Part shown: positions 1 through 41,748 of the stretch, one piece after another
Layout: each line of letters starts with the position of its first letter
How positions within the stretch are numbered: the stretch's first letter is position 1
Source of the DNA: Terriglobia bacterium
GTDB taxonomy: Bacteria > Acidobacteriota > Terriglobia > JAIQFV01
Direction: 5' to 3'
DNA length: 41,748 nucleotides
Assembly: GCA_049685715.1 (NCBI GenBank)
Contig: JBAVHJ010000751.1
Span: forward strand, 1-41,748
Made by a program: the position numbers and the translations under genes
Notes under the pieces: model-generated
What the model was told of the DNA's origin: nothing
Seen by the model: the letters and a program-made list of their open reading frames with translations, nothing else
Databases searched by the model: none

Positions 1-450
1 GTATTTGTAAAGCGGCTCATTGGGATGCCGGGTGACACCATTCAAGTGAAACAAAAACAGCTTTATGTGAACGGAAACCTGGTCCAGGAGCCGTGTGTCA
101 TCCATCGGGACTCCCAGATTTATCCCGACAGCGAATGGATCCCCCGTGAGGCGCGCATTCGCGACAATTTTGGCCCCGTCACCGTTCCACCTGATCATTA
201 CTTTGCTATGGGTGACAACCGTGATGAATCCTTGGACGGCCGCTACTGGGGTTTTGTGCCGAGAGAAAACATGGTGGGTGAACCCATCTTTATCTACTGG
301 TCGTTCGATGCGCCGACGGACGTATGGACGGCGACTGATATATCGGATCGGATTCGGGGAGATGCGGATATTCTCTACCATTTCTTTATCCGCACCCGTT
401 GGTCTCGGATGGGAAAGATTATTTCAAGCGGCTGTGGCGTACGGGACTAA
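1..450 (+). CDS. lepB: Signal peptidase I (S26 family), 5'-truncated by the window edge
   Basis: Frame 1 is open from base 1 (VFVKRLIG precedes the first Met). Motifs KRLIGMPGD and GDNRDESLDGRYWGFV match the conserved boxes of type I signal peptidases. Stop TAA at 448-450. Confidence 0.85.
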   Translation, partial: VFVKRLIGMPGDTIQVKQKQLYVNGNLVQEPCVIHRDSQIYPDSEWIPREARIRDNFGPVTVPPDHYFAMGDNRDESLDGRYWGFVPRENMVGEPIFIYWSFDAPTDVWTATDISDRIRGDADILYHFFIRTRWSRMGKIISSGCGVRD

Positions 451-552
451 TCTGGACTCGGACCATAGAATAGACCCAAACATTCCTCCTTAAGCGGCGC
501 AAAGTCCGCCGTCATCACTGCTCCCCGGGGCCTTGACTTTCGATCCATCTCT

Positions 553-1227
553 TCAACCCCCACTTTCAACCCCTGCGGCTTGTCGAGCGACAGCCTCCTT
601 CTGTCCCGTCGGACAAATATCGAGGAAAGGACAGATCAGGCATTTGGGCTTTCTCGCCTGACAGATCCTGCGTCCGTGCCAGATCAATTGATGTGAGAAT
701 GCAATCCACCGATCCCGGGGAATGATTCTCATCAAATCCAGCTCAATTTTCTTGGGATTTTTCTGCCGCGTCAGGCCCAAGCGCTGGGAGAGTCGTTCCA
801 CATGAGTGTCAACGACAACCCCACTGGCGATCCCGAAAGCTGTCCCCATAACCACATTGGCTGTTTTCCGGGCTACCCCCGGCAGGGTCAATAACTCCTC
901 CATCGTTCGTGGTACTTTGCCGTTAAATCGCTTGAGAATGATCCGGGATGCGGCGCGGATGTTCTTTGCCTTGTTGCGAAAAAATCCGGTCGAGCGGATT
1001 TCCTTCTCAAGGCTAGATTGTGAAACTCGGGCAAAATCGGCGGGGTTGCGATACTTTTTGAACAGGGATTGGGTCACGAGGTTCACGCGCTCATCGGTGC
1101 ATTGTGCGGAAAGGATTGTTGCCACCAGCAACTGGAAGGGATTTCTGTGCAGCAAGGCACATTCTGGGGTGGGATAGTGATGATCGAGCCGTCTAAATAA
1201 AATTTGAATTCGCTCTGTCTTTTCCAT
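553..1227 (-). CDS. nth: Endonuclease III (DNA glycosylase/AP lyase)
   Basis: Contains SAQCTD, the HhH motif LPGVARKTANVV, and the C-terminal 4Fe-4S ligand pattern C-x6-C-x2-C-x5-C (CQARKPKCLICPFLDIC). Start set at ATG 1227 (MEKTERIQIL...), which matches the usual Nth N-terminus. GTG 1254 is an alternative start. Confidence 0.9.
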   Translation of the reverse strand: MEKTERIQILFRRLDHHYPTPECALLHRNPFQLLVATILSAQCTDERVNLVTQSLFKKYRNPADFARVSQSSLEKEIRSTGFFRNKAKNIRAASRIILKRFNGKVPRTMEELLTLPGVARKTANVVMGTAFGIASGVVVDTHVERLSQRLGLTRQKNPKKIELDLMRIIPRDRWIAFSHQLIWHGRRICQARKPKCLICPFLDICPTGQKEAVARQAAGVESGG

Positions 1228-1402
1228 GAGGGTAAGAGGCTCTCTAAGCTTCACATGATTGACCAGGTAGGGTTTGCTTCAACTCGAAGATTTATGCAAA
1301 TCACCTGCTCTTAATGTCAGAGCGCTCGCATCCAATGGAGTCGTCCAGAGAATGGACCAGGCCCACGGCGAGAGCATCTGATTTCCGGAAACTGCTGCCC
1401 AT

Positions 1403-2581
1403 TCACTCAAACGCTGGAATCCCGGTGATTCTCTGCCCGATGATCAGGGTGTGGATGTCATGGGTCCCTTCATAGGTGTAAACGGATTCGAGATTGCTCA
1501 TGTGCCGAAAGATCGGATACTCGTCGGCAATCCCCTGGGCCCCCAGGATTTCACGGGCACGTCGGGCACATTCCAGTGCCATCCAGACGTTGTTCCGCTT
1601 GGCCATGGAGATGTGCGCAAAATCGGCTCGGCCCTTGTCCTTGAGTCGCCCCACCTGAAGGACCATTAATTGTCCCTTTGTGATCTCAGAAATCATCCAT
1701 ACCAGTTTCTCCTGGATGAGCTGGTGACTGGCGATGGGTTTGTCGGCAAACTGTTTACGGCCCAGGGCATATCGCAAGGCCGTGTCATAGCAATCCATGG
1801 CCGCTCCGATGGCTCCCCAGGCAATCCCGTAACGCGCCGCGGAGAGACACGAGAGAGGGGCCTTCAGGCCTTTCGCCTGAGGCAGGCGGTTCTCCACCGG
1901 AACCAGACAGTCCTGTAACAACAAGCCGCTTGTGACGCTGGCACGAAGTGAAAATTTTCCATGAATATCGTAGGCTGAAAATCCGGGACGGTTTTTTTCC
2001 ACCAGGAACCCGCCGATCTCGTCCCTTTCATCTTCGACTTTGGCCCACACCAGGGCCACGTCGGCGATACTGCCGCTGGTGATCCACAGTTTTTCTCCGT
2101 TCAAGACATAACCATCGCTCTTTTTTTTCGCCCGGGTGCGCATTCCGGAGGGATTGGAACCAAAATCCGGCTCGGTCAGACCGAAGCAGCCGATGGCCTT
2201 TCCGGACTGCAATTGGGGGAGCCAATGGGACTTTTGTTCATGGCTTCCGTAGGTGTAGATGGGGTACATGACCAAGGCGCCCTGCACACTGACAAAGCTC
2301 CGCAGGCCGCTATCGCCTCGTTCCAGTTCCTGCATGATGAGCCCATACTGAACGTCCGACATCCCCGCGCATCCGTACCCTTCCAGATTGGCGCCGAAGA
2401 ATCCGAGTTCCGCCATTTTCGGCACCAGCTCCAAGGGAAAGGTCGCATTGCGATTGTGTTCCGTGATGACCGGCAGCAGCTCGTTATCAACAAACTCGCG
2501 CACTGTCTTGCGGACTAACAGTTCCTCCTCTGAAAAAAGAGAATCAATCTCCATGAAGTCGACACCCTTGAATAAAGACAT
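1403..2581 (-). CDS. Acyl-CoA dehydrogenase, glutaryl-CoA dehydrogenase-like
   Basis: 392-aa ORF with ACAD motifs (GLTEPDFGSNPSGM, YEGTHDIHTLIIG). ATG 2581 is preceded by AAAGGAG 8 nt upstream. The ORF track starts at GTG 2587. Confidence 0.85.
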   Translation of the reverse strand: MSLFKGVDFMEIDSLFSEEELLVRKTVREFVDNELLPVITEHNRNATFPLELVPKMAELGFFGANLEGYGCAGMSDVQYGLIMQELERGDSGLRSFVSVQGALVMYPIYTYGSHEQKSHWLPQLQSGKAIGCFGLTEPDFGSNPSGMRTRAKKKSDGYVLNGEKLWITSGSIADVALVWAKVEDERDEIGGFLVEKNRPGFSAYDIHGKFSLRASVTSGLLLQDCLVPVENRLPQAKGLKAPLSCLSAARYGIAWGAIGAAMDCYDTALRYALGRKQFADKPIASHQLIQEKLVWMISEITKGQLMVLQVGRLKDKGRADFAHISMAKRNNVWMALECARRAREILGAQGIADEYPIFRHMSNLESVYTYEGTHDIHTLIIGQRITGIPAFE

Positions 2582-2955
2582 CGGCACACTCCTTTAGCGG
2601 TCCGTGAACGTGTAATCGAAGATGACTCTCGCCTGAATTCCGAAATTTGAACATTAGCGAGGGAATCAAATCGCCAGTCCGCTCCGAAAATGCAGTCTCC
2701 TACCGGGACCTTCCCGAAGAGGGAACACGTGCGTCCCAATTCGCATCGGAGCTCGCGTGGCCCTCTCATCGGCGAGCGAAATACCGGGGCACCCTCCCGC
2801 GTCAGTTCAGAAATCAGGTTACAATCGTGTGCTGAGTGTAGACTCAGCAGAACAAAATTTCAAATGACGGGTGACTCTTCCCATTACCACTGAAGGACCC
2901 CGCGTCCATGCTATAATTGCCCTCTTTCCTGAGTCCCAGGTTTGACCGAGAGAGG

Positions 2956-3507
2956 ATGATCCACTTGAGGAGGACCTTCAAATCGACCCTGGCAATTGCG
3001 TTGTGTGCATCGGCTATTCCAATGACGGGTCTACGAGGGTATTGCGGCAGCGACGGAATCGCCAGGGCGCCCTTTTCCCAGGCGGGCCGGTCTCGCATGA
3101 ACCCCGTACAGGTGCAAGGCGCCGTGGATGGTCACCGCGTCGTTCGAGGGAAGCCCTTTTCGGTTCGCCTGTATGTAAGGATTGAGAATGGCTATCACAT
3201 CAACTCCAATCGGCCAAGGGACAAGTTCTTGATTCCCACTCAGGTGATCTTAAAGAACACCTCCGATTTCACTTTCATGCCAGCTAAATTCCCTCCGGCC
3301 CTGGATCGCAAACTGGAATTTTCAGAGGATAAACTCCTCGTGTTTGAAGGAGAGGTACAGTTCGAAGTCCCCGCCCTTGGTAACAGAGAAGCTTCATTGG
3401 GGCATAGAACCATCTCCGGAAGTCTGAAGTATCAAGCCTGCGACGAGAGCACCTGCTATCCCCCCAAGACCATATCCTTTGAGATTGCAGTGGAGGTAGT
3501 CCAGTAA
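2956..3507 (+). CDS. Secreted protein resembling the DsbD/DsbC-type N-terminal thiol:disulfide interchange domain
   Basis: N-terminal signal-like segment (MIHLRRTFKSTLAIALCASAIP). The YHINSNRP and LKYQACDESTCYPP motifs are typical of the DsbD N-terminal domain family. An extended -10 (TGcTATAAT, 2909-2917) lies about 40 nt upstream. Confidence 0.55.
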   Translation: MIHLRRTFKSTLAIALCASAIPMTGLRGYCGSDGIARAPFSQAGRSRMNPVQVQGAVDGHRVVRGKPFSVRLYVRIENGYHINSNRPRDKFLIPTQVILKNTSDFTFMPAKFPPALDRKLEFSEDKLLVFEGEVQFEVPALGNREASLGHRTISGSLKYQACDESTCYPPKTISFEIAVEVVQ

Positions 3508-3570
3508 AGACTCCCGGTGTTCACGGGCCGCTGCGCTTGCGGGGTCGTGTTGAGGATCGGTCCCCCGGAT

Positions 3571-5130
3571 CTAAAACTTTTCCGCGACCGCTTTTGACTG
3601 CAGGAAGAGCAGCAAGTAGTCACGGCCCCCCGCCTTGGAATCCGTCCCGCTCATGTTGAATCCGCCAAACGGATGAACATCCACGAGCGCCCCGGTGCAT
3701 TTGCGGTTGATGTACAGATTCCCGACATGGAATTCAGTTCGGGCATACTCGATGTGCGAGCGATCCCGTGAGTAGAGCGCTCCGGTCAAGCCGTACTCCG
3801 TGTTATTGGCAATTTCCATGGCTTGTGAAAAATCCTTGGCGCGCAAAGCGGCGAGCACGGGACCAAAAATCTCTTCGCATGAGATTCGCGCCTTGGGATC
3901 CAGGTCTCCTATAACGGTCGGCTGGATGAAATACCCATTCCCCGCCTTTTCATCTCTGCCTCCCCCGATGAGAAGCTGTCCTTCCTTCTTTCCAATCTCG
4001 ATGTAATGCAGGATGGATTCATAAGCCGATTTGCTCACGACAGGGCCCATGTAATTTTTCTGATACCGGGTGGGCCCCACCGTTATTTTCCGGGTGCGCT
4101 CGAGGATTTTTTCCATCGTCGACTCGTACACCTTCTCCTCAATGATGACGCGGGAGCATGCCGAGCACTTCTGGCCCTGAAAGCCAAATCCCGAGGCCAC
4201 CACGCCCTCTGCCGCCGCGTCGAGATCCGCCGTCCGATCGACCACGATGGTGTCTTTCCCACCCATTTCCGCGACTACGCGTTTGATCCAGTTCTGTCCC
4301 GGAGATACTTTGGCGGCAAGTTCATTAATGCGCAGGCCAACGGCTTTTGATCCTGTGAACAAAATAAACCGGGTGCGTGGGTGGGACACCAGGAAATCGC
4401 CGATCTGCCCGCCGCTCCCAGGCAAGAAATTAAGCACACCCGGAGGCAACGAAACGCCTTGCATGAGTTCCGCGAACTTATAGGCAATGAGAGGAGACTC
4501 GCTGGAGGGCTTGAGCACTACACAGTTTCCTGCGACGATCGCGGCAGTGGCCATGCCGACGGTAATGGCCAAGGGAAAATTCCAGGGCGGGATGACTACT
4601 CCCACTCCGAGGGGGATATAGAACGCGTCATTGTGCTCATCCGGCACAGGAGAAGGAGTCAGCGGCTGGGGGAGACCATAGCGAATGGCTTCACGGGCGT
4701 AAAACTCGATGAAGTCAATGGCCTCGCTGACATCGGCATCCGCCTCGTACCAGCTTTTTCCGACCTCAAATACCATCCATGACATGAATTCCATCTTGCG
4801 ACGGCGCATTTCTGAGGCCGCCGCAAACAGGTAATTGGCTCGCCGGCGCGCTGGCAGTCGGGACCAGTCGTGAAATGCCTCCCAGGCTGCATCGATTGCT
4901 TTTTCAGCCAGGGCTGGGTTCGCCCGGTGAAACGAACCCAGAACCTGATCCTGTTGAGAGGGGTTGATTGAGGGCAGCAAGTCCCCCGTCTCGAATCGTT
5001 CGCCACCAATTACGATCGGATATTTTTGGCAAAACTGCTTTTCAACTGCCAAAAGGGCAGTTTCCATGGCAGCAACGTTCTGCTGGCTTGTGAAGTCAAT
5101 TAAAGGCTGATTCTTAAAGGGATGAAACAT
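3571..5130 (-). CDS. pruA: L-glutamate gamma-semialdehyde (1-pyrroline-5-carboxylate) dehydrogenase
   Basis: 519-aa aldehyde dehydrogenase family protein (EMGGKD, FGFQGQKCSACSR, PFGGFNMSGTDSKAGG) with the length and N-terminus typical of RocA/PruA. AAAGGA lies upstream of the ATG. Confidence 0.85.
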   Translation of the reverse strand: MFHPFKNQPLIDFTSQQNVAAMETALLAVEKQFCQKYPIVIGGERFETGDLLPSINPSQQDQVLGSFHRANPALAEKAIDAAWEAFHDWSRLPARRRANYLFAAASEMRRRKMEFMSWMVFEVGKSWYEADADVSEAIDFIEFYAREAIRYGLPQPLTPSPVPDEHNDAFYIPLGVGVVIPPWNFPLAITVGMATAAIVAGNCVVLKPSSESPLIAYKFAELMQGVSLPPGVLNFLPGSGGQIGDFLVSHPRTRFILFTGSKAVGLRINELAAKVSPGQNWIKRVVAEMGGKDTIVVDRTADLDAAAEGVVASGFGFQGQKCSACSRVIIEEKVYESTMEKILERTRKITVGPTRYQKNYMGPVVSKSAYESILHYIEIGKKEGQLLIGGGRDEKAGNGYFIQPTVIGDLDPKARISCEEIFGPVLAALRAKDFSQAMEIANNTEYGLTGALYSRDRSHIEYARTEFHVGNLYINRKCTGALVDVHPFGGFNMSGTDSKAGGRDYLLLFLQSKAVAEKF

Positions 5131-5730
5131 AGGATAGTCCTTTCAAGAGAGGCTATGATTGCGGGTTGAACGGTGCCTGTGGAGGAACAGTCTTCGACAC
5201 CTCAATTCCTGACTGAACGCGGACACCCAAGGCAGCATAAATATCCTACGCGATTTTGGCCGGACTGCCAAGCGGCCAAGTCGGAGGGCAAAAGCATCGC
5301 TTGTTGGGCTCTGCGGTTAATGAGGCGGAGGAAAGGGGGATTTGCCGGCCACGATTACTGCGCCCGATCCTTCTCGAGAGTCGAAGCATCGCTCATGTGG
5401 TCAAACCCACAGACCCGTTGCTGGCCAAATCCAGGTGACCCAGGCACTCTTATCTTGTTGAAATACTGCTCGAAAACTCACCTCGGTAGACGATTTCAGG
5501 GGCTTGTGAGATTCGAATTGTAAAATTTTGGTCCGGGTATATTTCCGATCCCTCCTCCTCACCCTTAATACAATGAAAAGGGAAGTAATCCCGAATCTCC
5601 GGGGTGGTCAGCCGGAAAATCCAAATCGGGGATGCTTCCAGGAATTATATCGGATAGGATTTTGACAGTTGATGGATCTGCTTTGAGATTTTTAAGACGG
5701 ATCACTGTCAAAAGAGAAAGGGGAGGAGTC

Positions 5731-5889
5731 GTGGAAACTGTGATTGAGTACAAAAACGAATACCATGGGCGGTTATACACCTGCCAGTACAAGATAGAAT
5801 ATCTTCAATTCCGGGGATGCTACACGATGACCCTTGTTCCGGAGAGCGTGCAGTGGGATGAACAAGAAGCGCCGACCCTGGAAATGTGA
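5731..5889 (+). CDS. Small hypothetical protein (52 aa), paralog of 6408-6635
   Basis: GTG start lies 4 nt after GGAGG (5722-5726). About 18 of 44 hand-aligned residues are identical to the downstream ORF. Several conserved residues use different synonymous codons in the two copies. Confidence 0.5.
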   Translation: METVIEYKNEYHGRLYTCQYKIEYLQFRGCYTMTLVPESVQWDEQEAPTLEM

Positions 5890-6407
5890 CTTCCCTCATT
5901 GGGATACGAAAACGCAGGATTTTGGGTATTCTTAACATTCCTTTTTTGCAGGCTGAATCTTTGTATGCCGCAGTCTGAGTTAGGACCACGGCTCCCGCAA
6001 GCGTTAACCTGATAGCCTCTCCCCGCACACAAAACTTTTTCTTACGCGACCACCCCATCTGTATCATTCAGAAGAACCAATGTCCGCCCACCTACCCCAT
6101 AGACTCCTGAGGGCGAGACGCTTTACGGGACCAGATGCTTGAACACGTGGGAAGAGGGCCAACGTCCAACGGGACGCAAATCTCCCCTTGCCTGCAAAGT
6201 GGACTTGCTAAGATGGATTGCCCGGGCTCCCCCGAACTTTCCCTCAAGGCACATAGTCAATCCTTTGCCTAATGCACTCAATAAGACGGATTTGGACGAG
6301 GGTAAGAGTCTTGTGTGCCCATGACCCCCGGCGTCTGCAAGGAACACTAGCCTACGTTGTTATTTCGACAAATTCTAAGGGTATCCTCCAATAAGAACGG
6401 AGGACCC

Positions 6408-6635
6408 ATGGAGAGCATCATTGAGTTCAAAAGCTCACTCGATGGGCGATCCTATTCCTGCCAGTACAGGCGAATGTATTCCGAATCCGTTGGTTGCGAT
6501 ATCCTCACTATGGTCCCTGGAAGTCTTCGGTGGGAATCCCTATCCTCGGAAGAAAATCCTCATCCCGATTCAGGACAGGCCATATACGAGCGATTCTCAC
6601 GCCGTGTTTCGATCGAAGCCAGCCCGATGGAATAA
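6408..6635 (+). CDS. Small hypothetical protein (75 aa), paralog of 5731-5889
   Basis: ATG lies 4 nt after GGAGG (6399-6403). Shares the core [IV]IE[YF]K-x4-GR-x-Y-x-CQY-x3-Y-x4-GC-x5-VP-x-S-x2-W with the upstream ORF. Confidence 0.55.
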   Translation: MESIIEFKSSLDGRSYSCQYRRMYSESVGCDILTMVPGSLRWESLSSEENPHPDSGQAIYERFSRRVSIEASPME

Positions 6636-6757
6636 CAGGGATTAGGCAATTCAACACAAAGTTCATTGGATCTCCGCGTCCATCACTTTGATCAAGCGTC
6701 CAATGCTTGAGATCGAAGAGAAGGATGATGAACTGGGATCCTCACTCGGAGCCCTCC

Positions 6758-7960
6758 TTAATTCGGCTCCTCGACCCGTGGCCTGAGGCCCAGCGCGGCT
6801 TCCATCATCGCCCGAAAAATCTGTCGTTTCAGGCGGCGTTTCAAGTTGATGTAGTCCTGGTCTTCGAATAGTTGAGTCAAGATGGAATGGATACTCCGCG
6901 AAGCACGGGCGAATTGAATCATGCGCGTGGTGAACTCCCCTCCCCAGAAATGTCCCGTGTAGAATGTGGGCATCAATTGAGCCGCCCGTTGATGATTAAT
7001 TCCGAAATCCTCCCGCACCCTGACCGGGTATTGATCGATTCGGCCTTCCAAGAGAGACTGAACGAGAAGTTCCGCTGAGCGAATTGCAAAATAAATACCT
7101 TCCCCTGTGATGGGATCCACCAGCCCTGCCGCGTCGCCGATCAGCGCCCAGTTCGGACCCGCTATTTTCATCCGGCGAATCGTATCGAGTTCCGGCGTCG
7201 GAATCAGCGCAGAGTAGAAATAGGTGTCGCTGGGAATATCGTTTCCGTATATTTCTTGCGCAAAGTGCCGCAGCATTGATTTCAGTTCATCGGCACTGTG
7301 ATCTGAAAGTTTGGAGCAAATACCAAGTGAAAGATGGTCGCTTCGAGGGAAAGTCCATATGTAGCCCTTAAACTGTTTAAGGAATTTGATCCGGATGAAA
7401 TCTTCGCAGACGGGGAGGTGGTAACCCATCGCGGAGCTGTAGTCCAAATGGGTGAAATTATGAGCCAAGTTATCAGCCATAGAGCTCTTTGCCCCGTTGG
7501 CGATCACGACAAAGTCAGCCTCAAATGTTCCCTGGGTGCTGTGCAAGATCCAGGGGGCCATGGACTTGCCGGAGGACCCATTCAGACCCTCACCGGTTCC
7601 CTTTGATTCGAGGGCCTTAATGTGAGTTGACACGAGGCACGCGCCATGGGAGAGCGCCCTCTTGAGCATGAGTTCATTCAACGCTTTGCGCGAATAGATA
7701 AAGAGGGGAACGCGGAGGGGGAGATGGATGCTTCGCCCTTCATGATCAAGGAGTTCGATGTGCCGGATCGATTTCTTCTCCGCCTTGGCATCCAGTAGAA
7801 AGGGATAGCGTTGAATCCCCTTGGCGGTGACTCCGCCGCCACAGGGTTTCTCCCAAGCTCCGCCTTTTCGCTCAAAGAGCGCAACCTCGTGGCCCGCCTC
7901 GGCCAACAGCGAGGACGCCATAGCGCCGGCCGGTCCAGCTCCCACCACAGCGATCTTCAT
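6758..7960 (-). CDS. FAD-dependent oxidoreductase, geranylgeranyl reductase family
   Basis: N-terminal dinucleotide-binding motif MKIAVVGAGPAGA, EKPCGGGV, and LIGDAAGLVDPITGEGI, all typical of geranylgeranyl reductase-type flavoproteins. Confidence 0.8.
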   Translation of the reverse strand: MKIAVVGAGPAGAMASSLLAEAGHEVALFERKGGAWEKPCGGGVTAKGIQRYPFLLDAKAEKKSIRHIELLDHEGRSIHLPLRVPLFIYSRKALNELMLKRALSHGACLVSTHIKALESKGTGEGLNGSSGKSMAPWILHSTQGTFEADFVVIANGAKSSMADNLAHNFTHLDYSSAMGYHLPVCEDFIRIKFLKQFKGYIWTFPRSDHLSLGICSKLSDHSADELKSMLRHFAQEIYGNDIPSDTYFYSALIPTPELDTIRRMKIAGPNWALIGDAAGLVDPITGEGIYFAIRSAELLVQSLLEGRIDQYPVRVREDFGINHQRAAQLMPTFYTGHFWGGEFTTRMIQFARASRSIHSILTQLFEDQDYINLKRRLKRQIFRAMMEAALGLRPRVEEPN

Positions 7961-8074
7961 TTTTGAAATTGTAGTAACCTCATCTCAACTCTCAAACCGG
8001 TTCCGAATCAATTCCCAATTCGAGGACACCAGAGGAGTGCATGATGACTTCGTTCGGGACCTCTGCGTTGAAAT

Positions 8075-9412
8075 TCATGGCTTTACTCCGGGGGGAGTTG
8101 GAATAGCCCGGGAGGTGGGATAAGCAATCGCCAATTCCGGATGTCCGGCGAGTGCTTTGAGTATGGCCCGGTTCATGGCGTCACGCATCTTGTTGCGTTC
8201 GTGAACCCGTGTAAAATAAACAAAACGAACCTCGACGCCGCTTTCAGCGATGCGCGTGTAAACAGCCGGCATCGAGGGACTCACTCCGGCCCCCCAGTGT
8301 GTAAGAGATTCTTCCTGCGGGATTAGTTCCCGAACTTCCTGGTCGCCGCTGAAGAATTCATTTATGACACTTCGAGCAGCCGCCCGCATCAGCTCCACCG
8401 CCGATTCCCAGTCGGTTTCGAAAGTGAATGTCAACCGGATCTCATCGTTGATGAAGGGTTGGGGCTTGGTATAGTTGAAGAAATAGTTCTTAAACACGAA
8501 GCTGTTCGGGATGAAAACACGGCGGCCCGTGGGGACCTCGTTGGTGATCCAGTTGCCAACCTCCAGGACGACGAGCCGGAGCACGCCGATATCGACCACG
8601 TCTCCCTTCACGCCGGAGACTTCGATCCGGTCGCCGATGGAGAGGCCCCGGCGTCCGATGATGAAGAACCACGCCACGAAGCTGACGATCACATCCTGTA
8701 AAGCAATGGCGATCCCGGCGCCGGTCAGCCCTAGAAATGATGAGAATGAGCCCAGGTCTCCAAAGAGCGTGTAGAGGAAGATAATCGTAATAATCAGGCG
8801 GCTGGAATAAGTAATGAGCTTGTGGATATAAAACCGATCTTGGTCTTGTGTGACGATGCGTTCGGGGATACGGCGGAGGAGGCGTGCCAGGATCCAGATA
8901 ATGAATGCAAAGATCAGAAAGAGGAGAATCCTCCGGGCCAGAGCCAGCAGAATTGAATTGCGCTGGGCGCTTACTTCTTCGATGTCGTCTTCGGTCTGGG
9001 TAAGCCTTTTACTTGAATCGTTCAGCCGGGATTGCTCTGAGGCGAGTTTCTTTTCGAGCTGGCCGCGCCTGGGGTTCTCCTCGCCGGTTTTGCTTACGGC
9101 GGGGGTGGCTTGAATTCGAGTGGTGAGGTCATCTACCTCCGCCTGAAGTTTTTCGATTTCCGATTCAAGACTGGATCGCTCCTGACGCAGCTTGACCAGC
9201 TGCTGTTGATCCTGCCAAAGGTGTTGTAACATCTCCACTACGGAATTCGGCGCCGCCAAGGAATCGGCGCCACGTCGTGTGCTGCTTTCGGGTGACAACG
9301 GAGTGGAAGTAAACGAAAGGCCGTTCAGTTGGAGAGAAAACGACAGCAGCCCGTAACAGAGGAGAGCTCCATACCGGATCCGCCAGCCGCGTGCCTTCTT
9401 GTGCATTTCCAC
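8075..9412 (-). CDS. Mechanosensitive ion channel (MscS family) with an N-terminal coiled-coil extension
   Basis: TM helices are followed by the MscS beta-domain signature (IGDRIEVSGVKGDVVDIGVLRLVVLE...GRRVFIPNS). The ORF begins at GTG 9412, and ATG 9406 is an alternative start. Confidence 0.85.
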   Translation of the reverse strand: MEMHKKARGWRIRYGALLCYGLLSFSLQLNGLSFTSTPLSPESSTRRGADSLAAPNSVVEMLQHLWQDQQQLVKLRQERSSLESEIEKLQAEVDDLTTRIQATPAVSKTGEENPRRGQLEKKLASEQSRLNDSSKRLTQTEDDIEEVSAQRNSILLALARRILLFLIFAFIIWILARLLRRIPERIVTQDQDRFYIHKLITYSSRLIITIIFLYTLFGDLGSFSSFLGLTGAGIAIALQDVIVSFVAWFFIIGRRGLSIGDRIEVSGVKGDVVDIGVLRLVVLEVGNWITNEVPTGRRVFIPNSFVFKNYFFNYTKPQPFINDEIRLTFTFETDWESAVELMRAAARSVINEFFSGDQEVRELIPQEESLTHWGAGVSPSMPAVYTRIAESGVEVRFVYFTRVHERNKMRDAMNRAILKALAGHPELAIAYPTSRAIPTPPGVKP

Positions 9413-9515
9413 GGGACACCTGAGTCGAGATAGTTATAGAGGCCACTCGAATTATAGGGACGCAAGGAGGAAATATATATCAGTATTTATGTTCGGAGAA
9501 GGAGGAAGTCTGAAC

Positions 9516-9830
9516 TTGATATTCGCCAACCGTAGGAGAGCGAAGGGGGAGGAGATCCTTGGATTTCATTGGAAAGTGAGTGGTGGAATGTCCCTCTGGT
9601 TTCGACTGTGTTATGATTTCCATATGACCTTCGAACTCTTTCACGTCAGCTTTGGTTTTCGCAGAGCCACCGCGATGGCTTACGATGAAGACCGCAAATA
9701 CTATCAGTTGTTCCTCGACCTGGACCAGAAGATAAGATCGGGGGACCGCTGGGTCGTTCCCAGGGAATTGCAGCCCGGCATGAAGTTTGAATTGACCGCC
9801 GAGGAGATCACGCGGGCCAAAACCGCCTGA
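9516..9830 (+). CDS. Hypothetical protein (about 104 aa), weakly supported
   Basis: TTG start lies 10 nt after GAAGGAGGAAG and is in frame with track ORF 9399-9830. No recognisable domain. An imperfect hairpin follows the stop. Confidence 0.25.
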   Translation: MIFANRRRAKGEEILGFHWKVSGGMSLWFRLCYDFHMTFELFHVSFGFRRATAMAYDEDRKYYQLFLDLDQKIRSGDRWVVPRELQPGMKFELTAEEITRAKTA

Positions 9831-10021
9831 GTCCGGGAGTCTTCCCTCCGGACCCCTCGTGCGACCCGGGAAAGGATTTCATCATTGAGTCCAAATATCG
9901 AAATTTGAAGCGCACGAGAGGATCCACCCTCTTCCGAACATGAAATTTCAGCCGCTGACATTGCTTGTTTAAGCCGCAGTCCTACCCATGCGAGATCTTA
10001 AATCCCGCAGAGCCGAGGGGA

Positions 10022-10051
10022 CAGCAAAAGGGCTGCTCTTTCGGGCAGCCC
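10022..10051 (-). terminator. Rho-independent terminator of TonB-dependent receptor 1
   Basis: On the minus strand: GGGCTGC-CCGAAAGA-GCAGCCC followed by TTTTGCTGT. It lies 28 nt after the stop codon. Confidence 0.6.
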
Positions 10052-10078
10052 AAGGTCGACAGCACTCTCCCTGAAAAT

Positions 10079-13000
10079 TCAAAAAATCAGTTTCAAAGCC
10101 ATTTGAATATTTCTTGGACCGCCTCCGCCGAGGAAGGGATTCCCAATCCCCACATCCGGTGTGACGGTGATCGGCAGAAAGCCGATCCCCCGGCCCGTGA
10201 CCGGATTAATGCCATTCGTACTGGCGTCAGAGGAGAAGCCCGGAAGCAGCGGCGAGCTGAAGTTGGGATGATTAAACAGGTTGAAAAATTCCGCGCGAAA
10301 CTGCAACTTCACTTTTTCGGTCAGGGGCGTCATTTTCATGATTGCAAAGTCGAAGTCCTGGTAGTGAGGACCCCGCAACGCGTTCCGGCCCAGCGTCCCG
10401 AAATGCTGCGTCCCCGGGATACATGAGGCCGCGCTCCCATCGCCCGTGGGATCCAGGCGGCAGGGAACCGCGAATGCCGACAGATTCAAGAAGGAGTCCG
10501 GACCATGGGTCCCCGCGAAGGGGTCGCCGACGAGATCGGGACGAGGGAAGAACTCTCCCGTTCCATTGTAGTCATCGAATAAATTCACATGGAAGGGCGC
10601 TCCCGACTGCAACGAAAGCGCGCCGCTGACCTGCCAACCTCCAGTGAGCCGTTTCCAACTTTGGGACCATGAGGGAATCTCGTAAGAGAAGGTCCACGAC
10701 ACGCGGTGCCGGATGTCGAAGTTGGAGTTGGCGCGCTCGAGATCCGGGCGGAAGCTGTTCTCCGGTTGCGTGGCGTTGGCTACGTAGTCTTGCCCGTCGC
10801 TGGCATTATCAATGGAATGCCCGTAAGTCCAATTCACCCCGGAGGTGAATCCGTGCACATTGCGGAACGACAGGCTTGTTTGCAGGCTGTTGTAGTTGGA
10901 GGCGGCCGAGGTCTCCAGGTTGTTGACGTAGAAGAAGGTGCCCCCCGAAGGGGCAAAGGGGCCGTTATCAAAAGGCCGTGAGGTCGACACCGCCGGGTTC
11001 GGCGGCTGATTGATGTCCCGATATCGGAACAGCTTGCGGCCTTGCGAGCCGACATAGCCGACTTGCAGGACAACACCCTTAGCGATCTCCTGCTGGACAT
11101 TCAGGCTGAAATTCTGGATGTAGGGTGTCCGCAAGTCGCGCTGGGTGGCGAAAACATCGGAGTCCGAGAACCCGGTGAATACGGGGGCCCCTCGCTGCAG
11201 TGTGTCGATCGTTGAAAACGAAAAAAGGACTCCCGAAGGGCCGATCGGATTGTAGGCCGCACCCGGATTGAAGGTGTTAAAGGGGAGCTGACCGACAAAG
11301 AAATCCTGTGAGAAGGCATCATAGAACAATCCCCATCCTGCTCTTAAGACAGTCTTGCCTTTTCCGGTCAGGTCCCATGCGATTGAAAGTCGCGGGGCGA
11401 AATTGTTGAGGTCGCGGTTGTACAACCGGTCGAGACCGTTGGCGCCGACCGGGACAAGGCCCAGCTTGGGATCAAAGTTGCTGAATCGATTCCGTTCCTC
11501 TCCGATGACTCCGTAGTAATCCCAGCGCAGGCCATAATTGAGAGTCAGATTTCGACGCACTTGAAAGCTATCCTGAATGTACCATCCGTACGAGTTCTGA
11601 AACGTCCCTCGCTGGGAATCGCCGCGCGCACTGCGGCCGCCGCTCAGGTTTCCCTGGAGAAAGTCCTGGAGCGAAGCAAAATCGAGACGGCCGCGGTAGC
11701 CGGCATCAAAGAAGCCATTCACAAAGGTGCGCCTGAATTCATATCCCAGTTTGACGTTGTGCCTCGGCAGCTTCCAGGAAAAGTTGTCGATGAATTGCCA
11801 GTTGGTATCGACCCGACCGCGCGGGACTGAAAGAGTCGAGCCAATCGAGGCGAGCGAGGATCCTAGCGCGGGATCGTTGCGGATTCGAATGAAAGGCAAA
11901 CCAAAATCACGCGGATTCACTGCACCCGTATTCAACCCGATGGAATTTGGATCGAAATTATTGTCTTCCGGCAAAAACTGCTCCACAAAACGGTTGTACC
12001 CAAACCGCGCTTCATTGACCTTGGTGGTGGAAAAAATGTGGATATAGGAGAGGGAAATGAGCTGGACGCGGGTGGGCGTGACCGTGTTAAAACCGGGAAG
12101 AACGTTGCCTGACAGGATGGCCAGGGGAAAGCTCTGGCCACTATTTCCATAATAGTATCGACCGGTTACGGTATTGTTCGCGTTAAAGGTGTGATCCAGT
12201 TTGGCAATAAAGCTGTCGACGTTATTAAAGGCGCGGGTGGTGATGAAGGCATTGGGGGTGGGATCGAACAGCGGCACGGGCCGATTGGGAGCGGGCCACG
12301 GATTTCGGGCCAGAATTCCCTGGATAATCGGGTTCGTCGCGCCTCCCAGGGCTGCAATCTCCCTGGGATCGGGCACGCGGGCCACACTGTTCAGTCCGAC
12401 ACGCTCCCGCTGTCCCTCATAATTCACCAGCCAAAAGGTCTTATCATGAATGATCGGACCGCCCAGGACAAAACCGAATTGGTTGTTACGAAATGCGGTT
12501 TTGGAGTCTGTGCTGGGGTTGAAGAAATTACGAGCGTCGAGTTTGTCGTTTCGGAAAAACTCGTACACGCTGCCATGAATCTGGTTTGTGCCTGACTTGG
12601 TGACAATGTTCACCACGCTGCCGGCATTCCGTCCGTATTCCGGTTCGAAATGAGAGAGGACCCCCACCTCGGCGATCGCTTCGATGGGAAGAATGGTGGC
12701 GGGGGTGCCAAAGACACCTGCCTCGTTGATGGCCGGAAGATTACGATAGCCGTCGTTCATGTCCGTGCCATCCAGGAGGTAGTTGTTCGATCTTCCACGG
12801 TTGCCATTGACGCTGAACAGACCAAATGAACCCGGTGAATCGGTGGTTCCGTCGGGCGCCCCACTCGCCCCGGGGACCAACACGAGCAGCTTATTGAAGT
12901 CACGGCCATTGACCGGTAAGCTCTCGGCCTGCTGGCTTTCGATCAATCCCCCCAAGGTGTTATCGGTGGTGTCGACCAGCGGCACCGAGGCTTCAACTTC

Positions 13001-13369
13001 CATCGTCTGCTGGAGGGTGCCAGGCTTCAAGGTGACGTCTACTCGCCGCTCGCCCGCCACCTCAACCTTCAGGTTCGTAACCACGGCTTTCTGAAATCCT
13101 TTCACTTCAACAGTCATTTCGTAAGTTCCGATGGGAAGTTCCGCTACCACGAAATTTCCCACCGTATCCGTGGTGGTGGTTCGGATCAGCCCCGTGGCTG
13201 AGTTTTTTACAGTGATGCTGGCGCCCGGCACCACCGCGCCCGAGTTATCCAATATGGTTCCGAGGATTGTCCCCCGGAAGGTTTGTGCAAATCCCAGACT
13301 GGTCAAAAAAATCAGAATCGCGAGCGATACGGTTATCACGTAACGGGGACGGCGATTTAAGCCACGCAT
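10079..13369 (-). CDS. TonB-dependent receptor with an N-terminal carboxypeptidase-regulatory-like domain
   Basis: Start ATG 13369 lies behind AGGAGG and gives a signal peptide (MRGLNRRPRYVITVSLAILIFLTSLGFAQ). A CarboxypepD_reg-like segment follows (ILDNSGAVVPGASITVKN...VVAELPIGTYEMTVE), then a plug and a long beta-barrel ending in ...ALKLIF. Confidence 0.9.
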   Translation of the reverse strand: MRGLNRRPRYVITVSLAILIFLTSLGFAQTFRGTILGTILDNSGAVVPGASITVKNSATGLIRTTTTDTVGNFVVAELPIGTYEMTVEVKGFQKAVVTNLKVEVAGERRVDVTLKPGTLQQTMEVEASVPLVDTTDNTLGGLIESQQAESLPVNGRDFNKLLVLVPGASGAPDGTTDSPGSFGLFSVNGNRGRSNNYLLDGTDMNDGYRNLPAINEAGVFGTPATILPIEAIAEVGVLSHFEPEYGRNAGSVVNIVTKSGTNQIHGSVYEFFRNDKLDARNFFNPSTDSKTAFRNNQFGFVLGGPIIHDKTFWLVNYEGQRERVGLNSVARVPDPREIAALGGATNPIIQGILARNPWPAPNRPVPLFDPTPNAFITTRAFNNVDSFIAKLDHTFNANNTVTGRYYYGNSGQSFPLAILSGNVLPGFNTVTPTRVQLISLSYIHIFSTTKVNEARFGYNRFVEQFLPEDNNFDPNSIGLNTGAVNPRDFGLPFIRIRNDPALGSSLASIGSTLSVPRGRVDTNWQFIDNFSWKLPRHNVKLGYEFRRTFVNGFFDAGYRGRLDFASLQDFLQGNLSGGRSARGDSQRGTFQNSYGWYIQDSFQVRRNLTLNYGLRWDYYGVIGEERNRFSNFDPKLGLVPVGANGLDRLYNRDLNNFAPRLSIAWDLTGKGKTVLRAGWGLFYDAFSQDFFVGQLPFNTFNPGAAYNPIGPSGVLFSFSTIDTLQRGAPVFTGFSDSDVFATQRDLRTPYIQNFSLNVQQEIAKGVVLQVGYVGSQGRKLFRYRDINQPPNPAVSTSRPFDNGPFAPSGGTFFYVNNLETSAASNYNSLQTSLSFRNVHGFTSGVNWTYGHSIDNASDGQDYVANATQPENSFRPDLERANSNFDIRHRVSWTFSYEIPSWSQSWKRLTGGWQVSGALSLQSGAPFHVNLFDDYNGTGEFFPRPDLVGDPFAGTHGPDSFLNLSAFAVPCRLDPTGDGSAASCIPGTQHFGTLGRNALRGPHYQDFDFAIMKMTPLTEKVKLQFRAEFFNLFNHPNFSSPLLPGFSSDASTNGINPVTGRGIGFLPITVTPDVGIGNPFLGGGGPRNIQMALKLIF

Positions 13370-13604
13370 GGTGACCTCCTGTTGCCGAATCGAACGGTTG
13401 GTGATGAACGGTCTGTTGTCGGTTGTGTAACCAGTGGAGTACCCGCAGATTATAAGCAAAAGGGAGGGAGGAGAAGAAGCGTTTCTTTTTGAGCCAAAAA
13501 GTCAGGCACCCGATTGTGCATATTGAACCTTGACTTTGACTTCAACAGGATGAAATGATTCTTCCGCTCGGATTTCTTGAGTGGAGAAGAGAGGCTGCGT
13601 TGTC

Positions 13605-14732
13605 ATGGATCTCGTTGACTATTTCAGAAAGCAACAAGGTCAGATCGTTGGGATGATCAGGGAACTAGTCGAAATGGAGTCTCCCTCGGATGACAAGGCA
13701 GCCATTGATCTATTCGTGGACCACCTTTCGACTCAGTTTCGCTCTGTGGAGGTGGCGTCGAGGGTCGTTCGCGCCAACGGGTTTGGAAACCATCTCCGTT
13801 TGGTCGCGGGTCGGGGACGAAGGCAGGTCTTCGTTTTGGGGCACACCGATACCGTATGGCCCAAGGGGACCCTTCAACGGATTCCATTTAGAATTGAAGG
13901 GAATCGTGCGCGTGGGCCGGGAATTTTTGACATGAAAGCGAGTCTCGCGGCTTTCTTCTTTGCCTTAAAGGCCATCCGCGACTTGAGCTTGGAGACCCCT
14001 CGACGGATCGTCGCCCTCTTCGATTCGGATGAGGAGGTGGGGAGCCACTCTTCGCGAAACCTTATCCTCTCGGAAGCCAAGAAAAGCGATCACGTTTTTG
14101 TCCTTGAGCCATCAATCTCACCTCACGGAGGTCTGAAGACGGCGCGTAAGGGGGTGGGTGTCTTCCGCCTGAAGGTTCACGGCGTGGCGGCGCACGCAGG
14201 CATCGCTCATGAAGCTGGGGTGAACGCCATTGAAGAGCTTTCCCGGCAGGTGGTAAGACTTCAGGCCATGACCCATCGCAGGAAGGGAACGACGGTCAAT
14301 GTGGGCCTCATTAATGGAGGCACCCGTTCGAATGTGGTCCCCGCACATGCGGAGATTGAGATCGATGTACGAGTGAAAACGTCGCAGGATGGGCATCGAA
14401 TTACAAAGCGGATTTACGGCTTGAGACCTTTTAACCGACGGGCTCGGCTCGAAATCTCTGGCGGTATCAATCGGCCCCCGCTCGAGCGCACTCCGGAGAT
14501 CGCCGCTTTGTTCAGACGGGCCAGGACGATCGGCCGTGAATTGGGCCTCCATCTCATGGAAGGTTCGACTGGCGGGGGCAGCGATGGTAATTTCACAGCC
14601 GCCCTCGGTGTGCCGACCCTCGATGGGCTGGGTATGATTGGCGATGGAGCACACTCCGTGGATGAATATATCGTGTTGGATCGATTGCCGGAGCGTGTGG
14701 CGTTACTCACACGCCTGTTGACCATGAAATAA
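13605..14732 (+). CDS. M20 family metallopeptidase (carboxypeptidase G2/glutamate carboxypeptidase-like)
   Basis: Motifs VLGHTDTV, GPGIFDMKA, FDSDEEVGS and GGSDGNF are typical of M20 peptidases. ATG 13605 is preceded by GGAGAAGAGAGG. Confidence 0.85.
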   Translation: MDLVDYFRKQQGQIVGMIRELVEMESPSDDKAAIDLFVDHLSTQFRSVEVASRVVRANGFGNHLRLVAGRGRRQVFVLGHTDTVWPKGTLQRIPFRIEGNRARGPGIFDMKASLAAFFFALKAIRDLSLETPRRIVALFDSDEEVGSHSSRNLILSEAKKSDHVFVLEPSISPHGGLKTARKGVGVFRLKVHGVAAHAGIAHEAGVNAIEELSRQVVRLQAMTHRRKGTTVNVGLINGGTRSNVVPAHAEIEIDVRVKTSQDGHRITKRIYGLRPFNRRARLEISGGINRPPLERTPEIAALFRRARTIGRELGLHLMEGSTGGGSDGNFTAALGVPTLDGLGMIGDGAHSVDEYIVLDRLPERVALLTRLLTMK

Positions 14733-14844
14733 GGTTATCAGCGAGCCTCGCGGGCAGGAGTGGTAGGATGCGGTGGGCCGAGGAGCTCTGCCTGAATTCA
14801 TCTTTGTACGAAACTCAAAAAGACCGCACGGTCCAGGCGTTTTC

Positions 14845-15861
14845 ATGTCGCGTCAGATTAAGCCCCCACATAATAAACAACGTATCCTGAATGCGCCGAA
14901 GTTCCCCCACCAAAGCAATCGGCATTGGCTCATCCTGCCTTTAATTCTTGCGTGCCTGCTTGGCGGCTCCCTTTCTCTGGCTCAAAAGAAGAAGAAAGGG
15001 ACTCTCGAGCCACAGCCCACCGGTCAGCCTCCGATTCGGGTCCAGGTCGACCTCGTTAATCTTTACACCGCGGTTTTTGATCAGAACGGAAAGATCGTGG
15101 CCGGCCTAAAGAAGTCCGATTTCACCGTCTTCGAAGACAATGTTCAACAGAATATCTCGATCTTCGATGTCGAGACCGACACGCCGGTAACGGTGGGGAT
15201 ACTTATCGATACAAGTGGAAGCATGGCCGACGGAAAGCTCGAAAAGGCCGAAGAAGCAGCCCAACAGCTTGCCCACACCCTTTCCCCGAAGGATGAAATC
15301 TTTGTGATGGGATTTACCGATCAACCCTATTCCCTGGTTGACTTCACCTCGGCGGACACGGATCTGAGCCGGATCCTCTCGCGACTGGTAGCCAAAGGCG
15401 CCACCTCAGTGGGTGCAGGGGTCGAAGAGGCGATTCTCAAAATGCGCGATGCGTCCAACAAGAAGCAAGCCGTCGTTGTGATTTCGGACGGGCTGGATAT
15501 TCCGGGAGGCGGGGTGATCGATAAGATTCGAAGCCACGAGACCCTTGTCTATGCGATTGGTTTGAAGGGTGTCGGAGGCATCATGGGATTGGCGGCCCAT
15601 ATCCAGGCCCTCAATGTCCGGGGCTCGTCTCTCAACGTCTATGCCAACGAGAGTGGAGGCAAAGCGATCTTTGTGAAGACGCTGGATGAAGTGCCGCAGG
15701 CCTGCCGGGACATCGTCTATGATCTGAAAGGGCAGTATCAAATCGGATATTATCCTACCAATACCGCGCGGGACGGCAAGTACCGGCGTATCAAAGTGCA
15801 GATTCATTCCCCTGAATTCACGGTTCGATACCGCCGGGGTTATTATGCGCCCCGTCGGTAA
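14845..15861 (+). CDS. VWA domain-containing protein (VWFA-related acidobacterial type)
   Basis: A TM/signal segment is followed by IRVQVDLVNLYTAVFDQNGK...DFTVFEDNVQQ and the MIDAS-like ILIDTSGSM. The start is uncertain: ATG 14845 was chosen, and the track gives GTG 14773. Confidence 0.8.
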   Translation: MSRQIKPPHNKQRILNAPKFPHQSNRHWLILPLILACLLGGSLSLAQKKKKGTLEPQPTGQPPIRVQVDLVNLYTAVFDQNGKIVAGLKKSDFTVFEDNVQQNISIFDVETDTPVTVGILIDTSGSMADGKLEKAEEAAQQLAHTLSPKDEIFVMGFTDQPYSLVDFTSADTDLSRILSRLVAKGATSVGAGVEEAILKMRDASNKKQAVVVISDGLDIPGGGVIDKIRSHETLVYAIGLKGVGGIMGLAAHIQALNVRGSSLNVYANESGGKAIFVKTLDEVPQACRDIVYDLKGQYQIGYYPTNTARDGKYRRIKVQIHSPEFTVRYRRGYYAPRR

Positions 15862-15892
15862 GGACAAGAGTCAGAGGCCGGAAACGATCTTG

Positions 15893-15922
15893 TTGACAGC
15901 TGTCCCATCCCAGCGCTAGATT
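15893..15922 (+). promoter_or_regulatory. Candidate sigma70-type promoter upstream of the SDR gene
   Basis: TTGACA (15893-15898), an 18-nt spacer, then TAGATT (15917-15922). It lies about 100 nt upstream of ATG 16022. Confidence 0.3.
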
Positions 15923-16021
15923 CATTCCCGTAAAACGATCGAGCGTTCGTTTTTTTAATATTTTCGACCTCTCGGGGATGCTCTTTCCCCCGGGGTCCAT
16001 CTGACGGAGGAGGCCGCCATC

Positions 16022-16804
16022 ATGATAGAGACCGGGCTCAAGAACAAGGTGGTGATTGTCACGGGCGGATCGGCCGGCATCGGCCGCGCGACGGCCCATC
16101 GCTTTGCGAAAGAAGGGTGCCGGATTGCCGCGTGGGATGTGAAGGAGGAAGGGGCTTCAGCCCTGTTGGAGGAGCTGAAATCCGCTGGTGGGGAGGCTGT
16201 TTTTCAGCGCGTGGATGTGACAGACGCTGCGGCCGTGGAGGCCGCGGTCCAAACGGTCATGACCCAATGGAGCAGGATTGACATTCTCATCAACAATGCC
16301 GGGATTACCAAAGATGCTCAGGTCGTGAAGTGGAAAGACGGGGCGGTGGCCTCGACCATGACCGAGCAGGCTTTTGATGCGGTCATCGCGGTGAACCTCA
16401 AAGGGGTCTTCCTTTGCACGCGTGCGGTAGTCCCTCATATGATCAGAGCGGGTTCGGGGGTGATCTTGAATGCCTCCTCAGTGGTGGGCTTGTACGGGAA
16501 CTTCGGTCAGACGAATTACGCATCCACCAAGGCAGGCGTCATTGCCATGACCCAGACGTGGGCGCGAGAGCTGGGTCGTTACAAGATCCGCGTCAATGCG
16601 GTGGCCCCCGGATTTATCGCCACGGAAATGGTCAAGGCCATGCCCGAGAAGGTGATTCAATCGATGATCTCGCATACTCCCGTCGGACGCCTGGGTGAGC
16701 CGGAGGACATTGCCGATGCTTACGTTTGGCTTGCTTCCGACGCCGCCACTTATGTACACGGGACGGTGTTGTCGGTCGATGGCGGAATCGTGTTGGGGAC
16801 TTAA
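16022..16804 (+). CDS. Short-chain dehydrogenase/reductase, 3-oxoacyl-ACP reductase (FabG)-like
   Basis: Contains TGGSAGIGRA, NNAG and the catalytic S...YxxxK (YASTKAG). GGAGGAGG lies upstream of the ATG. Confidence 0.85.
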   Translation: MIETGLKNKVVIVTGGSAGIGRATAHRFAKEGCRIAAWDVKEEGASALLEELKSAGGEAVFQRVDVTDAAAVEAAVQTVMTQWSRIDILINNAGITKDAQVVKWKDGAVASTMTEQAFDAVIAVNLKGVFLCTRAVVPHMIRAGSGVILNASSVVGLYGNFGQTNYASTKAGVIAMTQTWARELGRYKIRVNAVAPGFIATEMVKAMPEKVIQSMISHTPVGRLGEPEDIADAYVWLASDAATYVHGTVLSVDGGIVLGT

Positions 16805-16845
16805 CAAATCCTTCTTCGAATACCACATTATAAAGGACAATTTTT

Positions 16846-17838
16846 ATGAACCGTTATGGAACGATCGTTTCGACAGGTCGCTATCTTCCGGAGATCGAAG
16901 TCAGCAACGACACGCTTCGAAAGCAATTGGCTCATGTGCCGGATTTTGTTGACAAGATGGAGGCCGCGACGGGGATCATGACACGCTGGCACGCCCCGGA
17001 GGACTGGACGACATCGGATGTGGCGTTGCCGGCCGCGCGACAGGCCCTGGAGCGGGCGCATCGGAAACCTGAGGAGGTTGACCTGATTATCCTGGGTACG
17101 GATTCCCCCGATTACATTACCCCTTCTACTTCCGTTGTTCTCCAGCATAAGCTCGGTGCAATAAATGCCGGCACATTCGATGTCGGCTGCGCTTGTGCCT
17201 CTTTTCCTACGGGGCTTAACGCCGCGGCGGGCTTGATCGCAACGAACCCCTCGCTGCGCACAGTCCTGGTCGTGGGCGTCTATCTGATGCATAAACTGGC
17301 CGATCCAAAGGACCCCATGACCTTTTTTTATGGGGACGGCGCCGGCGCGGCGGTGATAGAACCGAGCGAGCATCCTGGTTTTCTTGCCGCGGCATTCAAA
17401 GCGGATGGGTCGTATCATAGCTATTGGGGTCTTTACTCGGGGGGAACTTTTGAACCGGCGAGTGAAGACGCACTCCGCGCCGGCCGGACACGAGTCAGAA
17501 TGATCAATCGATATCCTCCGGAGATCAATGACCGGGGCTGGCCGACCATAGTCCGTCGAGTGGCAGAGAATGGTGGGTTTGAGGTTGAGGAAATTGACTT
17601 CATTATTTTCACCCAGGTCCGAAAACCTACCATTGAGCTTGTGATGAAGGATTTGGGATTGCCGATGGAGCGCACGCATACCGTGATGGAGAAGTTTGGT
17701 TACACCGGTTCAGCGTGCATCGGGATGGCCCTGGATGACGCACTAGAAAAAGGCAGGATCCGGTCAGATGACCTGGTGGTTCTGGTGGGCTCCGGGGTGG
17801 GCTACAATCAGGCGGCAACGGCCATCCGAATGCCTTGA
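16846..17838 (+). CDS. KAS III (FabH)-family protein with a non-canonical catalytic triad
   Basis: Collinear with E. coli FabH by hand alignment: FDVGCACASF aligns with FDVAAACAGF, FYGDGAGAAV with FGDGAGAAV, and the C-terminal GxGxxxxA region also aligns. The nucleophilic Cys is present, but Thr and Tyr occupy the positions of His244 and Asn274. Confidence 0.85.
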   Translation: MNRYGTIVSTGRYLPEIEVSNDTLRKQLAHVPDFVDKMEAATGIMTRWHAPEDWTTSDVALPAARQALERAHRKPEEVDLIILGTDSPDYITPSTSVVLQHKLGAINAGTFDVGCACASFPTGLNAAAGLIATNPSLRTVLVVGVYLMHKLADPKDPMTFFYGDGAGAAVIEPSEHPGFLAAAFKADGSYHSYWGLYSGGTFEPASEDALRAGRTRVRMINRYPPEINDRGWPTIVRRVAENGGFEVEEIDFIIFTQVRKPTIELVMKDLGLPMERTHTVMEKFGYTGSACIGMALDDALEKGRIRSDDLVVLVGSGVGYNQAATAIRMP

Positions 17839-17890
17839 ACAAATCGCGCTAGTCTCGAATCCAGCAAGACCGGTGAAGATGCAGGAGCCA

Positions 17891-18019
17891 GGTGTCGGGT
17901 GTCAGGAGAAAGAAGCCGGAGGCCGGAAGTCAGAAATTAGAGATCAAAGGCCGGAAGCCGGAAAAAGTATTCAGATTTTGAACTTTGACCTTTGGTCTTT
18001 GAGCTGTCTCCTGGTCCTT
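17891..18019. repeat. Heptamer-periodic tandem repeat tract in the KAS III-like / AMP-ligase spacer
   Basis: GGTGTCG GGTGTCA at 17891-17904. From 17915 the in-register heptads are GCCGGAG GCCGGAA GTCAGAA ATTAGAG ATCAAAG GCCGGAA GCCGGAA AAAGTAT TCAGATT TTGAACT TTGACCT TTGGTCT TTGAGCT. Confidence 0.55.
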
Positions 18020-18048
18020 AAAAGAGTATCTCCTTCCTAAATACATTC

Positions 18049-19593
18049 ATGATTTCTGCGGATATCCTCGGAGAACGAGCTCGCCTCACCCCTGACAAAA
18101 CGGCGCTCGTGTATATTCCCACCCAGGAACGATTCACTTATCGGGAGCTGAACGACCGGGCAGTGCGCTGTGGCCGGATGTTGATAGAGGTGTGCGGTTT
18201 GGAAAAGGGGGATCGGATTGGCATTCTGGCCCATAATCGAGTTGAAATTCTGGAGGCATTCTTTGCCGCCGGTAAGACAGGACTTGTTTTGGTTCCGCTG
18301 AACTCACGCCTTACCCCTCACGAGCTTGAGTTCATCGTGCGGGACGCTGAATTGAGTGTCCTCCTCTATGGAGGCGAGTTTTCGGAGACGATTGGTACCC
18401 TCAGAGGAAGGTTAGCATTGAAACATTGGATCGCGCTCGACCAACCTCTCGACTCAGGCGATGCGAGTTACCCTCTGGCCATCGGGGCCTTACAGCCCTC
18501 CACTGGAGAGGGTCCCTCCTGTGATCCAGAAGACCTTTATTGCCTGCTTTACACGAGCGGCACCACGGGAAAACCCAAGGGGGTCATGATTCCACACCGC
18601 ATGGTGGCATGGAACGGGTACAACACGTCGATCTGTTGGGGCCTTCACGAGGACGATGTGGCTCCCATTTTTACCCCCCTGTATCACGCCGGAGGACTGG
18701 GTGTATTTCTCGTTCCAATCTTTGTGGCGGGCGGAACCATTGTCCTCCATCGCGGATTCGAGGCATCGGAGGTCTGGCGCACGATCGAGAAAGAGAAATG
18801 CACCGTTGTGTTCGGAGTGCCGACGATCTTCAAAATGTTGGTGGAAGCACCCGAGTTTGCCCGGGTGGATCTCACTCATATACGCTGGTTTATCAGTGGG
18901 GGGGCCCCATTGCCTCTCTACCTTATTGAGGCTTACCAGAATCGGGGCGTCGTCTTCAAACAGGGCTATGGCTTAACTGAGGTGGGTGTGAACTGCTTTT
19001 CGATGACGGTCGAAGAGTCGGTCAGGAAAGCAGGTTCCATTGGCAAGCCGATGATGTTGACTGAAGCGAGATTGGTTGATGCTCAAGGGATCGACGTACC
19101 AGAGGCTCAGGTGGGCGAGTTGCTGCTTCGGGGCCCGCATGTGAGTCAGGGGTATTGGAAAAATCCGGATGCCACTGCCATTGCACTCGACAAGAACGGC
19201 TGGTTTCATACCAGTGATCTGGCCCGGTGTGATGACGAGGGATTCTTCTACATCGCCGGCAGAAAGAAAGACATGATCATCAGTGGCGGGGTAAATGTCT
19301 ATCCTGCCGAGATCGAAGGGGAACTGCTGCTTCACCCGGGGGTCAAGGATGTTGCGGTGATAGGAGTACCGGATCCCACCTGGGGAGAAGTGAGCGTCGC
19401 ATTCCTCGTCGTCGGCGAGGGGGGCAACGTTTCCGGGGAAGAGCTTTCCCGCTTTCTCGCCAGCCGCCTGGCCAAATACAAAATCCCCAAACAATTCATC
19501 TCGATCGAAATGCTTCCTCGTACACCCTATGGTAAGGTTTTAAAATCCGAACTGAAGAAACAGTACCTTCAAGAGAGGACAGAAAAGTCCTAA
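18049..19593 (+). CDS. AMP-dependent synthetase/ligase (acyl-CoA ligase family)
   Basis: Contains the AMP-binding motif LLYTSGTTGKPKGVM, YGLTE, GWFHTSDLA...GRKKDMIISGG, and PRTPYGKVLKSEL. Confidence 0.9.
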   Translation: MISADILGERARLTPDKTALVYIPTQERFTYRELNDRAVRCGRMLIEVCGLEKGDRIGILAHNRVEILEAFFAAGKTGLVLVPLNSRLTPHELEFIVRDAELSVLLYGGEFSETIGTLRGRLALKHWIALDQPLDSGDASYPLAIGALQPSTGEGPSCDPEDLYCLLYTSGTTGKPKGVMIPHRMVAWNGYNTSICWGLHEDDVAPIFTPLYHAGGLGVFLVPIFVAGGTIVLHRGFEASEVWRTIEKEKCTVVFGVPTIFKMLVEAPEFARVDLTHIRWFISGGAPLPLYLIEAYQNRGVVFKQGYGLTEVGVNCFSMTVEESVRKAGSIGKPMMLTEARLVDAQGIDVPEAQVGELLLRGPHVSQGYWKNPDATAIALDKNGWFHTSDLARCDDEGFFYIAGRKKDMIISGGVNVYPAEIEGELLLHPGVKDVAVIGVPDPTWGEVSVAFLVVGEGGNVSGEELSRFLASRLAKYKIPKQFISIEMLPRTPYGKVLKSELKKQYLQERTEKS

Positions 19594-19732
19594 ATCGTTA
19601 TGAAGGCAAGCGTTAGGTGGACTGACGAATCAGGGTAAGGCTGCTGTGATAATTTCCGCTGATCTGTATTAAAATACACCCCAAGTAACAAGGCACTTTT
19701 CGAGATCGTTTAAACGAGGAAAGGAAGTCATC

Positions 19733-20941
19733 ATGTCAAAACCCATTTACATTGCATCATACCATCAATCCAAGTTCGGAAAGCTGATGGGCTTGACGGT
19801 TCCCGAGATCATTAAGAATGCTGTTGAGGGGGTGTGTAAGCCGATCGGAGCGGAAGCCACAATGTTGGATGTTGGCTCCATCGGAGCCGCCTGCAATTTT
19901 TCCCTGAACAAACAAGGGCTTTTGGCTGGTTTAATGGCCAGTGTTCCCGGGATGGAAGGGAAACCGATCGAAGCGGTTGAGAACGCCTGTGCCACCGGCG
20001 GTCAGGCGATTCTTTCAGTCATTCAAAAAATCCAGGTGGGCCTCGGTGAGGTGGGCATAGCTGTGGGATACGAGAAAATGCGCGATGCCGAGGGGAAAAT
20101 GGATGGCAAACTTATTGGGGAAGTCTTGGGCTACTTCTCCCATCCGGATGAACGGGAGGGAAAGGTGTTTATCTTTCCTCATATCTTTGCAGAAGTCATG
20201 CACTGTTACATGAAGGTGCACAATGTCAGTGAGGGGGCACTGGCGCAGATTGCCGTGACTGAATATGGAAATGCAAAGCACAATCCGTTTGCCCAGATGC
20301 AGAAGGTCCAGATTACACTGGAGCAGGCGATGAAAATTGAAGGGATCAACCGTTACGTGGTTGACGGGCTGCCGTTAAAGACCTATGACTGTTCTCAGAT
20401 TACAGACGGCTATGCGGCATTGATTCTGGCCACCGGCGAGGGGCTGAGGAAACTGGGTGTTCCCAAGTCGAGTTGCGTTGAAATCGCCGGATACGCGCAG
20501 GCCACGGACCCCCTGAAGAAAGAGGGCCGGGACGTCCTAAGGCCCGCGGGCGCTTTTGGGGCCATGCGAAAGGCTTACACCATGTCGCGGCTCAGTCCGG
20601 CAGACGTGAACGTGGCCGAAATTCATGATTGTTTCACAGTCATGGGCGCCATCGGAACCGAAGTGATTGGCAAAGCCGAATACGGGAAAGGCGCTCAGTA
20701 CTGGGTCGAAGGGAAGGCGAGAGTGGATGGGGAATGTGGGATCAACACGTCGGGTGGACTCATCGCCAAGGGGCATCCGGTCGGCGCCACCGGGATCGCG
20801 ATGGTCGGTTGGGCCGCGCAGCAACTCTTGGGCAAAGTCCCCCCAGAATTACAGGTCAAAAATGCTAAGGCCGCTGCGACATTCAACATTGGCGGACCCA
20901 TTTGTGCATCCGTGTGTACCGTCTTGAAACCGGCGGCGTGA
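19733..20941 (+). CDS. Thiolase-superfamily protein, SCP-x/archaeal-type thiolase-like
   Basis: Contains VENACATGG (nucleophilic Cys), EIHDCF and GHPVGATG, with a length of 402 aa. GAGGAAAGGAAG lies upstream of the ATG. Confidence 0.85.
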   Translation: MSKPIYIASYHQSKFGKLMGLTVPEIIKNAVEGVCKPIGAEATMLDVGSIGAACNFSLNKQGLLAGLMASVPGMEGKPIEAVENACATGGQAILSVIQKIQVGLGEVGIAVGYEKMRDAEGKMDGKLIGEVLGYFSHPDEREGKVFIFPHIFAEVMHCYMKVHNVSEGALAQIAVTEYGNAKHNPFAQMQKVQITLEQAMKIEGINRYVVDGLPLKTYDCSQITDGYAALILATGEGLRKLGVPKSSCVEIAGYAQATDPLKKEGRDVLRPAGAFGAMRKAYTMSRLSPADVNVAEIHDCFTVMGAIGTEVIGKAEYGKGAQYWVEGKARVDGECGINTSGGLIAKGHPVGATGIAMVGWAAQQLLGKVPPELQVKNAKAAATFNIGGPICASVCTVLKPAA

Positions 20942-21497
20942 TCGAGAGACCGGATAGATCGAAACCGACCCGACGGCCCATTTTGGGCGGGAGGGGGCCC
21001 CGATCATATTTCGTGGGGTGGGAGATCGCGGCAGCCATGCGCGCCCCGAACGAATTTCCCCATCTCAGTTCAGGGGGAAAAGGGGCATGCATGCCAGACT
21101 CACAGGGGTGCACATCCCGTTGTCCTCAAGGTGCAACGATCTTTCAATGCTTAGATGAGTGCAACGGTTCGGGCTTTGGAACGGGCTCGAAAAACGTGCA
21201 GTCGCCACACCGTTCGAGAGTCCAATCGACCTTCATTTTTGGATGGTCGCAGTGATGACGCGTATCGTGAAATGGCTCGTCCCGCTTCGGGGCTCCCGGT
21301 GCCGTGGAAAACCGACATGATTTGAGTTTTTTGATCAGCGTGTTCATAGTCTGTCTGCCTGTAACCTCTTCAGGAACATTATAAACCATTTTTGAATTCG
21401 GGATGAGCGGGAATCGACACTTTGATTGATTGCGGAGCGGAGCAATAAAACAATCTTGAACACCGGCTGGCGCTTGTAAGGGTCCGGGGGAAGGCCC

Positions 21498-22130
21498 ATG
21501 ACATCCATATACCCAATCTCAGGTTTCGTTCTGGCAGGGGGAAAGAGTTCCCGGATGGGTGAAGACAAGGCCCTCATTGAGATCGATGGACAGACTTTGG
21601 GGGCGCGGGCGGTGGGACTTTTGAAATTGGTATGCGAAGATAACACTTTGATAGGACCGAGGAACCGGTTCGCGAATCTGGGTTTGGATGTTGAGATCAT
21701 CGAAGACGCGGTGGAGCCCTGTGGCCCCTTGGGGGGAATCCTCACCGGGTTGCGTCATTCGAAACACGAATACGCCCTCTTTCTTGCCTGTGACTTGCCG
21801 TTCATGACCGAAAGATTTCTTCACTATCTCGCGGGCTCAGCCATGGCCGAGAAGCCGGACGTCGTGGTTCCCGTTGACGGTTCGGGGGAGTACGAGCCGC
21901 TCTGCGCGGTCTATTCCCGAACCTGCCTGCCCGCGATTGAATCCTCTCTTACGGCCCAGCAGTTCAAGGTGAGCTCGTTTTATGATTCCGTTCAGAAATT
22001 GCGGGTGATTGGTACCGGAGAGATCAGGCATTTTTCACCCGACTTCAGGATATTTACCAACGTCAATACACCCGAGGAATTACAGGGAGTGAGGAAGAGG
22101 GTCGAGTCAACCCCAAAACAATCGTCATGA
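21498..22130 (+). CDS. mobA: Molybdenum cofactor guanylyltransferase
   Basis: The N-terminal ISGFVLAGGKSSRMGEDKALIEIDG motif and the 210-aa length are typical of MobA. Confidence 0.8.
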   Translation: MTSIYPISGFVLAGGKSSRMGEDKALIEIDGQTLGARAVGLLKLVCEDNTLIGPRNRFANLGLDVEIIEDAVEPCGPLGGILTGLRHSKHEYALFLACDLPFMTERFLHYLAGSAMAEKPDVVVPVDGSGEYEPLCAVYSRTCLPAIESSLTAQQFKVSSFYDSVQKLRVIGTGEIRHFSPDFRIFTNVNTPEELQGVRKRVESTPKQSS

Positions 22131-22927
22131 GTGATTCTCCCGAAGCGATGTCAAGGGTCGAGGGCGACACGCCTTTCATCCAGTTTGAACACGTGTACAA
22201 GTCTTTCGACGAGAAGACGGTTCTCACGGATGTGTCCTTCGATCTTCGTAAGGGTGAAACCCTGGCCATCCTGGGACGCAGTGGCGTGGGTAAGAGCGTG
22301 ACCCTGATGCACATGGTCGGGTTCATGAAGCCCGATCGCGGGAAGATCTACGTCAAAGGCGAGAACATTGTGGAAATGGAAGAAAAGCAATTGTCGTCGT
22401 TGCGCCGGTGTACCTCGCTGGTGTTCCAGTCGGGGGGATTGTTCGATTCCCTGTCGGTTGCTGAAAACGTGACTTACGCCATAAACGAAAAGCATCCTCT
22501 GGGCGATGAGGAAACGCGGCGCGAGGCCATCCGGTTTCTAAGGATGATCGACCTGGAGGATCTCGTGGACCTTTACCCGAAGGATCTGTCCACCGGGCAT
22601 AAGCGATGTGTGGCCATCGCCCGTGCCCTAGCGGCTGACCCGGAAGCAATCCTTTATGACGAACCGACGACCATGGTCGACCCGATCCAGTCACAGCTCG
22701 TCGCCCGTTTGATTCAGCGCCTCCACGACCAATTCAAATTGACGGCGGTCGTGGTGACTCATGATCTGAAGTTGACGCGGAGGGTGGCAGACCGAGTCGT
22801 GCTTCTGGAGGAAGGTCGTGTCCACTTTTTCGGAGCGCGGGATGAGTTTTTTGCCTCAGAAGATCCGCTGGTTCATGAATTTGTAATGCGGGACCATGTG
22901 ATGGCCCTCGAGGTAAGCGCCCCTTAA
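22127..22927 (+). CDS. ABC transporter ATP-binding protein, MlaF/Ttg2A-like
   Basis: Walker A GRSGVGKS, signature LSTGHKRCVAIARAL, Walker B ILYDEPTT. The start overlaps the mobA stop (ATGA at 22127-22130). Confidence 0.85.
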   Translation: MSDSPEAMSRVEGDTPFIQFEHVYKSFDEKTVLTDVSFDLRKGETLAILGRSGVGKSVTLMHMVGFMKPDRGKIYVKGENIVEMEEKQLSSLRRCTSLVFQSGGLFDSLSVAENVTYAINEKHPLGDEETRREAIRFLRMIDLEDLVDLYPKDLSTGHKRCVAIARALAADPEAILYDEPTTMVDPIQSQLVARLIQRLHDQFKLTAVVVTHDLKLTRRVADRVVLLEEGRVHFFGARDEFFASEDPLVHEFVMRDHVMALEVSAP

Positions 22928-23038
22928 ACAGCGGCCACGGGGTTATCAACGCAAAAAAGAACAAGAATCAGAGGCGAATTCCATTAAGGCCTGGGCGTCT
23001 GAACGTCGAAATGAATCCCGTGTTTATCTGTGCCGATT

Positions 23039-24310
23039 CTACGGAATGGTCAGCCTCTCCACTTTTGCCCCCAATCCGGAAAGCTTTTCCTCAATCTGCT
23101 CATATCCACGGTCCAGGTGGTAGATTCGGTCGATGACCGTTTCCCCTTGGGCCGCAAGGGCTGCGAGTACTAGAGAAGCGGAAGCGCGAAGGTCGGAAGC
23201 AATCACATTGGCGCCGCTCAAGGGGGTCGGCCCGCGCACGATGGCCCGCCGGCCTTCGATGGAAATATCCGCCCCCATCCGGATGAGTTCAAATGCATGC
23301 AAGAAACGGTTTTCAAAGATCGTTTCGGTAATGATGGAACTCCCCTGGGCCTGCGTCATCAAGGCCATGAACTGAGCCTGCAGGTCAGTGGCAAATCCCG
23401 GATATTCGTAGGTGGTGAGATCGACGGCACGGATCGAAGCATGATTGCCATAGTGGATCGTGGTCGCATTGGGAATCTCGATTCGTAATCCCGCTTCAAT
23501 GAGCTTCCCGACCACGGAGGTCAAATGGGACGCATCGCAGCCTTTGATCGTCACATCCCCGCCGGTAATGGCGGCCGCAATCAGGAAGGTGCCCGCTTCA
23601 ATGCGGTCCGGAATAATCCGATGAGTGGCTCCGTGGAGCGAGTCGACCCCTTCAATGGTGATGGTGTCGGTGCCAGCGCCTTCAATCCGGGCCCCCATGG
23701 CGATCAACAATTTCGCAAGATCCACAATCTCGGGTTCCCGTGCGACATTCCGCAAGGTGGTCTTTCCCTTTGCCAGCGTTGCCGCCATTAAGATGTTTTC
23801 CGTGCCCGTGACCGTGATCTTGTCGAAGTAGATGTCGGCCCCGTGCAGGGACTCCGCCTTGGCGACCACATAACCGTGAGAAGTAGATATCTTCGCGCCT
23901 AATTTACGCAGCGCCTTGATGTGCAAATCAATGGGGCGGGCGCCGATGGCACACCCGCCGGGCAGCGAAACCCGGGCTTGACCAAAGCGGGCGACGAGCG
24001 GCCCCAAGACGAGGACGGAAGCCCGCATGGTTTTGACGAGATCGTACGGTGCCTCCAGGGCGGAAAGCCGTCCGGCACGGATGGAGCAGCAGTGGGTTTC
24101 CAGTTCTTCGCGGCTGGATATTTCAGCCCCCATGACCTCGAGAAGCTTGCGGAGGGTTCGAATGTCCCAAACGTGAGGCAAATTCTCCAGGCGCACCTCT
24201 TCCGGCGTAAGCAGTGCCGCCGCCAGGGCGGGAAGCGCTGCGTTCTTCGCCCCGCCAATCGTCACTTCGCCCCGAAGAGGAACACCGCCCCCAATGCGAA
24301 GCTGATCCAT
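23039..24310 (-). CDS. murA: UDP-N-acetylglucosamine 1-carboxyvinyltransferase
   Basis: 423 aa. The N-terminus is GGVPLRGEVTIGGAKNAALP, and the active-site loop LPGGCAIGARPIDLH is typical of MurA. Confidence 0.95.
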   Translation of the reverse strand: MDQLRIGGGVPLRGEVTIGGAKNAALPALAAALLTPEEVRLENLPHVWDIRTLRKLLEVMGAEISSREELETHCCSIRAGRLSALEAPYDLVKTMRASVLVLGPLVARFGQARVSLPGGCAIGARPIDLHIKALRKLGAKISTSHGYVVAKAESLHGADIYFDKITVTGTENILMAATLAKGKTTLRNVAREPEIVDLAKLLIAMGARIEGAGTDTITIEGVDSLHGATHRIIPDRIEAGTFLIAAAITGGDVTIKGCDASHLTSVVGKLIEAGLRIEIPNATTIHYGNHASIRAVDLTTYEYPGFATDLQAQFMALMTQAQGSSIITETIFENRFLHAFELIRMGADISIEGRRAIVRGPTPLSGANVIASDLRASASLVLAALAAQGETVIDRIYHLDRGYEQIEEKLSGLGAKVERLTIP

Positions 24311-24613
24311 GCTGATCGTAACCCCTTTCTGTCGCCGCGCGATGGTAACACAGCCGCTCCTTCACAGCAAAGATGCGTATCAGAGCGGTTTTGGCGCGAC
24401 GAGGGGCTGCCCAGGGTAGGCGGGGGCCCCACGGTCCCATCCTGCGGATGCCGGGAATGGGAGCAGTTCTATAGTAACTTTGAAAGACCCCGGGATCGAT
24501 GGACCAGGCGCCGCGGGTGAGTCTCTCCTCGTTAAGGCGCCTCCCCCGCTCCTTCCATTCAGATTCGTTCAGGTGGGATGGATTCGTCGCTTCTTCACAA
24601 TCTCAAAAAAGAC

Positions 24614-24661
24614 TTGACAAAATTCGTAAATATTATTAAAAAACAAACGTTCATTTTTGTT
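24614..24661 (+). promoter_or_regulatory. Candidate promoter plus operator-like inverted repeat upstream of the TetR gene
   Basis: TTGACA (24614-24619), a 17-nt spacer, then TAAAAA (24637-24642). The inverted repeat AACAAA-8 nt-TTTGTT (24642-24661) sits in an AT-rich block about 60 nt upstream of ATG 24723. Confidence 0.3.
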
Positions 24662-24722
24662 GGAATACATCCGAGATTGCCAGGTTTCATCCGGAGCATC
24701 AATCCAGTCCAGAGAGGGATGA

Positions 24723-25337
24723 ATGCCCAAGCTGCATCCCACCGTCATTAATGCGAATCGTGAAAAGATTGAGCGGGTCGCGTTGAGGCTGTTTTGCGCC
24801 CAGGGCTTCCATGGGACCTCCATGCGGCAGATCGCCCAGCAGTCCCGGGTGTCCCTTGGCAACATTTACAATTATTACAAGACGAAGGACGATCTGTTTA
24901 CCTCGATCGTCAATCACTTTGCGGTGGTGATGAACCGGGAGAGGCAAAAACTGCTCGAGTCCGTCCAGGATCCCTTCGACCCGCGCCAGATCGAGGGCAT
25001 GGCCCGGCTGATCCGGGACCTGGTTTACCAGTTTGGTGATTTTTGGTTGTTAATGTATGTGGATGTGACGGAGTTTGGAAACCGGCATTTCAAGAAGTTC
25101 TTTCCGGGGCTGACCGATCTGTTCAGGCGCCAATTCGGTAGGCAGTTTTCGAAACGGTCCGGAGCCCGAAGAAAGAAAGAAGTCGATCCCGCGGTAGTTT
25201 TTGCGGCGACATGGATGCAATTCTTCAATTACTTTCTCGTTGAGCGGCTGTTCCGTGGCTCCCATCATCTGGGGATGAGCGACGAGCAGGTGATCAAAAC
25301 GTTCTCGGATTTTTACCGTCGGCTGCAATGCCGTTGA
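24723..25337 (+). CDS. TetR/AcrR family transcriptional regulator
   Basis: The N-terminal HTH region is IERVALRLFCAQGFHGTSMRQIAQQSRVSLGNIYNYYKTKDDLF. Confidence 0.85.
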   Translation: MPKLHPTVINANREKIERVALRLFCAQGFHGTSMRQIAQQSRVSLGNIYNYYKTKDDLFTSIVNHFAVVMNRERQKLLESVQDPFDPRQIEGMARLIRDLVYQFGDFWLLMYVDVTEFGNRHFKKFFPGLTDLFRRQFGRQFSKRSGARRKKEVDPAVVFAATWMQFFNYFLVERLFRGSHHLGMSDEQVIKTFSDFYRRLQCR

Positions 25338-25431
25338 CGTGGGGCTGAGCACCGAGGTGTGTCGTACAAGAATGCTTAATGGTCAATTCTAGAAGGGCCG
25401 CTCCTCAAAGTGGTCTATTCAGGAGGATGTT

Positions 25432-28400
25432 ATGAAGATAAAGAGAATGATGATTTCCTGGCTGGCGGTGATGCTGGTCCTCGGCGGGCTTTCCGGCACA
25501 GCGCTCCGGGCGCAAGAAACCACGGGAACCTTGCGCGGGGTGGTCACCGACGCGACCGGCGCCGTAATTCCCGGGGTGACCGCCGTGCTGATCTCCGAAT
25601 CGGGCGAGCGGCGCACCCTGACCACGGATGCAACGGGAAACTACGTGGCCGCGTTGCTCCGTCCGGGAACTTACACGCTTGAGCTTTCGATGAAGGGATT
25701 CACCACCAAAAAGATCGAAGGAGTCAAGGTAGCTCTCACAGAAGTCCGTGACCTCGATGTGACCCTGGAAGTTTCGCAAACGCAGGAAACGGTCACCGTG
25801 ACGGCCAACGCGGACATCGTCCAGACCTCCACACCGACGGAGGGGCGTGTGATCGAAGAATCGACCATCCGACAGTTGCCCCTCCCGACCAGGAACTTTC
25901 AACAATTGCTGACACTTTCGCCGGGCACGGTGTCCTCGCTGTCCAACAACACGGATCTTGGCCGGGGGGATGTCACGATCTCGGTGAATGGTCAACGAAC
26001 CACGTCCAATGATGTCCGCATCAACGGGGTGGACGCCAACTCCATCGGGACCAACTCCACCCCCAACATCGCCACGCCCTCGACGGACTCGTTGCAGGAG
26101 TTCAAGGTTCAAACGAGTTTGTATGACGCCTCCGGAGGACGCAATTCCGGAGGGGCGGTGGCTGCCATCACCAAGTCCGGGACCAACGGGTTTCATGGGG
26201 ACCTGTACGAATTCTTCCGGAATCGCGTTCTCAACGCCAATGATTTCTTTCTAAACTCAGCTCACCAGCCCAAACCCATTCTGACAAGAAATCAATTTGG
26301 GGCGACCCTGGGCGGCCCCCTCAAGAAGGATCGCACCTTCTTTTTTGTGTCCTACCAGGGGACACGGGAACGAAATGGCGCCTCGCTTTCAAATTCGATC
26401 TCCTCGGCATTCATTGATCCCCATTTGACCGACAGCAACCGGTCGAAGGCCGGGCTGGCCACGGCCTTCGGTTTGCCGGCCGCCGCCATCAGTGACGTTT
26501 CGGTGGCGCTCTTGAATGCCAAGCTGCCCAATGGGCAGTTTGCGATCCCCTCGGCGTCCACCCCCAGCGGGGTGACCCCCATCTCGGCAGTCTCCCGGTT
26601 TCGTGAGGACCAGTTCAACATCAACCTGGATCACCGCCTGAGTGACCGCGACAGCCTTTCGGGAAAATTCTTTTTTGCGACAAACCCGACCTTCCAGGCG
26701 TTGTTTAGTTTTGCAGGGCTGTTCAATGCCAACCAACTGCCCGGCTTCGGCGGGAATCTGGAGAATGAACAGCGGTTGCTGAGTATTGATGAGACTCACA
26801 TCTTCAGTCCGACCCTGATCAATGTTTTTCGGTTCGGCTTCAGCCGTCTGAGGGTGACCTCAACACCGGAAGAGCCATTTACCAATGCCCAGTTCGGGAT
26901 CGCCAATCCGATCGCAAGCTTTTTCCCGGGAATGTCAACCATCGGCGTGGTGGGTCAATGGACGATTGGGTCGAACGCTTTTGCAGATCAATCCTCCCGC
27001 ATCAACATGTTTCAAATTGGAGATACCGTATCGCTCACCCATGGCCGGCATCAGATCCGAATCGGGGGTGAGGTGCGGCGCGCCCAGGTCAATTTCTTCT
27101 TTAATGCCTTTACGCGGGGCCAGATGAACTTTGCGTCGATGCCCGCCTTTCTTTTGGGAGCAGGGGTCGGCATCCTGGGTTCGGGGGTCAACAACCGGGC
27201 TTTGCGAACGCTCGATTGGAACGGATTCATTCAGGATGATTTCAAAGTCAGCGAACGTCTCACATTGAACTTCGGGCTTCGCTATGACCTGTACGGTGGG
27301 GCGAGTGACATCCATGGGCGTCTTGTAAACTTCATTCCGTCACAATTTGTGGGTGGCACCATTGCCTCCCCGGCGGGTCCGCCCAACGGATTTGTGCAGG
27401 CCGGCAATGCGGATCCCGGTTTGCCCGGAGTGCCCAAGGTGGACAATGCGCTGATTCCGAACGATAGGAACAACTTCGCTCCGCGATTTGGATTTGCCTG
27501 GCAGCCCTTTCGTGGCTCGCACCTGGCCATCCGAGGCGGCTATGGAATCTATTACGACCGGACTTCCACCCGCGTCTACAACACGTCGTTCCTCAACTAT
27601 CCTTATTACTCGGTGGCCATTGCCGTCGCCAAACCATTTTCCAACCCTTTCCCGGCGCTCCCCGTCCCCACCCAGTTTCCTGTCAGTCCGACCATCCCTT
27701 CCACCCTGCCAGGTTTCCCACCGCCGTTCCCAGCCGGAATTGCGGGTGTCTTCTACAACCCCGACTACCGCACCCCCTATGTGCAACAGTACAATTTAAA
27801 CATCCAGTGGGAACCCCTTAAGGACTACTTGCTGGAGGTGGGTTACGTGGGATCGAAGGGGACGAAGTTGCTTCAGGTCTTCAGTTTCAACCAGCCAATT
27901 TTCACATCGGCCCTGGCGCTTCCGGTGACTCCGTTTTCATGCGGATTGGCTGTTCCTTGCCTGTCCACCCAAAAGAATGTCACTGGCGGGGTTCAACAGG
28001 TCGAGTCCAGCGGTAATGCGCACTATGACTCCTTGCAAGTGAGTTTGACCAAGCGTTTCAGCCGTGGTCTGCAGTTCCTGGCGTCGTATACCTACGCCAA
28101 CTCCATCGATACCTATTCCGGCTCGGCGATCAACGAGGTATTCAACGCCCCGGGAGACCAGCGGAACCTGGGCTTGAACCGTGGGAAGTCGGATTTTATA
28201 AGGACGCAACGCTATGTGACCTCGCTGGTCTACGATCTGCCGGCCTTTGCCGATGAAGGGACGAAGGTGGGCAAGTATCTGGCGAACCACTGGCAGATTT
28301 CGTCGATCGTGACCTTGCAGTCCGGCCTTCCGTTTTCGGTGATTGAGTCGAACGGGACGTCGATCATTTCGCGGGCGAATTTCGCGCCGGGGGGAACGGC

Positions 28401-28782
28401 GGCCAGTGCGGTGACCAGCGGCTCGGTCAACTCGAGGCTGAATAATTACATCAACCTGGGATCGTTTGCATCGTCACAGCAATTCATTGGGACTCCAGCC
28501 GCAGCGAATCCCAACTTCAGCCTGGGAGAGCCTTTCGGGACGACGGGGCGAAATATCTTCATTGGCCCCGATCAACGCAACATGGATTTCTCGATCATCA
28601 AGTTCTTCCCCATGAGCGAGCATCGCCGGGTTGAATTCCGGACGGAATTCTTCAACATTTTCAATACCGTGAATTTCGCTCAGCCGCAAGCGAACCTATC
28701 GACGCCCGCGACGTTTGGAAAGATCTTGTCAACGGCTTCAGGTCCGCGGGTGATCCAGTTCGCCCTGAAGTATTCGTTCTGA
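25432..28782 (+). CDS. TonB-dependent receptor with an N-terminal carboxypeptidase-regulatory-like domain
   Basis: AGGAGG lies 6 nt before the ATG. A signal peptide ends at ...ALRAQE, followed by a CarboxypepD_reg-like segment (GVVTDATGAVIPGVTAVLIS...LRPGTYTLELS), a plug, and a long barrel ending in ...ALKYSF. It is a paralog of 10079-13369. Confidence 0.9.
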   Translation: MKIKRMMISWLAVMLVLGGLSGTALRAQETTGTLRGVVTDATGAVIPGVTAVLISESGERRTLTTDATGNYVAALLRPGTYTLELSMKGFTTKKIEGVKVALTEVRDLDVTLEVSQTQETVTVTANADIVQTSTPTEGRVIEESTIRQLPLPTRNFQQLLTLSPGTVSSLSNNTDLGRGDVTISVNGQRTTSNDVRINGVDANSIGTNSTPNIATPSTDSLQEFKVQTSLYDASGGRNSGGAVAAITKSGTNGFHGDLYEFFRNRVLNANDFFLNSAHQPKPILTRNQFGATLGGPLKKDRTFFFVSYQGTRERNGASLSNSISSAFIDPHLTDSNRSKAGLATAFGLPAAAISDVSVALLNAKLPNGQFAIPSASTPSGVTPISAVSRFREDQFNINLDHRLSDRDSLSGKFFFATNPTFQALFSFAGLFNANQLPGFGGNLENEQRLLSIDETHIFSPTLINVFRFGFSRLRVTSTPEEPFTNAQFGIANPIASFFPGMSTIGVVGQWTIGSNAFADQSSRINMFQIGDTVSLTHGRHQIRIGGEVRRAQVNFFFNAFTRGQMNFASMPAFLLGAGVGILGSGVNNRALRTLDWNGFIQDDFKVSERLTLNFGLRYDLYGGASDIHGRLVNFIPSQFVGGTIASPAGPPNGFVQAGNADPGLPGVPKVDNALIPNDRNNFAPRFGFAWQPFRGSHLAIRGGYGIYYDRTSTRVYNTSFLNYPYYSVAIAVAKPFSNPFPALPVPTQFPVSPTIPSTLPGFPPPFPAGIAGVFYNPDYRTPYVQQYNLNIQWEPLKDYLLEVGYVGSKGTKLLQVFSFNQPIFTSALALPVTPFSCGLAVPCLSTQKNVTGGVQQVESSGNAHYDSLQVSLTKRFSRGLQFLASYTYANSIDTYSGSAINEVFNAPGDQRNLGLNRGKSDFIRTQRYVTSLVYDLPAFADEGTKVGKYLANHWQISSIVTLQSGLPFSVIESNGTSIISRANFAPGGTAASAVTSGSVNSRLNNYINLGSFASSQQFIGTPAAANPNFSLGEPFGTTGRNIFIGPDQRNMDFSIIKFFPMSEHRRVEFRTEFFNIFNTVNFAQPQANLSTPATFGKILSTASGPRVIQFALKYSF

Positions 28783-28791
28783 TTGAGTTGA

Positions 28792-28833
28792 GGGGTGGGC
28801 TTTCAACCATTGAGAGAGCCTGCCCCTTTTTTT
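28792..28833 (+). terminator. Probable Rho-independent terminator after TonB-dependent receptor 2
   Basis: GGGGTGGGC pairs with GCCTGCCCC as a 9-bp stem that includes two G-U pairs. The loop is 17 nt and is followed by TTTTTTT. Confidence 0.5.
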
Positions 28834-28897
28834 GTTTCCATGGAGCTGAGGAGCGCGATCGACTCCTTGAGTGGGGGATCCTTAGGAAAGGCCGGTC

Positions 28898-29707
28898 GTG
28901 CCAACCATCCCGGTTAACGACATCGAAATCTATTACGAGGAACACGGTTCCGGTCGACCGTTGATTCTCATTCAAGGACTAAGCTATGCCACGCCGATGT
29001 GGTATTGGCAGGTTGCTGACCTGAAGAACTTCTTTCGGGTGATCATCTTTGACAACCGCGGTTCGGGTCAGTCGTCCAAACCCGATATCCCGTATTCAAT
29101 GAAGTTGTTTGCCGCTGATGCGGCGGGCCTGATGGATGCGTTGAAGATCCCCAAGGCAAGTATCCTGGGCATCTCGATGGGGGGAATCATTGCGCAGGAA
29201 GTAGCCCTGTCATTTCCAGACCGTGTGACCCATTTGATCCTCTGTTCCACCCTCTATGGAGGCCCCACGGTGTCGCAACCCGATCCGGAGACCCTTGCCT
29301 ACCTTGCGGAATATCAAGAGAGTCCAAGCGATGAGCTCTTGAAGCTCGAGATTGCATATGGGACAGCCCCGGGATTCGGTGAACGCCATCCGGACCGCGT
29401 CGCGACACTGGTAAAGTTCAAACAACAATCCCGGCCGCCACGATTTGCCTATTACCGGCAGTTAATGTCCGCCATGGGATATGTCAACGAAGACCGGTTG
29501 CCCTCCCTCAGAATTCCAACATTGATTATTGCCGGGAAGCAGGATCGTATCATCCCGCCTGAAAATTCAGCGCGCCTCCATCGAATGATTGCGAATTCGG
29601 AGTTAAGACTCACCGACAACGCCGGACACCACGTCCACATTGAATATCCGGAGGAATTCAATCAGGCAGTGATTGAGTTTCTCAAGTCGTCCCTCCATCC
29701 CGAGTAA
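28898..29707 (+). CDS. Alpha/beta hydrolase fold protein
   Basis: GTG start. Contains the nucleophile elbow GISMGG, a C-terminal NAGHHVHIE histidine region, and an oxyanion region at LILIQGL. Confidence 0.85.
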   Translation: MPTIPVNDIEIYYEEHGSGRPLILIQGLSYATPMWYWQVADLKNFFRVIIFDNRGSGQSSKPDIPYSMKLFAADAAGLMDALKIPKASILGISMGGIIAQEVALSFPDRVTHLILCSTLYGGPTVSQPDPETLAYLAEYQESPSDELLKLEIAYGTAPGFGERHPDRVATLVKFKQQSRPPRFAYYRQLMSAMGYVNEDRLPSLRIPTLIIAGKQDRIIPPENSARLHRMIANSELRLTDNAGHHVHIEYPEEFNQAVIEFLKSSLHPE

Positions 29708-29876
29708 CGGGGCTTTAAATCTCATATTCTTGCAGTTTTGATTAAATGGGGGCTGACTACCGGAGACGCGGGGAGCGTGTGCTCGAGAATCGAACCTGAG
29801 GAGGATTCGGTTCAAGAAATATCGAGAAAGAACGAGGAGGTGGTCCGCCTGGTGGTTTGCTGAATGGGGAATGGCC

Positions 29877-29897
29877 GGAAGAAAGGTGAATTCTTCC
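29877..29897 (-). terminator. Perfect 7-bp hairpin 6 nt after the nagA stop, with no U-tract
   Basis: On the minus strand: GGAAGAA-TTCACCT-TTCTTCC. No T-run follows it, so its role as a terminator or an mRNA 3' stabiliser is uncertain. Confidence 0.3.
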
Positions 29898-29902
29898 TGT
29901 TG

Positions 29903-31084
29903 CTATTCGAAGGTCTTCGTTTCCACAAACGCCAAATTCTGGTCAAAGAAGTTGAATCGTGCCGGCATGCCCGCAGCAATGGAACCGTGATGCGCTTCAA
30001 TCCCCATGAGGCGGGCGATATTTAAGGAGGCGGTCTGCAGAGCTTCCCGGAAACTGCAACAGTGCCAATCCACGAGATGCTTCACGACCCGGTCCTGAGT
30101 AAGCGTTGATCCGGCCAACTGGCCGTCCGGACCGAGGCACACGCCATTCTTGACCTCAATTTCAAATCCTGCCAGTTGATAGCGCCCATCGGGCATGGAA
30201 GTGGCGCTAGTGGCATCAGTCACCCCCAGAATCTTCTCAAAGGATTTCTGCCGGAAAGCGATTTGAACATTCAGCGGATGTACATGAATCCCGTCGGCGA
30301 TAATCTCGCATGACAGACGGGGATCGGCCAGGGCGGCGCCCACGATCCCCGGGTCGCGTTGATTCCAGGGCCGCATTGCATTGAATAGATGAACGGCATG
30401 GGTCGCTCCCGCATTAATGGCCCGTTCCGTTTCTTCAAAGGTGGCGTTGCTATGACCTAACCCGATCTTAAGATCCAAGGATTTTGCATACCGGATGAAT
30501 TCGACGGCTCCCTCGATTTCCGGAGCGATGGTGAGGATCTCGATACGTTCATCCGAGGCATCCAGCAGGTCGTTAAGAAACTCCTTGGAAGGGGGCATGA
30601 TGTGTTGAATGGGGTGGGTCCCGCGCTTGGTCATGCTGATGAAAGGCCCTTCGAGGTGAATGCCGAGCGGAGTGGCCATCTCCTCCCGGCCTGGATTGGA
30701 AAACTCTCCGGCTTCCATCCTCTTGATGGCTTGGCCCAAGTACTCGACCGCGCTGAGGGTCTGGTCCCTCGAGGCTGTCACCGTGGTCGGGTAGTAGGCC
30801 GTCGTGCCATGGCGAAACAGCGAAGCCGAAACTGCCGACAGGACCTCGTCTGAAGGTTGCATCAGATCAAATCCCGCCCCTCCATGGACATGGATGTCAA
30901 CAAAACCAGGGGCAACAATCCGGTCAGGCGCTTCGATGAGCCTGGCTCCTGCGGGAATCTCCAGTTCATTTTTGGAGGCCAGGCGCTTGACCACCCCGTC
31001 CTCAACCAAAATCACGGCTTCCGGGATTTCTTCATGGGGCGTAATGACCGACTTGGTTTGAATGGCGGTTAACATGGCTTTCAA
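29903..31084 (-). CDS. nagA: N-acetylglucosamine-6-phosphate deacetylase
   Basis: The metal-binding motif APGFVDIHVHGGAGFD, the HLEGPF and GHSNAT motifs, and the 393-aa length fit NagA. The ORF begins at TTG 31084, and ATG 31075 is an alternative start. Confidence 0.9.
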   Translation of the reverse strand: MKAMLTAIQTKSVITPHEEIPEAVILVEDGVVKRLASKNELEIPAGARLIEAPDRIVAPGFVDIHVHGGAGFDLMQPSDEVLSAVSASLFRHGTTAYYPTTVTASRDQTLSAVEYLGQAIKRMEAGEFSNPGREEMATPLGIHLEGPFISMTKRGTHPIQHIMPPSKEFLNDLLDASDERIEILTIAPEIEGAVEFIRYAKSLDLKIGLGHSNATFEETERAINAGATHAVHLFNAMRPWNQRDPGIVGAALADPRLSCEIIADGIHVHPLNVQIAFRQKSFEKILGVTDATSATSMPDGRYQLAGFEIEVKNGVCLGPDGQLAGSTLTQDRVVKHLVDWHCCSFREALQTASLNIARLMGIEAHHGSIAAGMPARFNFFDQNLAFVETKTFE

Positions 31085-31114
31085 TCCATATGAGAGGAGG
31101 ATATTCGGTTCAAC

Positions 31115-32056
31115 TCATCGGGAAGACCTGCGACGCGTTTCTGTGAGCCTGGTCTTTCCCAGGGCTTTTCGCAAATTACCCTTGGCAAGTCTTAAGATGT
31201 TTTGGGCGGTGAGCACATTGCACTTTCGCCCCAGCATAACTGCGACGATCCTCAGATCGCCGTGGGCTGACGCCAGGGCTTTTCTGGCCACGACCTCATC
31301 GGCACCGGTGATTTCCTGCAGGATGCGGATGCCGCGTCTCACCAGCTTCTCATTCTTCATGTGAACGTTTATCATCAAGTTCGAATAGACCGCGCCCAGC
31401 CGCACCATGGTTGCGGTTGAAAGAATATTACATATCATTTTCTGTGCCGAGCCGGCCTTCATGCGCGTTGAGCCCGTCAGAGCCTCCGGGCCGGTCAGGG
31501 CTTCAATGGTGAGGCCGGCGATTTTCTTCATTTCGGAACGGGGATTATTAACAAGGGCGATGGTCTTCGCTCCCATGGCATTGGCAAACCGCAACGCCCC
31601 GCATGTGTAAGGGGTACGCCCGCTGGCGGCAATCCCCACAATGACATCCCGCGCCGAGACCCCCTTTTTGAGGAGGTCACGTGCCCCGGCGTCGGCGTCG
31701 TCCTCGTTGGCTTCGCCAGCTCGATAACAGGTCTCGAACCCGCCGGCGATGACCCCCTGAATTTGCCCAGGTTCAGTATTAAAGGTAGGGGGACATTCAA
31801 CAGCATCGAGGATTCCGATCCTCCCGCTGGTTCCCGCGCCCACGTATATCAACCGGCCCCCCCGGATCATCTGACTTGAGATGATCTCGACCGCGCGGGT
31901 GATCTGAGGGATGGAGCGGCGGACGGCCTTAACCACCTCTTGATCTTCATCATTAAGCAGCTCAACAAGCCTCCGCGCCGGCAGAATATCGAGTTGCCAC
32001 GTGCGGGGATTTCGAGACTCGGTCGTTGAGGGAACTAAGTTTCTCTTGATTTTCAC
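31115..32056 (-). CDS. murQ: N-acetylmuramic acid 6-phosphate etherase
   Basis: GGRLIYVGAGTSGRIGILDAVECPPTF and GIAASGRTPY align with E. coli MurQ. Start set at GTG 32056, about 12 aa before TTESRNP. The track's longer start at 32182 would overlap the upstream gene by more than 100 nt. Confidence 0.9.
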   Translation of the reverse strand: MKIKRNLVPSTTESRNPRTWQLDILPARRLVELLNDEDQEVVKAVRRSIPQITRAVEIISSQMIRGGRLIYVGAGTSGRIGILDAVECPPTFNTEPGQIQGVIAGGFETCYRAGEANEDDADAGARDLLKKGVSARDVIVGIAASGRTPYTCGALRFANAMGAKTIALVNNPRSEMKKIAGLTIEALTGPEALTGSTRMKAGSAQKMICNILSTATMVRLGAVYSNLMINVHMKNEKLVRRGIRILQEITGADEVVARKALASAHGDLRIVAVMLGRKCNVLTAQNILRLAKGNLRKALGKTRLTETRRRSSR

Positions 32057-32072
32057 GGCTAAAAGGATCTCT

Positions 32073-32564
32073 CTAATCGCTGCGAACCTTGATGCGCTGT
32101 TGAAGAAGAACCCGGACCTCCTCCAATCCCTCCCGCCTCGTTTTCCCCTCCGGAGTCTCGATGATGATCCAGATCGAATCACTCGGCAATGTCTCTGTTG
32201 CGCTGAGTTTCAGTATCACCATGCCCAGCATCGAAACCGTGGAAAAGCATTCAATATCATTAAAGGCAATTCCATAAGAAGGGAGGTGTGAAGAGAACAC
32301 CTGGAACCCGCTTTCGGTGATTTCCACTTGCTTTAGGCGGCTTCCCAATGGAGCCAGTGCCGCAACGACCCCAAGGATGGCCACCAACACGGCTATTCGG
32401 GCAACAGAATCTGTGATGAGTTTCTCATAAATTACATAGCTCCCCACCAAAATAAGAAAGAGCGGCCCCGCAATCGATACTATGTGCAAGGTATCGGTAA
32501 GGGCAATCGAAGAGCGGAAGAGCCGTTTTGGATTGGACACAAGGTTCTCGTGAGAACGAGCCAT
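32073..32564 (-). CDS. Hypothetical two-TM membrane protein with a C-terminal soluble domain
   Basis: 163-aa ORF that fits between the SSS transporter and murQ, ending 16 nt before the murQ start. It has two hydrophobic helices (IVSIAGPLFLILVGSYVIY and IAVLVAILGVVAALAPLG). I recognise no domain with confidence, although the topology resembles bacterial PH-domain proteins. Confidence 0.5.
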   Translation of the reverse strand: MARSHENLVSNPKRLFRSSIALTDTLHIVSIAGPLFLILVGSYVIYEKLITDSVARIAVLVAILGVVAALAPLGSRLKQVEITESGFQVFSSHLPSYGIAFNDIECFSTVSMLGMVILKLSATETLPSDSIWIIIETPEGKTRREGLEEVRVLLQQRIKVRSD

Positions 32565-32655
32565 TCAATTCGAGCCGGTGGCCGAGTCGGTTCATGGAAT
32601 CAGGCCTCTCTTGTTGCCCTGACCCGATCCATCAAGGGAATACGACGTCCCGAAG

Positions 32656-34443
32656 CTACTCCAGGACTGTTTTCCAGCCCCGACGGTTGAGATCCCAATA
32701 AATGACGTACCCGGCAACCACGGCGATAACAAGAAATCCTATCCCCATTCCCATCTGCCCAAAGATGATCTTACCCACGCCGAATAGGGTCATATAGACC
32801 ATGACGCAACCCGAGATCCAATCAAGGAAATTATAGAGGGCGTCATGATTGGGTACAACGTCGGCGGCATCCCGCGCGATGGGTCCCCACAGGGCCGCGC
32901 TCGGTCGGACCCGCCGATAAAAAGAGAGCAAAATCTCTTTCTTCTCAGCAGCGGTCATCAGGGTCACGGTGAGCCAGACCGTGGTTGAACAAGCGACCGT
33001 AATAATGACAATCCACGCAAAGTCGCGAGGGTTATTGCTGCTCATCTTGAAGTAGAACTGCAGGCCTAGCGAGACGACAAACGATGTAGCCATTGCCGCG
33101 ACCTCGCTCCATGCATTGATTCGCCACCAGAACCAGCGCAAGATGTAAACGCTTCCGGTCCCTGCCCCGATCGCTATGAGGAACTTCCATGCACCCGCGA
33201 TCGAGTCCTGGTAGTAGGTGACCACACAGGATATCAGCATGATGAAAATCGTGGCCACCTGGGAGACCGTGACATAATGCTTCTCGTTTCGCCCCTTCAG
33301 CAAAAAGCGTTTGTAAAAATCATTGACCAGATATGAGGCACCCCAATTCAGCTGCGTGCCGATGGTGGACATGTAGGCGGCGGCGAATGCAGCGATCATC
33401 ACCCCTCGAAGCGCCACGGGAAAAACGTTGGGGTCGACAATAGTTTTGATGAATCCGGATTCCTTGTCGACCAGCGTGGGGTACAAAACCAGCGAGCAGA
33501 GCGCCGTCAAGATCCACGGCCAGGGCCGCATCGCATAATGGGCGATATTGAACCAGAGGGTGGCCAATAATGAGTTCTTCTCATCCTTGGCACAGAAGAT
33601 CCGTTGGGCAATGTAGCCTCCGCCGCCCGGCTCCGCCCCGGGGTACCACGTAGCCCACCAGTTTATGGCAATGTAAACAAAGAAGGTGATCATCGGCATC
33701 CAGGGCGACCCGACGGTAGGGGTAAATGAGAGAATCGAGCCTTGACCTCCGCTTGCGGCCTCCTTGGCCGCGTCGAGTGCCAGCAGCTTTTCCTTTAACA
33801 TGCCCATGCCCCCGACCGCTTTCACCGAGAAATAAGCCAGGATGATGACCATGCCCATTTTTAACACAAACTGAAAAAGGTCCATGACCAGCACGCCCCA
33901 GAGTCCTGAAAGAGTTGAAATCATGGCCGTCACAAGCATAATGCCAAAGACGAGCATGAGGGCATGGAGTTTGGTGACTCCGAAGATGATCATCAGGATC
34001 TTGACCATGGCAAGATTGACCCATCCCATGATGATGCAATTAATGGGGAGCCCAAGGTAAAGCGATCGAAACCCGCGGAGGAAAGCCGCTGGTTTACCGC
34101 TATACCGGATTTCTGCAAACTCGACATCCGTCAGGACCCCTGCCCGGCGCCACAGACGGGCATAAAAGAACACGGTGAGCATCCCACTCATCAGCATGCT
34201 CCACCACAACCAGTTACCCGCTATGCCATAGCTGGCCACCATTCCGGTGACCGCCAGGGGCGTATCCGCGGCGAAAGTGGTCGCCACCATTGAAGTTCCC
34301 GCTAACCACCAGGAGACATTTCGCCCACTGACAAAAAAGTCTTCAGTCGAACCTGTGGCACGCTTCCGGTAATAAAGGCCAATGATGATATTGAACAGAA
34401 AATATGCCGCGATGGCGAGCCAGTCAATCCAGGTGAGTTGCAA
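32656..34443 (-). CDS. Sodium:solute symporter (SSS) family transporter
   Basis: 595 aa and multi-pass. The N-terminus is typical of the family (DWLAIAAYFLFNIIIGLYYRKRATGSTEDFFVSGRN). TTG start lies 7 nt after GGAGG. Confidence 0.9.
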   Translation of the reverse strand: MQLTWIDWLAIAAYFLFNIIIGLYYRKRATGSTEDFFVSGRNVSWWLAGTSMVATTFAADTPLAVTGMVASYGIAGNWLWWSMLMSGMLTVFFYARLWRRAGVLTDVEFAEIRYSGKPAAFLRGFRSLYLGLPINCIIMGWVNLAMVKILMIIFGVTKLHALMLVFGIMLVTAMISTLSGLWGVLVMDLFQFVLKMGMVIILAYFSVKAVGGMGMLKEKLLALDAAKEAASGGQGSILSFTPTVGSPWMPMITFFVYIAINWWATWYPGAEPGGGGYIAQRIFCAKDEKNSLLATLWFNIAHYAMRPWPWILTALCSLVLYPTLVDKESGFIKTIVDPNVFPVALRGVMIAAFAAAYMSTIGTQLNWGASYLVNDFYKRFLLKGRNEKHYVTVSQVATIFIMLISCVVTYYQDSIAGAWKFLIAIGAGTGSVYILRWFWWRINAWSEVAAMATSFVVSLGLQFYFKMSSNNPRDFAWIVIITVACSTTVWLTVTLMTAAEKKEILLSFYRRVRPSAALWGPIARDAADVVPNHDALYNFLDWISGCVMVYMTLFGVGKIIFGQMGMGIGFLVIAVVAGYVIYWDLNRRGWKTVLE

Positions 34444-34595
34444 GTGAAACCTCCAAGGAGATAGGAGTTAGAAATAACAGCCGTCTTTGATCGGTCTCAT
34501 GCGCTGACCCGAGTTAGCCCTTGGTGCTTTGCGACGGTCTCCCGAGCGATCCTGTTTGCGGCGGGATCGGCCAATGGATGGCACGGCAAAGGCTC

Positions 34596-35531
34596 TTAGA
34601 AAATTCTATGACCCAGGAAATTCGCCCGGGCCAGCATCAGGGCTCCCTCCACTGCGGACTTCCTGGGAAAGCAGACATTTGCGCGCGGAGCAAATCGGTG
34701 AACATACCATGCAAAGGAATCCCGGACCTGCCTGCTGGAGTGAAACACCCCGCCGGCTGTGCCGCAGATGAAATCCTGGTTGTGCAGGTCCAGTTTACGA
34801 ACGACCGCTTCAGCGGTGGAAGAAAGATCGTGCCCAGCCCGTTCAAGAAGTTTGTTGGCAATGATATCCCCGCCGTCAGCCACGGATTGGACAAGGGGAA
34901 ATAAGGAGGCGATTCGACCGGCAGTGGTGTAATCCCGGTGAATCGCGATCAACAGGTTATCGACATTTTCGGCGGCGAGTTCTTCGAGAAAGGCCTGCGT
35001 CAGCCGCGTTGGCGGCTCGAGTCCGTCATGAGCCCGAAAGACTTCATTGAAGGCATTCCGGACGATGTCGTAGCCGCTTCCGAAATCATCAACAATGTGA
35101 CCCCATCCACCGGCCCGCGCGCGTTGACGCTGAGCGTTCATGCCATAGGCGATGGAACCAGTGCCCGAGATGACCACCATTCCCGGTTCTCCCTCCGTGG
35201 CTCCCATCAGAGCGGTGGTCGCATCACCAACGACAGAGATTCTGTCGATGGGAATAATTTTGGAGAGGATTTCGATGATCTGTTTCTGGATCGTCGGCCG
35301 ATCGACTCCTGCCAACCCGGCGCAAATGGAGACGACCTCCGATCGGGAGGCCCGGGCTTTCGTGAGAGAACCATCAATAACGTTTTCGAGTGCAGCGGCC
35401 GAGGCCGCCGCGTCCACCTTGAATACGTTAGACGGACCGGCTTCAAATCGCCCAAGAATTTCGCCGTCTTCTCTCGCGGCAGCCGCTTCGGTTTTGGTCC
35501 CGCCCCCGTCGATGCCGATCAGGATCTTCAT
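34596..35531 (-). CDS. BadF/BadG/BcrA/BcrD-type ATPase; N-acetylglucosamine/N-acetylmuramic acid kinase-like
   Basis: Contains ILIGIDGGGTKTE, ISGTGSIA and GGWGHIVDDFGSG. It sits in the same operon as murQ and nagA. Confidence 0.85.
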   Translation of the reverse strand: MKILIGIDGGGTKTEAAAAREDGEILGRFEAGPSNVFKVDAAASAAALENVIDGSLTKARASRSEVVSICAGLAGVDRPTIQKQIIEILSKIIPIDRISVVGDATTALMGATEGEPGMVVISGTGSIAYGMNAQRQRARAGGWGHIVDDFGSGYDIVRNAFNEVFRAHDGLEPPTRLTQAFLEELAAENVDNLLIAIHRDYTTAGRIASLFPLVQSVADGGDIIANKLLERAGHDLSSTAEAVVRKLDLHNQDFICGTAGGVFHSSRQVRDSFAWYVHRFAPRANVCFPRKSAVEGALMLARANFLGHRIF

Positions 35532-35665
35532 AAAATAACTTCTTCCGTTTGACGCTTTCCGAATTCATCTTTCCGCGGGATCCCAAAGTCGGGGAAAAGA
35601 TCCCCCGGGTCATTGATCTCATGATCGAGCCGATCCCCAATCAGGTAAAGCACGGCCGCGTCATT

Positions 35666-36706
35666 TCATACCGTATGGGTGATCTTACTGAGAGACCGCG
35701 GTCTGTCGGGACTCAGCCCCTTCGTCTCCGCGAGCAAAGCGGCGAACAATTGGCCGGGAACGATGTAGGGGATTGGAGAATAGAGATCATCGATCCGGTC
35801 ACGCACTCTCAGGGGGCGCGTTGCGAACTTAAGGATTTGAGGTTCACTCGATATGATCACAGTCTCAGCCTTTAAGCGCACCAGTTGGCGTGTGAGTCTG
35901 AGCATGCCAGGGTACGCTCTCCCAGGCGCGGCAAAAAGAATGACGGGGAATCCGCCTTCAACCATGGCGATCGGCCCATGGAGAAAATCGGCCGATGAAA
36001 AACGCTCCGCCATGACATAGCAGGTCTCCATCAACTTGATGCCCAACTCAAAGGCATTGGCGTAGTTGAGACCCCGGCCGACCACGGCGCACTGTCGCAT
36101 GAAGCGGTAGCGTTCCACGATCTCGCGAATGGTTTTTTTCAACATGAGGGATCGGGCTGTCCATTCGGGGATCCGCGAGAGGGGTTTGCTCCACGCATGG
36201 GGGAAGCCTCGGAGGGATGCCGCCAGAAGATAAAACACCATCAACTGGGTCGTGTAGGTCTTGGTTGCGGCCACGCTTTTTTCCAGCCCCGCCCGCGTTA
36301 CAAAAACTTCATCCACCAGGGCTGCCAAGGTCGAACGGGAATCGTTGGTAATGCCGATGGTCAGCGCCCCGCACTGCTTCGCGTGCTGGATCGTCAAATT
36401 AATATCGGTGGATTCTCCGGATTGGGAAATTCCGATAGCCAGAGCGTTGGAAAGACGCAGCTTGGCCCGGTAGAGCGTGTGAACCGAGGGGGCGGCCAAG
36501 GACACGGGAATCCCCGTTGTAATTTCCAGCAGGTAGCGCCCGAATTGAGCGGCATTATCGGAGGTTCCTCGTGCGACCAACACGATCAGTGATGGATTCC
36601 TTTTCAGGAGAATCTTGCTCAGTCGCTCAGCATGCGTCCATTCTGAATTCAAGGTGCGCTCGAGTACTCGGGGTTGTTCATCGATTTCCTGAAGCATCAA
36701 GGACAT
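35666..36706 (-). CDS. SIS-domain sugar isomerase/deaminase (GlmS isomerase-half-like; NagB-II-type glucosamine-6-P deaminase candidate)
   Basis: Has two SIS repeats (VARGTSDNAA, GISQSGESTD) and no glutaminase domain. Start set at ATG 36706. A TGtTACAAT extended -10 at 36802-36810 lies inside the track's longer N-terminal extension. Confidence 0.85.
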   Translation of the reverse strand: MSLMLQEIDEQPRVLERTLNSEWTHAERLSKILLKRNPSLIVLVARGTSDNAAQFGRYLLEITTGIPVSLAAPSVHTLYRAKLRLSNALAIGISQSGESTDINLTIQHAKQCGALTIGITNDSRSTLAALVDEVFVTRAGLEKSVAATKTYTTQLMVFYLLAASLRGFPHAWSKPLSRIPEWTARSLMLKKTIREIVERYRFMRQCAVVGRGLNYANAFELGIKLMETCYVMAERFSSADFLHGPIAMVEGGFPVILFAAPGRAYPGMLRLTRQLVRLKAETVIISSEPQILKFATRPLRVRDRIDDLYSPIPYIVPGQLFAALLAETKGLSPDRPRSLSKITHTV

Positions 36707-36967
36707 GAAGATGATCGCCCCTCCATTGGGCGAGTCGGCCGTGGCGGATGAGACAGGTGCCTCTGCATGGCTCGTGTTCGGCAATGCCCGATCGTTGAGA
36801 AATTGTAACACAAAAAAACCACGGGAAGATTTGAGGCTGTCATTTCTGGGCTATGCGCCGGTGTCCACGAGTTCCTGATCCGGAGAAAGCCTCTGCTCAC
36901 TTGCATCCATGAAATCTCGAGTGAGAAATGGGTTCGAAAAGGCCGCCAAGGCTAGACTGGACTCTCC

Positions 36968-37927
36968 CTATTTTGAACGGTTCAAAGCATCGTCCAATCC
37001 CTCCCCAAAGAGATTGAAGGCCAGGACGACAAGAAATATCGCCGCCCCGGGCGCAAGAATCCATGGCCGCTCCGTGAGTGCCGTGACATCGAGGGCCGAG
37101 GCCAGCATGGTCCCCCAGCTTGGATCCGGTTCCTGAATTCCCAGTCCAAGGAAGGAGAGGGCAATCTCCCCCAGGATGTAATATGGAATACTGAGCAGGG
37201 CTTGAGCCGTCAGGAAAGGTGCGGTATTTGGGAGTACGTGCCGGTAGAGAACCCGGGCTCGCGTGGCACCCACGGCCCGGGCGGCCTCAACGAAATCATT
37301 TTCGCGAAGCGAAAGGACCATCCCGCGGATGACGCGGGCAATGGATCCCCAGTTGATCAGGGAGAGAATGCTGATGATCAAAAAAAAGCTTGCCGTGGAC
37401 GAAAGCTGTTTGGGGAAGACGGACCGCAGGGTGAGCAGAAGGTAAAGTGCTGGCAGGGCCATGAACAGTTCTGAGCCGCGCATGGTCACCTGATCGACCC
37501 AACCCCCCAGGAATCCCGAAAGTCCTCCCAGCAGCATCCCGAAGAAGAAGGAAATGACCACGCCCAGAACGCCAACCAGAAGCGAGATCCTTGCGCCAAA
37601 CAACAGGCGGGAAAAAATATCACGGCCAAAATCATCGCTTCCAAGTAAAAAGAAGGGATGTTCGTTCCCTGAGCCGAACAGGTGCCACCGCGATGAAACG
37701 AGCCCGAGCCATCGATAAGAATCCCCAGGGACGAAAAAACGAATCGCCGGACGCCCCCCCTCGGGAAGGGCACTGTCAGAGAAGGGGGCCGAGTTGAATG
37801 AGCTCCGATGTTGACGGGTTGGGGAATAGGGGGCCACGAAATCAGCTCCCAGAGCCATAAGAATGAACAGGAGGAGGAGCATCGATCCTCCTAACATCCT
37901 TCGATTCGGTAAGACCCCTGTCTTCAT
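36968..37927 (-). CDS. ABC transporter permease, OppC/DppC-like
   Basis: Multi-pass with the BPD_transp_1-type EAA region (DFVEAARAVGATRARVLYRHVLPN). ATG 37927 was chosen because GGAGTGGAA lies upstream. GTG 37942 is an alternative start. Confidence 0.85.
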   Translation of the reverse strand: MKTGVLPNRRMLGGSMLLLLFILMALGADFVAPYSPTRQHRSSFNSAPFSDSALPEGGRPAIRFFVPGDSYRWLGLVSSRWHLFGSGNEHPFFLLGSDDFGRDIFSRLLFGARISLLVGVLGVVISFFFGMLLGGLSGFLGGWVDQVTMRGSELFMALPALYLLLTLRSVFPKQLSSTASFFLIISILSLINWGSIARVIRGMVLSLRENDFVEAARAVGATRARVLYRHVLPNTAPFLTAQALLSIPYYILGEIALSFLGLGIQEPDPSWGTMLASALDVTALTERPWILAPGAAIFLVVLAFNLFGEGLDDALNRSK

Positions 37928-38021
37928 GACTGGAAGTTCCACTCCCGTGAAGGAACCATGGGCCTCCGAATCCAGACCGTCAATTCAAGCATCATGGGTG
38001 GATTCTCCGGCCCGAGAGACT

Positions 38022-38993
38022 CTAAACAGAATCGATCTTGATCCTTGGATCATTCAACGCGATCAACAAGTCAGCTAACAGATTTCCACCGATCAGCATG
38101 AGAGAAGCCAGCGTGAGAGAACCCATCACAAGATACAGATCGCGACTCAAGAGCGCCTCATAGGTCAGGCGCCCCAATCCGGGCCAGGACATGATGATCT
38201 CTACAAGAAATGCCCCATTGAGCAGATTGGCCACTGAAAATCCGAAGAGCGAGATGAGCGGATTCAGGGCATTGCGCATGGCATGACTTAACAAAATGCG
38301 CGAGGGATTCAATCCCTTGGCACGAGCGGCCATGATGAACGGATCATCCAGCACGTTGGAGAGGTTACTGCGCGTCTGACGGAAATAGACAATGGCCGGA
38401 TTGACCGACAGCACAAGGGCCGGCAGGGCAAGATGGTGAAGCAGGTCACGGCAGCGATCCAACCACCCCAGTTCTGTTGCGTCCAGCCGTTCTCGTCCCC
38501 CAATGGGGAACCACCCCGTCTTTGCGGCAAAGAGGATAGCGAGCAAAGCGAGCAGCACCGTGGGCATGGAGACGCCCACCGAGGAAAGGAAATGGATGAG
38601 ACGATCAGACCAGGAATCCTTCTTGACAGCGCAGAAGATACCCAGCGGGAAAGCCACGATCAGAGCCAGGGTGAGAGCGGCGGTGGAAAGTAACAAAGTG
38701 TTGGCAACATAGGTTCCGATGACCTCAGTAACAGGACGCTGATAAGCAAACGAATAGCCGAAATTACCCCGGGCGATCTGGCCCATCCATTTGACGTATT
38801 GAACATACCACGGTTGATTCAGCCCAAACTTCAGCCGGGCGGTCTCGATGGTCGTGGCATCAATCTGCGGATTGAGCTGCATGGATGAAAGAAAATCACC
38901 CTGGGCGGTATGCATCAGGAGAAAAGAAAGAAGAGTCACTCCCAAGAACAGAGGGACCGAAGCGAGCAGTCGGGGCATGAGACGGTGGAGCAT
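38022..38993 (-). CDS. ABC transporter permease, OppB/DppB-like
   Basis: From ATG 38993 the N-terminus MLHRLMPRLLASVPLFLGVTLLSFLL matches the usual OppB/DppB start. The EAA region is DPFIMAARAKGLNPSRILLSHAMRNAL. Confidence 0.85.
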   Translation of the reverse strand: MLHRLMPRLLASVPLFLGVTLLSFLLMHTAQGDFLSSMQLNPQIDATTIETARLKFGLNQPWYVQYVKWMGQIARGNFGYSFAYQRPVTEVIGTYVANTLLLSTAALTLALIVAFPLGIFCAVKKDSWSDRLIHFLSSVGVSMPTVLLALLAILFAAKTGWFPIGGRERLDATELGWLDRCRDLLHHLALPALVLSVNPAIVYFRQTRSNLSNVLDDPFIMAARAKGLNPSRILLSHAMRNALNPLISLFGFSVANLLNGAFLVEIIMSWPGLGRLTYEALLSRDLYLVMGSLTLASLMLIGGNLLADLLIALNDPRIKIDSV

Positions 38994-38999
38994 GGTCAG

Positions 39000-39028
39000 A
39001 TTATATCGGGCGGTTCTCAAATTATGAA
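39000..39028 (-). promoter_or_regulatory. Candidate promoter placed for a leaderless or near-leaderless permease mRNA
   Basis: On the minus strand: TTCATA, a 17-nt spacer, TATAAT, then CTGACC and ATG (38993). No Shine-Dalgarno sequence lies between them. Confidence 0.35.
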
Positions 39029-39048
39029 TGGAAAACAAGGCGGGATCG

Positions 39049-39084
39049 AAAAAAAAGCCCGCGCGGAGGAGGAGACGCGCAGGC
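39049..39084 (-). terminator. Strong Rho-independent terminator after the HD-GYP/GGDEF gene
   Basis: On the minus strand: GCCTGCGCG-TCTCCTCCTC-CGCGCGGGC, a 9-bp GC-rich stem with one G-U pair, followed by TTTTTTTT. Confidence 0.7.
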
Positions 39085-39130
39085 TGAGGTTGTTGCTTTG
39101 GTTGGAAGAGACCCGTTCAGTGAATTAATT

Positions 39131-41617
39131 TCATTGGATCGGAAATGTTTTCTCCTCTTCAGGAGTTTCCATGGCGAGATCAATTTGCTCGCGTCGTTTC
39201 TTTTGGGTGAACTTGTTGGCATACATGCGCGAGTCGGCGACGGCGAGGAGAGTATCGGCGTCGTTCCCATCCTGGGGAAACGTGGCGGCCCCAATACTGA
39301 GAGAGAGCTTAATGAATCGACCAAACCGTTTTTCGGGTTGGATTCCTTCGATGGCCGCTTGCACCTGGTCAATTTTTTTGTGAATATCCTCTCCCACTAG
39401 TCCCGGCAACGCGGCCATGAACTCATCTCCCCCCAGGCGCGCAACAAAATCGTAGTCCCGCAATGTACTCCTCAAGAACTTCGCAACTTGGCGCAGCACC
39501 TTGTCGCCTACCGCATGGCCGAAGGTGTCATTCACTTCCTTGAAGAAATTCAGGTCCATCGCCAGCACAGTCAACGGCGTTCCGTTTCGCCGGGCGCGCG
39601 CAATCTCCTCGTCCAGCTTGAGAAACATGTGCCGAGAGTTGGGAAGGCCCGTCAAATCGTCAGTCAAGGAGTTCTCATAAGTCTGCTCAAACGTAATCGC
39701 GTTTTTGATGGCGAGAGCCGTCTTGGCGGCGATCAACTCGAGCACGCGGAGGTTGTCCCCGATAAATTTGTTGGGAGTTTCATCGTAAAGGGTAATAACA
39801 CTGAGAACTTCCTCATTGACCTTGAGGGGCACCGACATGGCGGATCGCATCAGGGTCAAGCGTGCGGGGTCCCCCAGGTATCCGAACTCCACCAGCGGAT
39901 TGGCGTTGATCAGCGGACGTTTGTTCTCAGCAACCCAGCCGGTGATGCCCTCTCCCAGGGGAATGGCCAGATCCGAGAAGGTCTCTTTCTCTTTCCCGTC
40001 GATATACTGGGGAACCAGTTTGTCCTCCTGCCGCAGGTAGGTCACGCAGCAATCGCAGGGGATTACCTTCCTGATCTTTGAGGCAATGAGATTCAACGTC
40101 TCCACTAGATTGAGACTCGTTCCTACGGTTTGGATAAGTTCGTACAGCGAGTAGACCTCCTGGTTGGCAGCGGCGATGTTCCTGAGGTGATTGATCTGGG
40201 TGACCTCGCTGTAACCGGTGGCGGGTCGAGCCAGGGCCTCCGCTCGGGGATTCGTGTGATAAGAGAAGGAGGGAAGATTGGCGGAAACCCGGTGAGCTTC
40301 CTGTGCAGCGGCCTGAGCCTCATTCTCGAGGCTGGGGTATAAGGTTTCGAAGAGTTCGACGACCTTCGGATCAAACGCCTTTCCCTTCTGCTCGTGGATA
40401 TATCGCATGGCTTCTTCCGTAGGCAATGCCCGGCGATAGGGGCGATCCGAAGCAAGCGCGTCAAAACAATCCACCACCGAAAGGATGCGCGCGGTGATAG
40501 GAATTTCTTCTCCCGCCAGGCCGTTCGGATAACCTGTGCCATCATACTTTTCATGATGACACAGAACCACCGGCACAACAGGGTAGGGGAAGTTGACCGC
40601 CGAAAGAATCTCTGCCCCCACGAGAGGATGAACTTTCATGCGATTGAATTCCTCCGGGGTCAATTTTCCGGGTTTGTTGAGAATGTACTCCGGCACTGCC
40701 AGCTTCCCCACATCATGGAGCAAAGCTCCGGCCTTGATCGAGTGGAGTTCATCCTCACTCAGATTCATGGCGGTGCCCAGCCCCGTCGCAAAAATTCGAA
40801 CCCGTTGCAGATGCAGGTGAGTGGTTTCGTCTTTGGCATCGATGGCCAGCGCCAGCGTTTCGATCGTGCGCAAATGGAGATCTGCCATGTCCAGTAAATG
40901 CCGGTGACTCTCCTCCAGGCGGCCCATGTACATCTTGTGAGTGAAATAGGTGAGGTACAGAGGGGGAAGCGCGAGGAAAACAACGGCGATCCCGTACTTC
41001 TGATAGAAAACGGTCAAGGCCCAGGCGATTGAAGCACCCACATAAAAACTGGGAGCTGTCCAGTAGAAGTTTTCCAGCCAAACGTGACGCAGATTTCTAG
41101 TTTGACTTAATGAGATTACAATGCTGAGCAGAATAGTGCTGACCAAAAAATACACTGAAGTGGCTATGACTAATGGAAGGATTAGGAAGCTCCCTTGCGA
41201 CCAGCTCAGCCTGTTGGCGACCGCGTGGATTGTGGCGGAAGCGAGCATTACACTAATCACCAAGTTTCCAACATTGAAGGTAATACGATCTACCCGATAA
41301 CGAGTTTTTTCTGCCTTAACGTACCCGGCTAGGGCGCAAACAGCGGCTATGAGTATTGTTTCGTTTGATCCAAGGAGTAGCATGCTCGTAAACACAAAGG
41401 CATACGAAACACTGATTGAGCCAGTTGACGAGGGAAGAGGAACCTGAACGGACGCTGATATAGCACCGAGAACTGCCAAAGTGACAAGTTCTCTCCAGTG
41501 AGTCTGGTACGATGCGTTGATGGCAGCGTTTATAAGAAGGTACCCGCCTATAGTCGAAGTAAGAAGTATACAAATATTCAGGACAGGTATCTTTTGGGAG
41601 ACCTTACTCAAACTCAA
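39131..41617 (-). CDS. Membrane-anchored c-di-GMP turnover protein: multi-TM N-terminus, HD-GYP, GAF and GGDEF domains
   Basis: TTG start lies behind GAGGAGG. About 230 aa of TM helices are followed by HD-GYP (LLHDVGK, HHEKYDGTGYP), a GAF-like segment (GEGITGWVAENKRPL), and GGDEF (RLGGDEF) with RDYD at the I-site position. Confidence 0.9.
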   Translation of the reverse strand: MSLSKVSQKIPVLNICILLTSTIGGYLLINAAINASYQTHWRELVTLAVLGAISASVQVPLPSSTGSISVSYAFVFTSMLLLGSNETILIAAVCALAGYVKAEKTRYRVDRITFNVGNLVISVMLASATIHAVANRLSWSQGSFLILPLVIATSVYFLVSTILLSIVISLSQTRNLRHVWLENFYWTAPSFYVGASIAWALTVFYQKYGIAVVFLALPPLYLTYFTHKMYMGRLEESHRHLLDMADLHLRTIETLALAIDAKDETTHLHLQRVRIFATGLGTAMNLSEDELHSIKAGALLHDVGKLAVPEYILNKPGKLTPEEFNRMKVHPLVGAEILSAVNFPYPVVPVVLCHHEKYDGTGYPNGLAGEEIPITARILSVVDCFDALASDRPYRRALPTEEAMRYIHEQKGKAFDPKVVELFETLYPSLENEAQAAAQEAHRVSANLPSFSYHTNPRAEALARPATGYSEVTQINHLRNIAAANQEVYSLYELIQTVGTSLNLVETLNLIASKIRKVIPCDCCVTYLRQEDKLVPQYIDGKEKETFSDLAIPLGEGITGWVAENKRPLINANPLVEFGYLGDPARLTLMRSAMSVPLKVNEEVLSVITLYDETPNKFIGDNLRVLELIAAKTALAIKNAITFEQTYENSLTDDLTGLPNSRHMFLKLDEEIARARRNGTPLTVLAMDLNFFKEVNDTFGHAVGDKVLRQVAKFLRSTLRDYDFVARLGGDEFMAALPGLVGEDIHKKIDQVQAAIEGIQPEKRFGRFIKLSLSIGAATFPQDGNDADTLLAVADSRMYANKFTQKKRREQIDLAMETPEEEKTFPIQ

Positions 41618-41748
41618 GTTTCCTCCTCAGGATAATACTCGATTTCAGAGATGAAGAATCCTGCGCGATGGAGACACATAACCCTTGCTTAAAACCCTCC
41701 TTAGTTTTCACCTTGAATTAGCACCGAAGAACTCCACAGCACGTTTCC

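Follow-up and report, generated by a model that had tools for sequence, protein, structure and literature searches.

Two short open reading frames lie on the plus strand between pruA and a FAD-dependent, geranylgeranyl-reductase-like gene in a Terriglobia bacterium, and they raise the question of whether they encode proteins at all and, if so, of which family and with which role. The window, meaning the whole stretch of DNA that was analysed, comprises 41,748 nucleotides. A first-pass annotation, made from the sequence alone, had described the pair as diverged paralogs with identical translation-signal geometry in an otherwise ORF-poor gap of about 1.6 kb, and had considered them its best candidate for an undescribed small-protein family.

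The locus and its two open reading frames

The coordinates and lengths of both ORFs were reproduced, as were the GGAGG and the 4-nt distance before each start, and the gap between pruA and the FAD-dependent gene measures 1627 bp. Its main elements are:

3571-5130, minus strand: pruA (Aldedh), left flank of the gap
5722-5726, plus strand: Shine-Dalgarno sequence GGAGG of ORF1, followed by 4 nt and then GTG
5731-5889, plus strand: ORF1, GTG start, 52 aa, with a core of residues 1-44 and then an 8-residue tail
5890-6354, no strand: spacer between the paralogs, not alignable to lineages L002 or L006
6399-6403, plus strand: Shine-Dalgarno sequence GGAGG of ORF2, followed by 4 nt and then ATG
6408-6635, plus strand: ORF2, ATG start, 75 aa, stop codon at 6633-6635
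6408-6539, plus strand: predicted beta-sheet core of ORF2, codons 1-44
6540-6632, plus strand: acidic, predicted disordered tail of ORF2, codons 45-75
6758-7960, minus strand: FAD-dependent, geranylgeranyl-reductase-like gene, right flank of the gap

The two cores are separated by 518 nt. Both encode an acidic and soluble module, and the ORF1 protein has a pI of 4.5. The local G+C is low, at 24/60 in both 5521-5580 and 5881-5940, and amounts to 50.4% over the gap compared with 54.6% over the window. Both proteins lack a signal peptide, as had been proposed, and a membrane segment as well, the maximum Kyte-Doolittle mean over 15 residues being below 0.9. In NCBI records both ORFs are listed as "hypothetical protein", with a 52-aa entry for ORF1. 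Searches of six-frame translations with tblastn and HMMs revealed no third copy of the core elsewhere in the window; by tblastn over the whole window the sole real non-self match of each ORF is the other ORF (E about 1e-11), the next best match having an E of about 0.1.

Paralogy and selection on the coding frame

BLASTP aligns the two translations without gaps (19/43 identical, 31/43 positives, E 2e-15), in agreement with the roughly 18 identities over about 44 residues counted previously. All five synonymous codon pairs that had been cited as a sign of protein-level selection are correct (cgg/cga, tac/tat, gtt/gtc, ccg/cct, agc/agt); the identical residues are encoded by the same codon in 10 cases and by synonymous codons in 8. 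At the nucleotide level the cores are identical at 78/132 positions, which divide over codon positions 1, 2 and 3 as 28, 28 and 22 of 44. The dN/dS between the copies, for which a value near 1.0 had been named as an argument against selection, is about 0.24 (pS 0.69, pN 0.34, Fisher p 0.0016).

Three other Terriglobia lineages (L008, L001-5 and L006/7/9) have orthologs of both ORFs in the syntenic position, and L011 has a syntenic ortholog of ORF2. In comparisons between orthologs pN/pS is 0.05-0.35 in frame 0 only, where Fisher p is 7e-2 in the closest pair and falls as low as 3e-11; frames +1 and +2 give values of 0.8-7, mostly 1-7. For ORF1 the values are 0.05-0.33, likewise in frame 0 only and with 9-21 differences at third codon positions, while the ORF2 core gives 0.14-0.35. 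Since the low ratios are specific to one frame and substitutions between orthologs are concentrated at third codon positions, both ORFs are selected as proteins, as the first-pass annotation had argued, and their modules of about 44 residues are under strong purifying selection. Indels in the core were found in none of the lineages. The tail of ORF2 evolves almost neutrally (omega about 0.7-0.8), its sequence drifting while frame and length are retained. An alternative conserved frame or strand beneath ORF2 was rejected, as no frame other than +0 stays open throughout the five lineages.

The two genes differ in their fate. ORF2 is intact and exactly 75 aa long in 5/5 lineages, all of which keep its GGAGG with the 4-nt distance; the corresponding signal of ORF1 is kept in L008 and L002 and degraded in L006, where ORF1 also contains stops. 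ORF1 of the SRVP_39 lineage carries two in-frame stop codons, downstream of which the sequence still aligns in frame, and is therefore dispensable in that lineage. Hence the loss of frame among homologs, which had been named as evidence against the family, is seen for ORF1 in part and not for ORF2. The duplication predates the split of at least four Terriglobia lineages, and in one of them ORF1 was later inactivated. The only match among the metagenome_contigs (L010) is a partial one of 23 residues and was treated as spurious.

Upstream regions and a missing cyclase gene

Apart from the coding frames, the gap contains two conserved upstream regions and a site at which a gene of the relatives is missing:

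5278-5521, no strand: cyclase site, where relatives carry about 1.6 kb with a plus-strand gene for a 421-aa membrane-anchored GAF + Guanylate_cyc protein (blastn breakpoints)
5521-5650, plus strand: conserved leader in front of ORF1, non-coding, with an identity of about 77% between deep lineages
5538-5543, plus strand: TATATT box inside the leader
5550-5560, plus strand: CU-rich stretch CCCTCCTCCTC inside the leader, complementary to the Shine-Dalgarno region of ORF1
about 5581-5639, plus strand: nested hairpin inside the leader
6355-6407, plus strand: conserved 53-nt stretch CGTTGTTATTTCGACAAATT... directly 5' of ORF2, alignable across all deep lineages

The conservation of the leader drops to 36-57% identity among deep lineages in the adjoining 5651-5720. 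A coding role of the leader was rejected, as it shows 1-nt indels and no codon periodicity. Both RNAalifold and the MFE fold pair its CU-rich stretch with the Shine-Dalgarno region of ORF1. The fold has z-scores of only -0.05 to -2.3 and a slightly unfavourable covariation term, nhmmer found no other copies of the leader, and cmscan against Rfam gave 0 matches in 5000-6900 on both strands at E<=1, for which reasons a strongly structured or recurrent RNA was rejected. The leader is regarded here as a conserved element that is non-coding and may include an anti-Shine-Dalgarno stretch.

The stretch at 6355-6407 is probably a promoter or operator; it contains no convincing sigma-70 match, and sigma-70 promoters and intrinsic terminators are no more frequent in the gap than in shuffled sequence. 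In the window lineage the GGAGG of ORF2 can pair with UCCUCC at 6384-6389 in a hairpin of -16.7 kcal/mol (z -3.0); L002 keeps the stem of this hairpin, and L006 and L011 lack it. A regulatory sequence common to both upstream regions was sought, and only chance short words were found. The spacer between the genes holds no repeats of note and is 85% identical to that of L008, a close relative; the segments alignable to L002/L006 all have a higher identity to L008, and only the scar at 5278-5521 has a lower one. As the spacer is unconserved, ORF1 and ORF2 probably form separate transcription units.

The description of the gap as ORF-poor holds for the window and not for the locus as such, since the gap looks empty partly because the GAF-adenylate/guanylate cyclase gene, which in relatives sits between pruA and ORF1, is missing. 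A search with the cyclase by tblastn detected no remnant in the window or in L008. Both lineages have lost the cyclase and kept the two ORFs under selection, and the cyclase is therefore not an obligate partner.

A wider family of small proteins

An all-against-library HMM search over 1.84 billion representatives returned 16 matches with E<1e-3, of which about 12 are small proteins, mostly of 47-71 aa, with the motifs DGRxYxCxY and VPGSLRW; residues G13, C18, Y20, V36 and W42 are invariant across distant members. The distant homologs share 30-50% identity and the same length and motifs, and most members, including ORF1, end 3-10 residues past the fold; one (P0012, from L013) has a frameshifted N-terminus. 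The long proteins that the profile matches weakly (P0015-P0019) are Big_1/VWA and Ig proteins. So far the family has turned up only in Acidobacteriota MAGs and soil metagenome contigs, and tblastn gave no match on plasmids or phages.

None of the curated libraries searched contains the family. ORF1 and ORF2 match no Pfam family at E<=1; the 16 members reach at best E 0.05 in Pfam, scattered over unrelated models, and have no match in NCBIfam; PADLOC and PHROGs gave nothing below E 0.08, and hmmsearch of the profile against PDB sequences had a best E of 3.4. The earlier statements that the proteins contain no recognisable domain and represent an undescribed family are borne out by these searches. 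A kinship with RHS/YD-repeat hairpins, suggested by the pattern xYxxxLDGRxY, was rejected: RHS_repeat does not match at E<=1, and the long P0015-P0019 are not RHS proteins.

ORF1 and ORF2 are thus, to judge from their sequences, very likely real protein-coding genes of a new family. The family is categorically new in the sense that it has no detectable relation to a described family or fold, not in the sense of a demonstrated mechanism. Bacterial smORF families have been catalogued that are uncharacterised, for example in the GMSC catalogue (PMC11364881). These are found mainly in metagenomes, and the window ORFs resemble them in being short (<100 aa), conserved, predicted by gene callers and nameless; such a catalogue is, unlike a named functional family, a bookkeeping category. 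Equally close are the NCBI "hypothetical protein" entries MFI5173542.1, MFI5173543.1 and MBZ5551506.1, and neither the literature nor the libraries searched yielded a description of the fold, partner gene, paralogy or selection of these sequences.

Predicted fold and the two cysteines

For residues 1-44 AlphaFold2 predicts, in each of the two proteins, a long and twisted beta-meander of antiparallel strands with pLDDT >90; the models were built on a shallow alignment of 16 sequences. The strand layout is identical in the two paralogs (beta1 3-11, a DG turn, beta2 14-25, beta3 30-35, then VPGSLRW). The mean pLDDT of ORF1 is 86.6; in ORF2 residues 1-40 score 92-95 and the 31-residue tail falls below 50 and is predicted to be disordered. 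The small beta-rich fold that had been guessed from the residue pattern is hence also the predicted one. Foldseek with both models gave no match in the PDB at E<=0.001 (best 0.2-0.3). The best matches, segments of GFP-like barrels and cystatin, have three long antiparallel strands in a twisted sheet in common with the models (TM about 0.5, probability up to 0.95), but they are fragments of larger folds with E of 0.2-1 and 7-22% identity, and the likeness is geometric only, without functional implication.

The accompanying idea of a metal- or disulfide-stabilised fold found no support. Only Cys18 is invariant, whereas four members (P0009, P0013, P0014, P0017) have A, H, R or V in place of Cys30, and a two-Cys metal or disulfide site is therefore unsupported. 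In the predicted strand register C18 would lie opposite residues 36-37 and C30 opposite residue 25, which would put the two about seven residues apart along neighbouring strands. With a single invariant Cys and no conserved His residues in the family, a rubredoxin or zinc-ribbon-like protein, which normally has four Cys/His ligands, and a disulfide mini-protein were both rejected.

Neighbouring genes of distant members

The first-pass annotation had raised the idea of a recurrent partner gene, and in several distant members such a gene exists: directly downstream, an overlapping ORF encodes a basic protein of 44-71 aa. It is present in L012/L018, L016, L014/15 and the P0006 contig, and in at least four distant lineages it overlaps the 3' end of the core by 20-41 nt on the same strand. 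The core has a pI of 4.5-6.1 compared with 9-10 for the partner, which is represented by 25 database clusters. From the window clade the partner is absent by HMM and by six-frame search of the window. A resemblance by eye between the ORF2 tail and the partner ("GQAIYERFSRRVS" vs "AQSWVKEFRERKS") was discarded as a fused remnant, as Smith-Waterman alignment with 2000 shuffles gave p 0.09-0.99.

Signalling genes are neighbours in about 5 of 8 independent contexts. The GAF-cyclase adjoins ORF1 in L002 and L006, response-regulator-GAF-PAS giants lie beside P0012 and P0017, an EAL protein is encoded 55 nt downstream of P0014, and SpoIIE is found near P0020. Acidobacteriota are rich in such genes and the association could be due to chance. 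The neighbourhoods of distant members are otherwise diverse, with an amino-acid permease, VIT1, gluconate dehydrogenase and an ABC transporter.

Possible roles of the family

Three explanations compete with that of an adaptor or regulator in signalling. One is that the ORFs are fortuitous and that the similarity stems from conserved DNA or RNA without coding function, or from the decaying pieces of some larger gene. The stops in ORF1 of the SRVP_39 lineage, with sequence still alignable in frame behind them, the frameshift in P0012 and the strongly conserved non-coding element just upstream could be read in this way, but the constraint acts on one frame, with synonymous sites near saturation (pS 0.4-0.8 vs pN 0.02-0.21), which effectively refutes this reading. 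The absence of core indels, the conserved start codons and Shine-Dalgarno sequences, the retention of length and motifs at 30-50% identity and the lack of an Rfam match point in the same direction, and the leader, by contrast, behaves as non-coding sequence does; a fortuitous origin is hardly credible. Only slightly less remote is a function as RiPP precursors, in which the first 44 residues would serve as leader and the variable C-terminus would supply the core peptide. Tandem copies are usual for RiPP precursors, and the paralogs stand in tandem; the N-terminus of ORF2 is conserved and its C-terminal 31 residues evolve fast; and the FAD-dependent oxidoreductase, which has faint Trp_halogenase similarity, is convergent to ORF2 in all loci of the window clade. 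However, that gene is not found beside distant members, and none of the eight contexts examined contains a maturation enzyme such as a radical SAM protein, YcaO or a lanthipeptide synthetase, or a peptidase or exporter. The 44 residues are predicted as a well-ordered fold, where a leader should be a recognition sequence, and most proteins, ORF1 among them, end within 3-10 residues of that fold.

A toxin-antitoxin-like cassette is unlikely, yet clearly more plausible than these two. According to this explanation the acidic beta core is the antitoxin or neutraliser and the basic partner the effector, which the window clade would have lost while keeping orphan cores, e.g. as anti-addiction factors or regulators. 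The opposite charges of core and partner speak for it, as do the overlap of a small acidic protein gene with a basic ORF behind it, an arrangement resembling type II systems, the occurrence of the cassette in unrelated and variable neighbourhoods, once near an rve integrase, and its patchy phyletic spread, with about a dozen clusters among the 1.84 billion representatives. Co-directional overlapping genes, as in type II systems, are found in L012, L014, L016, L018 and the P0006 contig and not in the window, where two cores lie 518 nt apart, stably syntenic and without the basic partner; synteny in four lineages and strong purifying selection are unlike a mobile addiction module. Furthermore, both proteins, at about 45-70 aa, are smaller than typical type II components, Pfam, NCBIfam and PADLOC contain no toxin, antitoxin or defence model that matches either of them, a toxin fold is not recognisable in the partner, and no copies were found on plasmids or phages.

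The reading preferred here, tentatively and with somewhat less than an even chance, is that the functional tandem paralogs ORF1 and ORF2 most likely encode a small adaptor or regulatory subunit within a signalling module. Genes for GAF-type sensors, cyclases or EAL proteins often lie nearby. With only 44 residues, a three-stranded sheet could not bury its aromatic face (I5, F7, Y16, C18, Y20, Y24, W42) alone, so the protein would probably form a homo- or hetero-oligomer or dock its sheet on a partner protein. On the grounds of size and surface, action by oligomerisation or partner binding has about an even chance of being correct. In several distant relatives the overlapping basic protein would be the likely binding partner, and in the window clade the second paralog may substitute for it. 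The conserved leader of 130 nt may control the expression of ORF1, perhaps in that it masks the Shine-Dalgarno sequence. A specific tie of the family to GAF or cyclic-nucleotide signalling is doubtful, with a probability a little above that of the toxin-antitoxin-like cassette.

A more elaborate and rather improbable proposal joins these elements: core and overlapping basic partner would be an unrecognised two-protein module of Acidobacteriota, in which the 44-residue beta-meander would use its invariant Cys-Tyr-Trp face to hold either a helical effector of basic charge or the GAF domain of a sensor or cyclase encoded next to it, while in the window clade a co-evolving paralog would have replaced the effector, giving an ORF1:ORF2 heterodimer, and a new leader RNA would gate production by masking the Shine-Dalgarno sequence. 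Should the family prove to be an adaptor of GAF or cyclic-nucleotide signalling, or half of a new toxin-antitoxin-like system, it would be a new building block for bacterial regulation. Acidobacteriota are among the most abundant soil bacteria and much of their gene content is nameless; here a cleanly supported small-protein family had been left "hypothetical" by automated annotation. The practical value is modest today and lies in a well-delimited locus, with genes of 52 and 75 codons and the conserved 130-nt leader, on which expression and interactions can be tested.

With regard to oligomerisation, CsrA/RsmA and the swapped-hairpin proteins AbrB/MazE are regulators of 45-60 aa that have too few strands for a core of their own and form intertwined dimers. 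The family core is likewise small and all-beta, but its three long predicted strands differ from the strand orders of those proteins, which include a helix or five strands. Their Pfam models do not match at E<=1 and they are absent among the Foldseek matches in the PDB. Unlike proteins of this type, the family has no evident basic nucleic-acid-binding surface, its core being acidic.

The small genes ORF1 and ORF2 and their locus

A gap of 1627 bp separates two minus-strand genes, of the pruA type and of an FAD-dependent reductase, and contains the two small plus-strand genes ORF1 and ORF2.

3571-5130, minus strand: pruA-type aldehyde-dehydrogenase gene
5722-5726, plus strand: GGAGG of ORF1, 4 nt before the start
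5731-5889, plus strand: ORF1, 52 aa, GTG start
6399-6403, plus strand: GGAGG of ORF2, 4 nt before the start
6408-6635, plus strand: ORF2, 75 aa, ATG start
6758-7960, minus strand: FAD-dependent, geranylgeranyl-reductase-like gene

Over residues 1-43 the two products align without gaps, with 19 identical and 31 positive positions (BLASTP, E 2e-15), in agreement with the ungapped paralog pair described in the first-pass annotation. Since each ORF matched only itself and the other (E ~1e-11; next best E ~0.1) in a permissive six-frame tblastn search of all 41.7 kb, there are exactly two copies, a count confirmed by the family HMM. Identical residues use the same codon in 10 cases and synonymous codons in 8, identity at codon positions 1/2/3 is 28/28/22 of 44, and the pair shows a pS of 0.69, a pN of 0.34 and a dN/dS of about 0.24 (Fisher p 0.0016). 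The observation made in the first-pass annotation holds in full: its examples of synonymous codons are all correct, GGAGG lies exactly 4 nt ahead of both starts, and two 60-nt stretches do contain 24 G+C, the gap as a whole having a G+C content of 50.4% versus 54.6% overall.

Conservation and selection

A word-indexed search covering 5.8 billion proteins, followed by look-up of the encoding contigs, showed that other Terriglobia lineages carry this locus too. Proteins of the MAG OBJ2 (L008) are 92-93% identical to those of the window, the MAGs LAO21 (GCA_020073085; L001-L005) and SRVP_39 (L006, L007 and L009) are more distant, and on the short contig L011 ORF2 alone is present. The conserved order is acyl-CoA dehydrogenase, DsbD_N protein, pruA, ORF1, ORF2, FAD reductase, MscS channel and TonB-type outer-membrane protein.

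For the 44-codon core, pN/pS is 0.05-0.33 in ORF1 and 0.14-0.35 in ORF2 (0.05-0.35 altogether), with Fisher p values between 7e-2, for the closest pair, and 3e-11; when the sequence is read in frame +1 or +2 instead, the ratio is mostly 1-7 (range 0.8-7). Core pS reaches 0.4-0.8 between lineages, and silent sites are therefore near saturation. Third positions carry an excess of the differences (2/2/16 by codon position for ORF1 between the window and L002, 8/3/23 for ORF2 between L002 and L006), neither core contains an indel, and the GTG and ATG starts as well as GGAGG with its 4-nt spacing are conserved, apart from the decayed Shine-Dalgarno sequence of ORF1 in the L006 lineage. The frame conservation and low dN/dS expected by the first-pass annotation were thus found, and ORF1 and ORF2 are shown to be real genes, paralogs within an undescribed family, with strong purifying selection on the 44-residue module and a duplication that predates the sampled lineages.

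In the SRVP_39 lineage the ORF1 ortholog (5435-5593 in L006, L007 and L009) has a TGA at codon 38, which replaces the conserved Gly of VPGSLRW, and a TAG at codon 45, with SLRW still in frame past the first stop. Together with the decayed Shine-Dalgarno sequence this indicates that ORF1 is inactivated or truncated there, which suggests a recent pseudogenisation and fits redundancy between the paralogs. The ORF2 tail (codons 45-75) evolves near neutrality (omega 0.7-0.8); in five lineages the ORF2 frame nevertheless runs for exactly 75 codons and is the sole one open in all five, and the chance of the tail staying open at that length is about 0.29 x 0.22 in a crude substitution-only simulation. 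The tail is thus under weak maintenance only, a behaviour common in disordered appendages.

Predicted structure and relation to known families

AlphaFold2 models built on a 16-sequence alignment give both proteins the same layout, with strands at residues 3-11, 14-25 and 30-35 and a short one at 41-42, a pLDDT of ~91-95 for residues 1-44 and one below 50 for the ORF2 tail. The small beta-rich fold proposed earlier is thereby supported by a confident all-beta prediction. In the models, the central strand would present Y16, C18, Y20 and Y24 on one face, with I5 and F7 to one side of them and the V36/P37 region to the other; since a 44-residue sheet alone cannot bury this aromatic/Cys face, the core likely oligomerises or docks on another protein.

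A Foldseek comparison of the models with the PDB returned nothing better than E 0.2-0.3, the best matches being three-stranded fragments of GFP-like barrels and cystatin sheets. As the first-pass annotation had recognised no known domain, so searches of Pfam, NCBIfam, PADLOC and PHROGs, and of PDB sequences with the family profile, gave no credible match, and tblastn detected no copies among 72,556 plasmids and 50,697 phage records. Both proteins, acidic (pI 4.5-5) and hydrophilic, lack a membrane segment and, as had been claimed, a signal peptide. The family is new in that relatives are absent from the curated sequence libraries searched and from PDB structures, while its sequences are already deposited as hypothetical proteins at NCBI (MFI5173542.1, 52 aa; MFI5173543.1, 75 aa; MBZ5551506.1, an upstream-extended call). 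Metagenomes contain many conserved families of orphan small proteins (PMC11364881).

The wider family and its basic partner

Scanned exhaustively with HMMER, 1.84 billion cluster representatives yielded 16 matches at E<1e-3, about 12 of them small proteins, and a second word-indexed search added 3 family members. The small members are mostly 47-71 aa long, with a few gene calls extended upstream to 95-114 aa, and 27-50% identical to ORF2; named core members come only from Terriglobia/Acidobacteriia MAGs. The very long matches P0015-P0019 were spurious and correspond to Big_1/VWA and Ig proteins. In the consensus, ME.I.EY.S.LDGR.Y.C.Y...Y.E.LGCY...MVPGSLRW, G13, C18, Y20, V36 and W42 are invariant. 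Of the two Cys only C18 is among them; four members have another residue in place of C30. The family therefore does not share a metal or disulfide site built on two Cys, and the earlier idea of a metal- or disulfide-stabilised fold is not supported. In the related contig L013, a short frame that begins at an upstream ATG (5834-5866, METIHECKGI*) resembles the family N-terminus, and the called start of its core protein P0012 (5847-5999) lies 13 nt later in another frame, which points to a 1-nt frameshift or sequencing error. At position 433 of L018 a CTG stands where the family start codon is expected by homology.

In distant relatives (L012/L018, L016, L014/L015 and the contig of P0006) the 3' end of the core gene overlaps, by 20-41 nt and in another frame, a second ORF, whose product is basic (pI 9-10), 44-66 aa long in these contigs and up to 71 aa in the family, and marked by the motifs M.I[KR]L[IV]K and AQSWVEEFKARK.

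L012 6134-6334: partner ORF
L018 566-766: partner ORF
L016 1218-1391: partner ORF
L014 1107-1241: partner ORF

This partner is a second undescribed small-protein family, with 25 clusters at 90% identity, a member from a Blastocatellia MAG (HXG64767.1) and no known relatives in the libraries searched. Tandem copies and a recurrent partner gene, both raised in the first-pass annotation, are thus found, in different lineages. After the core-partner pair, the related contigs L012 (6413-6727) and L018 (846-1160) share a third conserved ORF of 104 aa (MTEADGQKYTVYVDDNFHYMDEEERY...) with no Pfam match.

Gene neighbourhoods and a missing cyclase

Distant members differ in their neighbours (permease, VIT1, gluconate dehydrogenase subunit, ABC transporter). 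Signalling genes recur: response-regulator-GAF-PAS giants of >2200 aa adjoin P0012 and the hit P0017, P0014 is followed after 55 nt by an EAL protein, and a SpoIIE phosphatase is found near P0020. In LAO21 and SRVP_39, a gene between pruA and ORF1, directly upstream of and on the same strand as the latter, encodes a membrane-anchored protein of 421 aa (92.6% identical between the two) with an N-terminal membrane helix, a GAF domain and a Guanylate_cyc domain. SRVP_39 has an extra ORF of 141 aa between pruA and the cyclase gene (L006 3256-3681, minus strand), which the other lineages lack and which has no Pfam match.

The cyclase gene is absent from the window and L008, with no detectable remnant, and 244 bp (window 5278-5521) occupy the place of ~1.6 kb in the relatives (L002 3701-5326, L006 3854-5119). 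Comparison of the loci indicates that it was probably lost in the ancestor of the window and L008 by a lineage-specific deletion, the parsimonious reading because both deeper lineages carry the gene, and this loss would explain much of the ORF-poor gap noted in the first-pass annotation: the gap itself is real, but its ORF-poor character is not intrinsic. The window and L008 also show that ORF1 and ORF2 stay under selection without the cyclase.

Possible function

The earlier interpretation is essentially right, the exceptions being its metal/disulfide suggestion and its view of the gap. The constraint on ORF1 and ORF2 is protein-level selection, not conserved DNA or RNA, and a reading of the two as non-coding is unlikely; the same applies to their being RiPP precursors. 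The strongest competing explanation, to which we give a small though real chance, is a toxin-antitoxin-like cassette that has lost its basic member in the window clade. The partner HMM has no match in the window, its close relatives, L013 or L017, and an apparent partner-like resemblance of the ORF2 tail was not significant. In the preferred reading, the 44-residue module would work as an oligomer or by binding a partner, ORF1 may pair with ORF2 and so replace the missing basic partner, and the role would be regulatory, perhaps tied to GAF/cyclic-nucleotide signalling.

Possible regulatory elements

A conserved stretch lies upstream of each gene.

5521-5650: conserved leader upstream of ORF1, ~130 nt, ~77% identity among deep lineages
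Directly upstream of ORF2: conserved 53-nt stretch

The identity of the leader stands where silent sites are saturated; the 70 nt adjoining the ORF1 start reach just 36-57% among the deep lineages, and the ORF1-ORF2 spacer is unalignable. One-nucleotide indels and a lack of codon periodicity show that the leader is non-coding. Rfam has no match for it, a second copy is absent from the window and the retrieved sequence of relatives, and it contains a TATATT box, a CU-rich run (5550-5560) and a nested hairpin. In each lineage the CU-rich run complements that lineage's own Shine-Dalgarno region, and RNAalifold and MFE folds pair it with that of ORF1 at unremarkable energies (z -0.05 to -2.3) and with a slightly unfavourable covariation term. 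Over the ORF2 Shine-Dalgarno sequence, a UCCUCC/GGAGGA hairpin (window 6384-6404) occurs in the window and L002 only and is absent in L006 and L011; with a predicted -16.7 kcal/mol for 6370-6420 in the window (z -3.0), it could sequester that sequence. Shine-Dalgarno masking at ORF1 and ORF2 is put forward as a hypothesis only.

The ORF2 start lies exactly 350 nt from the stop of the convergent FAD-reductase gene (window 6408 to 6758), both in the window and in L002 and L006; L008 is off by a few bases. Yet the last ~220 nt of this interval are unalignable between the window and L006 (blastn).
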